Shown here piece by piece: positions 1-64,000 of a stretch of 64,000 nucleotides of DNA. Within the stretch, counting starts at the first letter, position 1; each line of letters opens with the position of its first letter. Both the position numbers and the translations under genes were made by a program. The notes under the pieces were generated by a model that ran no database searches, was not told the origin of the DNA, and worked only from the letters and a program-made list of their open reading frames with translations. The stretch is from positions 28,872 through 92,871 of the forward strand of contig JBMFQE010000010.1 in assembly GCA_049968755.1 (NCBI GenBank), given 5' to 3'. The DNA is from Bacteroidales bacterium. GTDB taxonomy: Bacteria; Bacteroidota; Bacteroidia; Bacteroidales; DTGW01.

Positions 1-1210
1 TGATTTCGTTGAGTAGCCTATTACCAATCATCGACATAAAGGCTCCCGGTACCCCGTGACCGGTACAGTCGACCACAGCAAAAAAATGATACTTCAACTG
101 ATTTACCGTAACCTGATGATACCAGTAAAAATCGCCCGAAACTATATCCTTAGGCCAAAATAGCAGCGCGGTATTAAACTCATCAGACAGCTGATTCAGG
201 TCGGGTAGCATGGCATTCTGAATACGCTGACCATAAAATATGCTGTCGGTAATGTTTCTGTTCTTTATGTTCAACTCATTACGCTGACGCAAAATTTCTT
301 CTTTTTGCCGTTTTATGCGCACCAACATAAATGCCAGCACCACCATAAAGACAAGCACCACGAAAAAACCCACCGTAATTAACCGCCTGATACTCTTTTC
401 GTAGCGCAGCTGAAGCTCTTTTTGTTCAAGCTGAGCAGTTTTCTGCGTTATTTCCATTTGCCGCTGAAGCGCAAGCCTTTCGGCAACAAACAACGAATCT
501 TGTGTTAACTTTAGTTCTCCCTTTTTTATCTTTAGCTCTATCTCCGTCATCTTTCTGGCCAGCTGAGCTTTATTTACTTCTTCGGCACTCATGTTTTTTA
601 TGAGCTCCATCTCCTGCTGCTTAATTTTCTTATCAGTTGCTGAGTATAGCTCAAAATAACGGAAAGCATTCTTCGAATCTCCTATCTTTTCATACGCCTC
701 AGCCAGCAAACTATAACATTTGGCTATATTTTTAAGAATATTTTGTTCAAGCGCAATATTTAAGGCCTCCTTTGCATGCTGCAAAGCAAGGGGATAGTTC
801 TCCATGTCAATTTCGACATTGGCCACATTTACTAAGGCATTGTAAATTTCCGTGGTATTTTTTAGCAACCGAGCATAACGTAGGGCTCCCAGAAACGACT
901 TCTCGGCCTTCTGAAATTTTTCCAATTCGGAATAGATAAGTCCAAGGTTATTATGTAGCGTCAAACACGCCACCGCATTATTGGCCTGCTCGAAAATTTC
1001 CAGCGCTTTTTCAAAAGCCGATGCTGCCTGCTCTTTCAATCCCCTATTCCAATAGGCATATCCAGCCTTATTATAATATTCTGCGGCCTGTGCCACCTTT
1101 CCTTGCTGTCGATAACCCTCTGCCAGTATTTCAAAATCATTGACCGAAGCTTGAAAACTTGTGAATAAAATTCCAAAAAACAACAACCATATTTTAACTA
1201 ATCTACTCAT
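1..1210 (-). CDS. TPR + TM + SpoIIE/PP2C-type phosphatase sensor (3' end outside window)
   Basis: Not in the ORF track; hand translation from ATG 1210 gives MSRLVKIWLLFFGILF (signal-like), TPR-like helices, a coiled coil, a TM segment, then PKDIVSGDFYWY and FAVVDCTGHGVPGAFMSMIG (SpoIIE motifs). Start and window-edge motifs are in the same frame. Confidence 0.85.
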   Translation of the reverse strand, partial: MSRLVKIWLLFFGILFTSFQASVNDFEILAEGYRQQGKVAQAAEYYNKAGYAYWNRGLKEQAASAFEKALEIFEQANNAVACLTLHNNLGLIYSELEKFQKAEKSFLGALRYARLLKNTTEIYNALVNVANVEIDMENYPLALQHAKEALNIALEQNILKNIAKCYSLLAEAYEKIGDSKNAFRYFELYSATDKKIKQQEMELIKNMSAEEVNKAQLARKMTEIELKIKKGELKLTQDSLFVAERLALQRQMEITQKTAQLEQKELQLRYEKSIRRLITVGFFVVLVFMVVLAFMLVRIKRQKEEILRQRNELNIKNRNITDSIFYGQRIQNAMLPDLNQLSDEFNTALLFWPKDIVSGDFYWYHQVTVNQLKYHFFAVVDCTGHGVPGAFMSMIGNRLLNEI

Positions 1211-1571
1211 TTACAGGGTATATTTTTTGGGTATGATAGATTATTTTTATCTAATCTTACGAATATTGCTGGAATAAGTTATAAAAATTTTTACCCATAA
1301 TAAGCTGCTGGGGCAAAATTTTCAATTAATGTTTTAGAATTAAAAATTTTAAGGGTAAGAGTTGAGCTTTCAACTCCCTCTCATGGTAAAAATTAACTTT
1401 CCATGAATACTAGAAAAAAATTGGTGATACTTTTACAATATGGCGAATAAAACGACCGCTTCCATGAAATTGGGAAAATACATCCTATATCATGCAAGTG
1501 TTAACAAAGCGCTACCTTGTGTGTGAACTGTGCACATAGAGGCGAGCAAAGGCCGTAAAGGGTATAAACGA

Positions 1572-1932
1572 CTAATGCCATAGGGTGGCTATTAAATTAG
1601 GGGTAAGGAAAATGATTAAAGCTCCAAGCAGGCAAATGGATGCACCTATGATATCCCATTTATCGGGTACAACATGCTCAGCCACCAGAAGCCACAAAAG
1701 GCTTGCTAAAATATAAATTCCACCGTATACAGCATAAGCTCTTCCGGCAAAAGCAATTTCAACTCTTGTTAGTAAATAGGCAAAGCAAAACAGCGAAATT
1801 ATTCCCACAAAGATCCAGTACATGGGCTTGTGTTGCCTGAGATAAAGCCATAAGGAAAAAACATCTCGCTATCTCAAAAAATGCAGCAGCAACAAAAAGT
1901 GCAATATCTTTCACAAACAATTTCGAATACAT
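1572..1932 (-). pseudogene. ynfA: YnfA/UPF0060 family small membrane protein, frameshifted
   Basis: C-terminal frame 1572-1823 has AGRAYAVYGGIYI...PDKWDIIGA. The N-terminus (KDIALFVAAAFFEIARC) is in a different frame starting at ATG 1932, with the shift at a 6-nt homopolymer (1856-1861). Confidence 0.7.
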
Positions 1933-2912
1933 TAATTGTTAGCAACTGGCTGCTCTTTCATGGGCGATTTTACAGGTCCAGCGCCCAGAATATTCAAAAG
2001 TTGCATATCCTGGCTTTCGTTAGGATTGGGGGCAGTTAGCAACCTATCGCCAACAAAGATAGCATTGGCACCGGCAAGAAAACAGAGCGCCTGTGCCTCA
2101 TCGCTAAGCTGAATCCGTCCTGCAGCCAGTTCAATGTGTGTAGCAGGCATAACTATCCGGGTTGTAGCAATTACCCTGATCAGCTCCCACGACGTTACTG
2201 GCTTATTATTTGCAAGAGGCGTTCCCTCAATAGGCATAAGTGCATTGATGGGCACGGTATATGGATGTTTGGGCAGGGTAGCCAGCGTATGAAGCATACT
2301 GATGCGATCCTCATCGCTTTCGCCCAGACCTATGATACCCCCACTACAATGCGGTACGCCAGCATCAATCAACCGATGTATGGTATCCAGACGACTGCGG
2401 AAGGTACGGGTAGTGATAATTTTTGAATAAAATCTTTCAGAAGTATCGATATTATGATTGTAGGCTGTTATTCCTGCCTTAGCCAATTGTTTCGCCTGAT
2501 CGGCTGTGAGCCTTCCCATAGTAAGGCAGACCTTCATCCCCATCGACTTAAGTATACCAATTATTTCCAGGATCTCGTCAAATCGGTTGGGTGGAAGCTG
2601 CCGCCAGGCCGCGCTCAAACAAACCCTTGGAACCCCTTTGGCCTTTAATTCGGCTGCCCGTGCTATGATCTGCTCCCGACTCATCTCCTGGGGTTCGTCA
2701 ACGTAAGTCTGGTAACGTGCCGATTGCGCACAATAGGCACAGTCCTCCGGACATCCGCCCGTCTTTATCGAAATGAGCGTACTCAGCTCCATCTCACGAT
2801 AATTGTGATACTGGCGATGTACAGTTGCTGCCTCTGCTACCAGATCAAGCAAAGGCCTGTGAAATATTTCCTGGATCTCGTCAAAAGTCCAATCATTGCG
2901 AATAGTACTCAT
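1932..2912 (-). CDS. bioB: Biotin synthase family radical SAM enzyme
   Basis: CPEDCAYC radical SAM motif, YNHNIDT, CSGGIIGLGE, VPIN and the three auxiliary-cluster Cys. The Arg ligand is replaced (see findings). Confidence 0.88.
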   Translation of the reverse strand: MSTIRNDWTFDEIQEIFHRPLLDLVAEAATVHRQYHNYREMELSTLISIKTGGCPEDCAYCAQSARYQTYVDEPQEMSREQIIARAAELKAKGVPRVCLSAAWRQLPPNRFDEILEIIGILKSMGMKVCLTMGRLTADQAKQLAKAGITAYNHNIDTSERFYSKIITTRTFRSRLDTIHRLIDAGVPHCSGGIIGLGESDEDRISMLHTLATLPKHPYTVPINALMPIEGTPLANNKPVTSWELIRVIATTRIVMPATHIELAAGRIQLSDEAQALCFLAGANAIFVGDRLLTAPNPNESQDMQLLNILGAGPVKSPMKEQPVANN

Positions 2913-2924
2913 AAATTAAGTAGT

Positions 2925-3524
2925 TTATTTTATCCTGTAATAAACACACAATGCCAGCACATTGTTGTACTGGGCATAGGTGTTCCAGATGGTAAGATTT
3001 CCAGGCAAATGACTCACCGGAAAAACCGAATAGGAAAACCGGAAATTAAGCGAAAAATTATCGCTGAAACGATATGCAATTCCTCCAAGGATATTAAATT
3101 CATACCTTTTCATCGGTCCTGTGGCATCAAAAGGTCCATTGCCAATATTAAGCGTAGCATAGGCCAGGTAGGCGCATGACAGTCCTGCTTCGGCCGAAAG
3201 GTCAGTACTAAAATGATAGCAGGTCACTACGGGTAACTCCAGGTAATGAAGCGTCTTTCGATATTGCGAATAAACTTCGGTAGCCTGATTGCTGGCTGCT
3301 CCCTTCATGGTATATTTAAACTCGGCCCGGTAATTCCACTTTGCATTTATCGACCGACCCACCCACATTCCAGCCGTCAGGCCAGGTTTGTCGTAGCCAC
3401 CCAGCATATCGCCATCCATCTGCGACGCTGTAAGTCCAGCCAATATACCCCCCTCAAAATATTGTCCAATAACATTGAGTTCGATTTGCATGAATACTAT
3501 AAACAAAAATAGCTGCAATCTCAT
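2925..3524 (-). CDS. Outer-membrane beta-barrel (porin/PorT-like OMP family) protein
   Basis: Signal peptide, amphipathic strands, LHYLELPV motif and C-terminal aromatic strand; ATGA overlap with the upstream sirtuin. Confidence 0.75.
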   Translation of the reverse strand: MRLQLFLFIVFMQIELNVIGQYFEGGILAGLTASQMDGDMLGGYDKPGLTAGMWVGRSINAKWNYRAEFKYTMKGAASNQATEVYSQYRKTLHYLELPVVTCYHFSTDLSAEAGLSCAYLAYATLNIGNGPFDATGPMKRYEFNILGGIAYRFSDNFSLNFRFSYSVFPVSHLPGNLTIWNTYAQYNNVLALCVYYRIK

Positions 3525-4225
3525 GGAATAGAAATTTGGTATCGCTCCATTAACTTTACTTTCAGTATTTCCATCCCTTTACTGGCGACCTCTTGAATGA
3601 AGGTAAGATTTTTATAATTGCGAATGGGCAAGGGTTTTGGGTCGATAACATAAATGTCGGCATGGTCGGGAACAAAATCGATCAGGCCGGCAGCAGGATA
3701 TACAACCATCGAGGTCCCAATTACTACAAAAATATCCGCTGTGCTGGCAATCTGAGCAGCCTCGCCAAATGCAGGAACCGACTCGCCAAACCACACTATA
3801 TTGGGACGCAGCTGACCTCCCTTTGGGCATACATCGCCCAGCTTTATATCGCGATAACCGATGTCAATAACATATGAGGGATCCTTTGTACTCCGTGCCT
3901 TGGTAAGCTCGCCATGAAGATGCAAAATATGCTGGCTACCGGCTTTCTCATGCAAATCGTCAACGTTTTGAGTAATAATACTTACCCTGAAATATTTTTC
4001 AAGCTCAGCCAGCATCAAGTGAGCAGCATTGGGCTTGGCATCCTTGAGCTGGCGCCGTCGCTGATTGTAAAAATCAAGTACCAGCTGTTTATTACGTAAC
4101 CAACCCTCATAGCTGGCTACTTCCATCACATTATAATTTTCCCACATCCCGTCATTATCCCGAAATGTCTTTAACCCGCTTTCGGCGCTTATACCCGATC
4201 CTGTCAGTACTACCAGATGCTTCAT
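3521..4225 (-). CDS. cobB: NAD-dependent protein deacylase (class III sirtuin)
   Basis: TGSGISAESG, FYNQRR (YxxR), TQNVDDLHE, HLHG, LRPNIVWFGE, GTS motifs. Confidence 0.92.
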   Translation of the reverse strand: MKHLVVLTGSGISAESGLKTFRDNDGMWENYNVMEVASYEGWLRNKQLVLDFYNQRRRQLKDAKPNAAHLMLAELEKYFRVSIITQNVDDLHEKAGSQHILHLHGELTKARSTKDPSYVIDIGYRDIKLGDVCPKGGQLRPNIVWFGESVPAFGEAAQIASTADIFVVIGTSMVVYPAAGLIDFVPDHADIYVIDPKPLPIRNYKNLTFIQEVASKGMEILKVKLMERYQISIP

Positions 4226-4932
4226 ATAAATTTTACAAAATATCCATATTTGCGCAATAAAATCAAATATATAAAAAGTTATCCGAAAAATTGTAGCAGA
4301 TGCTCATTTATTCCAATATTTATTCTCAAATTATACCCTATCACAAAATACAAACATTAATGCAATTTTTATACAAAAGATAACTTAGGCAATAAAAATA
4401 ATCTTTAACCCATCCTTAAAATTTGATTCGTTTTTTTTTGACAGTATTAGAAATATCGGTTTATATCACGGAGTTTTTTGGAGGTAAAATTTTAAAATAT
4501 TTTGATTTTATGCTGTAAGAAATTTTTTACATACCTTGATGATATTAACTTTCATAAAATGCAAAGTTTTTCGCAAACCTTTTAACAAAAACCTGGCTAC
4601 CTTGGGATTTCTCAGCGAATGATCGATTTTAAAAATAATATTAGCAATTGCCCTTTGGTTGCGCCCCGAATGGGGTTTAATATATAGCCTTAGAAAAAAC
4701 AGCCCCTCATATCTGATGAACATAACCAAAAATTGGTGATTTCAATTGTCACAATAAACGCATTTCTACAAAAGTATATGAGCCTGTAGAACCACAAAAT
4801 AGCATCATTCCTTAGGATATAATTTCTATCATTTGGGTAAATTAAGGATAATTTGGTGTCCAAAAAAATCTAATTACGGATTTTGGAAAAAACATAACTT
4901 TACCACAATTTTAATAAATATATATTGAAAAA

Positions 4933-5319
4933 ATGGATCCTGTAGCCATGATAACCCTAAAACAACTTATCCTGTTGATTATTATAGGATTGCTTGCTGG
5001 TTTTGTTTCGGGAATGCTGGGTGTTGGTGGAGCAATAATCATCGTTCCTTTTCTAGTATATCTTCTGGGTATGCACCAGCACGAGGCACAGGGCACCAGC
5101 CTGTTGGTATTGGTATTACCAGTGGGTATTTTTGCACTTATTAATTATGCCAAAAGTGGGTATGTCAATTATAAGTTTGCCTTGATACTGGTCATCATGT
5201 TCGTTGTGGGAAGCTATTTTGGCTCAAAACTTGCTATTTCTCTGCCCGAAAAAACGCTGCAAAAAATCTTTGCCCTGCTACTGTTAGGGGTTGCCATAAA
5301 AATTTTATCCGGTAAATAA
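4933..5319 (+). CDS. Sulfite exporter TauE/SafE family protein (half-size)
   Basis: GLLAGFVSGMLGVGGAIIIVP and AQGTSL motifs; about four TM segments. Confidence 0.85.
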   Translation: MDPVAMITLKQLILLIIIGLLAGFVSGMLGVGGAIIIVPFLVYLLGMHQHEAQGTSLLVLVLPVGIFALINYAKSGYVNYKFALILVIMFVVGSYFGSKLAISLPEKTLQKIFALLLLGVAIKILSGK

Positions 5320-5334
5320 CAAATCATTTTGCCT

Positions 5335-5640
5335 ATGGTGAAACATGTGGTATGCTGGCAATTAAAAACCGATTTCACGCCAGATGAGAAAGCACAAAAA
5401 CTTCAGCTGATGAAAAATGCGCTCGAGCAATTGCAAGAAAAAATTCCGGTAATTCGGCAGCTCGAAGTTGGACTGAACGATCCCAACATCGATCCCCACA
5501 ATTACGATATCTGCTTTATCGTTACCTTCGATTCGGCTGATGATTTGCAGCACTATCAAAATCATCCCGAACATGTCATTGTAAAAGACCTGATTAAATC
5601 TCTGGCTCAGACCCGAGCATGTGTGGATTACAATTTTTAA
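5335..5640 (+). CDS. Dabb family stress-responsive A/B barrel protein
   Basis: MVKHVVCW...IPVIRQLEVG...YQNHPEH...VDY. Confidence 0.88.
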   Translation: MVKHVVCWQLKTDFTPDEKAQKLQLMKNALEQLQEKIPVIRQLEVGLNDPNIDPHNYDICFIVTFDSADDLQHYQNHPEHVIVKDLIKSLAQTRACVDYNF

Positions 5641-5701
5641 TTTATACCCTTCGAATAGGTATATGAATTTTTCATTAAAGTATATTCGCTAAAAATTTTT
5701 T

Positions 5702-6367
5702 ATGCATCCTCTTGTCCTGAGTATAAGCATACTTACCCTTTGTTACGCTATTTATTATTTTCTTTTTTATAAACAGGCTGGCTGGCAAAGGTGGCTGGGT
5801 ACCGACGAATCGGCATATGGCAAGGTGTGCCTGATGCGAGTAGCTGGATTTTTTATTTTTCTGATTCCGTACCTGCTTACTGCCGATGCTATCCCCGCGC
5901 CCGAAAACCATCTCAGTATTACACAATTAATTGCAATTTTATCGGCTGCCGCATTGTTGATAGTTTTGCTCAATTATTTTGCAGCTCGCACCCCCGAAAA
6001 TCTGGCCAGCTATCCGCAAATTCGGCTAAAAAATTGGAACACATCCGATATCGTTATAAGCTCCATCACCTGGATACTGTACCTTATCGGATACGAATAC
6101 ATGTTTCGGGGATATCTTTTTTTTACCAGCCTACAGTACTTCGATATTGTATCGGCCACAGGTTTAAACATTGCGCTTTATATGCTGGTACATATTCCCA
6201 AGGGCTACAAGGAAACCTTTGGTTCTATCCCTATGGGCATAGCATTATGCAGCATCACCTATTTTAGCGGTAGTGTATGGCCAGCGATTGTATTGCATAG
6301 TGTGCTTGCCCTTTCAAATGAATGGTTTTCCATTTTTTACCTTTCTCGTCAAAATAGGCAATCATGA
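5702..6367 (+). CDS. CPBP (CAAX protease-like) intramembrane protein
   Basis: Multi-TM with YEYMFRG, YMLVH and AIVLH motifs (degenerate). Confidence 0.75.
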   Translation: MHPLVLSISILTLCYAIYYFLFYKQAGWQRWLGTDESAYGKVCLMRVAGFFIFLIPYLLTADAIPAPENHLSITQLIAILSAAALLIVLLNYFAARTPENLASYPQIRLKNWNTSDIVISSITWILYLIGYEYMFRGYLFFTSLQYFDIVSATGLNIALYMLVHIPKGYKETFGSIPMGIALCSITYFSGSVWPAIVLHSVLALSNEWFSIFYLSRQNRQS

Positions 6368-7350
6368 GAGTGTTTGTAACGGGAGGTACCGGTTTTATTG
6401 GTGAAAAATTGATACGTCAGCTAATATTCCGGGGGTACAAAGTTAATGCGCTATATCGTTCAGAATCGAAAAAAAATGCCATCGATCTACCCCAGGTTAA
6501 CTGGATTGCCGGTGACATTACTGACGCAAATTGCCTGATGATTGCTACGAAGGGGTGTGACGTGGTGTTCCATGTGGCTGCCTACGCAGTTGCCTGGGAA
6601 GAACACCCTGGCGATTTCAGAAAATTCAACGTACAGGGTACTATTAATGTGCTGAATGCTGCATTAGCCAATGGAGTTAAAAAGGTGGTATTTACCTCAA
6701 CGGCTGGTATTTTTGGCCCCTCGCTTTACAAAAACATTACCGAAGAAAGTAAATCGCCCTTACCACATTTTACGGGATACGAAAGTTCAAAAGCAGAAGC
6801 CGAACAGGTAATTATCGATGAATATGTTAAGAAAAAAGGACTAAATGTAGTCATTGTTAACCCCACGAGGGTTTTTGGACCCGGTCCGCTTAACCAGGGT
6901 AACTCTACCACCCTGATGATTAAAAAATACATTGAGGGTAAATGGCATATCCTACCCGGCAATGGCAATGCTATAGGCAATTATGCCTTCGTCGACGATG
7001 TGGTAAATGGACATTTACTGGCCATGGAACACGGCAAAGCGGGAGAAAGATACATCCTGGGAGGTGAAAATTTATCCTATCGACAATTTTTCGATACCCT
7101 TAGCCGCATCCATGCGCATCGTCATTGGCTTATACCTTTGCCCCTACCCATAATGCTTCTGATTGCCAATATACTTTTATGGGTACACGCAGTTTATCCT
7201 AAATTCCTGCCGCCCTTCACGCCTGCACATGTCAGAAAATTTAACTACAACTGGGAAGTATCGTGCGAAAAAGCTATACGAGAGCTTGGATACAACATCA
7301 CACCCTTTGAACAAGCACTGCAAAAAACCATTGCTCATTTAAAACAATAA
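6364..7350 (+). CDS. NAD-dependent epimerase/dehydratase (extended SDR, dihydroflavonol reductase-like)
   Basis: TGGTGFIG, FHVAA, TST, YESSK, VNPTRVFGPG. Confidence 0.88.
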   Translation: MRVFVTGGTGFIGEKLIRQLIFRGYKVNALYRSESKKNAIDLPQVNWIAGDITDANCLMIATKGCDVVFHVAAYAVAWEEHPGDFRKFNVQGTINVLNAALANGVKKVVFTSTAGIFGPSLYKNITEESKSPLPHFTGYESSKAEAEQVIIDEYVKKKGLNVVIVNPTRVFGPGPLNQGNSTTLMIKKYIEGKWHILPGNGNAIGNYAFVDDVVNGHLLAMEHGKAGERYILGGENLSYRQFFDTLSRIHAHRHWLIPLPLPIMLLIANILLWVHAVYPKFLPPFTPAHVRKFNYNWEVSCEKAIRELGYNITPFEQALQKTIAHLKQ

Positions 7351-7620
7351 CTTATTAACCTTGGAAAAACTGATTCGATCATTTTATTAAAATCAACGGA
7401 TTTGCCGAGTTGGTAGGTACCTTATCCCTCCTCATTCATGGACACTTCGGCAAATTTTATTTTGTTTTTTGACCAAAAAAGAAAAGCTGAGATTGGACTT
7501 AGGTAATGTTGCAGTGCTCGTCTTATTTAAGGAGCATAGCATTAAATCCCAAAATCTAATTTGTTCAATACAAAAATATATCGATTTTTCACCTACCTTT
7601 GTTATAAAATTAAATAGCTT

Positions 7621-7935
7621 ATGGTAGAAATACGAAAAATAGAAGCGCTTTCGCTGGCAAAAATAAATGCATTGCTATGGATGTTCCTGGGTCTAATTTT
7701 AGGAATAGGTGTTGGTTTAATAGGTTTTGTATTTGGGAATGTATTGGGCGGCATCACTATAGCCCTTTTACCCTGGAAGAGCGTATGGTTGGGCATTGCG
7801 GGTTTTCTCCTCATGCCGCTGTTGCTGGGCACGATTGGTTTTTGCATAGGTCTGCTTGTGGCCTGGTTTTATAACCTGCTGGCATGGTGGATTGGGGGCA
7901 TACGCATCGAACTCGAGCGCGAAGAAGAATCCTAA
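7621..7935 (+). CDS. Small two-TM membrane protein (DUF3566-like)
   Basis: IRKIEALSLAK start and YNLLAWWIGGIRIELE end pattern. Confidence 0.6.
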   Translation: MVEIRKIEALSLAKINALLWMFLGLILGIGVGLIGFVFGNVLGGITIALLPWKSVWLGIAGFLLMPLLLGTIGFCIGLLVAWFYNLLAWWIGGIRIELEREEES

Positions 7936-8921
7936 AAAGGTCGTATGCCTATAATCTCCCTAACCTCTCGCAATGTTTTTGATGCGCTGGCACGAGCTTT
8001 TTCTCTGCCCATATCCACAACCCTTCGTATTACATCCTCATTATTCATATAATAGTCAATGCGCTCACGAATAGGGTCAAGGGCACGGTTAATATCAGCT
8101 GCCAGCTGCTTTTTAAGTTCCCCATACCGTATAGTACATTCGGCATACTGCTTCTTAAAATGCTCTACCGTATCGGGGGTCGATACTACCTCAAGAATCG
8201 TAAATAAATTTTGAATGGCTTCGGGCATTTTTTGATTTTTTTCGGTAGGCCCCGCGTCGGTAACCGCACGCATAACTTTTTTTTCGACCGTTTTAGCATC
8301 ATCAGAAAGATAAATACCATTTCCCTCCGACTTACCCATTTTACCACTACCATCGAGTCCGGGAATTTTTATCAGATCCTTGCCAAAATTATACGCTGTA
8401 GGTAGGGGGAAATAATCAACCCCATAAAGATTATTGAAACGTGCGGCAAAATTGCGGGTCATTTCCAGATGCTGTTCCTGATCCTTGCCTACTGGCACTT
8501 TATTGGCCTTATGGATTAAAATGTCGGCAGCCATCAATACAGGATAGGTCAGTAGTCCGGCATTGACGTTATCGGGCTGCTGCCGTACCTTATCCTTGAA
8601 CGAGGTAGTTCGCTCGAGCTCTCCCTTGTAAGCTAGCATGTTGAGAATCAAATACAGCTCAGGTATTTCGGGCACATCACTCTGGATATATACTGTGGCC
8701 ACCTCGGGATCTATACCACAGGCCAGATATTCGCAAAGCACCTGTTTTACATTGGCCTTCCAATCGTCTGGTTTGGGATGTGTCGTCAATGAATGGTAAT
8801 CGGCTATAAAAAAATAGCACTGATAATCATGCTGCATTTTTACAAAATTCCTTACAGCCCCATAGTAATTACCCAAATGCAGGCGACCGGTCGAACGAAT
8901 CCCACTGAGTACAATTTCCAT
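7932..8921 (-). CDS. trpS: Tryptophan--tRNA ligase
   Basis: SGIRSTGRLHLGNY, YPVLMAADIL, VPVGKDQEQH, KMGKS; start trimmed to MEIVLSG. Confidence 0.96.
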   Translation of the reverse strand: MEIVLSGIRSTGRLHLGNYYGAVRNFVKMQHDYQCYFFIADYHSLTTHPKPDDWKANVKQVLCEYLACGIDPEVATVYIQSDVPEIPELYLILNMLAYKGELERTTSFKDKVRQQPDNVNAGLLTYPVLMAADILIHKANKVPVGKDQEQHLEMTRNFAARFNNLYGVDYFPLPTAYNFGKDLIKIPGLDGSGKMGKSEGNGIYLSDDAKTVEKKVMRAVTDAGPTEKNQKMPEAIQNLFTILEVVSTPDTVEHFKKQYAECTIRYGELKKQLAADINRALDPIRERIDYYMNNEDVIRRVVDMGREKARASASKTLREVREIIGIRPF

Positions 8922-8942
8922 TGTTATGAAAAAATTTTGCTG

Positions 8943-8950
8943 CAAATCTA
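8943..8950 (-). promoter_or_regulatory. Bacteroidota -7 promoter element for trpS
   Basis: TAGATTTG on the minus strand, about 20 nt upstream of the start; matches TAnnTTTG. Confidence 0.55.
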
Positions 8951-9016
8951 TATAAGTTTTTGCAGCGAAAAAACGGGAATTGGGTTTTTATCGTTTCGTG
9001 GCTGATGAAAATTGGT

Positions 9017-9024
9017 TAGCTTTG
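9017..9024 (+). promoter_or_regulatory. Bacteroidota -7 promoter element for rbfA operon
   Basis: TAGCTTTG just upstream of ATG 9034/9040. Confidence 0.55.
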
Positions 9025-9033
9025 CAAAAAGTA

Positions 9034-9390
9034 ATGAAAATGCATAAAGAGGAATCGACACGACAGCTTAAAGTGGGGCGGCTTATCCAGCGTGAACTTG
9101 CCTTATATTTCCAGCGTGAGCAGTCAACCATTTGCCTGGGCTCAATGGTTACCGTCACGGTAGTACGCGTCACCCCCGACCTGAGTATTGCCCGGGTGTA
9201 TTTAAGTATTTTTCCTTCGCAACGTGCCAAAGAAACGTTAGATTCTATAAATCTTCACAATAAGGCTATCCGCTACTATCTGGGTACGCAGGTGCGTAAC
9301 CAGCTCCGTATCGTCCCCGAGCTCGAATTTTTTATCGACGACAGCCTCGACTATTTTGAAAAAATTGATAAATTGCTCAAAAATCCTTAA
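9034..9390 (+). CDS. rbfA: Ribosome-binding factor A
   Basis: ESTRQLKVGRLIQ, VTVVRVTPDLSIARVYLS, LRIVPELEFFIDDSLDY. Confidence 0.95.
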   Translation: MKMHKEESTRQLKVGRLIQRELALYFQREQSTICLGSMVTVTVVRVTPDLSIARVYLSIFPSQRAKETLDSINLHNKAIRYYLGTQVRNQLRIVPELEFFIDDSLDYFEKIDKLLKNP

Positions 9391-9395
9391 TTCTT

Positions 9396-10208
9396 ATGAA
9401 ATACGAACCTATTAAGGCAAGCATTGGTAAAGTTTTCAACCGAAATCCGCAACTTCGTATCCTCCTGTATCGACTCCTGAATATTTTACTTCTTCGAACC
9501 TGGCACATAAAAAAGCAACTGAAAAAAATTGTTCCCCTGTTGCCTCCGCAGGCTCACATCCTCGATGCTGGCTCGGGATTTGGACAGTATAGCTATTTTA
9601 TCAGCCGGTTTTCTGACAACTGGCAGATAACCGGTGTCGATATCAATGAACAACAGGTTAACGACTGCAATACCTTTGCCCAAAAATTAGGTAAAAATGA
9701 CCGCATGAAATTTCAAACGGCCGACCTGACTACCTTTGTCGAACCAGGCCGATACCATCTTATCCTTTCGGTCGATGTGATGGAACATATCGAAGATGAT
9801 AGAGCGGTTTTCCGTAATTTTTACCAATCCCTGCACGATAACGGAATGGTACTCATCTCTACACCATCCGACAAAGGCGGAAGCGATGCACATTCACACA
9901 ACGATGATTCTTTTATAGAGGAGCATGTTCGAAACGGCTACAGCATCGAAGACATTTCGCAGAAGCTTTACCAGGCCGGTTTTAAAAGAGTCGAATGCCG
10001 TTATCAATACGGAAAACCTGGTTCACTCGCCTGGAAACTCTCAATGAAATATCCCATCATCTGGCTCAACAAAAGCAAATTATTTTTCTTGCTTTTACCA
10101 ATCTACTATTTGCTTGTGATGCCAATTTGCCTGTTGCTCAACTATATCGATACCCGAATACATCACTCCACGGGTACGGGACTCATTGTAGCAGCGTATA
10201 AAAATTAA
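9396..10208 (+). CDS. Class I SAM-dependent methyltransferase
   Basis: ILDAGSGFG motif I, VDVMEHIEDD, ISTP; hydrophobic C-terminal helix. Confidence 0.88.
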   Translation: MKYEPIKASIGKVFNRNPQLRILLYRLLNILLLRTWHIKKQLKKIVPLLPPQAHILDAGSGFGQYSYFISRFSDNWQITGVDINEQQVNDCNTFAQKLGKNDRMKFQTADLTTFVEPGRYHLILSVDVMEHIEDDRAVFRNFYQSLHDNGMVLISTPSDKGGSDAHSHNDDSFIEEHVRNGYSIEDISQKLYQAGFKRVECRYQYGKPGSLAWKLSMKYPIIWLNKSKLFFLLLPIYYLLVMPICLLLNYIDTRIHHSTGTGLIVAAYKN

Positions 10209-10211
10209 GCC

Positions 10212-11429
10212 ATGAGCTTTGAGTGGTTTGTTGCGCTTAAATTTCTTTTCTCCAGAAAAAAACATCAGGCCATTCACATCATTTCCCTTATTTCCATTGC
10301 TGGCATAGCCCTGGGCACGATGGCACTTATTACCGTACTTTCGGTATTCAATGGTTTCGATAGCGTGGTTAAATCGATGTTTAACCGGTTTGACCCCGAC
10401 CTTAAGATTGTACCCCACAGCGGTAAATTTTTCCAGATCGACAGTAGCCTGATAAATACTATCCAGCAAACCGATGGGGTTGAGGATGTTGCCTATGTAG
10501 TTGAGGAATCGGTACTGCTTCAGTACGAAGAACGACAATATATAGGAGCCATCAAAGGAGTATCCGACAACTTTTTACGCATTCATCCCTTGCAGCAAAA
10601 TCTCCAGGGAGAAGCCATACTCAAACGCAACAACATTCCCTGTGCCATTGTAGGCATGGGTGTTGCCTACTATCTGGGTATCAATCCCGACCTCTATCAT
10701 CCGCTCTGGGTTTACTTACCCAAAAAAGACGCTGATATATACTCTCCCCCCGAAGAAGCCTTTCAGCGAATGGCTATTTATCCATCGGGCTTATTTTCTA
10801 TTGAACGGGAAATTGACAACAAATACATTATCGTTCCCTACGACTTTGCCTGCAAGCTGCTTCAAAAAAATAACATAGCCTCGAACATTGAAGTGAAAGT
10901 TAAAAAAGGTTGGAACATTGCTGAGGCACAACAACGAATAGCTAAAAAAATTGGTTCCAATTATGAGGTGCTCGATCATTATCAGCAACAACAGCTTTTG
11001 TACAAAATCATGCAAAGCGAAAAATGGGCTGTGTTTTTTATTCTGGTATTCATCCTGATTGTTGCTTCGCTGAATATGCTCAGTAGCATGACTATGATCA
11101 TTCTTGAGAAAAAACAGAACATTAAAATTTTTCATTACCTTGGTGCCGATTGGCAACGTATCCGTCGTGTTTTCCTTTATAATGGTTGGATGAGCGTATT
11201 GCTGGGTAGCATTATTGGACTTTTCGCAGGTCTGGCACTTTGCCTTTTGCAGCAACATTATGGACTGGTAAAGCTGCAAGGCATGAGTACCTTCGTCGTC
11301 GATAGCTACCCTGTAAAAGTACTACCCCTCGATATTTTGCTCATTATCATTACGGTAATGTTCATCGGATGGCTCACCTCATTTATCCCCATCCGCGTCA
11401 TTTCGAACAGATTTGTTAATGCAGAATAA
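10212..11429 (+). CDS. LolC/E-type (FtsX-like) ABC transporter permease
   Basis: ITVLSVFNGF N-terminal TM, periplasmic domain, three C-terminal TMs, YPVKV. Confidence 0.88.
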   Translation: MSFEWFVALKFLFSRKKHQAIHIISLISIAGIALGTMALITVLSVFNGFDSVVKSMFNRFDPDLKIVPHSGKFFQIDSSLINTIQQTDGVEDVAYVVEESVLLQYEERQYIGAIKGVSDNFLRIHPLQQNLQGEAILKRNNIPCAIVGMGVAYYLGINPDLYHPLWVYLPKKDADIYSPPEEAFQRMAIYPSGLFSIEREIDNKYIIVPYDFACKLLQKNNIASNIEVKVKKGWNIAEAQQRIAKKIGSNYEVLDHYQQQQLLYKIMQSEKWAVFFILVFILIVASLNMLSSMTMIILEKKQNIKIFHYLGADWQRIRRVFLYNGWMSVLLGSIIGLFAGLALCLLQQHYGLVKLQGMSTFVVDSYPVKVLPLDILLIIITVMFIGWLTSFIPIRVISNRFVNAE

Positions 11430-11491
11430 AATTTCCTCAATTTAAAATTTCATTCATTATAGTACAAATGCACTCAAATTTTTGACACAAC

Positions 11492-14437
11492 TCAAAACCT
11501 TACAATAAAATCATTCAAATTTACATCACTGTCCATACCCATACGTTTGCGAATACGGTAGCGGCGCGATTCAACACTGCGCACCGAGATATTCAAAAAG
11601 CTTGCTATTTCCTTATTCGACATATTCATGCGTATCAGAGCGCACAGTTTCAGGTCATTGTAGGTTAGGTCGGGGAAGGCCTCTGCAAATCGCCTGAGAA
11701 AATTATCGTGGATGGCATTAAAATGTCTTTCAAAATTTTCCCAGTTTTGTTCATCCTCAAGATCTTGATTTATCGATCTTACCACCTGCGATAGCTGGCG
11801 CTGTAAAGGCGAAGGCGACGACGCTATAATTTCGCTCAACCTGTCCCTGAGCTCAATCAATTTTTCGTTTTTATGAATCAAATGTAACGTGGTAGTCTCC
11901 AACTCTTTAATTTTATATTCGAGCTCCTGTTGCAGCTTACTGCTTTGCAACTGGGCTATTTCTTTTTCTTTTTCTACCTGTAAAGCCTGCAACTTTTGCT
12001 TTTGCAGCAATAACTTTTCATTACCCTTTCGGATCAAATAACGCACATAGGCATAAAACAACATTAGCGACACCAACGCAATAAGTATCCTGAACCACAG
12101 CGTCTGCCAGAATGGGGGCTCAATGTAAATCTTCAATTCGGTTGGCGTTTCGTTCCATAAACCATCATTGTTGGCTGCCTTCACCATAAAGGTATATTTG
12201 CCCGGGGGAAGGTGCGAATAGGTAACCGAACGCTGGTTACCTGCATCGATCCAGTCACGGTCAACCCCCATCAGCAGATAGGCATATCTGTTTTTCTCGG
12301 GATGACTATAATTATTCAAACCTACATAGCCTATAGTAATGGCATTATCCCTATACGACAGGCTTACCGACGAATACGAAGGATGTCGAATAATTTGTTG
12401 TGCCTCAAGTCTTCGGCCATACACTTTCACCTCTGTAATGTATACCGTCGGTATTACCGGGTTAACTCGGATACTGTCGGGATGAAATACCACAATGCCA
12501 TGAATCCCTCCAAACAAAAGCTGATCCTTTGCATTTCGGGCAACAGCCCCTATACTGAAGTTCGAAACCGGTAACCCATCCGTTCGATCATATACATACA
12601 CCTTGTTTGTTCGGGGAATGTAGTGTATCAGCCCAATATCCGATCCCATCCATAAATTACCATACGCATCATCAATAATCGATTTTATCTCACAATTCAA
12701 TAAGCCATTAGCAGGTTTAATCTGAATCATCGTCCCCGACTTCTCATGAAAACGATTCAGTCCGCTGGTCGTTCCTATCCATATATTATGACGCATATCT
12801 TCCTTCACATAAAGTACTGTGCTTGAAAAAAGGGTCGTTGAATCATTTGGATTATGCAAAAATCGTTTAAAAATCCATCCCCCAGCCGATTGTTTTATAG
12901 CCATATTGAGCCCAACCAGCGTACTTATCCATACCCTCCCCCGGCTATCGGCAAAAAGATGAAATATGTTGGGATTACTTATTTGATTTTCATTGTCACC
13001 AGCCGGAATATTTAAAAATTCCCCGTTTTTTCTAATGATGTGCAGACCATTTCCCCAGGTACCAACCCATACATTTCCTTCGTTATCGTATAGGGTAGTA
13101 AATACATGCTCATAGTTAAACATCTGTCCGGTTAGTCTTAACCTCTCATGCTGATAATTAGCAATGTTTACCCCTCCTCCCCAGGTGCCTAAATATAATG
13201 CTTCTCCTACCGATGTTATCGAAAGTACCGAATTTGAGGACAAGCCTCTTTGCTCATCCAGATGAATGAGCGAATTGGTTCGGCCGTTCCATTGATACAA
13301 TCCCTCACCATCGGTACCTATGAGTAGTACATCAGGAACGGACGTAAATATGCTGGTTACAGAAGTCGTTGCCAGCATATCATTTAACTTCTGAATTTCA
13401 AATGGTTGAGAAAATTTTTCGTAATATGGATCATACCGATACAATCCCTTGTTGAAAGTTGCTATCCACACCGCCTCTGTCTTATCCTCATACAGCGCCC
13501 AAATTGAATTGGCAGGCAAAAAATATTCGGGAAACCGAAAAGTATTTTTATTGACAAGCTGCCGATTACGAGGATTATAAATGTTGAGTCCTCCATTTTC
13601 AGTGCCAATCCAGATATTGCCTTTCGAGTCCTCGAGCAAACACAGAATAGTATTTGCGGATACGGCCAATTTTTCAAACTCAAAATTTTTCAACGATTTT
13701 GTACTCACCCGCCACAAACCCTGCTGATGAAAACCAATCCACATACTACCCCGACTATCGCGTAAAAGAGTTCGGACATTATTATCGGGTAAACTTTTAT
13801 TATCCTGCGGTACATTTTTTAACTGAACAACCCTGTTGGATGACGGCGAAAAGATCACTAATCCATAGCCGAAAGTACCCAACCACAAATTTCCCCGTTC
13901 GTCCTGAGCCATGGCACTGATGTACATCCCTTGTGCAACATGGTATCGAACTACTTTTTTGCTGGTCAGTACCCTATTTAATCCATTTGCAGTAGCAACC
14001 CATACACTCCCGTCAAAATCTTTCAATAATTTTAAAACCGTATTGCTACTTAAGGATAAACTATCACCGTCCTGGTGGACATATGCAGTAAATTTTTCCA
14101 ATTGCCTGTCAAAATAATTCAAGCCCCCATCAAACGTTCCTATCCATAGATTTCCCAAAGAATCTTCAATTATATCTGTAATCCAGTTGGCGCTTATATT
14201 CCCTTCAGATAGGGTATGAGTACGAAATTTTTTCATCTCATATCCATCGTAGCGTATCAATCCATTTTTTGATCCCAGCCATATAAATCCAAACCTATCC
14301 TGACAAATGCAGGTATAATTGATATCCTCAAAACCTCCAGCTATTCGATGAAAGCGCAGTGCAGGCAAAGCTGTTAACTCCGAATTAAGGACTATCAACC
14401 ACAAGCATATATGCAGCCTATAGCGCAACATTAACAT
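11492..14437 (-). CDS. Membrane-spanning sensor/regulator: beta-propeller repeats + Y_Y_Y domain + TM + LuxR-type HTH
   Basis: Many D.xG.LWIGT..GL repeats, YAYLLMGVDRDW...YSHLPPGKYTFMVKAANNDGLW, a TM after PPFWQTLWF, and MSNKEIASFLNISVRSVESRRYRIRK HTH. Confidence 0.9.
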   Translation of the reverse strand: MLMLRYRLHICLWLIVLNSELTALPALRFHRIAGGFEDINYTCICQDRFGFIWLGSKNGLIRYDGYEMKKFRTHTLSEGNISANWITDIIEDSLGNLWIGTFDGGLNYFDRQLEKFTAYVHQDGDSLSLSSNTVLKLLKDFDGSVWVATANGLNRVLTSKKVVRYHVAQGMYISAMAQDERGNLWLGTFGYGLVIFSPSSNRVVQLKNVPQDNKSLPDNNVRTLLRDSRGSMWIGFHQQGLWRVSTKSLKNFEFEKLAVSANTILCLLEDSKGNIWIGTENGGLNIYNPRNRQLVNKNTFRFPEYFLPANSIWALYEDKTEAVWIATFNKGLYRYDPYYEKFSQPFEIQKLNDMLATTSVTSIFTSVPDVLLIGTDGEGLYQWNGRTNSLIHLDEQRGLSSNSVLSITSVGEALYLGTWGGGVNIANYQHERLRLTGQMFNYEHVFTTLYDNEGNVWVGTWGNGLHIIRKNGEFLNIPAGDNENQISNPNIFHLFADSRGRVWISTLVGLNMAIKQSAGGWIFKRFLHNPNDSTTLFSSTVLYVKEDMRHNIWIGTTSGLNRFHEKSGTMIQIKPANGLLNCEIKSIIDDAYGNLWMGSDIGLIHYIPRTNKVYVYDRTDGLPVSNFSIGAVARNAKDQLLFGGIHGIVVFHPDSIRVNPVIPTVYITEVKVYGRRLEAQQIIRHPSYSSVSLSYRDNAITIGYVGLNNYSHPEKNRYAYLLMGVDRDWIDAGNQRSVTYSHLPPGKYTFMVKAANNDGLWNETPTELKIYIEPPFWQTLWFRILIALVSLMLFYAYVRYLIRKGNEKLLLQKQKLQALQVEKEKEIAQLQSSKLQQELEYKIKELETTTLHLIHKNEKLIELRDRLSEIIASSPSPLQRQLSQVVRSINQDLEDEQNWENFERHFNAIHDNFLRRFAEAFPDLTYNDLKLCALIRMNMSNKEIASFLNISVRSVESRRYRIRKRMGMDSDVNLNDFIVRF

Positions 14438-14470
14438 GTTTTTGGGTAAGTAAATATAGCATTTTTCTGC

Positions 14471-14508
14471 AAAAAAAGAGGGCTGACCCTGTGCAAAGTC
14501 AACCCTCT
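14471..14508 (-). terminator. Rho-independent terminator of the T9SS cargo gene
   Basis: Minus strand GAGGGTTGAC-loop-GTCAGCCCTC followed by a T run. Confidence 0.75.
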
Positions 14509-14530
14509 CCTATTGAAATAAGCCTCAAAC

Positions 14531-17224
14531 CTATTGTTTGATAACTTTAAAAACACTGCCTGCAACTTCGAAATAATATATTCCCCCCGAAAGGTCCGCT
14601 ACGGATACTGCATTTTCTCCTTTCATCAACGTTTGTAAACGAATCAGCCGTCCATTTACATCGAATATTCTCAATTGCCCGGCCGAAGTAGCGCTTATGC
14701 GTACATAGTCGACACAGGGATTGGGGAAAATGCTAATTTTAGCAACATCTCCTGTTGAAACCGAGGTTTGAGATACTACCTTGATGGTTACCTCAGCCGT
14801 CGCTGTTAAATAGTTAGCCGTATCGGATGGAACAAAGGTAACCGAAAGGACGTGCGTGCCAGCCGAAAGGACAGTACCCAATTCGGGGCTGTAGATAAAA
14901 GTTCCGGCAACATTGGCCGTTGCATTTAGCTGGGTGTTAGTCAGCGCCGTACCCTCTGTGATGCCGTCGGGTGTATTCCAGATTAGAATAGGCATAGCCT
15001 TTAGTACTGTAAGTTCAACTTCTTTTGTCACCATCTCATAATTTACTGTGTCTGAAGGGATAAATGTAGCCCTGATGGTGTGGACACCTGCCACCAAAAT
15101 ACTATCCATGGTTACCGAATATTCAATATTCCCCGGCACATCCTGGCAGGTTGCATTGAGCTGAACCGCCGACAGAGGGGTTCCATAGGTTATATCAGCA
15201 GGAGTTTCCCATTGCAGGGTCGGTGTAGCTTTTACTACCGTAAATGCCAACGTATCGACGTACGAAAAATAATTAGCTGTGTCGCTGGGTGTAAACGACA
15301 TTACCTGGATATAAACTCCAACAGGCAATACCGAATCAATGGGTAGCGAATAGCTTATTGTTCCTTCAATATCAGCGATTAACGGCCATTCTGCAAGCTT
15401 TTTGCCATAAGAGAAAACTGCTGGAAAATTCCCATGAACTGTTGGTATGGCTTTTTCAACCTGAAGCTGAACCGAACTGCTCACTGACTCCACATTCGCA
15501 GAATCCTCGGGATAAAAAGTAACCGAGAGGGTATGCGTACCTGCATTCAGCATTGTACCTATGCTTACGTTGTAGGAATAGGTACCATCGAATCCTTCGA
15601 CGATGGCCGAAAGTTGCGTGGCCGAGAGAGCAGTTCCATAAACAATGGGTGCAGGATTATCCCATTGAATTACAGGAATAGCTTTTTTTACCACAATAGT
15701 CACACTTTCGCTCGCCGTCATATAATTTGCCGTGTCATTGGGGACAAAGGTTACCATCAATGTGTGCTTTCCTGCCCCTAAAAGAGTACCTTCAGCAGGT
15801 GTATACACAAATTGGCCAGCTATATCACCTGCTACCGTCGCATTCAGTTGCTGAGATCCCAGTAAGTACCCATAAAACAAAGTATCCGGCTGGGCCCAAT
15901 TGATTATAGGTTTTGCTTGATTGACCACCAACGTTACCGAATCTTTCACCCGGGCATACGTAAGGGGATCGTCGGGATAAAAATAAGCATACAGGGTATG
16001 AGTTCCCGCATTTAGCAGGGTGCCCATTGCAGGATAGTATACAAATGTGCCCGCAACATTGGCCGAAGCATTTAATTGGCTATTGCTCAGCGCTGTTCCA
16101 TAGGTAATGGCCGACGGATTTGTCCAGCTAACGACAGGCTTTATCTTGCTTCGCTCATAAACATTAAATTCCCAGATAGAATAACCATACACCAGATTTC
16201 GACTAATGCCCGTTAGACGAATATATTTATAGTCAGCATTATCAAGATCATATATTACATCAACTCGTGAACCAGCAGCCATATTATTTTTTTGTACGAT
16301 TGTATCCCAACTTATGCTATCGGCCGAGCCCTCTATAATATAATCCTTAGCATTTGCAGCTTCCCATTGAATTCGGAACCCATATATCCGATGTATGGTG
16401 TCGAGCACAAGCATAATCCATTGCGGATCTGCAAAAGCACTCTCCCAACGGGTTCCTGTGTTCCCATCAATGGCCAGAGCAGCATTACCCGTTGAAGCAT
16501 ATGCCCTTGCCAATGCGGTTATATTGGCTTCTTGGGGCAAAGCCTCAATCTGTGCATTATCGGTAAACGTACCGTTGGTGGCAGTTACCGTAAAAAATCC
16601 AGGCTTAATCGCTACAAAACGCCCCTCACTATCAACTACGGCATTGGTATCATTCACCGTCCAAACGGTTGAATCAGCCAACGGATACGGATCGTTGTTC
16701 TGATCTAGGCCTATTGCTGTAAAAGTAACAGTATCACCCGCTTTTGCTGTTACATTGGACGGCGAAACCTTCAATCCACTCAATACTGGTACCGACACCT
16801 GGAAAACTTCAATTTCCCAGATCGAATATCCATAATTCAAATTACGTGCAGTCCCATTAATCTTTAAATAGCGATAGGTGGCATTGATGCTCTTTAGGGT
16901 ATCAATTCGGTTCCCCCCAGGCAAATTTTGCAAGCTCTGTATCACTGTCCAGCTGCTACCATCGGTCGAGCCCTCCAATGTATAATCTCTTGCATTAGCT
17001 GCTTCCCAGCGTATCACTACTTTTGATACATTATATTCCGCCCCTAAATCAAGGCTAATCCATTGTGGGTCGGAAAAAGCACTTTCCCAACGGGTATTGG
17101 TGTTTCCATCTACTGCCAGCGAAGCCGTTCCCGAACTCGCTGTTGCCGTAATGCCAGTAATTTGTTGCCCAAAAGTTATAAGCGACATCCAGGCAAAAAT
17201 GAGTAAGTAAGTCAGCCTTTTCAT
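14531..17224 (-). CDS. Secreted surface protein: two F5/8 type C (discoidin/CBM32-like) domains, Ig-like domain, six ~76-aa Ig-like repeats, T9SS type A CTD
   Basis: Signal peptide MKRLTYLLIFAW; two A.DGNT.TRWES...YSIWE modules; KA.P.I.W..P..I.YGT.L...QLNA repeats; IFPNPC...FKVIKQ tail. Confidence 0.88.
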   Translation of the reverse strand: MKRLTYLLIFAWMSLITFGQQITGITATASSGTASLAVDGNTNTRWESAFSDPQWISLDLGAEYNVSKVVIRWEAANARDYTLEGSTDGSSWTVIQSLQNLPGGNRIDTLKSINATYRYLKINGTARNLNYGYSIWEIEVFQVSVPVLSGLKVSPSNVTAKAGDTVTFTAIGLDQNNDPYPLADSTVWTVNDTNAVVDSEGRFVAIKPGFFTVTATNGTFTDNAQIEALPQEANITALARAYASTGNAALAIDGNTGTRWESAFADPQWIMLVLDTIHRIYGFRIQWEAANAKDYIIEGSADSISWDTIVQKNNMAAGSRVDVIYDLDNADYKYIRLTGISRNLVYGYSIWEFNVYERSKIKPVVSWTNPSAITYGTALSNSQLNASANVAGTFVYYPAMGTLLNAGTHTLYAYFYPDDPLTYARVKDSVTLVVNQAKPIINWAQPDTLFYGYLLGSQQLNATVAGDIAGQFVYTPAEGTLLGAGKHTLMVTFVPNDTANYMTASESVTIVVKKAIPVIQWDNPAPIVYGTALSATQLSAIVEGFDGTYSYNVSIGTMLNAGTHTLSVTFYPEDSANVESVSSSVQLQVEKAIPTVHGNFPAVFSYGKKLAEWPLIADIEGTISYSLPIDSVLPVGVYIQVMSFTPSDTANYFSYVDTLAFTVVKATPTLQWETPADITYGTPLSAVQLNATCQDVPGNIEYSVTMDSILVAGVHTIRATFIPSDTVNYEMVTKEVELTVLKAMPILIWNTPDGITEGTALTNTQLNATANVAGTFIYSPELGTVLSAGTHVLSVTFVPSDTANYLTATAEVTIKVVSQTSVSTGDVAKISIFPNPCVDYVRISATSAGQLRIFDVNGRLIRLQTLMKGENAVSVADLSGGIYYFEVAGSVFKVIKQ

Positions 17225-17957
17225 AAATTTTTGTTTTGTAGTTAGTTGGTGCAATGTATACAACTTTTTGCTCTACACCTTAAGACAGGATACCACATTC
17301 ATACACCATTTACTATAATCCATCACTGCACCACACGGAAAATCTTTAGAAAGCATAAGATTGGCCAATCACAACAAAATATTAAAGTAAAAGCTTTGGG
17401 CAACAATGAAAAATCTTATGCTTCCCCTATATTACCAAACCAAAAACTAAAATCCAAAAAATACTTTGAGTTCAAATATTACATAAATTGATAGTTATCA
17501 TGCATGAAAATATCCGCATTAGCTTCATTTGCATTTTCTCATGAAGGTTACGGATAATATTCCAATATATTCATTATCAACTGTTTGTATTCCGAATGCG
17601 CCGCAACTAAATTCATCTCCGATGGAGCAGAATATAGTGGAATGGTGCATTAAATGGCAAAAGTATTCTGGATGGCATACATAGCAAGTTACACAGGCGA
17701 TATTTTCATCAATTCCCTATGATTCAGGCAAATCAGGTTTTGAAAATCCTAAAGAATTTCGATTGTGTAGAAAACTATTTTTGGTCTTAATCAAACTAAT
17801 ATAGCATAAACCTCAACTATATTTTTTCAAAAATACCCAATTTTAGGCATTTTTTAGATAATTAGTTTATATCTGAATAAAATTTTAATGATTTAAGATA
17901 TTAATATACAATATTTTATAAAATTTATTCCTTTCCCTGTTCTTTTCACAATTTTTA

Positions 17958-17965
17958 TATATTTG
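17958..17965 (+). promoter_or_regulatory. Bacteroidota -7 promoter element for the NUMOD4 gene
   Basis: TATATTTG about 30 nt upstream of ATG 17995. Confidence 0.55.
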
Positions 17966-17994
17966 CATTAAAGTACCCATTTCATTGTGATTTT

Positions 17995-18600
17995 ATGGAG
18001 CAAAGTAAGCAACTGTCTGCAGAAAGAGAGATCTGGAAGTCAATTCCGTATACCGATCACAAATACGAGATAAGCAACTTTGGACGGGTAAAAAGCTATT
18101 GCCAGAATCCCAAAAAAGGGAAAATACTCAAACCTTCAAAAATAGGTGGATTCTATGTGGTAAGCCTCAAGGTAAAAGGTAAATCACGACATTTTCTGGT
18201 ACACAAGCTTGTTGCAGAAGCCTTTGTTCCCAAAGAAAAGGAATCGGACGAAGCGGTAATTCACCTCGATTGGGACAAAACCAACAACTATTATAAAAAT
18301 TTGAAATGGGTAAGCAAAAACGAGTGCTATCAACGCATGCACAAAAAACTGCAGGAAGACCGAAAGAAAAAAGGCAAGGTGGTAACATATTCAAAACTCA
18401 AAGCCGAGGAAGTTTCATTAATTAAATCCATGCTTGCACGAGGGGTAAAACAAAAATTGATAGCTAAAATGTTCTGTGTAAGTGAAATGCAAATTACCCG
18501 AATCAAAAAGGGTGAAAACTGGAAAGAAATTCTCCCTCTCAGCCAAACAGAAACTCAAGCCATTGATAAAGTAGCTGAAAACTCAGAACCCTATCAATAA
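17995..18600 (+). CDS. NUMOD4 motif + degenerate HNH + C-terminal HTH protein
   Basis: EIWKSI...YEISNFGRVKS (NUMOD4), VHKLVAEAFV, HLDWDKTNNYYKNLKWV (HNH-like), QKLIAKMFCVSEMQITRIKKGENW (HTH). Confidence 0.85.
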   Translation: MEQSKQLSAEREIWKSIPYTDHKYEISNFGRVKSYCQNPKKGKILKPSKIGGFYVVSLKVKGKSRHFLVHKLVAEAFVPKEKESDEAVIHLDWDKTNNYYKNLKWVSKNECYQRMHKKLQEDRKKKGKVVTYSKLKAEEVSLIKSMLARGVKQKLIAKMFCVSEMQITRIKKGENWKEILPLSQTETQAIDKVAENSEPYQ

Positions 18601-18622
18601 AAAAAGGGGGCAGAGCCCCCTT
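18598..18622 (-). terminator. Intrinsic terminator between convergent genes
   Basis: AAGGGGGC-AGA-GCCCCCTT hairpin with an adjacent A run (U tail on the minus strand). Confidence 0.75.
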
Positions 18623-18643
18623 ACATCTTTGAACGCTACCAGA

Positions 18644-18865
18644 TTATTTCTTAGCCTTGGCTTCCTGAGCCTTAGCAGCACTGTCAGCGGCAGCGGCAGC
18701 AGCGATAGAGTCAGCAATTTTCTGCTGCTGAGCCTGAACAGCTGCAATTGAATCAGCAATTCTGGTAGAGTCAGCAATTCTTTGAGCTTCTTTTTCAGCG
18801 GCGCTAGGACCACATGCAGCTGCAATTAAAGCAGCAACTACGGATACAACAAGTAATTTTTTCAT
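18644..18865 (-). CDS. Small Ala-rich lipoprotein with IADS repeats
   Basis: MKK + hydrophobic core + AAAC lipobox; upstream TAAATTTG -7 element; downstream terminator. Confidence 0.8.
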   Translation of the reverse strand: MKKLLVVSVVAALIAAACGPSAAEKEAQRIADSTRIADSIAAVQAQQQKIADSIAAAAAADSAAKAQEAKAKK

Positions 18866-18993
18866 GATTCTTAAATATTTAATTTACTCCACAAATTTAA
18901 TCCTTTTTTAATTCATTTTAATCCTTTTTTAATTTTTTTTTTAAACTGACATTAAAAAACGTATATGTACACTTCACCCATTTGCCATTTATT

Positions 18994-19713
18994 TTATAGC
19001 ATGTTAGCAAATCGGTATTGTTTCAGCAGTTGGCGTCTGGCTTGATAGTCGGGCACCATCGATGACAAAAATGCCCAATAGGCAGCGCTGTGGTTCTTAT
19101 GCAAGGTATGTGCCAACTCATGCAAAATCACATAATCACACAGTGCCTGCGGCAAAAATACTAATCTGTAATTCAGACTGATTGAATTTGAACCAGAGCA
19201 GCTACCCCAACGACTCAACGCACTACTCAGCTTTAACCGTTGATAACTAAGCCGGTGCCGAAAGGCAAGTTCCTCTGTCCGTTTGCTTAAATAGTCCAGC
19301 GATTGTTTACGAATCAACTGCATAACATGCCTGTGTATATACTGCTGAAATTCATTGGCAGTACTGTCACCAGTAAAGTAAAGATAAAACCGACCAGGCT
19401 TCTGAACAAGCCTAAAACCCTGCATTTCCCGATTGTCTATGTATACATGAATCTTTCCAAACAACGTTTCGATAACTTGCTGATCATAAAAATTAAACTT
19501 AAACTTTAACTCATTATATTTAGTACGCACCCATTCAATATTTTTCAGCAAAAAATTTTCCCCCTCACTAAAGCTTACTCGATAGGGAATGCTTACCCTC
19601 ACATGGCGCGGAGTAACCCTGATGGTTATGCGACGATTGATTCGGGTCTTTACGATATTGATGGTACCTATGTCGGGCAAAACAACCTGCTTACGGGTTA
19701 AAGTATAGGTCAT
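18994..19713 (-). CDS. YgjP/DUF45 (M48-like) zinc-dependent hydrolase
   Basis: SRWGSCS, DYVILHELAH, NHSAAYW. Confidence 0.9.
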   Translation of the reverse strand: MTYTLTRKQVVLPDIGTINIVKTRINRRITIRVTPRHVRVSIPYRVSFSEGENFLLKNIEWVRTKYNELKFKFNFYDQQVIETLFGKIHVYIDNREMQGFRLVQKPGRFYLYFTGDSTANEFQQYIHRHVMQLIRKQSLDYLSKRTEELAFRHRLSYQRLKLSSALSRWGSCSGSNSISLNYRLVFLPQALCDYVILHELAHTLHKNHSAAYWAFLSSMVPDYQARRQLLKQYRFANML

Positions 19714-19797
19714 ATTAAAAGACTTATTTTCAAATGCTTATATTAAAAAACAATTTAAATTAAAATTTATATATTATTAATTTTTAATAAAATATAA

Positions 19798-20772
19798 TCA
19801 TTTATTTCGATATATAATATAATCAACTAATTTTTTTAATGCTATATTTCCCTGATTTCCATCGTATTTTGATAAAATATCTAATGCTTTACTTCTATAT
19901 TTATCAAGATACTGCTGAGCATCCTCAATCCCCCCCTGGCCGACGACAAAGTCTGTAATTTCCTCAATCGTTTCCTGATTTTTACGATCAAAATTTAGCA
20001 AACGTATTATATGATTGCGTTTCGACGCCGATACCTTGCGCAATGCCAGAATCAGTGGTAAGGTAAACTTCTTTTCCTGAATATCATTGCCTATTGGTTT
20101 ACCTATCAAACCTTTCTTCTGGTAGTCAAAAATATCATCTTTTATTTGAAAAGCTATTCCAATGGTTTCACCAAATTCATGCATAGCCCGCAATATAGTT
20201 TCATCCCGGGTAACCGACTGGGCGCCCACTACAGTACTGGCCTTTATCAGTGAGGCAGTTTTTTTACTTATAATTTTAAAATAATTTTCGATATCAATTA
20301 TTAATTTCCTGGATGTCTGTATCTGAAGAAGTTCTCCTTCACTCATTTCTTTCACTGCTTGCGATATGGTTTCCAGCATATCGTATTCTTTCTCCTTCAC
20401 CGAAAGCAATAATCCACGCGATAGAAAGTAATCACCCACCAGCACTGCAATTTTGGTTTTCCAAATCGCATTTATGCTAAAATGATTTCTACGTTCATAC
20501 GATTCATCCACCACGTCGTCATGGATGAGCGTGGCTGTGTGAAGCAGTTCAATAAAAGCCGCCGCATTATAGGTCGATCGATTTACTTCACCAAACATTT
20601 TAGCGGTCAAAAATACCAGTAACGGACGTATTTGTTTTCCCTTGTGACGTACCGTATAGCGAATTATTGTATTGAGCAATGGAATCGTCGAATCCAGATT
20701 GCGCTGAAAATAAGCCTCAAACTGTTCAATATCATCCTTTACCGGCAACTTTATTTCATCCAATATGTCCAT
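19798..20772 (-). CDS. Polyprenyl diphosphate synthase (IspB-like)
   Basis: GKQIRP, LIHDDVVD..RR (FARM), KTA, FQIKDDIFD (SARM). Confidence 0.92.
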   Translation of the reverse strand: MDILDEIKLPVKDDIEQFEAYFQRNLDSTIPLLNTIIRYTVRHKGKQIRPLLVFLTAKMFGEVNRSTYNAAAFIELLHTATLIHDDVVDESYERRNHFSINAIWKTKIAVLVGDYFLSRGLLLSVKEKEYDMLETISQAVKEMSEGELLQIQTSRKLIIDIENYFKIISKKTASLIKASTVVGAQSVTRDETILRAMHEFGETIGIAFQIKDDIFDYQKKGLIGKPIGNDIQEKKFTLPLILALRKVSASKRNHIIRLLNFDRKNQETIEEITDFVVGQGGIEDAQQYLDKYRSKALDILSKYDGNQGNIALKKLVDYIIYRNK

Positions 20773-20811
20773 ATAATCAATTAGGTAAATTCCCAACTTA
20801 CGAATTTACGT

Positions 20812-20843
20812 ATAAAATAAAATCCATGCAACTTGCATGGATT
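20812..20843 (-). terminator. Putative terminator after atpG
   Basis: AATCCATGCA-act-TGCATGGATT perfect hairpin with a U-rich tail on the minus strand; second hairpin at 20849-20870. Confidence 0.6.
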
Positions 20844-20878
20844 GAATTGTGCAAAAGAAATTTTTTGCACTTTAAGGA

Positions 20879-21781
20879 TTATCCCTTTAGAGCTTCAGCA
20901 CCCCCGACAATTTCCAGAATTTCACTCGTAATGGATGCCTGTCGTGCCTTATTATAGTTAAGCGTCAGCTGACGTAACAATTCCGTCGCATTGTCGGTGG
21001 CCTTGTGCATAGCTGTCATTCGGGCACCGTGTTCCGATGCTGCCGAGTCGAGCAAGGCGCGGAAAAATAGCGATTTCAGATAAACAGGAACAATTTCAGC
21101 AATAATGGCTTCCTTGCCCGGCTCTAAAATATAATCATTTACATAAGTTAATACCGACGATAGTTTGGCATCTTTTTTACGGGATTTTGGCAGAGATAGA
21201 GGTAAAAATTGTTCCCAAACCAATTCCTGCACTGCCGCATTTTTAAATTTATTGTAAACCAATACTACTCTATCAAATTGTCCACCCTGGTACAATCCTA
21301 TAATTTTTTCAGCAATCTGCGAAGCACTAGAAAATTGCGGACGTTCCACTACTTCAGGATACTCGGCCAGCAGCGGATATTTTTTTGCCCGAAGGTAATC
21401 AGCTCCTTTTTTTCCCATGCAAATAAATTGCAATTTTTTTGACTGCATTGATTGCCGAAACTCGTTATGCGCTAATGACAAGGCCAATTTTATAGCATTG
21501 TTGTTGAATGCTCCGCATAATCCCCTATTTGAAGTTACCAGTACAATCAAAATACGGTCACTGCCCCGTTGTGCAAAAAATGTTTTATCCTCATATCCAT
21601 CGTTGTACTGATACAAATTCCCAAGTATCCCCGACAGTTTTGACACGTATGGGCGCAACTGTAGCACTGCATCCTGCGCGCGTTTCAGCTTAGCCGCTGA
21701 TACCATTTTCATGGCACTGGTAATTTGCCTTGTGGTTGTTACCGAGGCAATCCTTGTACGTATTTCTTTTAAATTGGCCAT
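20879..21781 (-). CDS. atpG: ATP synthase gamma subunit
   Basis: QITSAMKMVSAAK, RGLCGAFN, SEHGARMTAM, RQASITSEILEI. Confidence 0.97.
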   Translation of the reverse strand: MANLKEIRTRIASVTTTRQITSAMKMVSAAKLKRAQDAVLQLRPYVSKLSGILGNLYQYNDGYEDKTFFAQRGSDRILIVLVTSNRGLCGAFNNNAIKLALSLAHNEFRQSMQSKKLQFICMGKKGADYLRAKKYPLLAEYPEVVERPQFSSASQIAEKIIGLYQGGQFDRVVLVYNKFKNAAVQELVWEQFLPLSLPKSRKKDAKLSSVLTYVNDYILEPGKEAIIAEIVPVYLKSLFFRALLDSAASEHGARMTAMHKATDNATELLRQLTLNYNKARQASITSEILEIVGGAEALKG

Positions 21782-21800
21782 CGTTTAACACCTATATGTA

Positions 21801-23381
21801 TCACAAGCTCATTTTTCCTATAACTTTCTCTGCACTCTTTTCCAGCACTGAGGCTATTTCATCATTGAAGTTTCCCTCGCGCAATTGCTTGAGCGTATCT
21901 GCATGCTTTTGCTCGAGGTACTGCAAATATTCCTGTTCAAATTCCTTCACCTTGTGAATAGGAACATCCTTAAGCAATCCCTTGGTTCCACAATAAATGA
22001 TGGCTATTTGTTTTTCAACAGGCAGGGGCGCATGTAATCCCTGTTTTAGTATTTCAACATTTTTTGCTCCCTTATCCAGAATGGCCAGGGTTGCTGCATC
22101 GAGGTCAGAGCCAAATTTGGCAAATGCCTCGAGTTCGCGATACTGTGCCTGGTCGAGTTTAAGAGTACCTGCAACTCGTTTCATCGACTTAATCTGCGCA
22201 TTACCCCCTACACGCGATACCGATATTCCCACGTTGATAGCCGGACGTACGCCTGCGTTGAACAGGTTTGACTCAAGGAAAATCTGTCCGTCGGTAATTG
22301 AAATCACGTTGGTGGGAATATAAGCCGATACGTCGCCAGCCTGCGTTTCAATGATTGGCAAGGCTGTAAGCGAGCCACCCCCCTTAACCATGTGCCGCAT
22401 GGTAACTGGTAAATCATTCATCTGGCGGGCTACTTCGTCCGATTCAATAATTTTTGCAGCGCGTTCGAGCAAGCGCGAATGGAGGTAAAAGATATCTCCG
22501 GGATAGGCTTCACGTCCCGGTGGACGACGCAGCAACAAAGATACTTCACGGTAGGCCACCGCCTGCTTTGATAAATCATCATACACAATCAAAGCATGAC
22601 GACCTGTATCGCGGAAATATTCCCCAATTGCACAGCCTGCAAACGGTGCATAAAACTGCATGGCTGCAGGATCTGATGCCGTGGCCGACACTATCACGGT
22701 ATAATTCATTGCCCCAAATTCCTCGAGCGTTCGTGCAATATTGGCTACGGTTGATCCCTTTTGACCAACAGCTACGTAAATACAATAAACAGGCTTACCT
22801 TTATCGTAAAACTCTTTCTGGTTGATAATGGTGTCTATGGCGATGGATGTTTTCCCGGTTTGACGGTCGCCGATGATAAGCTCACGCTGTCCACGACCTA
22901 TCGGAATCATGGCGTCGATTGCCTTAATACCAGTATTTAAGGGCTCCTTAACCGGCTGACGGAATATTACCCCGGGAGCCTTGCGCTCCAGGGGCATTTC
23001 ATAGGTAGGGCCTGTAATCGGTCCCTTTCCATCGATGGGTTCTCCCAGGGTATTGATCACCCGACCCAACATTCCTTCGCCAACCTCAATCGAGGCTATT
23101 CTTCGTAACCGACGTACGGTATCCCCCTCACGAATATCTTCCGACGAGCCCAAAAGCACTGCCCCAACGTTATCTTCCTCAAGGTTTAATACTATCCCTT
23201 TTACGCCGTTCTCAAATTCTATTAGCTCATTAGCCTGTACCTGTGATAATCCATATATTCTGGCGATACCATCGCCCACCTGGAGTACCGTTCCCACTTC
23301 TTCCATTTCACTCACCGTGGTGGTACCCTCTATGGCCTTTTGCAATATAGCCGATATCTCCGAAGGTTTAATATAAGTCAT
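21801..23381 (-). CDS. atpA: ATP synthase alpha subunit
   Basis: GDRQTGKT P-loop, [23 protein letters not shown]. Confidence 0.98.
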
Positions 23382-23410
23382 ATCCTGATAATTTTATCTG
23401 ATTCTAAAAA

Positions 23411-23956
23411 TTACTTTATCTGAGTTTGTATAAGCTGCTGCTCCAATTTTTTCAACCGTCTGCGAACACTTGCATCAACCTCCTTGTCCGCAATTCTAAG
23501 AATAAATCCTCCAATGATAGAAGCATCATGCTCTGTCGTAATATCTATTTCGCTTTTAAGCTGCTCAACCAACATTGTTTGTATTCTTTGAAGGTTATCC
23601 TCACTCAATGGAAAAGCTGTTTTTACAACAACACGAACTATATTTCGCGCATTATAATACTTTTCAACAAAATCAAGGGCTACAAAAGGAAGTATTTCCT
23701 CTCGCCTATTCTCAAAAATTAAATCCACGGTCGATAGGGTAAGCGGCTGCAATTGAGTAAAAACCTCCCGAAATATTTTCGACTTTTGAGAAGGCTTTAG
23801 CACAGGATTTTCGAGCAAAATCTGAAAGGGTTTACTTTCCCGGTATACGGCATAGAGGAGTTCCATATCGTTTTTTATCTCCTCCAGAACCTTATGTTGT
23901 TCTGCTAAAGCAAACAATGCTTTGGTATAGCGTCCGGCTATGAGTGCTTCATTCAT
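23411..23956 (-). CDS. atpH: ATP synthase delta subunit
   Basis: AGRYTKALF, DASIIGGFILRI...DASV; operon position. Confidence 0.93.
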   Translation of the reverse strand: MNEALIAGRYTKALFALAEQHKVLEEIKNDMELLYAVYRESKPFQILLENPVLKPSQKSKIFREVFTQLQPLTLSTVDLIFENRREEILPFVALDFVEKYYNARNIVRVVVKTAFPLSEDNLQRIQTMLVEQLKSEIDITTEHDASIIGGFILRIADKEVDASVRRRLKKLEQQLIQTQIK

Positions 23957-23999
23957 AATTTTCCAGCAATTTCAGCTATTTAATAAATGCTGCAAGTAT

Positions 24000-24494
24000 T
24001 CAATTTAACCGTATATCCTTTAAATATTTTTCGATTAAATCATTTTGCTTCCCCGCATCACTTATTTTTTCTGCAATAATTTTCTCTGCCATTTGCACGC
24101 TCAGCACAGCAATCTGCATCTTAATTTCGTTGAGCGCATTCTTTTTTTCATTTTCAATGCTCAATTTGGCCTGCTCAATGATTCGCTTTGCCTCTTCCTG
24201 AGCCTTATTTTGCGCATCAGCAATAAGTTTTTCGCGCATTTCCCGGGCCTCCCGAATCATTTTATCTCTTTCTACTCGGGCCTCTGCCAGTATTTTTTCA
24301 TTGTCTGCCTTTAAGCGTGCCATTTCTTCCTTGGCTCGTTCGGCACTCTGCAAGGCATCCTCAATACTCTTTTCCCTATTTTTTAAAGAGTTTAGTATAG
24401 GTTTCCAGGCTAATTTTTTCAATATTAACAATATAATACTGAAAAAAAGTAGCATCCAGAATAATGTACCTACATTGGGTGTAACCAGTTCCAT
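24000..24494 (-). CDS. atpF: ATP synthase F0 subunit b
   Basis: MELVTPNVGTLFW, TM, AWKPIL, coiled coil. Confidence 0.95.
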   Translation of the reverse strand: MELVTPNVGTLFWMLLFFSIILLILKKLAWKPILNSLKNREKSIEDALQSAERAKEEMARLKADNEKILAEARVERDKMIREAREMREKLIADAQNKAQEEAKRIIEQAKLSIENEKKNALNEIKMQIAVLSVQMAEKIIAEKISDAGKQNDLIEKYLKDIRLN

Positions 24495-24517
24495 AGTCCA
24501 AAATTTTATGGTTAATA

Positions 24518-24555
24518 ATACCGGCATCGGGACCAACCGTCACCGATACCGGCAT
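24518..24555 (-). promoter_or_regulatory. Stem-loop between atpE and atpF
   Basis: Minus strand ATGCCGGTATCGG-TGACGGTTGGTC-CCGATGCCGGTAT. Confidence 0.6.
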
Positions 24556-24562
24556 AATCAAA

Positions 24563-24814
24563 TTAAAGGAATAGAATGAGCAAACAAACAATAATTGCGA
24601 AAAATGCAACCCCTTCAACAAGAGCCGCAGCAATAATCATGTTTGTTCGCAAATCTCCTACAGCTTCTGGCTGACGGGCAATTGCCTCCATAAAGTTTCC
24701 ACCAATGAGACCAATCCCCAAACCAGCACCTACAGCAGCTAAACCAGCACCTATACCGGCACCCATTTTAGCTATCCCTGCAGCTTCAAGCAAAATTAAC
24801 AATGTAGTAAGCAT
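24563..24814 (-). CDS. atpE: ATP synthase F0 subunit c
   Basis: GAGLGIG, ARQPE loop, ALVEGVAFF. Confidence 0.97.
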   Translation of the reverse strand: MLTTLLILLEAAGIAKMGAGIGAGLAAVGAGLGIGLIGGNFMEAIARQPEAVGDLRTNMIIAAALVEGVAFFAIIVCLLILFL

Positions 24815-24833
24815 ATACGTATAGTATTAAAAA

Positions 24834-25946
24834 TTAGTGACTCTCATGAGGTTCAGCTGTGGCCAGCCCAAAATATATCGACGACAGCAGCGTGAATACA
24901 TAGGCCTGAATAAGCGCAACCAATAACTCAAGCAAGCCCATAAAAATGCTGAACGCAGCTGAAAGAGGTGAAATGGCATAACCCAGCAAAGGATGAAATT
25001 CGGCAAATATAAAAATCAAACTTACAAACGCTAGGATAATAAGGTGTCCTGCAACAATATTGGCAAAAAGTCGCACCATCAATACCACAGGTTTAATGAA
25101 TAGACCCAATAATTCTATAAGAGGCATCAATGGAATGGGGAACTTAAGCCACCAGGGAACTCCCGGTGCATTGTATATTTCCTGCCAATAATGCTTATTT
25201 CCGCTGAAGGTTGTAATTATAAAGGTAAACAACGCCATTACTCCCGTTACCGCAATGTTCCCAGTAACATTGGCACCTCCAGGAAAAATAGGAATTAGCC
25301 CCAACATATTATTGAACCAGATGAAAAAAAACAGGGTTAACAAATAGGGCAGATATTTTTCGTACTTATCTTCCCCAATCGTCGAACGGGCTACATCATC
25401 ACGAATAAATAATATAAATGGCTCAAGTGCCGACTGTAACCCCTTAGGTGCACTGTGTGGATATTTTTGGTAACGTCGAGCAATGGAAATGAATATCCAA
25501 AGAATCAGGATACATGAAAGGAAGATAGAAAATACAACTTTGGTTATCGACAAATCGAGCGGCAAAATTTCACCAGACTCAGTTTCTTCAACTATTTTAC
25601 CTTTATAGGGGCCCTCGGTCGCTAGTCTGAAATTTTTATATGATTTTTCACCATGATGAAATTTTGAGGAAAGAAAAACATGCCATCCCGAGACGCGGCT
25701 ATACAGGATAACCGGTAAAGGGATAGAAATGTGATGTGCTCCGACAGTAATGATGTGCCATTCATGACTATCGAGTATATGCTCAAGCATAAACTCACCC
25801 GGTGCAAATTTTTCCGAAGTATGCTCTAATTTAGCTGTATCGCTAATGATAGCCGCTGTATCACCGACAATAGTTTCCGCTGTTAGTTTTCCGCTTAACC
25901 CAACAACCATTATTGCTACTGCCAACAGTCGTCTAATGGACCCCAT
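24834..25946 (-). CDS. atpB: ATP synthase F0 subunit a
   Basis: LMVRLFANIVAGH, LIQAYVFTLLS; Bacteroidota-type N-terminal extension. Confidence 0.96.
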   Translation of the reverse strand: MGSIRRLLAVAIMVVGLSGKLTAETIVGDTAAIISDTAKLEHTSEKFAPGEFMLEHILDSHEWHIITVGAHHISIPLPVILYSRVSGWHVFLSSKFHHGEKSYKNFRLATEGPYKGKIVEETESGEILPLDLSITKVVFSIFLSCILILWIFISIARRYQKYPHSAPKGLQSALEPFILFIRDDVARSTIGEDKYEKYLPYLLTLFFFIWFNNMLGLIPIFPGGANVTGNIAVTGVMALFTFIITTFSGNKHYWQEIYNAPGVPWWLKFPIPLMPLIELLGLFIKPVVLMVRLFANIVAGHLIILAFVSLIFIFAEFHPLLGYAISPLSAAFSIFMGLLELLVALIQAYVFTLLSSIYFGLATAEPHESH

Positions 25947-26064
25947 CTTTGTGCCTTTTAAGTCGAATGTAAAGAAAGTTTAAATAGCAAACTTGTGTAA
26001 CTAACAAAAAAACAATACGTTACTATTGTTGCTTGTTTTTCAGATTAAAAGTACAAAGTTATAA

Positions 26065-26487
26065 TTATTTTGTATTGTTCTGAGATTTTTGAATACTTTT
26101 TAGCGACTTTGTTACCAATACAATCTCAAAAATGGTAAATACCAGATAATTAATTACATAAAGTATAAGAAAAATTTTCAAGTGAGTCTTGAAAAAGAAA
26201 AGACAGCATACCAACACCACCAGATATAGCAATAACTTTGTAATGGAAAGTATCATATAGCCATTTACAAATTTCGCAGGTCGTTCGATACCAAGCCTAA
26301 GGGTAAACGCATAAAAAACTGCGGATGTAAAATAGAAAAACATGGACAATCCTAAGCCTATTAAAAAGGATGTATTCAAAAACTGCCCAGGGCGGGTGAT
26401 CAAGAAAAACAATAGCATGGATAGGTTAAGCACAATGAACCATATCAATGCCTTTCTTAAAAAGAAGATTAATGAAGATTTCATCAT
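26065..26487 (-). CDS. Four-TM membrane protein, AtpI-like
   Basis: Hydrophobic, FVNGYM...KL motif, directly upstream of atpB. Confidence 0.65.
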   Translation of the reverse strand: MMKSSLIFFLRKALIWFIVLNLSMLLFFLITRPGQFLNTSFLIGLGLSMFFYFTSAVFYAFTLRLGIERPAKFVNGYMILSITKLLLYLVVLVCCLFFFKTHLKIFLILYVINYLVFTIFEIVLVTKSLKSIQKSQNNTK

Positions 26488-26585
26488 AATAAAATTAATT
26501 TTTATAGGTATGATGGAACACCCCTGTTCGCAATTTTATCACTATTGTGTTTGCGTTCGCAGGAACATGGGTGTTTCATCATAAT
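26479..26585. repeat. Dispersed ~105-bp imperfect-palindrome element, copy 1
   Basis: Arms 26509-26529 and 26563-26583 are complementary at 19/21 positions; homologous to 53091-53193. Confidence 0.85.
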
Positions 26586-26597
26586 TTCCGGAATGTT

Positions 26598-26807
26598 TCA
26601 TTTTTTTCTGAGGAACTCACGAATGGCCAGATAAAATGCCAGAGCTGAAAAGACAATGGTAAATACAATTAAAAAAATAGGCTTCGTACGAAGCCAATCG
26701 TCCACTTTATAACCAGCAAACACTCCTACAATTATTGTAAATATCAATTGCAGAAAAACTGAAGAATAACGTACATAATTACGTATCCATTCCTGCGGGT
26801 CGTTCAT
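26598..26807 (-). CDS. AtpZ/AtpI family (ATPase gene 1) protein
   Basis: Two TMs with GYKVDDWL motif; position ahead of the atp genes. Confidence 0.85.
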   Translation of the reverse strand: MNDPQEWIRNYVRYSSVFLQLIFTIIVGVFAGYKVDDWLRTKPIFLIVFTIVFSALAFYLAIREFLRKK

Positions 26808-27187
26808 GCATTTTTCTTTTCCTGGGTATAAGCCGCATTACCATCCAGCATTTTGCAGGTACCATTAAATTTACAACCGGGCTCAACAGAGATTCGTCCC
26901 ACAAACACTTCTCCCAAAATATTGGCCGTTGATTTAAGAGATAATAAATCGCTCACAGAGATTTTACCCTCTACATTCCCCAGAATTTCGGCATTTTTGC
27001 AGGTAATTTCACCCTTGATTTTTCCCGATTCTCCTACAATAAGTCTTCCCTTGGTAGAAAGATTACCATTTAATGTTCCATTAATACGAATATCACCATT
27101 GCATGAAATGTCGCCCGTAATAGTTGTTCCGGCTCCCAAAAGATTGATGGTTGACGAATCAAATTGTTCTACTGGTGGCTTAGCCAT
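26804..27187 (-). CDS. Bactofilin (polymer-forming cytoskeletal protein)
   Basis: GTTITGDISCNGDIRINGTLNGN beta-helix repeats, VEPGCKFNGTCKM. Confidence 0.92.
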   Translation of the reverse strand: MAKPPVEQFDSSTINLLGAGTTITGDISCNGDIRINGTLNGNLSTKGRLIVGESGKIKGEITCKNAEILGNVEGKISVSDLLSLKSTANILGEVFVGRISVEPGCKFNGTCKMLDGNAAYTQEKKNA

Positions 27188-27220
27188 AAGATAAGTTTTT
27201 AGGTTAAACGTAAATGATTT

Positions 27221-28234
27221 TTATTTATTGCCCACACTGGCACCATCGTATGCCCATTTGAGGTATATTGCCCCCCACGTAAAACCTGCACCAAAAGAAG
27301 CCAGGATTAAATTATCTCCTTTTTTCAATTGTTTTTCCCATTCCCACAAGCACAACGGTATAGTGGAAGCGGTAGTATTCCCATACCGCTGGATATTAAT
27401 CATTACTTTTTCGGGCGTAAGCTCCATTCGTTTAGCCGTTGCGTCGATAATACGCATATTTGCCTGATGGGGAACCAGATATGCAATATCCTCGGGCGTT
27501 AACTTGTTTCTTTCCATGATTTCGAGCGAAACATCTGCCATTCGTGACACGGCATATTTAAATACCGTTTGCCCTTCCTGGTAAAGATAATGCTCTCCGC
27601 GGGCAAGTGTTTCCAGCGATGTGGGATTGGCTGAGCCTCCAGCCTTGATTAACAAATGCTTATAGCCCATACCATCGGTTCGCAGGATATAATCCATCAG
27701 GCCTACTTCTTCTGTAGTAGGTTCCAACAATGTGGCAGTACCAGCATCACCAAATAGCGGACAGGTGGTTCTATCGGCATAATTGGTAATTGCCGACATT
27801 TTTTCGGCCGTAACCAATAAAACACGCTTGTATTCACCCGATTCTACAAATTTGGAAGCCACTTCCAACGCATATAGATATCCCGAGCATGCTGCAGAAA
27901 TATCGAAGCTCCATGCATTTTTGATACCTACCTTGTCGCTGATTACATTTGCCGTGGCAGGCAGCGGATAGTCGGGTGTAATTGTTGCACACACCAAAAG
28001 CTCAATATCATCGGGTCCCAACCCCGTTTTTTTAAAGAGGTTCAGCACAGCTTCAGCGCCAAGTTCCGATGCTCCCTTATTCCGGTCTTTTAATATTCTC
28101 CGCTCCTTGATGCCTATGCGCTGCATAATCCATTCGTCCGATGTATCGACCATCTTACTTAAATCATCATTCGTTAGTACGTCGTTTGGTAATGCAGCTG
28201 CGATAGCAGTAATTGCCGATCTTATTTTTTTCAT
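27221..28234 (-). CDS. fabH: 3-oxoacyl-ACP synthase III
   Basis: [33 protein letters not shown]. Confidence 0.96.
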
Positions 28235-28247
28235 TATCTCCAATTCG

Positions 28248-29210
28248 TTATGCTACAGAATATTCCTTAAATGCTTCGGTAAGTTTATCAACCAGATTGG
28301 CATGTATTACATGATATGTCTGAAGAATCATATTTTTAATAGCCTTTCCACTGGAAATACCATGTCCGATTACAGCAACTCCATTAATTCCCAGGACGGG
28401 TGTTCCTCCAAAATTTTCGTAATTAAATTTTTCGAAGAAAGCATCATGAATATCACGACTTTTAACCAGATCGTAAATAGCCTCCGAGCTTTTTAGTATG
28501 ATGTTACCTACAAAGCCATCGCACACCATCACGTCAGTTTTTTCGTTAGAAAAGAAATCATGACCCTCTACATTTCCAACAAAATTGATGCTCTTGCACT
28601 CGCGCATGAGAGGATAGGTAGCCTTTGTAAGCAGATTACCCTTTTCTTCCTCACTTCCGATGTTAAGAAGGGCTACTCGTGGCCTCTGGATACCAAAAAC
28701 ATGCTCCATGTAGAGCGAACCCATGATTCCATATTGAACCAATACCTCTGGTTTCGCATCAGGATTCAAGCCTACATCTAGCAATAAGATTGGGGTATCG
28801 CCAATGGTAGGAACAAACGTTGCAATAGCAGGCCGAATGATTCCGGGAATAGCTTTTAGTACCATCATGGCACCCACCATCATAGCACCCGTATTGCCTG
28901 CACTGGCAAAACCCTGTATACGACCACTTTTGAGTAATTTGAATCCCAGCGGAATTGAAGCATCTGGTTTTTGCTGATAAGCTCTAGAAGGATTATCGCC
29001 CATCCCTATAAATTCACTGGTATGCTCAATTTCCCACAGGGAATTATCTATACCATTTGCACTGGCATACTGCTCGATGATACTTCGGTCGCCGATACAA
29101 ACCACTTTTGCCTCTTCACCCGCAAGCTTTTTCGCAGCCATTGCTGCACCCTCCAGTACTGCCGCTGGTGCATAATCCCCTCCAAAAATATCAACACCTA
29201 TTCTTACCAT
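28248..29210 (-). CDS. plsX: Phosphate acyltransferase
   Basis: [41 protein letters not shown]. Confidence 0.95.
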
Positions 29211-29238
29211 GAGTAATTGCTTCTTTCAGGTGCCAAAA

Positions 29239-29424
29239 TTACACCGTAACCTCTTTTGCAATTGCTAATTTACCCCTATAATAACCACACTCCGGACATA
29301 CCCTGTGCATGCGAACGGTTGCCCCACAATTAGAACATTTCGTAACAGCAGGGGCTGTTGCCTTATCATGCGTTCTTCTTTTGTTACGTCTCTGCTTCGA
29401 ATGTCTGTGCTTCGGATTTGGCAT
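29239..29424 (-). CDS. rpmF: 50S ribosomal protein L32
   Basis: MPNPKHRHSK, CSNCG...HRVCPECGYY. Confidence 0.96.
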   Translation of the reverse strand: MPNPKHRHSKQRRNKRRTHDKATAPAVTKCSNCGATVRMHRVCPECGYYRGKLAIAKEVTV

Positions 29425-29465
29425 AACTCAAAATTTTAATGATTCAAAACTTATTTTTATTTCAT

Positions 29466-29948
29466 TCATTCCCTAACCATGTGTGAGTGTAATATTTTTA
29501 TCATATCTGCATTACAGGTACTCCGACCCTCTGCATCCTCGGGATGGAAACGTTGCAAGGGTAAACTTAAACATATCGACTCGTAAATGTAATGGGTTAA
29601 ATCCACCTCCATGCGCGAAGGATTTACCTCAACCATATCCAATTCCTCCTCTTCCATACCCGACGTAGAATCGCCACTCTCAGTAGCATATACCCTCCCT
29701 GCATACTGAACAGGCATTAAAAACATATCGAGGCATCGATCGCACGATACCTCTACCTCTCCCGTTATAGAAAGATCCATGGCCATAATTTCGTTCCTTT
29801 TTTCCATGGCCACATGAACATGAAGTTTTCCATGCTCAAACTCCGAATAACCAAGCTCCTCAAAAAATCTATCACCAATGGTAAAATCATATTTATGATT
29901 ACCATCTGGTATGCCCTTGTAGGATATGATTATCCGTATATCATTCAC
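29466..29948 (-). CDS. yceD: YceD/DUF177 family protein
   Basis: CDRCL, VDLTHYIYE...LSLP; upstream of rpmF. Confidence 0.88.
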   Translation of the reverse strand: MNDIRIIISYKGIPDGNHKYDFTIGDRFFEELGYSEFEHGKLHVHVAMEKRNEIMAMDLSITGEVEVSCDRCLDMFLMPVQYAGRVYATESGDSTSGMEEEELDMVEVNPSRMEVDLTHYIYESICLSLPLQRFHPEDAEGRSTCNADMIKILHSHMVRE

Positions 29949-30043
29949 CGCAAAAAAATTTTGGCAAAAGTATAAATTATTTCTCTATAGATAAAAGTAT
30001 TATTTTTTATCTCTAAGTGGAAAAATACATAAGTTATTAATTG

Positions 30044-30856
30044 TCAGCCAATTTTATAATGCGAGGAAAGGATATCAAAAAACCATCGCTGCGGCAAAAT
30101 TTTTTTTAGAAGAGCGGCCAAACGTTGTTCAGGCGTTGCAATTATATACGAAAACCTGGGATCTTTTTTTCTTATAATTTTTTCAATTTTTCGTGCCAGC
30201 ACAATGGGTGGCAATCCCTTTTTTTCATCATTTTCAATGATCTCAAGCGTTTTTTTTAACTGCTCATGGTAGGGGTCATTCTTATCCGAAAAAGCTTGAA
30301 CCATTTTTCTGTTTTGGGTAAAATGGGTATGAAAATCGCCCGGACGCACTACTACCACTTTAATATGGTATGGTTTCAGCTCCATGCTCAACGCCTCCGA
30401 CAGTCCCTCGATGGCAAACTTACTTGCCGAGTAAAAACCCTGAAAAGGCAGTCCCATTATACCACCCAACGAGCTGATATTGATAATTTTGCCCTTCCCT
30501 CGGCGCCGCATATGCGGTAATACAGCCTGAATGGTATTGACACAACCAACAAAATTGGTACGCATTTGCAACTCTATTTCCTGCAGGGTAAAATTTTCAA
30601 CAGCTCCGCCAATGCCAATGCCCGCATTATTTATCAGTACATCCACTTTACCCTCACGTTGAATGAGCTGCTCAACCGCATCCATCACGCTCTGCCGGTT
30701 AGTTACGTCCATTCTTAACAGATTGACCCCGTCAATGGGATAGACCTCGCGACGTACAGTTCCATATACTACGTAGGCTTTCGAGGCCAACAGGGTGGCC
30801 ATGGCATGGCCAAATCCCGAGGACACGCCTGTTATAAGTACAACTTTTTTGCCCAT
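30044..30856 (-). CDS. Classical SDR oxidoreductase (candidate 3-ketosphinganine reductase)
   Basis: TGVSSGFG, NNAG, YSASK; 34 bp downstream of spt. Confidence 0.85.
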   Translation of the reverse strand: MGKKVVLITGVSSGFGHAMATLLASKAYVVYGTVRREVYPIDGVNLLRMDVTNRQSVMDAVEQLIQREGKVDVLINNAGIGIGGAVENFTLQEIELQMRTNFVGCVNTIQAVLPHMRRRGKGKIINISSLGGIMGLPFQGFYSASKFAIEGLSEALSMELKPYHIKVVVVRPGDFHTHFTQNRKMVQAFSDKNDPYHEQLKKTLEIIENDEKKGLPPIVLARKIEKIIRKKDPRFSYIIATPEQRLAALLKKILPQRWFFDILSSHYKIG

Positions 30857-30890
30857 TGAATAATTTTTAAAATATTTTTAAGGCCTGGAC

Positions 30891-32102
30891 TTACTGATTT
30901 GTAGCAGTAGCCGCTACTGGTATAACATCAAGCGCTTTAGCAGCCCGATAAATTTTGTCTATAGCTACTTCTACCTGCTCAAAGGTATGGGTTGCCATAA
31001 GCGAAAAACGTATCAATGAATCTTCTTTCTTAACTGCAGGCGAAACGACAGGATTTACAAATACCCCATCCTCAAGCAGCATTCGCGTAAGCTTAAGAGC
31101 TTTCATATCATCTCTAATGTATAGAGGAATTATAGGTGTTTCGGACCTTCCCGTGTCGAAACCCAAAGATTTAAAACTTTTCAAAGCAAAATGGGTCAAA
31201 TCCCATAAGTGTTTGATACGTTCAGGTTCAGATTCCATAATTTCGATGGCTGCCAACACACTTGCCGCAGAGGCAGGGGTAATACTTGCACTAAAGATGA
31301 GCGAGCGAGAATTATGTTTTAAGTAATTGATAATGGAAGCATCGGCAGCAATGAAGCCACCCAGCGAAGCTAAAGACTTTGAAAAAGTTCCCATGATCAG
31401 GTCGACCTTATCGGTCAAACCAAAATGGGATGCAGTACCTGAACCATTTTCTCCCAGTACCCCAATGGAATGTGCATCATCGATCATGATAGAAGCATTG
31501 TATTTCTGGGCAAGCTCAACAACTTTCGGCAAATCAATTATGTCACCATCCATGGAAAATATCCCATCCAAAACGATAAGTTTGATTCGATCGGGATCAC
31601 AAAGTTTTAACTTGTTTTCCAACGATTCCATGTCGTTGTGGAAAAATTTCAACACTTTGGAAAACGACAGTCGGCTTCCTTCAATAATCGATGCATGATC
31701 GGCCTCGTCGAGCAATACATAATCGTTTCGTCCGGTCAAGGAAGAAACTACGCCCAAATTAACCTGAAAACCCGTACTGTAAACCAATGCAGCCTCCTTC
31801 TTAACGAGCTTTGCCAAACGATTCTCAAGTTCAATATGAAGGTCAATAGTGCCGTTCAGAAAACGCGATCCGGCACAACCCGTACCATATTTATCGATAG
31901 CACGCTTAGCAGCCTCCTTTATTTTAGGATGATTGGTAAGTCCAAGGTAACTATTTGAACCAAACATGAGCACTTTCTTGCCATTCATGACTACCTCGGT
32001 ACTCTGATCCGATTCAATGACCCGAAAATATGGATATATACCAGCTGCCATTGCCTTCTGTGGGGCATCGTACGTAGATAATTTTTCTTGTAACAATCCC
32101 AT
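30891..32102 (-). CDS. spt: Serine palmitoyltransferase (alpha-oxoamine synthase family)
   Basis: GIYPYFRVIES N-terminus, FGSNSYLGL, GSRFLNGT, DDAH, GTFSKS PLP lysine motif typical of bacterial SPT. Confidence 0.82.
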   Translation of the reverse strand: MGLLQEKLSTYDAPQKAMAAGIYPYFRVIESDQSTEVVMNGKKVLMFGSNSYLGLTNHPKIKEAAKRAIDKYGTGCAGSRFLNGTIDLHIELENRLAKLVKKEAALVYSTGFQVNLGVVSSLTGRNDYVLLDEADHASIIEGSRLSFSKVLKFFHNDMESLENKLKLCDPDRIKLIVLDGIFSMDGDIIDLPKVVELAQKYNASIMIDDAHSIGVLGENGSGTASHFGLTDKVDLIMGTFSKSLASLGGFIAADASIINYLKHNSRSLIFSASITPASAASVLAAIEIMESEPERIKHLWDLTHFALKSFKSLGFDTGRSETPIIPLYIRDDMKALKLTRMLLEDGVFVNPVVSPAVKKEDSLIRFSLMATHTFEQVEVAIDKIYRAAKALDVIPVAATATNQ

Positions 32103-32265
32103 AGCTCTAAAATTTTGCCCAAAAATATAAAAATCTTTTAACATGCATTTAAAAGACCAATCTTCTCTATTTTACCAAGTGTCATCCAAATAAAGCATTT
32201 CAGCACATACCCCAGACAAAAAGTAATTTTGTCTATTTTTGCAAAATTTTGTTAAAAACACATGT

Positions 32266-34071
32266 ATGGAAAATTTAAGGAATATTGCCATTATTGCCCA
32301 TGTCGACCACGGAAAAACTACCCTTGTAGACAAGATGATATTACAGGGAAACGTGTTTAAAGCACATGAAAACCCAGGCGAATTGATCATGGACAATAAC
32401 GAGCTTGAACGTGAAAGAGGGATTACTATATTGGCTAAAAATGTCTCGGTTCGCTATAAAAACTATAAAATTAATATCATCGATACACCGGGTCATGCCG
32501 ATTTTGGGGGTGAAGTGGAACGCGTGCTCAACATGGCCGATGGGGTGCTGCTATTGGTCGACGCCTTCGAGGGGATTATGCCGCAAACCCGCTTTGTGCT
32601 TGAAAAAGCGCTCAGCATGAATCTAAAGCCTATTGTTGTGATCAACAAGGTTGACAAGCCCAATTGCCGACCCGATGAGGTACATGAATCTGTTTTTGAT
32701 TTAATGTTTACTTTAGGTGCCACCGAAGAACAGCTTAATTTTCCAACTCTTTATGGTTCGGGAAAGCAAGGTTGGATGAGCACCGATTGGCGTAATCCCA
32801 CACAGGACATTTTTCCCTTGCTTGAAGCAATAGTTGAGCACATCCCCTCACCGCAGCTTACTGATGGCAATTTACAACTACTTATTTCTTCACTTGATTA
32901 TTCATCGTACATAGGAAGAATAGCTATTGGAAAAGTTAAGCGCGGCACCATACGTGAAGGTATGCCCGTTTCGCTGGTGAAAAAAAATGGGCAAATTATC
33001 AAGTCAAAAGTAAAAGAATTATTCACTTTCGAAGGGTTGGAGCGCAAAAAAGTAAGCGAAGTTATTGCGGGCGACATTTGTGCCGTTGTGGGCGTCGATG
33101 GCTTTGAAATTGGCGATACCATTGCCGACATTGAAAACCCCGAAGCATTGCCTCCCATTCATATCGACGAACCAACGATGAGCATGTTGTTTACCATAAA
33201 CAATTCTCCCTTCTATGGTCGTGAGGGCAAATTTGTAACATCACGACACCTGAAGGAAAGGCTGGAAAGAGAACTCGAAAAAAATCTGGCCATGCGACTC
33301 GAATACACAGATTCTGCCGATTCTTTTATCGTATATGGCCGGGGTGTTCTACATCTTTCTATTCTTATTGAAACCATGCGGAGGGAAGGATACGAATTTC
33401 AGGTGGGACAACCCAAAGTAATTTATAAAGAAATCGACGGTAAACAATGTGAACCAATTGAATATTTAACAGTAGATGTACCTGAAAATTTTGCAGGTAC
33501 GGTCATCGACATGGTTACCAGCCGAAAAGGTAACCTTATCCACATGGATAATCGAGCCGATCGGGTCCATCTGGATTTTGAAATTCCCTCAAGAGGCATT
33601 ATCGGACTCAGAAGCAGGCTGCTAACAGCCACGTCGGGCGAAGCAATTATGGCGCATCGTTTCAAGGATTTTGAGCCCTATCGAGGGCCCATCGAGGGTC
33701 GCATCAACGGATCACTGGTATCGCTCGAAACGGGTACCGCAGTGGCCTATGCTCTCGATAAATTTCAGGACAGAGGCATATTCTTTGTCTATCCGGGCGA
33801 AGAAATTTATGCGGGACAGGTAATTGGAGAAAACAACCGTCCCGGTGATATTGGACTAAATCTTACCAAAACCAAAAAATTGACCAACATCAGGGCTGCT
33901 GGATCGGATGAAAAAATAAAAATTGCCCCGCCCGTTCGTTTTAGCCTTGAAGAGGCTCTAGAATACATACAGGAAGACGAGTACGTAGAAATTACCCCCA
34001 AAAGCATAAGGCTCCGCAAGATTATCCTCGACGAGAACGAACGGAAAAGAATGGAAAAACAGTCGAAATAA
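32266..34071 (+). CDS. typA: Translational GTPase TypA/BipA
   Basis: AHVDHGKTT, ERGITILAK, DTPGHADFGGEVER, GRGVLHLSILIE. Confidence 0.97.
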   Translation: MENLRNIAIIAHVDHGKTTLVDKMILQGNVFKAHENPGELIMDNNELERERGITILAKNVSVRYKNYKINIIDTPGHADFGGEVERVLNMADGVLLLVDAFEGIMPQTRFVLEKALSMNLKPIVVINKVDKPNCRPDEVHESVFDLMFTLGATEEQLNFPTLYGSGKQGWMSTDWRNPTQDIFPLLEAIVEHIPSPQLTDGNLQLLISSLDYSSYIGRIAIGKVKRGTIREGMPVSLVKKNGQIIKSKVKELFTFEGLERKKVSEVIAGDICAVVGVDGFEIGDTIADIENPEALPPIHIDEPTMSMLFTINNSPFYGREGKFVTSRHLKERLERELEKNLAMRLEYTDSADSFIVYGRGVLHLSILIETMRREGYEFQVGQPKVIYKEIDGKQCEPIEYLTVDVPENFAGTVIDMVTSRKGNLIHMDNRADRVHLDFEIPSRGIIGLRSRLLTATSGEAIMAHRFKDFEPYRGPIEGRINGSLVSLETGTAVAYALDKFQDRGIFFVYPGEEIYAGQVIGENNRPGDIGLNLTKTKKLTNIRAAGSDEKIKIAPPVRFSLEEALEYIQEDEYVEITPKSIRLRKIILDENERKRMEKQSK

Positions 34072-34323
34072 TCACGGAACAGGATCGTATCCGCTTCCGC
34101 CCCAGGGATGACAGGAAAGGATGCGCTTGATGGCTAGCCACAGACCCCTAAGGGGACCATGCTTGCGAAGCGCCTCTATGGCATAAGCCGAGCAGGTAGG
34201 GGTATACCTGCAGGTAGGTGGTAAAAAAGGCGAAACGAATGCACGGTAAAACCGTACCGGCAAAATTAGTATTTCAACGAGCAGTCGTAAGATCAATCGG
34301 ATGGGGTTAGGAAATTGTTTCAT
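34072..34323 (-). CDS. yidD: Membrane protein insertion efficiency factor
   Basis: [28 protein letters not shown]. Confidence 0.95.
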
Positions 34324-34702
34324 GCGAATAATTATCTATTATCCTTTTTAGGGCCAAAGCAACACTTTTTCGAATTTCAGTTATATAAAGTTCATTATCA
34401 GCAATATAGGAAATTGCAATTAAAGCATTTTTTTGCAATTTATTTAAGTTTTCATAAAAATAATTTTTTTCAAGTCGGTATGCCTCACGTAGTAAACGTT
34501 TCATTCGATTGCGTCGGGTCGCCTTACGAAAGCGTTTTCGAGACACAAGAATTAACGCCTGCGCAGGCGGAATAGCAGCATTTTCACGTACAAGGTAGGT
34601 AATTTTCACCGGATATACCAGAAAACTTTTTCCCTCGGTAAATAAAAGTTCTATAAGCTTTTTACTACAAAGGCGCTCACTTTTTTTGAATTGGTTTTTC
34701 AT
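34307..34702 (-). CDS. rnpA: Ribonuclease P protein component
   Basis: [24 protein letters not shown] (RNR motif). Confidence 0.93.
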
Positions 34703-34715
34703 TTGTCAGGGGCTA

Positions 34716-35474
34716 TTATTTACTCCCCTTGCAATTTTTATTATAATTGCGAATAAACATATCGAGCGCCATAGTCATGGAGGGAGCTTCAGGAACAGGA
34801 GCTTGAATATCGAGCCTTAATCCAGCCTCCTTTACTGCTTTGGCTGTAGTCTCGCCAAAAGATGCTATCTTAATGTCTTTCTGCTCAAAATTAGGAAAAT
34901 TTTCAAGCAAAGCTTTAACTGCAGCCGGGCTGTAAAAAACCAATATATCGTAATCGAGGTTTAAGTCCGATAAATCGCTTATTACGGTCCGATAAAATAT
35001 GGCCTTTGTATACTTTAATCCCAGTCGATCAAAAAGTTCGGGTATATCGTTTTTATGATTGTCGGACAAGGGAATAAGAAATTTTTCATTCTTATTTTTC
35101 AGCAAAGCATCCTGTATGTCGAGAAGGGAAGATTTTCCGTAGTAAATTTTTCGCTTGCGATACACAATGTATTTTTGTAGGTAGAAGGCAACCGATTCAG
35201 TAGTACAAAAGTACTTCATGGAATCGGGCACAGTAATTCGCATTTCCTCACAAATACGGAAAAAATGGTCAATGGCTGTCTTCGCAGAAAATACCAGGGC
35301 AGTATGCTCGAGTATATCTATACGTGCTTGGCGAATATCCTTTGCAGACAATCCCTCCACATGACTAAAGGGCCTGAAATCAACCTTAACATTATTTTTT
35401 GCCTCAAGTTCCCGAAAGGGAGACTTTTCATTTTCTGGCTCAGGCTGAGTGACAAGAATTTTTCTTATTTTCAA
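34716..35474 (-). CDS. hemD: Uroporphyrinogen-III synthase family protein
   Basis: ILVTQP, YLQKYIVYRKRK, VFYSPAAV, FGETTAKA; Bacteroidota HemD-like. Confidence 0.82.
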   Translation of the reverse strand: MKIRKILVTQPEPENEKSPFRELEAKNNVKVDFRPFSHVEGLSAKDIRQARIDILEHTALVFSAKTAIDHFFRICEEMRITVPDSMKYFCTTESVAFYLQKYIVYRKRKIYYGKSSLLDIQDALLKNKNEKFLIPLSDNHKNDIPELFDRLGLKYTKAIFYRTVISDLSDLNLDYDILVFYSPAAVKALLENFPNFEQKDIKIASFGETTAKAVKEAGLRLDIQAPVPEAPSMTMALDMFIRNYNKNCKGSK

Positions 35475-35504
35475 GGCCTTAGAGTTTTAGTTTATCATCC
35501 TTCG

Positions 35505-36407
35505 CTACCCCCCTCGTACCCCCATGCTTATGTATTTATAAAGCAATAAAAAAGGTACAAATTCTGCTGTGCAAAGATATAAAATCCAATAAAAAATAAA
35601 AATACCTTTTTTTAGAATTATTTTAATTCCGCGACTATAAATAAATACATGCGCAATAACAAACAGAACAGCAGCAGCTACCAGCGCATAACTGGTTGAC
35701 TCAACATCGCTAAAAACAGCCAAAATAAGTATGGGTAACATAAACAGGGCTACTACCTTATAGTACAAAAGATTATGAAATAGGTATTCACGAAAAATTG
35801 CCCGCTTGTCCAGCAACCAACCCGTAATTCTTATTACGATAGCTCGGAATAATAAAAATATGGACACATACCCTACCGATAGCAAAAATAAAGGAATGCT
35901 ACCCAAATGGGAATAAATGTCATAATTTCGGAAAATGAGATAAAGAAATAGCGAAAAAATAATTACAGCCATAGCATTGAGCCAGGCAAAAAATGAAGGT
36001 AAAGTAGCATTTTGGTCGTTGTGCAAACGAAGGGATTCAGAATAAAGAAAAGTGGCATAAAAAAATTGCCGCAGGTAACGCTGAAAAATTGCGCTTACCA
36101 TGGCATATAAAGTAATCAGCAGTAGAGCAATTGCAAGCAGAAAATCGGGATTCTTGTAGGCATAGGTCTTTTGAAAAGGTTTGGCTGTAATTGTCTCTAT
36201 GATGCTTCTGTCTTTTGTTTCAATAAAAATTTTTTTAGTTGCTAACTGATATTTAAAAAAGGGGTGATTGTACGAAAGCACATGAGACCAATCGCACTGC
36301 ATTGAATCCAAATTTTTTGAACGTTCCTGCGGAAAAGTAGCCGGGATCCGGGGAATAGCGTGTGTTTTAAACAACGACTCGGGAACAAATGTTACCTCCT
36401 GTGTCAT
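35505..36407 (-). CDS. DUF4271-like membrane protein
   Basis: Multi-TM, C-terminal YWILYLCTAEFVP; upstream of hemD. Confidence 0.78.
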   Translation of the reverse strand: MTQEVTFVPESLFKTHAIPRIPATFPQERSKNLDSMQCDWSHVLSYNHPFFKYQLATKKIFIETKDRSIIETITAKPFQKTYAYKNPDFLLAIALLLITLYAMVSAIFQRYLRQFFYATFLYSESLRLHNDQNATLPSFFAWLNAMAVIIFSLFLYLIFRNYDIYSHLGSIPLFLLSVGYVSIFLLFRAIVIRITGWLLDKRAIFREYLFHNLLYYKVVALFMLPILILAVFSDVESTSYALVAAAVLFVIAHVFIYSRGIKIILKKGIFIFYWILYLCTAEFVPFLLLYKYISMGVRGG

Positions 36408-36733
36408 GGCTTTAGCTTTGGATTATTTCGATGCCGTGCATTATCGCGCACCCGTTTTTTTTCGAGATTGTCCTGAATGGCAGAGGTCAAATCAACACCT
36501 GTTTGGTTGGCAATACAAACCAGAACAAACAAAACATCGGCCAGCTCGTCTGCCAGCAACGCAACTTGTTCGCCTTCTTTTCCATTTTGCTCCCCATAGG
36601 TTCGTGCCATAATACGAGCCACTTCGCCAACCTCCTCGGTCAACAAAGCCATATTGGTAAGCTCGTTGAAATAGCGCACCCCATAATTTTTTATCCAATC
36701 ATCGACAGATTGCTGCAATTCTGCGAGTGTCAT
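36404..36733 (-). CDS. MazG-like nucleotide pyrophosphohydrolase
   Basis: LTEEVGEVAR, LADELADVLF. Confidence 0.9.
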   Translation of the reverse strand: MTLAELQQSVDDWIKNYGVRYFNELTNMALLTEEVGEVARIMARTYGEQNGKEGEQVALLADELADVLFVLVCIANQTGVDLTSAIQDNLEKKRVRDNARHRNNPKLKP

Positions 36734-36737
36734 ACCT

Positions 36738-37190
36738 TTATTCCCTATTTTTGCTATCGATCCAGATGGTCACCGGGCCCTCATTCACCAGGTGCACTTG
36801 CATGTCGGCACCAAATTCGCCCGATTTCACAACGAGATTTGTTGCACTTTTCAGCTCATGCAAAAATTGCTCGTAAAGCGGACGCGCAATTTCAGGTCTG
36901 GCAGCGCGGCTATACGAAGGCCGATTACCTTTCTTTGTACTTGCGTGCAACGTAAACTGACTAATACACAGGATGCTCCCTCCGATATCCTCTATGCTCA
37001 AATTCATCACCCCATGGGCATCATCAAATATGCGCAGTCCTAAAATTTTTTTTACCAGCCAGGCAATATCAGAAGCATCATCTGCAGCCTCAATGCCCAA
37101 AAAAATAACCATGCCCTGCCCGATGGCTCTTTCCGTTTGATGATTTATTATAACTTTGGCTTGCGAAACGCGTTGTATTAAAACTCTCAT
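36738..37190 (-). CDS. dtd: D-aminoacyl-tRNA deacylase
   Basis: MRVLIQRV, SQFTL, KKGNRPSY, NEGPVT. Confidence 0.96.
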   Translation of the reverse strand: MRVLIQRVSQAKVIINHQTERAIGQGMVIFLGIEAADDASDIAWLVKKILGLRIFDDAHGVMNLSIEDIGGSILCISQFTLHASTKKGNRPSYSRAARPEIARPLYEQFLHELKSATNLVVKSGEFGADMQVHLVNEGPVTIWIDSKNRE

Positions 37191-37225
37191 ACCATAGTTA
37201 CATCCGTGCAAACTTACAATTTTCC

Positions 37226-39709
37226 ATGAGAAAAGTAATAAAATATTTTGCAATAACAACCAGTGGTCTACTTCTACTATTGATTAGTTCAGTAGGCATT
37301 GTATATTTTTTTTATGCCGATCAAATCATTCGGTACACAATCGATCAGCTAAACAAAAGTCTGAGCATTCGGATAGATGTTCAAAAAATCTCATTTGAGC
37401 CATTAAAAAATTTTCCTCATGCAGCAGTAGTGCTTCAAAATGCCATAGCCAGTACAACAAATTCGCAAGTTGACACCCTGCTCAGCTGCGAACAATTGTC
37501 TTTACAATTTAATTGGATAAAAATTTTCAAGCAACAATATGTGATTGAAGGCATTGGCATTACAAACGCCAAAATACACCTTTGTTTCGACTCCAGTGGA
37601 AACTTTGCTCATCAGATTTTGAAGTCTGACCTGAAGAGCGATTCCGTAACAAACCCACTTGCCATACACCATTTTTGGCTGAAAAATTCCCAACTTAACA
37701 TTTCTACACCACAGCTGGGACTAATTTCCGCTGATATCAAGCAATTAAACTTCAACGGCGAAATGAAATTAAAGCTTGTTAAGGGAAAAATTCAGATTCA
37801 GGGTAAAAATGCAAAATTTACAATGAATCAGGAACAAAAAACAATAACACAATTTTTTTTCACAAGTAATTGTTTTTATAATAATTTTCAAGTAAAACTG
37901 TCAGGAGAACTTGAAATAAACAAAGAAAATTTTTTCATACAATTTACATCAAATAAACAGTTACAAAAATTTGATATTGAAGGAAATAAAATTAGACTGC
38001 AAAATTTGAGCATGCTGGTTCCCTCCGAAATTTTTAAGCAGCTGCCCAATCCTAAACTTGATTTAAGCGCACAGGTAACCAAGCAAATGTCAGGTCGCAA
38101 AAGGTTGGATGTTACTGCTCAATGCAGGTTGAATAACAATGAAATCACTCTACCTGATATATCGGGTCATATATCGGGCAATCTGAGATATATTGGCAAC
38201 TTAACCGATAGCATACATCGCATCGAGGGCACAAACATCACGCTGAATACCGCATTTTCGCATATAAACTTTTCGGGAACACTATGCAAAGCTGAAAAAA
38301 ACTGGTCGACAGAGGCAGCAGGAATTTGTAAGCTCGAAATAAGAGAAATCAAACAATATTTTGATAGTTTGCCCTTACAACTGCAAGATGGAACATCAAA
38401 CTTTAAATTCGTGCTGAAAAAAGAGAGCACCTCGCTCGAAAAAATTTTCAACGTAGAAGGCTGGCAATATTCGCTGGAAGGAAAGTTAGAAAACGCTACT
38501 GGAAAATTCAACGGCACAAGCATAGATAGCCTTACAACCATTTTTTTAATTCAACCAGGTATCTTTCAACTACCCACATTGGTTGCCAACTGGGAAAATA
38601 ATTCTTGGCATTTTTCAGGTCGTATCGAGCAAAAAAATTCTATTGGAATTGTAGGTAATATAAATTTTGATAATTTAATCCTTGACAAAATTTTAAGTAT
38701 AGTTAACTCAAGTAATAATTCAGGTTCAAACATAAATCTTTTGTTGCAAGTTTCGGCGGCAGCAGGCAGCTACAAAAATTCTCCATTTAAGCAGCTTCAG
38801 TTAAAGCTATTCAGTACCGACAGTGTGCTTAAAATACAAAATCTTTCGGTACATTTTCTAAGCGGAAAAATTAATAACCTTTTCCTAAGCAGTTCGGGTT
38901 CGAATTACTCTCTCGAAACTCAGGCCGAAAAAATCGATGTTACACAGTTGATACAGTTGCTCGAAAATTTTGGATTTTCCCCGATTAAAACGGAAATGGT
39001 ATCGGGAAAACTAAACGCCAAAGTTAACCTCAAATGGATTTATCAAAACGATAAAATTCAATTCGACAAAACTTTGGGAGATATTGAAATAATAATAAAT
39101 CAAGGCAGACTTATCCAATACCCTCCTTTAAAGGATGTTATGAAATATATTAATCTTCGTGAACCCGAAGACGTTCGATTTAAACCTCTAAAAATTCGTT
39201 TGAATATCAAAGACAATACCGTATGGATTGAGCCCGTTCATATTCAATCCTCAGCAATCGACTTTACCACGTGGGGGTCTCACTCGTTCGACAATAAGTA
39301 CGAATATCATTTTAAATTTTATCTGTCGGATGTGATGAAAAAACAAAACGTCGACAAAAAACAAGACATCCCTGTCACCGAAATAGAGGATTCGACAAAA
39401 ATGGCAGTGGTATTTGTATTACTCAAAGGCACAGGCTCACAATACAAAATAAGCTACGACACACGAGCATCGTTAGACAACTTTAGATTGAGATGGAAGG
39501 CTGAACAAAAAAATTTGGGCACCATTCTTAAAGAAGAATTTAAGGGCTCAGCAAATAGGGATATAACTGAACAATCGCCACAGCACAATAAAAAGGCAGC
39601 ACCGACTGTTATTATGGAAGAAGAGGGAAAAAAAGGACCGAATCAAAAGCCATCGACCAATACATCAAGGAAACGACCCGCTATTGAATGGAAAGACGAA
39701 GATAATTAA
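37226..39709 (+). CDS. AsmA family protein
   Basis: N-terminal TM anchor, long beta-rich body, GSHSFDNKYEYH C-terminal pattern. Confidence 0.78.
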   Translation: MRKVIKYFAITTSGLLLLLISSVGIVYFFYADQIIRYTIDQLNKSLSIRIDVQKISFEPLKNFPHAAVVLQNAIASTTNSQVDTLLSCEQLSLQFNWIKIFKQQYVIEGIGITNAKIHLCFDSSGNFAHQILKSDLKSDSVTNPLAIHHFWLKNSQLNISTPQLGLISADIKQLNFNGEMKLKLVKGKIQIQGKNAKFTMNQEQKTITQFFFTSNCFYNNFQVKLSGELEINKENFFIQFTSNKQLQKFDIEGNKIRLQNLSMLVPSEIFKQLPNPKLDLSAQVTKQMSGRKRLDVTAQCRLNNNEITLPDISGHISGNLRYIGNLTDSIHRIEGTNITLNTAFSHINFSGTLCKAEKNWSTEAAGICKLEIREIKQYFDSLPLQLQDGTSNFKFVLKKESTSLEKIFNVEGWQYSLEGKLENATGKFNGTSIDSLTTIFLIQPGIFQLPTLVANWENNSWHFSGRIEQKNSIGIVGNINFDNLILDKILSIVNSSNNSGSNINLLLQVSAAAGSYKNSPFKQLQLKLFSTDSVLKIQNLSVHFLSGKINNLFLSSSGSNYSLETQAEKIDVTQLIQLLENFGFSPIKTEMVSGKLNAKVNLKWIYQNDKIQFDKTLGDIEIIINQGRLIQYPPLKDVMKYINLREPEDVRFKPLKIRLNIKDNTVWIEPVHIQSSAIDFTTWGSHSFDNKYEYHFKFYLSDVMKKQNVDKKQDIPVTEIEDSTKMAVVFVLLKGTGSQYKISYDTRASLDNFRLRWKAEQKNLGTILKEEFKGSANRDITEQSPQHNKKAAPTVIMEEEGKKGPNQKPSTNTSRKRPAIEWKDEDN

Positions 39710-39727
39710 ATACTTAAATCGAGCTGT

Positions 39728-40879
39728 ATGAGCATCTATAATAAAAAATTCTGGTGGAAATTAGCACTAATTATGTTTGCCATTCTCATTGGCATGGGTT
39801 CACTATATTATACCAATAATCTTGTAAAACAACTTTCTCAGGAAGAATCTCAAAAGATTGAACTCTGGGCAGAAGCCACACGGCTTCTTGGTTCCTCAGA
39901 GTCCGACAACCAGGATTTTGGATTTCTGCTGGAAGTAGTCCAGAACAACAGAACTGTTCCTGTGATCCTTACAGACTCAGGAAACCAAATCATTTCGTAC
40001 CGCAACCTTGATTCGATTAAAGCCCTTGACTCAAGCTACCTAAAGCAACAATTGCAACAGATGATAGAGCATGGGAAACGAATTACGATACATGTCGGTC
40101 CTTACAATAAAAATTACGTCTACTATAAAGAATCATTCATACTCACTCAACTGCGTATATATCCTTACATACAGCTGGGAATCATCGTATTGTTTATCCT
40201 AGTTGCTTATCTGGCCTTTAGCTCATCGAGGAAAGCCGAACAGAATCAGGTATGGATAGGCCTAACTAAAGAAACAGCTCACCAGCTGGGTACACCTACA
40301 TCGTCTCTCATGGCATTGACCGAAATCCTAAAAGAAAAAAAAATTGAGCCATCGTTGATCGACGAGCTGGAAAATGATGTACAACGGTTAACTACGATTA
40401 CAGAACGCTTTTCGAAAGTTGGCTCACGCCCAAGCCTTAGCCAAGAAAACATCAGCCAGCTCATCGAAGAAGTAGTACAGTACCTCAGGCATAGAATTCC
40501 ATCAACCATTCAAATGAAGCTTAACCTTGAAACCGACATTTCAGCGCCAGTCAATAAAACCCTGTTTGCCTGGGTTATAGAGAATGTCTGCAAAAATGCA
40601 ATAGATGCCCTGGAGTCAGAAGGGATAATCACTATCGAGGCCATAAAACACAAAAACAAGATACATATTGATATTTCGGATACCGGCAAAGGTATTCCCA
40701 AATCGAAATTCAAGACCATTTTTAAGCCAGGCTACACAACCAAAGTCAGAGGATGGGGACTTGGTCTTTCGCTGGCGAAACGAATCGTAGAAAATTACCA
40801 CAAGGGAAAAATTTTTGTGCTAAATTCAGAAATAGATAAAGGGACCACCTTCCGAATTATACTCAGAGCAGAAAGCTAA
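39728..40879 (+). CDS. Sensor histidine kinase
   Basis: Two TMs, KETAHQLGTP H-box, ENVCKNAIDA, DTGKGI, GWGLGLSL. Confidence 0.94.
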   Translation: MSIYNKKFWWKLALIMFAILIGMGSLYYTNNLVKQLSQEESQKIELWAEATRLLGSSESDNQDFGFLLEVVQNNRTVPVILTDSGNQIISYRNLDSIKALDSSYLKQQLQQMIEHGKRITIHVGPYNKNYVYYKESFILTQLRIYPYIQLGIIVLFILVAYLAFSSSRKAEQNQVWIGLTKETAHQLGTPTSSLMALTEILKEKKIEPSLIDELENDVQRLTTITERFSKVGSRPSLSQENISQLIEEVVQYLRHRIPSTIQMKLNLETDISAPVNKTLFAWVIENVCKNAIDALESEGIITIEAIKHKNKIHIDISDTGKGIPKSKFKTIFKPGYTTKVRGWGLGLSLAKRIVENYHKGKIFVLNSEIDKGTTFRIILRAES

Positions 40880-40988
40880 AATAGGCATTATCGAGAAGTT
40901 TCATGTTACGCTCTTATGCATGAGCACATAATTCAATAATTATATTCGTTACTTGTTATAATTTTGCCTGAAAAATATTAAAGAAAAA

Positions 40989-42239
40989 ATGAAATTATCG
41001 CGCGAAGAAATAGAGCTACTTGCGCCGGTTGGTTCATACGAATCGCTTCAGGCAGCCATTCAAGGCCATGCAGATGCAGTATACCTGGGTGTGGGACGAC
41101 TGAATATGCGAGCGCTTTCCAGCACAAACTTCAGCGAAGCCAACCTGATGAAAATTAGCGAAATATGCCATAAGCATGGAACAAAATGCTACATCACTCT
41201 TAATTCGGTTATGTACGACGAAGACCTGGAACAAGTAGAAATGTTGCTATCGAGCTGTAAGCATGCTGATGTCGACGCTATCATTGCCAGTGATATGGCA
41301 GTAATTCAAAAAGCCAAAGACTTTGGACTCAATATTCATCTCAGTACCCAGGTAAATATTAGCAATACCGAGGCTTTAAAATTTTTTTCGCAATACGCCG
41401 ATGCAGTCGTGCTGGCTCGCGAATTAAATCTCGAACAGGTCAAACACATCTACCAAAACATCATTCAACAAAAGATAACTGGTCCTCAGGGAAAACTCTT
41501 GAGGCTCGAGATGTTCGTTCACGGTGCCCTATGCATGGCCATTAGCGGCAAATGTTATCTCAGCCTGCACCATTATAATCACTCAGCTAACCGCGGGGAA
41601 TGTTTCCAGGTATGCCGGCGTTCGTATATCGTAACCGACAAGGAAACCCAGGCACAACTCGAAATTGACAATGAATACATAATGTCGCCCAAGGACTTGT
41701 GTACAATTGAATTTCTTGACCAGATTCTCGATGCCGGAGCACGGATGCTCAAAATCGAAGGTAGGGCCAGGGGACCTGAGTATGTTAAAACTGTAACCCT
41801 GGCTTACCATAAAGCCATTGAGGCCATTCTATCGGGAAAATTCAACGACAGTCTTAAAAAAGAACTGCTAAACGAACTATCAAAAGTTTACAATCGAGGG
41901 TTTTGGGATGGATATTACCTGGGCCGTAAACTTGGAGAATGGACCAACAGCTATGGCTCACAGGCGACTAAAAAGAAGATCTATATCGGGAAAGTTTTGA
42001 ACTATTTCAATAAAGCAAAAGTTGCCGAAATAGAAATTGAAACGGGCAGCATAGAAAAAGGCGACACCCTGCTCATCATAGGACCCACAACCGGAGTTGA
42101 AGAAATTACGGTTACGGAACTTAGAATCGACGACCATATCTATGCAAAAGCACTAAAAGGACAACATTGCACCATTCGCGTCGACACCCAACTGAGGCGT
42201 TCGGACAAGGTGTACAAATGGGCAGATGCATTTAATTAA
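40989..42239 (+). CDS. Peptidase U32 family Fe-S protein (TrhP-like tRNA hydroxylase candidate)
   Basis: ELLAPVG, HGALCMAISGKC, NRGECFQVCR, KIEGR. Confidence 0.88.
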   Translation: MKLSREEIELLAPVGSYESLQAAIQGHADAVYLGVGRLNMRALSSTNFSEANLMKISEICHKHGTKCYITLNSVMYDEDLEQVEMLLSSCKHADVDAIIASDMAVIQKAKDFGLNIHLSTQVNISNTEALKFFSQYADAVVLARELNLEQVKHIYQNIIQQKITGPQGKLLRLEMFVHGALCMAISGKCYLSLHHYNHSANRGECFQVCRRSYIVTDKETQAQLEIDNEYIMSPKDLCTIEFLDQILDAGARMLKIEGRARGPEYVKTVTLAYHKAIEAILSGKFNDSLKKELLNELSKVYNRGFWDGYYLGRKLGEWTNSYGSQATKKKIYIGKVLNYFNKAKVAEIEIETGSIEKGDTLLIIGPTTGVEEITVTELRIDDHIYAKALKGQHCTIRVDTQLRRSDKVYKWADAFN

Positions 42240-42367
42240 ATTTGAACAGACAATTAGGTATTTGCAAACGCAGCCTGCAATATGTTTATACAAAAAAAAT
42301 TTGTCAGAAATAATTTGTTTTAGAAAAAAGTTTCTATAAATTTCGCAGGTTTTATTGATAATCAACT

Positions 42368-42751
42368 ATGAGCAAGCTCATATTTTTTGTCGACGACGAT
42401 AAAATGATTCTTCATCTTCTGGAATATACTTTTTCGGGTCGCGACGAATATACAGTGCAATCGTTTCGGCGGGGTGAAGATTGCCTGAACGCACTTGACA
42501 AGAAGCCTGATTTAATTATTCTCGACCACAGCTATGTGGGCAATAACAGTAATTATTCTACTGGATTTGAAATTCTTCGCGAAATTCGTAAGCAAGATAC
42601 TTCCGTCGAAATATTTGTTCTAACCGCTAATGACAACGATAGCCTGAAAAATGAATACGCTACCTTAGGCGTAAAAAAATTTATTACAAAAAACGAATTT
42701 TTTATTGATAATCTTATAGAAGCTATCGGGAATAACCTTGCCAAAAATTAA
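42368..42751 (+). CDS. Single-domain response regulator (receiver)
   Basis: FVDDD, PDLIILD, VLTA, FITK. Confidence 0.88.
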   Translation: MSKLIFFVDDDKMILHLLEYTFSGRDEYTVQSFRRGEDCLNALDKKPDLIILDHSYVGNNSNYSTGFEILREIRKQDTSVEIFVLTANDNDSLKNEYATLGVKKFITKNEFFIDNLIEAIGNNLAKN

Positions 42752-42763
42752 GTGGATAAATTG

Positions 42764-42834
42764 TTGACCTACCAGGACTCGAACCTAGACTAACAGAACC
42801 AAAATCTGCTGTGCTACCATTACACCATAGGTCA
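42764..42834 (-). tRNA. tRNA-Gln(TTG)
   Basis: TGACCTA/TAGGTCA acceptor stem, TGGTGTAATGGTAGCAC D arm, GCAGA-TTTTGGT-TCTGT anticodon arm, GGTTCGAGTCC; CCA not encoded; TAAATTTG -7 element at 42851-42858. Confidence 0.96.
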
Positions 42835-42876
42835 ATCCTTTTTAGCGTCGCAAATTTAATAAAAATTTTTATTTTA

Positions 42877-43590
42877 TCAATTTCCCAACAAACTTCTTGA
42901 GGACCGAGTAGTCACAAAATTTTTCAGGTAATAAGGCTCAAAATAAGCTACATCCACAAACCTTTGGTTTTCATATGCAACATAAGCGGGCTCAATCATA
43001 AAACGAGCCAGGGGTCGAATATTTTTGAGAAAAATGGCATTGGGTGACTTACACATAAATTCAACCTTATCGGCGCCACTGCCAAAAAATATCATTTTTC
43101 GATCCTTCAATAATTCATTAAAGGTTTCGCTGGCAATAATTTTAGCCTCGATTTCAGAAAAAGGTCTGACCGATGAATCGAACAGCTGCATATACACCTC
43201 CATTCGACGAGCATCAATCATGGGGCATAAAAGACAAGTGTCCGATAACTGTTTCTTTACAGAAACATCGGCTAAAGCCGCATAGCAAAGAACTTCCAGC
43301 GTATTTACCGCAATCAGTGGCTTACCTATTGCATAGCACAAGCCTTTAGCTACCGAAGTGCCAATACGTAGGCCAGTATACGATCCAGGTCCCTGGCTTA
43401 TAGCAACGGCGTCAATTAAACTAACACTAAAATCATTCTTTGACAAAATACTGTTAATTAATACTGTAAGCATTTGAGAATGATTCCGCAACTCGTTGTC
43501 AATTTGTTGTTCGATCAAATTTTTTCCGTTAAACAAAGCAACGCTGCAATACTCTTCGGAAGTCTCAATGGCTAAAATTCTGGATTTCAT
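42877..43590 (-). CDS. tsaB: tRNA threonylcarbamoyladenosine biosynthesis protein
   Basis: ILAIETS, GPGSYTGLRIG, PMIDARRMEVY, EPYYLK. Confidence 0.95.
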   Translation of the reverse strand: MKSRILAIETSEEYCSVALFNGKNLIEQQIDNELRNHSQMLTVLINSILSKNDFSVSLIDAVAISQGPGSYTGLRIGTSVAKGLCYAIGKPLIAVNTLEVLCYAALADVSVKKQLSDTCLLCPMIDARRMEVYMQLFDSSVRPFSEIEAKIIASETFNELLKDRKMIFFGSGADKVEFMCKSPNAIFLKNIRPLARFMIEPAYVAYENQRFVDVAYFEPYYLKNFVTTRSSRSLLGN

Positions 43591-44894
43591 TGTTTTATTA
43601 TTTTTTTCTGGTCGACAACTTTTACCAGCATACTATCCTTCAATTGCCTGGATATCATATTATATGGCCCAACGATCACTTTTTCACCGGTCTCAACGCC
43701 CATTTTAATTTCAACATAATTTTCATCCTGTATCCCGGTAGTAACCATGCGCATTCGTGCCCGTCCCCGATCATAAACAAATACTACATCCTTCAGACGA
43801 TCGGAGTTAGCGGAACTATTAACAGTATCACTATTAGAGGAACGCACTGTAAGCGCTGCAAGCGGTACAGATATAGCATTGTAAGAAACCTGTGTATGTA
43901 TTTCAACATTTGCCGTCATCCCCGGACGAAGTGGGTATGGATTATTGGGCATTATCAACGAAGCATAAGATTCAGGTAATAATTCAATCTTGACCTCAAA
44001 TGTTGTAACCTGATCGGCCAACTGCCCCGATACATTTGCAGAATGCGATATATCAGTTACTATTCCCCTAAATTTTTTACCCATATAGGCATCGACCTCC
44101 ACCAATGCAGTATCGCCCGGTTTTACGCGTACTATATCATTTTCATTCACCGAAACCACGACCTGCATTTTAGTTAGATCAGCAATTTGAAGCAATTCGG
44201 TACCTGCCATCATTTCAGTACCAACCACGCGCTCGCCCCTTTTAACATTCAACCGGGTCACTATGCCGGCTAAAGGCGCATATACAGTTGTTTTCATTAA
44301 ATTTTCCTGTGCTTCGGCCAGAGAAGCCTCTGCGCTCTTCACGCCATACTCTGCTGCACGCACATTTTCGGCTGCCACCTTTAAATCCACCTCGGCAAGT
44401 TTATATTCCGATTCGGCAGCCTCCCACTCCGATTGTGAAATTAGTTTATTCTCCCAGAGTTTTTTATTTCTTTCGTAGTTTTGTCTAACACGGTCGAGCT
44501 GGAGCATTGCCTGCTGATACCGAGCCTGCGCATTGTCAAGATTTACCCGGGCATTATCGAGCGCCGCCTTTGCCCTATCTCGCACAGAGATATAGGTATT
44601 TGGCTTTATCTTTAACAACAACTGACCGGCTTCAACACGCTGACCCTCTTTTACCAATAACTCAATAATTTCGCCCGATACATCAGCACTTACCTTTACA
44701 TTCACCACTGGCTCGATACGCCCACTGGCTGTTATTGTTTCATAAATTGTGCGCCGGGCAACAGTTTCTGCGTATACCTCAACCGGTTTTTCCGTAACTA
44801 TCCATCCCAATTTTTTCCCAATAATGACAAATGCCACCAATACAACAACAGCAATTAAAGTCAATTTTAACACTTTATTTTCTGGTAGATTCAT
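43587..44894 (-). CDS. Efflux RND/MacA-type periplasmic adaptor subunit
   Basis: ASGRIEP...VSGEI lipoyl half, coiled coil, APLAGIV, LRPGMTA. Confidence 0.9.
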   Translation of the reverse strand: MNLPENKVLKLTLIAVVVLVAFVIIGKKLGWIVTEKPVEVYAETVARRTIYETITASGRIEPVVNVKVSADVSGEIIELLVKEGQRVEAGQLLLKIKPNTYISVRDRAKAALDNARVNLDNAQARYQQAMLQLDRVRQNYERNKKLWENKLISQSEWEAAESEYKLAEVDLKVAAENVRAAEYGVKSAEASLAEAQENLMKTTVYAPLAGIVTRLNVKRGERVVGTEMMAGTELLQIADLTKMQVVVSVNENDIVRVKPGDTALVEVDAYMGKKFRGIVTDISHSANVSGQLADQVTTFEVKIELLPESYASLIMPNNPYPLRPGMTANVEIHTQVSYNAISVPLAALTVRSSNSDTVNSSANSDRLKDVVFVYDRGRARMRMVTTGIQDENYVEIKMGVETGEKVIVGPYNMISRQLKDSMLVKVVDQKKIIKQ

Positions 44895-45031
44895 AATCCA
44901 TTAGCATTTAGGAAATACCTTTAAGCGGGATAAAGGTAAGTAAAAAAATTCACCAAAATTTGCCGAATACACAACAATTTTAACGAGACATCCTTTAAGC
45001 ACGCAAAACGAGTACAGGCAGAATGCATCTT

Positions 45032-46837
45032 TTAAAATTCAAAAAATGAATCAAGCGTTTGAAGTAAGGAATTAGCTTTTTCTTGACCGATAAGTTCAGA
45101 AATTTCAGTTAAAGAAGCATTTCGTATCGTATATATGCTACCAAATTTTTTTAAAAGCTTTGATTTAGTTTGTTCGCCAATACCTGGGATTGTGTCGAGC
45201 AATGATCGCAAGGATTTTTTATCACGGGTACGTCGATGAAATGACAGGCCGAATCGATGCGCCTCATCGCGCAAGTGCTGGATAAGGCGAAGCGAAGAAG
45301 AACGCTTATCGAGGTAGAGAGGTAACGGATCACCTGGTCGATAAATTTCCTCCAATTTCTTTGCAATTCCGATTACAGCAACATCCTGATATATATTGAG
45401 TGCCCTAAGCGCCTCACACGCAGCATTGAGCTGTCCTTTTCCACCATCGATTACGATTAATTGGGGAAGATCCGAGCCCTCGGCTATCAATCTGGCATAT
45501 CGACGGTAAACTATTTCACGCATGGTAGCATAATCATCGGGGCCGGTCACGGATTTGACATGAAAATGTCGATATTCAGATTTTGCAGGCTTTCCATTTT
45601 TGAAGACGACACAGGCCGAAACGGGAAAGTCGCCCTGGATATTTGAATTATCAAAACACTCAATATGAAGGGGCAATCTATCTAGCTTTAAATCATTTTT
45701 TAGCTTAAGTAATATAGTATTTTCATTTTCAGAAGTTTTTTTTATTTTATTAACCAAAAACTGCAAATAAGTAGCAGCATTTTTTTGGGAAAGCTGCAGC
45801 AGCTTATTTCGATCGCCAGAAGCAGGCTTAATATACTTTGCCTCCTGCAGTATAAATGAAGGAATAACAGGAACTATAATTTCCAGAGCGTTACTGGCAA
45901 ATTTGTTTCTTACCTGAACAATTACAGAGCCAAGCAATTCTTCAACATTCTCATCCTCCTGTACCTGAAAGTAGGCATTATAGGTATGCACAAGAGCGCC
46001 CTCAACAACATGAAGGTAATTGACCACCATCATCTGTTCATGCTGTGCGTAGGAGAAAACATCGCACTCTGTAATTCGAGGGTTTACCACCAGAGATTCG
46101 TTATGATATTTTTCAAGCAGTTTAATTTTTTCCTTTATTTCATGTGCATATTCAAATCGATATTCCACAGCGGCATTTTTCATTTGCTTTTGCAAAATTT
46201 GCTTTACCGAGGAAATTTTTCCACGCAATATTTCCTTAATTTGTGCAACATTTTGATTGTATTCTTCCTCGGTTTGGTATCCCACGCAGGGGCCCTTGCA
46301 AGTCCCAATATGATAATCGAGACAAACCCTAAAATTGCCCGCAGCTATTTTCTCGGAAGTAAGTTCAAGATTGCAGGTTCGCAGGGGATAGAGTTGTTTT
46401 AATAGCTTTAATAAATTACGTACCATGTACGCAGAAGTAAAAGGGCCGAAATAGGCAGAACCATCTTGTACGACTCGTCGCGTCAACATGATTCGGGGAA
46501 ATCTTTCGTTGCGTACCACAATCCAGGGATAGGTTTTATCGTCTTTTAGCAGGATATTATATCGCGGCTTATATTCTTTGATAAGGGTATTCTCAAGCAA
46601 CAGGGCCTCCGACTCATTGTTCACAACAATATAATTGAGAAAAGCTGCACGAGCGACGAGTAACCGTGTTTTAGCGCCAGCAATTGAAGCTGTAAAATAG
46701 GAAGAAATTCTATTTTTTAGCTGCTTTGCTTTTCCAACATATAAAACTGTTCCGGCGGCATCGTAAAAAATATACACCCCGGGTGATGTGGGCAACAGGG
46801 TCAAAAATTCGTGATTTTCCCTTTCAATAGGTATCAT
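45032..46837 (-). CDS. uvrC: Excinuclease ABC subunit C
   Basis: PGVY...YVGKAK GIY-YIG, ECFDNSN, IDGGKGQL, RDEAHRF, HhH. Confidence 0.97.
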   Translation of the reverse strand: MIPIERENHEFLTLLPTSPGVYIFYDAAGTVLYVGKAKQLKNRISSYFTASIAGAKTRLLVARAAFLNYIVVNNESEALLLENTLIKEYKPRYNILLKDDKTYPWIVVRNERFPRIMLTRRVVQDGSAYFGPFTSAYMVRNLLKLLKQLYPLRTCNLELTSEKIAAGNFRVCLDYHIGTCKGPCVGYQTEEEYNQNVAQIKEILRGKISSVKQILQKQMKNAAVEYRFEYAHEIKEKIKLLEKYHNESLVVNPRITECDVFSYAQHEQMMVVNYLHVVEGALVHTYNAYFQVQEDENVEELLGSVIVQVRNKFASNALEIIVPVIPSFILQEAKYIKPASGDRNKLLQLSQKNAATYLQFLVNKIKKTSENENTILLKLKNDLKLDRLPLHIECFDNSNIQGDFPVSACVVFKNGKPAKSEYRHFHVKSVTGPDDYATMREIVYRRYARLIAEGSDLPQLIVIDGGKGQLNAACEALRALNIYQDVAVIGIAKKLEEIYRPGDPLPLYLDKRSSSLRLIQHLRDEAHRFGLSFHRRTRDKKSLRSLLDTIPGIGEQTKSKLLKKFGSIYTIRNASLTEISELIGQEKANSLLQTLDSFFEF

Positions 46838-46881
46838 AACTGTGACTCTATTAAGGTCTTACCTATTTATTGTTGAATTAT

Positions 46882-46897
46882 TGTTCCACGTGGAACA
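46882..46897. other. parS centromere-like site 1
   Basis: Perfect 16-bp palindrome TGTTCCACGTGGAACA matching the bacterial parS consensus TGTTNCACGTGNAACA. Confidence 0.88.
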
Positions 46898-46920
46898 GTA
46901 TAAACAATAAAGTTATCAAT

Positions 46921-46936
46921 TGTTCCACGTGGAACA
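46921..46936. other. parS centromere-like site 2
   Basis: Identical TGTTCCACGTGGAACA, abutting the mnmG stop codon. Confidence 0.88.
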
Positions 46937-48805
46937 TTATCGGCCCATATATATCAGCAATGCATTGATGTCGGCAGGGGAAACTCCTGGAATTCGGGAA
47001 GCCTGACCAACACTATGGGGACGAATTCGGCTCAATTTTTGCTTTGCTTCAGTAGAGATGTTAATTCGACTGAAATCAAAATCAGTCGGGATGACCAAGT
47101 CATCTAAACGCCGCAGCTTTTCGGCAATGGAACGCTCGCGATCGATATAGCCAGCATACTTTACAGCCAGCTCTGCAGAGAAAATTATTTCATCACTATA
47201 TCTTTCGAGCATGTCGGGACGTATACGCTGAAGTATGGATCGCAATCCAATCTCGGGGCGTAAACACAAGTCGTGCAGTCGAACAGCCTGCGTTATTGGC
47301 GTAGATCCGGCTTCTTTCAAAAAATCATTAACTTCAACAGGTTTTACCTGCGTACCTCTTAAAAATTCAACAAGCGACTGCACGGCATTTCGTTTATGCA
47401 AATACTTTTCATATCGTTCGCGCGAAGCGAGACCAAGGAAATAAGAACGCTCGGTCAATCGCTCGTCGGCATTATCCTGACGCAACAACAACCGAAACTC
47501 GGCACGCGAGGTAAACATTCGATAGGGTTCATCAACGCCCTTTGTCACCAAATCATCAATTAACACCCCGATGTACGCTTCATCACGCCGCAACACAAAG
47601 GGTTCAGCCTGGTTAATCTTTAAAAATGCATTTATACCAGCCATTATTCCCTGTGCAGCAGCTTCCTCATAGCCCGTGGTCCCATTGATTTGCCCCGCAA
47701 AAAATAAGTTTTTTATGTATTTCGTTTCCAACGTATGATACAACTGCGTTGGTGGGTAATAATCATACTCAATAGCATACCCTGGTCGAAATATTTTTAC
47801 GCGTTCTAGCCCCCTAATTTTGCGAATGGCCCTAAACTGCACATCATAAGGCAAAGACGAAGAAAAACCATTTAAATAATATTCGTAGGTCTGGGCACCC
47901 TCGGGTTCCAGGAACAGCTGATGCGAGTTCTTCTGAGAAAAAGTAACAATTTTATCCTCGATACTTGGACAATACCTGGGACCGACGCCCTGTATTCTAC
48001 CAGTAAAAAGAGGTGAATCCTCAAATCCGTCTCTTAAAATCTCATGTACTTCGGGATTTGTATAAGTTATGTAACAACTCATTTTGGGGGCCTGATATGC
48101 GTCATCGATCAAAAAACTAAATTTTCCACCACCATCATCCCCCGGCTGCTCCTCAAGTTCAGAAAAATCAATAGTACGACCATCCAGTCGAGCCGGGGTA
48201 CCCGTCTTCAACCGGCCAACCTGAAATCCATGGTCACGCAATTGTGCAGATATTCCCTGCGAAATGGGTTCTGATATCCTCCCTCCAGAAAAATTTGTGC
48301 GGCCAATATGAATTAATCCATTTTCAAATGTTCCATTCGTAAGCACTACAGCCTTTGCAGAAAAGGCGACACCAGTCTTTGTTACTACTCCCTTAACAGT
48401 GGAATCCTCGATGATCAAGTTAGACACAGTATCCTGCCAGAAGCTCAAATTTGTAATTGACTCTAAAACCCTTCTCCATTCCAAGGAAAACTTAATGCGG
48501 TCGCACTGTGCACGCGGTGACCACATGGCTGGACCTTTAGATCGATTTAACATTCGAAACTGTATCATTGAGCGGTCAGTAACAATTCCAGAAAAACCAC
48601 CCAATGCATCAATTTCTCGAATAATCTGACCCTTAGCTATACCCCCCATAGCAGGATTGCAAGACATCTGCGCTATCTTGGTCATATCCATGGTAATCAA
48701 TAAAACCCTTGCACCAAGGTTTGCAGCCGCAGCCGCTGCCTCACTCCCAGCATGCCCCGCACCAACTACAATAATATCATAGTCGTCAAAATAATTAACC
48801 CGCAT
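46937..48805 (-). CDS. mnmG: tRNA uridine-5-carboxymethylaminomethyl synthesis enzyme
   Basis: GAGHAG, MSCNPAMGG, RLKTGTP, GPRYCPSIEDK, GQINGTTGYEEAAAQG. Confidence 0.97.
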   Translation of the reverse strand: MRVNYFDDYDIIVVGAGHAGSEAAAAAANLGARVLLITMDMTKIAQMSCNPAMGGIAKGQIIREIDALGGFSGIVTDRSMIQFRMLNRSKGPAMWSPRAQCDRIKFSLEWRRVLESITNLSFWQDTVSNLIIEDSTVKGVVTKTGVAFSAKAVVLTNGTFENGLIHIGRTNFSGGRISEPISQGISAQLRDHGFQVGRLKTGTPARLDGRTIDFSELEEQPGDDGGGKFSFLIDDAYQAPKMSCYITYTNPEVHEILRDGFEDSPLFTGRIQGVGPRYCPSIEDKIVTFSQKNSHQLFLEPEGAQTYEYYLNGFSSSLPYDVQFRAIRKIRGLERVKIFRPGYAIEYDYYPPTQLYHTLETKYIKNLFFAGQINGTTGYEEAAAQGIMAGINAFLKINQAEPFVLRRDEAYIGVLIDDLVTKGVDEPYRMFTSRAEFRLLLRQDNADERLTERSYFLGLASRERYEKYLHKRNAVQSLVEFLRGTQVKPVEVNDFLKEAGSTPITQAVRLHDLCLRPEIGLRSILQRIRPDMLERYSDEIIFSAELAVKYAGYIDRERSIAEKLRRLDDLVIPTDFDFSRINISTEAKQKLSRIRPHSVGQASRIPGVSPADINALLIYMGR

Positions 48806-49226
48806 AGTTCGAAAATAATTTTAAATAGTAATCTTCCTTTTCCCGCATCATCTTCCGCTGTACAGGAGTTTTGTCCTTGTACCCACACAGATGCAAAACT
48901 CCATGCAAAATTACTCTCAACAATTCATTTTGAAATGACTGACTGTATAATCGAGCATTGGCCCGAACTACATCTACACCAATAAAAATATCACCCGACA
49001 ATACTGGGTAAGCAGAATAATCAAAAGTAATAACATCAGTGGGATAAAAATGTTTTAAATAGGTAATATTCAAATTATAGATGTAACGCGTACTACAGAA
49101 TATTACATTTATATTTCCTGGTGTAAATCCTTCAAGTAAAACCAATCTTTCTATACAATACCTTACACGTCGCAGCGATACATGTAACCGTGCACCAGGA
49201 TAGATGTGATGAAATTGTACAGCCAA
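48795..49226 (-). CDS. ybeY: rRNA maturation RNase
   Basis: PTDVITF, GDIFI, HGVLHLCGYKD. Confidence 0.93.
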   Translation of the reverse strand: MAVQFHHIYPGARLHVSLRRVRYCIERLVLLEGFTPGNINVIFCSTRYIYNLNITYLKHFYPTDVITFDYSAYPVLSGDIFIGVDVVRANARLYSQSFQNELLRVILHGVLHLCGYKDKTPVQRKMMREKEDYYLKLFSNYAG

Positions 49227-49228
49227 AG

Positions 49229-49624
49229 TTATTTTCTAAATGTCAATACTACTCGGGTTCCATTATCATAAAACTCCGTACTATCGGACAATTTACGCAT
49301 TAAAAATATACCCCTGCCGCTCACATTTTCTATATTCTCGGGCGCTGTTGGATCAGGCACATTATTATAATCAAAACCTGTACCACAATCCGTTATGGTG
49401 ACGGTCAACGTTTTTCCATCAAATTCTGCTTCGATGGTAACAGGCAGTTCTTCCTTCAGCTTATTACCATGAACTATCGCATTATTTGCTCCTTCTAAAA
49501 CTGCAATTAATAAGTTTCCATACATTTCCGAATTTAATTCACACGCGGCAGAGATTTCATCAACAAATTTTTCCACCTTGCGTAAATCCTCAATTTTCGA
49601 CTGAATTATAATCTTATTTTTCAT
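49229..49624 (-). CDS. RsbW-like anti-sigma factor / HATPase_c_2 protein
   Basis: EGANNAIVHGN, DCGTGFD, SGRGIFLM. Confidence 0.88.
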   Translation of the reverse strand: MKNKIIIQSKIEDLRKVEKFVDEISAACELNSEMYGNLLIAVLEGANNAIVHGNKLKEELPVTIEAEFDGKTLTVTITDCGTGFDYNNVPDPTAPENIENVSGRGIFLMRKLSDSTEFYDNGTRVVLTFRK

Positions 49625-49733
49625 TGTATTAAACTTATTTTTCCACCACAGATATATACTGAATTTTACACGAATAGGTTACCAAAAATAATACAATATT
49701 TATTTCATTTTTCAATAGTACTACAAAAATAAT

Positions 49734-50957
49734 TTACTTCTGCATCAGCCATTCGGTTGGATCTAACTTATTTAATTGATGCCATATTTCAAAATGGAAA
49801 CGACTCACAGTTTCGCCTTCTGAACAAAACGAATAACCTAAAATTGAATTTTCCTTGACTTCTGCTCCAGTAACAACGGTAACATCGGTCAAATTTTGGT
49901 AAACTGTATAAAAATTTCCGTGCCGCAAAATTATCGCATAATTTGAACCTTTGATAAAAAAAACCTTTGATACCACACCCGCAAACACAGCATATACAGG
50001 TACACCGCATTCTGTCGAAATATCTATTCCATTATTATTTATTTTTATTGACCGATAAACGGGGTGCGGCTGCTCACCAAACTGCGACACAATCGCACCA
50101 CGCTCCACCGGAAAAGGCAAATGTCCTTTATTTTGTTCAAATTGGCTACTTATTAAGGCAACCTTCCTGCTATAGGCAGATACAACCTTCTCAGCATTTA
50201 TTCGTTTGACCTCCTCCACAACAAGCTTTTTTATTTCAGTCTCTATTGCTTTTGCAGCAGAGCGCAATCTTTCCAAAGACTTTTGCAACTCCTTCGTTTG
50301 ACGTTGAACATCTCGAAGCGAATTTTGAGCTATTTCCATATCCTTATTCAGCTTTTCCAACTCAGTTTGACGGAGACGTAACAACTGAATTTTTGCATTT
50401 CGTGACTCTGTTAAACGTATTGAATTTAGATATAAACTATTTATCTCGCTACGCAATTTTTCAATCAAAGCACGACGATGCATGCTATACTGTTTCAAAT
50501 ATAAATACCTTCGATACATCTGCCCAACAGACTCTGAAGAAAATAACAACATTAAAAGCGTATTTGCTCTTAAATAAAAATAAGAACGATAAATCACCAG
50601 GGCGTACTCAGATTTAATTTGACCAATTATCTGACGATTCGTAATTAAAAGTCGAGTAAGAGAATCAATAGTTTTGTCCAACAAAGAGATTTCATCATTC
50701 ATGTTAGCGAGCAACTCACGACGCAAATCAATCTTTCGATTAATTAAAGCCATTTTATTTTCAACTTCCTTTTTATTTTCAGTCAATTTTTTCAATAAAT
50801 TTTCAGAAGTGGCAATTTCTTTAGAAATACGCTCACGTCTTCGTATTAAATCATCCTTTCGAGAGCCAGCATAACTGCAATCAAAAACACAAACAGAAAG
50901 TAGAAGAACAAAAAAATAACATTTAATAGCGCTGAATTGACACAACCATTGTACCAT
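49734..50957 (-). CDS. Murein hydrolase activator EnvC family (coiled coil + degenerate M23)
   Basis: Signal peptide, long coiled coil, LPFPV, NNGIDI, HFEIW...LDP. Confidence 0.85.
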   Translation of the reverse strand: MVQWLCQFSAIKCYFFVLLLSVCVFDCSYAGSRKDDLIRRRERISKEIATSENLLKKLTENKKEVENKMALINRKIDLRRELLANMNDEISLLDKTIDSLTRLLITNRQIIGQIKSEYALVIYRSYFYLRANTLLMLLFSSESVGQMYRRYLYLKQYSMHRRALIEKLRSEINSLYLNSIRLTESRNAKIQLLRLRQTELEKLNKDMEIAQNSLRDVQRQTKELQKSLERLRSAAKAIETEIKKLVVEEVKRINAEKVVSAYSRKVALISSQFEQNKGHLPFPVERGAIVSQFGEQPHPVYRSIKINNNGIDISTECGVPVYAVFAGVVSKVFFIKGSNYAIILRHGNFYTVYQNLTDVTVVTGAEVKENSILGYSFCSEGETVSRFHFEIWHQLNKLDPTEWLMQK

Positions 50958-51435
50958 ATCTCAACTGCCCCTCATTTAAAAAAATTCGATTTGACCGAAC
51001 ACTATAACGATCAAAAGTTAAAGTAAAACAAAGAAAACTCACACATGCACTCAACTGAGGACTTTCTCCATCAGCATTAAAAAATTCACTATGCGGAAAA
51101 CCGAACATTAAACCATCAAAAATATTACACACCAAACTTAAATTGCGCACCGTGAAAAAATCCTTAAAATTTTGATACATAACAGCATCATATATATACA
51201 CTATCTGCAATGAATCATTAGTTAAATAACCCTCAAAAACCTTATATCCCATTGTACCATATACGAGTACTCTTAACCTTGAAGAGTCACCCGAAATCAA
51301 CATATTTGCACAATCCCCTCCCTGAAAACACACATGATAACGAACTACATTCTCTCGAGGTTGGGTAACCAAAAAACGCGTACACCCTAAAATAGAAATC
51401 AAAACTATAACGAAAAAAATTACCTTTCGTTGCAT
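50923..51435 (-). CDS. Hypothetical lipoprotein (DUF4292-like by position, highly diverged)
   Basis: ILGC lipobox-like; LTNDSLQIV; lies between the TPR and EnvC genes. Confidence 0.5.
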   Translation of the reverse strand: MQRKVIFFVIVLISILGCTRFLVTQPRENVVRYHVCFQGGDCANMLISGDSSRLRVLVYGTMGYKVFEGYLTNDSLQIVYIYDAVMYQNFKDFFTVRNLSLVCNIFDGLMFGFPHSEFFNADGESPQLSACVSFLCFTLTFDRYSVRSNRIFLNEGQLRYGTMVVSIQRY

Positions 51436-53099
51436 TCTATCGTATTTATAAAAAATGCATCATACTCCTTACTATTGGGAAAAAGCTTATTTAACAATTT
51501 TATAGACTTAGCTCGGTATCCTGCACAATATAAAATAGCAGCATAATGCTCCAACAACTCACGGCGATCACCCCCCTCAACATAACGCAAAGCCCTTCGC
51601 ATATAATGCAGAGCCTCATTGTATGATTTTAATCGATACAAAACCCAAGCATATGTATCCAGAAATGCAGCGTTTCGTGGATAGCGCAATACCGCAGCAC
51701 GCGCTAATATCTCAGCCTTATTTAAATTCTTTCCCGATTGTGCCAAATAATATGCGTAATTATTCATAATCGTTTCATCTGCAAAATCTTCCGTAATCGC
51801 CTTTTCATAATAAAAAAAAGCACTATCACGCATTCCCTTATTGTAATATAAATCGGCCAAAATATTCACGGCATTCGCCTTATATCCGAAATTTCCCTGG
51901 ACATTTAAAGATAGTATCAAAAAATTTCTTGACCTGTTGTATTCTTTTCGATTGTAAGTCAAAACTCCTGCGACATAAAACCCGAACGGCGTGGCAAATA
52001 CTGCTGGACGGGCATCCAACAAAGAATCAAGAATAGCAAATTTCCCCATTGCATACAGCGGCAAAATATAACGGCTCCATGCCGAAATATTATCGGGATA
52101 CAAACTAACATAACGCTTACCCAAAATTTCAAGCTTTTCCATCTGGTTTAGTTGCAAATAAAAACTAAATGCATCGTCAAACACAGATGGAGGAAATGTA
52201 TCACGATTCAAGAAACTTATCAATCGATCATCAAGATATTTCAGAAATATTTCAGATTTTGAATGCAACATCATATTAAGCCATTCAATTCTTTTTGGCA
52301 AATCATCTTTAGTTGTAAAAAAACGATCGATATAATCATAAACAAACTTCCGATCACGAGCAGTTTTTGAAAAAAAACGACTGTACTGATAAACAGCTTC
52401 AAAAGAAAAAGAATCATTTCTAAAATATTGCATAAAATATTTGCGAGCCTTACGGAACTTTCCGTTCTCTGCAAACAAAACTGATCGATCAAGTACAAAC
52501 CTAAGATGCAAACCAAACATATTAAAACAAGTATCCAAAAATCTGTTTAAGGTAGAAAACGATTCATGATACATGTTTTTTCGCAACAAAAAATATAAAT
52601 GATAAAGCTCAGGATCCGCATAATCTTCCCTCATCAATACTACCAAATTTGCAACCTTTTCCTTGAAAACAGGATAATTAATCGCTATTCGCAAAAAATT
52701 AATTCTATCGTCATAGGTAGCTGAGGAAATATTGATGATTTTACTTAACAATCCAACAGCAGCAAGAGAATCTCCAGACAGCAGCAACAAATCAGCATAA
52801 TTTTTAATGTACCAATAATTCGTCGTATCGAGCCTGTATGCGCGCGCAGCATAATTTACAGCAACTTCATTAGAACCGGCATCGCGATATATTTGACTTA
52901 AATCATACAAACAAGCAGCACAGGTAGAATCAACCCGCAAAATAGAAGTCAAAATATAGGCAGCAGCGGTTAGATTCCCCGATTCACGATTACGAATAGA
53001 CTCAATATAAGAATACTCAATATCATAATTACGCTGTTCACCAAAAGTTGTTGAAGCAACAGGAATAAAAAATAGGAAATAAAACAATCTTTTCACCAT
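51420..53099 (-). CDS. Tetratricopeptide repeat protein
   Basis: Signal peptide; NNYAYYLA, FLDTYAWVLY, LLEHYA C-terminal TPR patterns. Confidence 0.85.
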   Translation of the reverse strand: MVKRLFYFLFFIPVASTTFGEQRNYDIEYSYIESIRNRESGNLTAAAYILTSILRVDSTCAACLYDLSQIYRDAGSNEVAVNYAARAYRLDTTNYWYIKNYADLLLLSGDSLAAVGLLSKIINISSATYDDRINFLRIAINYPVFKEKVANLVVLMREDYADPELYHLYFLLRKNMYHESFSTLNRFLDTCFNMFGLHLRFVLDRSVLFAENGKFRKARKYFMQYFRNDSFSFEAVYQYSRFFSKTARDRKFVYDYIDRFFTTKDDLPKRIEWLNMMLHSKSEIFLKYLDDRLISFLNRDTFPPSVFDDAFSFYLQLNQMEKLEILGKRYVSLYPDNISAWSRYILPLYAMGKFAILDSLLDARPAVFATPFGFYVAGVLTYNRKEYNRSRNFLILSLNVQGNFGYKANAVNILADLYYNKGMRDSAFFYYEKAITEDFADETIMNNYAYYLAQSGKNLNKAEILARAAVLRYPRNAAFLDTYAWVLYRLKSYNEALHYMRRALRYVEGGDRRELLEHYAAILYCAGYRAKSIKLLNKLFPNSKEYDAFFINTIECNER

Positions 53100-53193
53100 T
53101 ATAAAATCAATTTTTAAAGGTTTGATGGAACACCCATGTTAGCAATTTTATCACTTTTGTATGCGCTTGTAGGAAAATGGATATTTCATAATA
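53091..53193. repeat. Dispersed ~105-bp element, copy 2 (more decayed palindrome)
   Basis: Manual alignment with 26479-26583: 87 of 105 columns identical (16 substitutions, one 2-nt gap). Confidence 0.85.
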
Positions 53194-53637
53194 CTATTTT
53201 CCAGTATGTCCAAAACCTCCAGCACCTCGATCGGTAGGATTTAAAGCATCTACAGGCAACCATTCGACCACAGCATGACGAGCAATAACCATTTGACAAA
53301 TACGCTCACCGTCGCGCAACAAGTACGGTTCGCTTGACAAATTAACCAATATTACTTTTACTTCTCCACGATAATCAGCATCTATAGTTCCGGGAGAATT
53401 TAATATAGTTAGTCCATGCTTGATTGCCAAACCGCTTCGAGGTCGAATTTGTGCCTCATATCCTTCAGGCAATTCAATATATAATCCTGTAGGCACAATA
53501 ACCCGCTCTAACGGCCGGATTTCTATTGGCGAGTCGATATTTGCGCATATATCCAACCCCGCACTCAAATCAGTTTGATAGGTTGGCAACGCATGACGCG
53601 ATTTATTTACAACTTTAACCTTAATTTTATCGACCAT
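53194..53637 (-). CDS. dut: dUTP diphosphatase
   Basis: [33 protein letters not shown]. Confidence 0.97.
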
Positions 53638-55088
53638 AGCTCTTCCTTTAACACATTTAAAAGTTTTTCAGCGCGTATATAGTAAAGCACAAATATCATC
53701 AAAAGAAAATTATTTAATATCAACACAATAGTATTATTAAAATTTATTGTTATAAAATACTGAATACCAAACACAAGCATCGCACTATAAAAATATTTAA
53801 ACATAACCCCCAACTTATAGGGAATAGGATAATAACGTTGACCCAAGATATAGCACAGAATAGTCATCAAAACATAACTCAACAGCCGAACAACTGCAGC
53901 AGCCTGATATCCATAAACAGGAACAAAAAACAAATCAAAAACAATCGTGAACAAACATCCTCCTAACATGATTAGTAGTCCAATGTAAGTCTTATCAACT
54001 AGCTTATACCACATTGAAAAATTTAAATACAAACCTGCAAACACATTAGCTAACAACACAACAGGAACAATAGACAGCCCTGTCCAATAAGCAGTTCCAA
54101 TAAAATACTTAAAAATTGGCAAATTTGCATAGGTAAAAAGAAATACAGACATGCTTACCAAGAGATAAAAAACGGCCACTCGAGCAAACGACTCAACTCC
54201 AGACCTATCATTAGCATGTCGAAAAAAAAATGGTTCAGCAGCATAACGAAAAGCCTGGACAAATAAAACAAGTATTACAGCCAATTTTAAATTTGCAAAA
54301 TATATCCCCAATGCACTTAAAGAATCAACTCCTTTAGGTGAAAAGTACTTGATAAACTGACGATCAATTACATCATTTATAGCACCCACAATTCCGGATA
54401 ACATCAACGGAAAACCATAAAGTAACATAGCCCACAGCAAACTAAAATTAAAATTATTGGCCGAAGGAATATTATTGGCTAATAATGCAAAACTCAAAAC
54501 ACTCGCAATTAAATTTGCAACAAAAACATATTCCACAGATACTTCATAGCGGATCGACAGACGATTAAATATTAAGGGGAAAACAATTAAAAACAACAAA
54601 TTGAATAAAATATTAGCAACAACACTTGAAATTTTAATCATTGAAAAATTTAAAGGCTTTTCATCTATTCTAAGCTTTACAAACAAGATCGCAGAAACTG
54701 CATCCAAAGCAATAATTAATGCAAAATATAAAACATAACGACCATTACCTGGATAACCTAATACAACAGCTAATTTCGAAGCATTTAATAAAACCAGCAA
54801 CAAAAAAATTGAGGAAGTCAAAAGTACAGAATAAAAAGCTGTCGAGAAAGCTGAAATTTCATTTTTTTCATACTTTGTATAACGAAATACAGCAGTTTCC
54901 ATACCATAGGTAACGACAATATTAAGCAATACGGCCCAACTGTATAAATCAGCAACAACACCATATTCGGCAGGCTTAAACACATAAGTATACAAAGGCA
55001 CTAACAAAAAATTCAAAAAACGCGGGACAATACTACTTAAACCATACACTACAGTTTGACTGGCCAGCGATCGAACAGATGCAGACAT
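53607..55088 (-). CDS. Oligosaccharide flippase (Wzx/MOP family)
   Basis: [42 protein letters not shown]; about 14 TMs. Confidence 0.88.
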
Positions 55089-55172
55089 AATAGAAAAATA
55101 TTTATCTTCGCAACACAAAGAAAAACAAAATTTACGAGGTCAAATCCAAAAATTCATTAAATAATAAAAGAC

Positions 55173-56183
55173 ATGATTAACGACATTTTAAGCATTAAAA
55201 ATGAAATCACAAATTTTACCTTAACAAACAAAGAAGAATTAGAAAAATTCAGGCTTTATTACCTTGCAAAAAAAGGGATAATTACACAACTATTTGATAA
55301 ATTTAAAACATTATCAGCAGACGAAAAAAAAACTATTGGAAAGGCTCTTAATGAACTTAAACAGCTTGCAGAAACCAAATACAAAGAAGCTCAACATAAT
55401 TTAGAGCAGAAATCACAAAATGACAACTCGGGCCTAGATTTCACACTTCCAGCATATAGCCTGAAAATTGGTCACAGACACCCAATTTCAATAATTCGCA
55501 AAGAGATAGGTGAAATATTTGAACATTTAGGCTTTAATATAGAGCAGGGACCGGAAATAGAAGACGACTGGCATGTATTTAGTGCACTCAATTTTCCACC
55601 CGAACATCCTGCACGCGATATGCAAGACACATTTTTTATCGAAAAAAAGCCGGACATTCTGCTACGTACTCATACCTCATCTGTGCAAATACGAGCTATG
55701 GAAAAAACACAACCCCCACTGAAAATCATAATGCCAGGCCGAGTTTTTAGAAACGAGGCTATATCAGCACGTGCGCACTGTATTTTTCATCAAATTGAAG
55801 GACTTTACATCGACACAAACATATCTTTTGCAGATCTTAAACAAGTTTTACTATATTTTGCAAGAGAATTTTTTGGAAAAAATACACAAATTCGGTTACG
55901 ACCCTCCTTCTTTCCCTTCACAGAACCTTCAGCCGAAATGGACGTATCTTGCAGCATTTGCAATGGAAAAGGATGCAATGTATGTAAATACAGCGGCTGG
56001 CTCGAAATATTAGGCTGCGGAATGGTTCATCCTAATGTACTTCGTAACACCAATATCGATCCCGTCATTTACTCGGGATACGCATTTGGCATGGGCATCG
56101 AACGTATTACCATGCTCAGATATGCCATTAAAGATTTAAGACTATTCTTCGAAAACGATGTCAGGTTCTTAGAACAATTTTAA
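55173..56183 (+). CDS. pheS: Phenylalanine--tRNA ligase alpha subunit
   Basis: HPARDMQDTFF, LRTHTS, FHQIEG, FPFTEPS, AFGMGIER. Confidence 0.97.
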   Translation: MINDILSIKNEITNFTLTNKEELEKFRLYYLAKKGIITQLFDKFKTLSADEKKTIGKALNELKQLAETKYKEAQHNLEQKSQNDNSGLDFTLPAYSLKIGHRHPISIIRKEIGEIFEHLGFNIEQGPEIEDDWHVFSALNFPPEHPARDMQDTFFIEKKPDILLRTHTSSVQIRAMEKTQPPLKIIMPGRVFRNEAISARAHCIFHQIEGLYIDTNISFADLKQVLLYFAREFFGKNTQIRLRPSFFPFTEPSAEMDVSCSICNGKGCNVCKYSGWLEILGCGMVHPNVLRNTNIDPVIYSGYAFGMGIERITMLRYAIKDLRLFFENDVRFLEQF

Positions 56184-56587
56184 ATCAGCGTAACCTTATA
56201 CTCGATAGGCAATGAAGGAGCTAAAGTACTCCAAACACCACAATAGCGTTCACGCGACAATTCAATAGCCTTCACTACTTTTTCCATATCATCTTTAGCC
56301 GCATCTATCTGATAGTCTAAAATAAGCTTTTCATATTTCTTGGGATGTTCATCGGCCAAAGTTGCATCTACTTTTAAAGTAAACTTTGAAAAGTTTACCC
56401 GCATTTTTTTCAAAATAGAAACAACATCCATCCCCGTACAACCTGCAAGCGATACCATCAATAAATTTTTTGGTGATGGTCCCTTTGAAACCTCGGCACT
56501 TTGAGCATCCACAAAAATCTCATGTCCGTCTACATTGGCAGAAAATACCAAATCTCCTTTCCAATTTAATGATATTCCAGTTTCCAT
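56180..56587 (-). CDS. OsmC family protein
   Basis: GPSPKNLL..SLAGCTGMDV, RYCGV. Confidence 0.9.
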   Translation of the reverse strand: METGISLNWKGDLVFSANVDGHEIFVDAQSAEVSKGPSPKNLLMVSLAGCTGMDVVSILKKMRVNFSKFTLKVDATLADEHPKKYEKLILDYQIDAAKDDMEKVVKAIELSRERYCGVWSTLAPSLPIEYKVTLI

Positions 56588-56605
56588 AATATTTATCACA
56601 TATAG

Positions 56606-57622
56606 TTAAAACAAAGTTTGTTGCCGCGGAAAATTTCTATCATATCCAAGTATAGCATAGGCTCTTCCGGTAGCCTCACGCCCACGCGGGGTACGCATGA
56701 TATATCCCTCCTGAATCAGGAAAGGTTCAAAGACATCCTCAATGGTTCCAGGATCCTCACCAATAGCAGTAGCAATAGTATTTAATCCAACAGGTCCACC
56801 ATTAAATTTTTCAACAATAGTGCGTAAAATTCGCATATCTGTTTCATCAAGTCCATTTGGATCGATACGCAATGCTTCAAGGGCATACTGCGTAATTTCA
56901 AGATTTATGCGACCATTTCCCAAAACCTGGGCAAAATCACGGACACGACGTAACAAAGCATTTGCTATTCGTGGCGTACCACGACTTCTCGAGGCAATCT
57001 CCAAAGAAGAAACATCATCAATATCAACGCCCAATATCGAAGCAGTTCTTAAAACTATGCGCTTCAAATAATCAACACTATAATAATCCAAATGCAAATT
57101 AATTCCGAAACGTGCGCGCAACGGACTGGTTAACAAACCAACCCTGGTTGTTGCACCAACAAGCGTGAACGGATTAAGCTTTATCTGAACCGATCGCGCA
57201 CTAACACCCCTATCAATCAAAATATCTATAAAAAAATCCTCCATGGCAGAATATAGATACTCCTCCACAACAGGGGACATGCGATGGATTTCATCAATAA
57301 ATAAAACATCACCAGTGTCAAGCCCAGTTAGCAAACCAGCCAGATCTCCGGGTTTATCAAGCACAGGACCAGAGGTAATTTTTAAATTAACATGCATTTC
57401 AGTAGCAATAATGTTTGCCAGCGTTGTTTTACCGAGACCCGGAGGGCCATGCAAAAGTACATGATCGAGAGGTTCACCACGCAAAAGTGCTGCTTTTACG
57501 AAAACCTGTAAATTTTGTACAACATGATCCTGTCCAGCAAAATCAGCAAATTTCGAGGGCCTGATGCGATTTTCAAAATCGACATCCACAACAGATGCGA
57601 CTTTTCTAATATCAAAACTCAT
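56606..57622 (-). CDS. ruvB: Holliday junction branch migration helicase
   Basis: [34 protein letters not shown]. Confidence 0.97.
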
Positions 57623-57624
57623 AA

Positions 57625-58590
57625 TCAAAAATACACAGGTTTACCAGCAGAAATTTCGAGCATGGCACGTATTGAGCGTTCAGCCTTTATTCTAACCGAT
57701 TCATCAATAATGACTTCTGGACTCAAAGTTTCTAAAGAACGATATAGCTTATCGAGAGTAATCAACTTCATAAACCTACAATCATTGCAGCCACAGGTAC
57801 TATCTGTTGGAGGCGCAGGTATAAAGACCTTATTGGGACATGCGGACTGCATTTGATGCAAAATTCCCGACTCTGTAGCAACTATATACTTAGTCGCATT
57901 ATCACTCTGTACATACGATAGCAGAGAAGAGGTTGAACCAACATGATCTGCTACCATCAATATGGGTTTTCTACATTCCGGATGAGCTATGAGTTTAGCA
58001 TCAGGATTGGCCTGCTTGAGTTCTAAAATACGCTCAAGAGAAAAATCCTCATGCACATGGCATGCACCATCCCAAATAATCATTTTCCGACCAAGCTTAG
58101 CAGACAAATAATTCCCAAGATTTCTGTCGGGCGCAAATATAATCTGCCTGTCTTCTGGAATTGCTTTTATTATCTGCTCAGCATTTGACGAAGTACATAC
58201 AATATCAGTCAACGCCTTAATTTCAGCCGAAGTATTAACATACGAAACAACAATAGCATTGGGGAACTGTGAACGGAATTTTTTAAAGTCATCCACCGGA
58301 CACGAATCTGCCAAAGAACAGCCAGCCAGCGGATCGGGAATAATGACTTTCTTTTCAGGATTTAAAATTTTTGCCGTTTCTGCCATGAAATACACCCCTG
58401 CCAATACAATCACATCCGCATCGACCTTTAGTGCCTGCTGAGCCAACGCCAAGCTATCTCCCACAAAATCAGCTATATCCTGAATTTCAGGAATCTGGTA
58501 ATAATGTGCCATTATTACAGCTTTTCTCTCCTTCCGCAAGCGATTTATTTCCGTTATCAACAGGTCTTTATTATTCATTTTATATTTCAT
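57625..58590 (-). CDS. nadA: Quinolinate synthase A
   Basis: AHYYQ, GDSL, AGCSLA, YVNTSA, CHVH, HPEC, CRFMK. Confidence 0.96.
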
Positions 58591-58968
58591 TATAATTATA
58601 AAAGAAGAAGAATAAGAAAATTGCCTGTTAATTAGTTAGTAAAATTTTTGTAAAATTAGTGCATTTAACAATATCTTTTTACTGTAAACTGGATATTAAC
58701 AAATGCATTTTACTAAATTTATTGAAAAATAGATAAATTCGATTAGATATTAACAACTGTTGAAAACAGCAAACTGCTCAAAATGTTAAGCAATTTTTGG
58801 ACAAAATTGTTTAAAAGCATTAAAAAAAATTGTTTAGAAAGTATAAAAAAAACATTTTGTTCTTTGAGCAAAATAATTATATGATTAATTTTGATTTGCA
58901 ATTCAAAGAAGTTATTACTGATTATAAATTTTTATAAACAAGTTTTAAACATTTCAATAAACATTACG
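58591..58968. other. Putative chromosomal replication origin (oriC)
   Basis: Very AT-rich divergent gap; AAG-AAG-AAG-AAT-AAG trio-like tract, then GCC and TGTTAATTA; repeated (A/T)TATTAACA-like boxes; G/C strand bias flips here; parS pair about 12 kb away. Confidence 0.7.
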
Positions 58969-59415
58969 ATGATTGGGGTAAAAATAGGGATAGCCAGTGA
59001 CCATGCGGGATACAGAATGAAAGAGGTTATTAAGCGTTGGTTACAGGAAAAAGGATACGAAATAGTAGATTTTGGCACCTATAGTGACGAAAGTACGGAC
59101 TATCCCGATTATGCGCATAAACTTGCGAATGCGGTAGAAAACAAAGATGTAGATAAGGGAATTTCGCTTTGCGGCAGTGGCAATGGAATTAATATGACGG
59201 TGAATAAACATCAGGGCATACGTGCAGCGCTTTGCTGGAACGAAGAAATATCAAGGTTGGCACGAGCGCATAACGATGCCAATATTTGTTCCCTTCCAGC
59301 GCGTTTTATATCCGAGGAAGAGGCAAAGAAAATAGTAGATACTTTTTTAAATACAGCTTTTGATGGAGGGCGCCATTTAACCCGCATCAATAAAATCCCC
59401 CTTAATATTTGTTAA
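58969..59415 (+). CDS. rpiB: Ribose-5-phosphate isomerase B
   Basis: IASDHAG, DYPD, CGSGNG, HNDAN, GGRH. Confidence 0.95.
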   Translation: MIGVKIGIASDHAGYRMKEVIKRWLQEKGYEIVDFGTYSDESTDYPDYAHKLANAVENKDVDKGISLCGSGNGINMTVNKHQGIRAALCWNEEISRLARAHNDANICSLPARFISEEEAKKIVDTFLNTAFDGGRHLTRINKIPLNIC

Positions 59416-59416
59416 T

Positions 59417-59851
59417 ATGTTATCGAACACCTGTAAATACGCTATCCGAGCCTGTATATACTTAGCACTTGAGGAAAACAGAAACAGAATTATAGGAATT
59501 AAGGAAATATCTAAAACATTGAATATACCAACACCATTTTTAGGAAAGATTCTTCAAGTGTTGGCTAAAAATAAAATTTTGCGATCGGTAAAGGGACCCA
59601 ATGGGGGATTTTCCTTAGGTCTTTCACCCGCGCATATAAAGCTTATGGACATTGTCAATGTCATTGACGGCGGTGATTTTTTTAACTCCTGCCTGATTGG
59701 TGTAGCAGCTTGTTCGAGCGAGGAAGAACACTGTCCTATACATCCCCAGTATAGTCCTATACGCGAAGAGCTTAAAAAATTGTTTCTCGAAACAAATATT
59801 GAAGCCCTGGCCAACGAAATTCATCATCACGCCCATAAGGTATTTATTTAG
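59417..59851 (+). CDS. Rrf2 family transcriptional regulator
   Basis: YAIRA, FLGKILQ, SVKGPNGGF, C-x6-C-x6-C-x2-H. Confidence 0.92.
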   Translation: MLSNTCKYAIRACIYLALEENRNRIIGIKEISKTLNIPTPFLGKILQVLAKNKILRSVKGPNGGFSLGLSPAHIKLMDIVNVIDGGDFFNSCLIGVAACSSEEEHCPIHPQYSPIREELKKLFLETNIEALANEIHHHAHKVFI

Positions 59852-59853
59852 AC

Positions 59854-60981
59854 GTGGCAGGAATTTACATTCATGTTCCATTCTGTCATCGCAGATGTCA
59901 TTATTGTGATTTTTATACGGATGTGAATCTTTCACGTCTGCCGGAATTTTTTATAGCATTGCTCAAGGAAATAGAATTACGAAGCCACTTTTTCCCGGAA
60001 AAAGTGAAGATTGATACCATCTATTTTGGCGGCGGTACCCCTTCGATACTCCATTCGCAGGCAATTGCAGCTATACTCGATAAGATAGTTACATATTTTG
60101 CTCTCAGCGAGCATTGCGAGGTTACCCTTGAATTAAATCCCGAGGATGTGTCAGAAACTTACTATCGTGAAGTCAAAGCTGTGGGAGTAAATAGATTAAG
60201 TATTGGTATACAGAGTTTTAATGATACAATACTACACTATCTTAATCGGCGTCACGGAGCAATACATGCTGTAAATAGTATAGAATGGGCTCTTAGCGCT
60301 GGTATAGAAAATTTAAGCATCGATTTGATATACGGTATCCCAATAATGAGTAACAAGCTCTGGGAGGATACAATCAGCCAAACAGTTGCTTTTCCGGTAA
60401 AGCATATTTCAGCCTACCACCTGACCATCGAACCTCGCACTACTTTTGGGTATTTGAAAACAAAAGGGAAGTTTGTTGAAATTTCGGAGGAACAGAGCTG
60501 GCAGCAAATGCAAATGCTTCACGACATGCTCGCAAGCCATGGTTTTGAACATTATGAAATTTCCAATTTTGCGCAAACGGGTTTTCGTTCAAAACATAAC
60601 CAATCCTACTGGCAGCATATGCCATATTTGGGTTTAGGTCCTTCGGCCCATTCTTTCGACGGCAGTAATCGTTATGAAAATGTACGTGACATTCGAAAAT
60701 ATTTGGCTGCCATAAATGAAAATAGGGTAGAATTATCAATTGATAAGCTTTCGCAAATTGACCAAATGAATGAGGAAATAATGCTAAGACTGCGATGTGT
60801 AGAAGGCTTAAATAAAGATAAGTTTATAGAATTTTTTGGCAGCGAAAATTACATGCAACTGGAAAATCGGGCTCAAAGGTATTTTCCCCAATTTCTCGAC
60901 ATCAACACCGACGGTATACGCTTAAACCTGAAGGGCTGGTTTATTTCCGACAGTATTATTTCAACGCTATTTTTTGGCTGA
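59854..60981 (+). CDS. hemW: Radical SAM heme chaperone
   Basis: YIHVPFCHRRCHYCDF, FGGGTPS, YEISNF, HNQSYW. Confidence 0.9.
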   Translation: MAGIYIHVPFCHRRCHYCDFYTDVNLSRLPEFFIALLKEIELRSHFFPEKVKIDTIYFGGGTPSILHSQAIAAILDKIVTYFALSEHCEVTLELNPEDVSETYYREVKAVGVNRLSIGIQSFNDTILHYLNRRHGAIHAVNSIEWALSAGIENLSIDLIYGIPIMSNKLWEDTISQTVAFPVKHISAYHLTIEPRTTFGYLKTKGKFVEISEEQSWQQMQMLHDMLASHGFEHYEISNFAQTGFRSKHNQSYWQHMPYLGLGPSAHSFDGSNRYENVRDIRKYLAAINENRVELSIDKLSQIDQMNEEIMLRLRCVEGLNKDKFIEFFGSENYMQLENRAQRYFPQFLDINTDGIRLNLKGWFISDSIISTLFFG

Positions 60982-61767
60982 ATTTTTTCTGGTAGTATAA
61001 AAAACAATAATAATACCTGCCAATATAAAGGGTATGCTGAGGATTTGTCCCATAAACAGCGGAAGCGTAGTTTCAAATTCTTCCTGCGGATTTTTAATGA
61101 ATTCAATCAAAAAACGGGCACCAAATAGCAAGATAAGAAAAATACCGAAAGCAAGTCCTTTTTTGGGGAACCACCAATTTTTACGGTAAGCCGTGAATAG
61201 TAAAAGAAAAATAAGGAAATAGGATAGTGCCTCATAGATCTGAGTGGGATGTTTGGGCACAACTTCGCCTTCCCTTACAAAAATAAAACCCCAGGGTAAA
61301 TGGGTTTCGATTCCGTAAATTTCCGAATTCATTAAATTTCCGAAGCGAACAAACATTCCACCAATGGCAACAACCACTGCAATGCGGTCGAGAAGCCAGA
61401 GTAGGTCAGCCTGATTTTTTCTTGTCCATAGATATAATGTAATAAGTAACCCAATGGCAGCACCATGGCTAGCCAGACCACCTTTCCATATTGCAAGTAT
61501 TTCGAGGGGATTAGATAAATAATATCCAGGATCATAAAATAGCACATGTCCCAAACGTGCGCCTACAATAATACCCACTGCAACGTATACCGTAAGCTGA
61601 TCGAGTAATTCTATTTTATAGCCTTCCTGCTTGAAAAAAAATTTAAAAATATAGTAGCCCGTGATAAATGCAAGGGCAAACATCAAACCATACCAACGAA
61701 CAGCCAAAGGACCGATATGAAAAATTTCGGGATTGACGTTCCAATGAATATACAATAACGTATGCAT
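60967..61767 (-). CDS. lgt: Prolipoprotein diacylglyceryl transferase
   Basis: RWYG, GARLGHV, GGLASHG, RFGNLMNSE, HPTQIYE. Confidence 0.96.
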   Translation of the reverse strand: MHTLLYIHWNVNPEIFHIGPLAVRWYGLMFALAFITGYYIFKFFFKQEGYKIELLDQLTVYVAVGIIVGARLGHVLFYDPGYYLSNPLEILAIWKGGLASHGAAIGLLITLYLWTRKNQADLLWLLDRIAVVVAIGGMFVRFGNLMNSEIYGIETHLPWGFIFVREGEVVPKHPTQIYEALSYFLIFLLLFTAYRKNWWFPKKGLAFGIFLILLFGARFLIEFIKNPQEEFETTLPLFMGQILSIPFILAGIIIVFYTTRKNSAKK

Positions 61768-61887
61768 AGCAATTTGATAAAATTTGCTTTCCAAAAGTAC
61801 AAAAATGTTTAGCAATTGTAGTGAAGAATTTATGAAATGATTTTTAGGTTTTTTTTTTGGCAGGGTAACAGAATAAAATTTTTAACA

Positions 61888-61914
61888 CAAAAAGCTGCCC
61901 TAGGGCAGCTTTTG
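61888..61914 (-). terminator. Intrinsic terminator after the MBL-fold gene
   Basis: AAAAGCTGCC-CTAG-GGCAGCTTTT hairpin with T runs. Confidence 0.75.
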
Positions 61915-61931
61915 AGCAATGCACGATCAAT

Positions 61932-62663
61932 TCATTCGGTAGTTTTAATAATAACAACCATTTCTTTTTCGAGGAGAGATTTAAATTTTTGCGCATCGGC
62001 AGCAGTACCCTCATAGGCGCCCCAGTGCATGGGAATAGCAATCTCGGCCTTAACATCGCGTGCAGCATCGGCGGCCTCCTCAACCGAATTCATCGTATAG
62101 GTTTGTCCTAACGGTAACAAAGCAATATTTGCCGTAAAATTTTTCATTTCGGGAATACGTTCGGTGTCACCAGCATGGTAAACCACGATATTGCCCAACT
62201 TGAGCAAATAGCCCACCCATTGCTTTTCTTTGGGATGGAAATTGGTTTTTACTACATTATAGGCAGGAACAGTGGTAATAGAAATGTTAGGAGCAAGTTC
62301 AATGGTTTGTCCCGGTGCTACCTCAACAAATTCCTTACAGGTACCCGTATACCTGCATTCCTTAGGCCCGTATATTTTAGTTTTTGCAGTAGAAATTTTT
62401 GCAATGTCGGCAGGTGAAAAATGATCGCCATGTGGATGGGTGATAAGGATAAAGTCGGCTGAATCGGTATTATTAATACCCAGCGGGTCGAAATAGATGG
62501 TTTTTCCAAGTACCTGAATTTTAAAGCATGATTGTTTTATCCAGTGCAGGCTATCGGCAATATTCTGAGCGGTAAAGTTGATTTCTTCCTTGTCTTTGCC
62601 TTTGCATTGCGGAAAAAGATAAACCGCTGCAAAAATTACGGAGATAAGCAAACGTGTTTTCAT
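61932..62663 (-). CDS. MBL-fold metallo-hydrolase, probable lipoprotein
   Basis: MKTRLLISVIFAAVYLFPQC signal; THPHGDH, YHAGDT, IPMHWG. The ORF-track upstream extension is not credible. Confidence 0.88.
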   Translation of the reverse strand: MKTRLLISVIFAAVYLFPQCKGKDKEEINFTAQNIADSLHWIKQSCFKIQVLGKTIYFDPLGINNTDSADFILITHPHGDHFSPADIAKISTAKTKIYGPKECRYTGTCKEFVEVAPGQTIELAPNISITTVPAYNVVKTNFHPKEKQWVGYLLKLGNIVVYHAGDTERIPEMKNFTANIALLPLGQTYTMNSVEEAADAARDVKAEIAIPMHWGAYEGTAADAQKFKSLLEKEMVVIIKTTE

Positions 62664-62877
62664 GGCATAATTTTTTAGGTTAATAAGCTTAATTAAATTC
62701 ACTAATATAATGACAATATTAAACAACATTACCCTTATTTTGTACGAAAGTTTTTTACAGCATAGTTGAAAAGGATAAAAGTAATCAGTAATTTCTCTAC
62801 ACAAAGGGAAAAAGTTAATGGGGTAGCAAAAATTGCCGTGAAAAATTTTCTCTACCTTTACCAAAATTTGTTGATTC

Positions 62878-64000
62878 ATGTCGACCAACAAGCGCAAAAT
62901 TGTTAATGATCCGGTATATGGGTTTATCCACATATATTACGATATAATATTTGACTTAATTGAACATCCCTGGTTTCAGCGGCTAAGGCGCATACGGCAG
63001 CTGGGTCTTACTCACATGGTTTATCCGGGTGCCATGCACACAAGATTTCAACATGCTTTGGGAGCCATGCATTTGATGAACCAGGCCATTGAAGTTATTC
63101 GAGCTAAAGGTCACGAAATTACCGAACAGGAGGCTGAAGCTGCAAATATTGCTATCCTTTTGCATGATATTGGCCATGGGCCTTTTTCGCATGCGCTCGA
63201 ATATAGCTTGATAGAAAGTTTTACGCACGAACATCTTTCGCTATACATTATGCAGCAACTCAATGAGCAAATGCATGGGAGACTGCAAACGGCCATAGAA
63301 ATATTTACGCATCGTTATCGCAAAAAATTTTTGACCCAGCTGGTATCGGGCCAGCTCGACATGGATAGGCTCGATTACCTACGCCGCGATAGCTTTTTCA
63401 CCGGTGTATCGGAAGGGGTAATTGGCTCGGATCGTATCATCAAAATGTTGAATGTAGTAAACGACAGGTTGGTAGTGGAGGCAAAAGGGATTTACTCCAT
63501 AGAAAAATTTCTCATAGCCCGTCGTCTGATGTACTGGCAGGTATATTTACATAAAACCGTATTAGCCGCTGAAAATTTAATGGTCAATATTCTTAAGCGG
63601 GCCAAGTATTTGGCATTGAGGGGGGAAAAGCTTTTTGCAACGCCGGCACTGGAATTTTTTCTTACCCGACATTTTAGGGGAGAAAACAATTCACAGCAGG
63701 AGATTAAAAAAATGCTTGAGCATTTTTTACTTCTCGACGATAGCGATGTACTTTCGGCCATTAAGGTATGGCAGTATCATTCCGACAGGGTACTGTCGCT
63801 TCTCTGCCAGCAAATGAATAATCGGCGTTTATTCCGGATTGAGCTTCATAACCAGCCGATAGATCCGGCACGCATCAGACAGCTTGTACTGCGGGCTGCT
63901 GAAAAATATCGATTTACGCCAGAGGAAGCTGAATACTTTGTTTTTGAAGGAACAGTGTGGAGCGATACCTACAATGTATCGGACGACAGGATTAGTATAC
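62878..64000 (+). CDS. HD-domain phosphohydrolase (dNTPase-like; runs off the window)
   Basis: Not in the ORF track; hand translation MSTNKRKIVNDPVYGFI...RIRQLG...HTRFQHALG...LLHDIGHGPFSH...DMDRLDYLRRD. Confidence 0.92.
   Translation, partial: MSTNKRKIVNDPVYGFIHIYYDIIFDLIEHPWFQRLRRIRQLGLTHMVYPGAMHTRFQHALGAMHLMNQAIEVIRAKGHEITEQEAEAANIAILLHDIGHGPFSHALEYSLIESFTHEHLSLYIMQQLNEQMHGRLQTAIEIFTHRYRKKFLTQLVSGQLDMDRLDYLRRDSFFTGVSEGVIGSDRIIKMLNVVNDRLVVEAKGIYSIEKFLIARRLMYWQVYLHKTVLAAENLMVNILKRAKYLALRGEKLFATPALEFFLTRHFRGENNSQQEIKKMLEHFLLLDDSDVLSAIKVWQYHSDRVLSLLCQQMNNRRLFRIELHNQPIDPARIRQLVLRAAEKYRFTPEEAEYFVFEGTVWSDTYNVSDDRISI

Follow-up and report, generated by a model that had tools for sequence, protein, structure and literature searches.

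Two stretches of the 64,000-nucleotide window analysed here (the whole stretch of Bacteroidales DNA) lie in unrelated operons and resemble each other closely, which raises the question of whether they are copies of a mobile unit that supplies translation starts or a portable cis-regulatory RNA. The original prediction held both readings open. BLASTN reproduced exactly its hand-aligned similarity (82.857% over 105 columns, i.e. 87/105, E 4e-24). Both copies are on the minus strand, co-oriented with their own operons, and each ends on the start of the downstream gene, so the predicted orientation and overlap were borne out at both loci. The features are as follows.

26479..26579, minus strand: copy 1, whole unit with both ATGAAA hexamers, 101 bp
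26574..26579, minus strand: copy 1, upstream ATGAAA, where the likely original start of the gene stood; it opens a 25-codon uORF (26579-26502)
26566..26579, minus strand: copy 1, left arm, the 5' strand of helix A
26510..26526, minus strand: copy 1, central arm, the partner of the left arm in helix A or, by way of TTCCAT and a triplet that varies, of the right end in helix B
26488..26509, minus strand: copy 1, A/T-rich loop of helix B, the replacement translation-initiation region
26479..26487, minus strand: copy 1, right end ATG-ATG-AAA, the start of the atpI-like gene
26065..26487, minus strand: downstream host gene of copy 1, atpI-like by position, without a Pfam match
26598..26807, minus strand: upstream host gene of copy 1, atpZ-like (PF09527)
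53091..53189, minus strand: copy 2, whole unit, 99 bp, the lowest score of all full-length copies
53122..53138, minus strand: copy 2, central arm
51420..53099, minus strand: TPR-protein gene downstream of copy 2, with its start codon inside the right end of the unit
53194..53637, minus strand: dut gene upstream of copy 2, with its stop codon 4 nt ahead of the unit, as in the empty site

Copy 1 folds better than its shuffles (z -4.8 sense, -6.2 antisense) into the 21-bp stem with 2 mismatches that had been described, but the outer 4 bp of this stem are flanking DNA, outside the element. The fold of copy 2 is no better than shuffles (z 0.39). Rfam gave only a tRNA in the window, and matches in the element region were far below the gathering score. 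As predicted, no transposase family was found by the Pfam scan of 51 of the 118 listed ORFs of the window. A free-standing NUMOD4-domain ORF at 17995-18600 on the plus strand is possibly a homing-endonuclease relic.

Copies and placement in the genome

The element had been described as found twice, which holds for the window but not for the 3.0-Mb genome (G000), where the profile search detected 103 matches, the two window copies included. Of these, 101 are near full length, one is truncated at a contig end and one is divergent. A structure-based pattern, which gave 0 matches in the locally shuffled genome, detected one extra divergent unit. Each unit spans ATGAAA to ATGAAA. The copies differ from the consensus by 3.9 changes on average, and 22 of the 101 are within one change of it. 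Variant hexamers were counted at the two unit ends in 11 vs 12 of 168, a near-equality that points to neither hexamer as the one from the target, and ATGAAA is present at both ends in ~90% of units.

In 60 of the 103 copies an ORF of 100 aa or more begins at the 3' ATG, compared to 23% of 3952 ATGAAA sites; the other 43 copies head no ORF of this length. No gene body among the 2329 genes of a simple gene caller is split by a copy, three copies overlap the last 38 nt of the upstream ORF, and a few read in frame into the adjoining gene. The ATGAAA sites without a unit comprise 388 at starts, 558 in intergenic regions and 2820 in coding sequence. Occupancy is higher at starts than at intergenic sites (60/448 vs 41/599, odds ratio 2.1, p 5e-4), and the odds ratio drops to 1.5 (p 0.13) within sites having T at -1, the base preferred by the element in this genome. 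The target of the element is thus the hexamer ATGAAA and not, as had been proposed, the translation start as such: ~40% of copies occupy intergenic ATGAAA hexamers that start no gene, and the start-codon bias, modest once insertions into coding sequence are discounted, reflects mostly hexamer specificity and selection. With the hexamer as the target and its coding sites unoccupied, the absence of copies from coding sequence is best read as selection. No leading/lagging-strand bias was seen (49 vs 49 copies), a weak test in this genome, where the skew is weak and genes are also without bias.

Filled and empty orthologous sites

In two congeners (G001 and G002) the empty orthologous sites carry a single ATGAAA, and the filled sites carry two. 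The atp and dut loci, where empty sites had been suggested as a check, are both empty in G002: its dut/TPR site has the dut stop codon, 4 nt and a single ATGAAA, the exact spacing seen before the left end of copy 2, and its atpZ/atpI gap is likewise empty, though diverged. G002 has one copy, and G001, searched alone, has 104 copies, of other subfamilies. The orthologue comparison for G001, covering 1.38 Mb of ~2.5 Mb, gave 19 filled starts with an alignable orthologue, of which 11 are empty in G001 and 8 filled (5 by regex, 3 by eye), the units at the 8 co-filled starts belonging to other subfamilies. One non-start site is empty in G001 with near-identical flanks.

This co-occupancy (5/19 vs 10/104 by the same regex, p 0.056) counts against simple random hopping and pure mobility. 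In G001 many units lie on top of older, decayed ones, and arrays in tandem are frequent (12/50), so repeated re-invasion of old sites may account for the co-occupancy. Tandem units of different subfamilies have one ATGAAA in common. G001 arrays contain up to 4 units (L334, L352, L366, L375); in 5 mixed arrays with the CTTCA/CTCCA/CCCCA type the abundant subfamily is upstream and this rarer type adjoins the gene. Single units of other subfamilies in G000 (L011:519-652 in G000:C27, and another in G000:C3) represent earlier waves.

Displaced and replaced translation starts

Upstream of the left ATG, A is present at -13/-12/-11 in 57/73/68% of the 60 start-class copies, compared to 66/69/60% at ordinary starts and 41/41/49% in the 39 non-start copies analysed, with 4 of the 103 copies dropped for unclear ends. 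Insertion occurred at the original start, leaving the native initiation signal of the gene upstream. The 3' part of the unit is A/T-rich, with A at -12 in 54/56 and at -11 in 51/56 family members; in the portions of PMC6847099 used here, A-12 and A-13 are described as stimulating initiation in Flavobacterium johnsoniae. A-3 is present in just 15/56 members, because this position pairs with the central arm.

The last 9 nt have 5/531 changes in start copies and 24/378 in other copies (p 8e-6), a comparison that is partly circular, the start class being assigned by ORF. These positions are conserved only in start copies, where the right end, after insertion at a start codon, would come under host selection. 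The old start opens a 25-codon uORF in 69 of the 103 copies, with its stop 14 nt ahead of the new start. Across the family the uORF varies from 4 to 47 codons and no peptide is conserved, so a conserved leader peptide was rejected. The final AUG is predicted to be paired in the linear RNA (family mean 0.93), which makes an effect on expression plausible as a by-product.

Structure and covariation

The structural alignment contained 56 members chosen from 105 distinct units, with near-duplicates and long insertions omitted. All 56 have a single hairpin and a single central arm, which pairs with the left end (helix A) or the right end (helix B); the linear form allows one helix at a time. The second, mutually exclusive helix, in which the arm is paired with the downstream start codon, had been overlooked in the original prediction. 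Both helices covary across the 56 members, the outcome of the covariation check that had been proposed. Helix A is 91.7% paired, with 25 double changes vs 8.7 after shuffling, and helix B is 98% paired, with 67 vs 18.4; none of 500 shuffles reached either value, in a test that ignores relatedness among members. Slid controls gave at most 52% pairing. The arm triplet pairs perfectly in 47/56 members with ten triplet types, under a search pattern that fixed the arm core and left triplet pairing free.

In a circle closed over one hexamer, helices A and B would become one continuous helix, and this junction helix is found in 51-54 of the 56 circular folds, partly by construction. The position opposite the fourth hexamer base stays mismatched and is A, C or G across families; a G-T wobble on the antisense strand was rejected as its explanation, given these bases. 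Tandem G-A mismatches occur in helix A of 9/56 members and suit the sense (mRNA) strand. The flank does not covary with the arm triplet, the G flanks of G001 being decayed older units, and the target hexamer never varies in the guide-target covariation comparison. The inner loop ranges from 3 nt to >100 nt and takes in other small palindromes. Other palindromic repeats are nested in loops and central arms of units in G007 and G021 (L014, L015, L018, L021, L026, L027, L030).

Over the 101 G000 copies the stem changes comprise 25 G-U pairs, 23 A-C, 37 other mismatches, 4 new Watson-Crick pairs and 6 gaps. The changes towards G-U-compatible pairs noted earlier in copy 2 are thus real but uninformative, with no G-U excess over the copies. 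Within G000 substitutions have accumulated equally fast in stems and loop (~3 per position over 101 copies), as expected if the structure matters to moving rather than resident copies.

Family distribution

BLAST relatives were detected in 9 of 40 related genomes and covariance-model matches in 19 of the 40, with 1 to 86 matches each. In the phylum-wide sample the family is present in at least 9 of 150 genomes, a lower bound with 27 candidates scored per genome. The pattern scan gave 26 genome matches, in records titled Bacteroidales, Rikenellaceae or Bacteroidota, 117 metagenome matches, and one viral match that lacks the architecture of the unit. No autonomous (long) version was detected among the 26 genome and 117 metagenome matches (80 with full flanks); the matches without a left end are contig-end cuts, decay or chance.

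The host genes are unrelated to one another. Several genomes (L075, L113, L118, L128, L198) retain a unit at the start of one and the same 113-aa gene, which is possibly KaiB-like, and similar retention was seen at other genes, possibly reflecting domestication. In G007 (L002:1-1602, G007:C14) a Cas12a-type gene (Pfam REC1, cas_Cpf1_2nd) has a unit on its start codon.

Search for a partner enzyme

Among the genomes examined, the distribution of the element is matched by no Y1, IS110, reverse-transcriptase or extra recombinase gene. Homologues of the one Y1 gene in G000 were detected in 27 of 41 genomes, many of them non-carriers, and not in the carriers G021, G013, G009 and G004 at E 1e-10. 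The Y1 elements of 6 carriers have ends unrelated to the unit, and no TnpA element with the ends of the unit was found in 30 Y1 loci of these 6 genomes or in G000; the drafts may lack one. In the carriers G006 and G008 (L044, L045, L050, L051) a TnpA-only IS200-like element ends in TTCAT(T) and has hairpins unrelated to the unit. A Y1 transposase-like gene of G000 (L032:1480-1914, G000:C1) is embedded upstream of a RecQ-like gene, has close homologues in G001, G002, G003, G007 and G008, and looks domesticated.

IS110 was rejected as the partner, having no match in G000 and being present in 3/8 high-copy and 6/21 zero-copy genomes, without association with copy number. RAYT was also rejected: the Y1/RAYT loci examined contain no unit, and RAYT-like ORFs have their own palindrome. 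Such ORFs are present on G000 contigs C42, C22 and C9, and the C42 one contains a GTAG-footed palindrome with ~10 genomic copies. The transposase with matching ends, of IS or RAYT type, that had been suggested was not found in the loci examined. The search for RVT_1 in G000 (98.9% complete) gave 0 candidates, and two tyrosine recombinases of XerC/D size were detected. G000 also has a further repeat of ~14 copies, a CRISPR repeat of 159 copies, and a small contig, C41, with a transposase fragment, presumably mariner-like, which is possibly contamination.

Proposed mechanism and alternatives

We favour, with moderate confidence, the interpretation that the element is a gene-less repeat, likely mobile as an excised single-stranded circle and moved by an enzyme encoded elsewhere. 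The part of the original prediction that concerned a mobile unit supplying translation starts is retained on the evidence of copy number, empty sites and the rebuilt start. In the putative circle the two ends would be joined across one hexamer and the arm paired with the junction, forming a continuous helix of ~17 bp with one kept mismatch. As the arm is complementary to the joined ends, a single-stranded circular intermediate is the simplest reading. The TTCCAT of the arm would choose the target hexamer by pairing, in the manner of the guides at IS200/IS605 ends. Read on the antisense strand, the series cleavage site-spacer-guide-hairpin-cleavage site would correspond to the known layout of the IS200/IS605 left and right ends with one common hairpin, and an HUH (Y1) enzyme is, by this analogy, our tentative best guess for the mobiliser. 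Against the analogy, it is drawn on the antisense strand, while the G-A tandems of helix A suit the sense strand; the even strand distribution of the copies and the failure to find a tracking enzyme among the genomes examined also count against it. Selection would purge insertions into coding sequence and tolerate those at start codons, where the unit supplies a replacement start.

The portable cis-regulatory RNA, the other half of the original prediction, is rated less likely than the mobile unit, and we consider it improbable. In this alternative helix B hides the mRNA start codon until it is freed by helix A or by a ribosome on the uORF, the covariation comes from selection on the switch, and the leader was spread by duplication or gene conversion. 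The predicted pairing of the final AUG and the preference of the G-A tandems for the mRNA strand agree with such a switch, as do sites that congeners have in common or that several genomes retain at one gene, but the 43 copies that head no ORF of at least 100 aa, the unrelated host genes, the uORF of variable length without a conserved peptide, and stems that change at the loop rate within a genome without G-U excess all argue against it. We also doubt that the folded circle is the substrate of a site-specific recombinase (XerC/D, an integron-like tyrosine recombinase or IS110-type) with ATGAAA as the exchange core. In favour of this are the 6-bp shared core, the AAC/GTT triplets at the helix foot, the cassette-like tandem arrays and the two tyrosine recombinases of G000, and a host enzyme of this kind would account for the failure to find a partner. 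Against it, the attC consensus is not matched, other families have AAT/ATT in place of AAC/GTT, a G is not required in the target, and IS110 is distributed over high- and zero-copy genomes as given above.

The same anatomy could belong to an RNA traveller, a rod-like circular RNA copied back to DNA by a trans-acting reverse transcriptase, which we regard as quite improbable: the unit is co-transcribed with host genes, it is predicted to fold stably as an RNA circle (mean -15 to -20 kcal/mol) and the purine mismatches favour the sense strand, but G000 gave no RVT_1 candidate, no Rfam ribozyme matched, and the conserved bases are too few for a catalytic core. A classical MITE moved by a DDE transposase that duplicates 6 bp of target is largely refuted and has very little probability left. 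Its 6-bp direct repeat and high copy number are present, but the inverted repeat is internal, stopping ~28 nt short of the right end, the ends without the hexamers are not inverted repeats, the right triplet covaries with the interior, and the duplicated hexamer is nearly fixed and orientation-specific.

Insertion of this kind would suit a phylum without Shine-Dalgarno signals as a safe-landing strategy, in which the element inserts at the commonest start hexamer and rebuilds the start. At least 60 of the ~2300 genes here, including ATP-synthase and fatty-acid genes, would have leaders of foreign origin that are predicted to hide the AUG, and we suggest caution with such 'conserved leaders' in Bacteroidota, which are not operon-specific regulators. 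The anatomy predicts a precise junction and offers a handle on the mobiliser. A further-reaching proposal, which we consider rather unlikely, is that the unit stands for a new class of mobile DNA, minimal and self-guided: a dumbbell circle of 60-160 nt, moved by a host or unrecognised enzyme, in which one arm reads both the circle's junction and the target, and which would have colonised the commonest start hexamer across Bacteroidota and would rewire the translation of dozens of genes per genome.

Comparison with known systems

The name 'MITE/REP-like' given in the original prediction does not fit a unit that lacks terminal inverted repeats, a GTAG foot and a RAYT gene at its side. It shares with MITEs the target-site direct repeat, while its inverted repeat is internal and its ends vary independently. 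Like REP/BIME with RAYT, it is a small hairpin repeat with tandem mosaics; unlike them, it is ~100 bp, AT-rich and located at gene starts, whereas REP/BIME sits after genes and, in the review sections used here, has a GTAG foot on a short GC-rich hairpin (PMC3184786).

The similarity to IS200/IS605 and PATE (TnpA Y1 HUH) includes a fixed short target at both boundaries, its internal complement and a subterminal hairpin. PATE have two end hairpins, each with its own guide, whereas the unit has one hairpin and an arm serving both ends; its pairing runs 3 nt into the element and covaries, and it carries a translation-initiation region. TTCAT is a documented ISGst5 target, and guide pairing with covariation has a precedent in IS200/IS605, according to the portions of PMC10055086 used.

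Comparison to integron cassettes gave no agreement, since the unit cores are ATGAAAY/RTTNCAT, there is no cargo and G000 has only two tyrosine recombinases. The attC consensus is RYYYAAC/GTTRRRY. The likeness to IS110/IS900 also failed, with no co-occurring DEDD transposase and no long target consensus. Doran, in 1997, reportedly described the targeting of translation initiation signals by IS900. This element is reported to use the host signal to drive its own ORF on insertion at such signals (PMC8141618, in the part seen); unlike the ATGAAA unit, it is an autonomous DEDD-transposase element, and IS110 does not track with the ATGAAA-unit family.

The MIRU repeats, compared by description only, are alike in being 40-100 bp with dozens of copies, filled and empty sites with direct repeats, small ORFs and ends overlapping genes; they differ by tetranucleotide repeats, GC-rich stems and the Mycobacterium host, and the review sections used mention no two-way central arm (PMC3184786). 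Neisseria REP2 and Borrelia IR-A and IR-B likewise have no terminal inverted repeats, have internal stem-loops and give an initiation signal with ATG to unrelated genes. REP2, also compared by description only, has a promoter and an SD-type site, and the same sections mention neither a hexamer at both ends nor a start-codon-pairing arm (PMC3184786). We found no description of the ATGAAA unit in the open-access literature. Taken together, these comparisons place it among the non-autonomous bacterial repeats as a real and apparently undescribed family, and the mechanism that we infer for it may explain the spread of MIRU- and REP2-like repeats, which the review left open in the sections used (PMC3184786).
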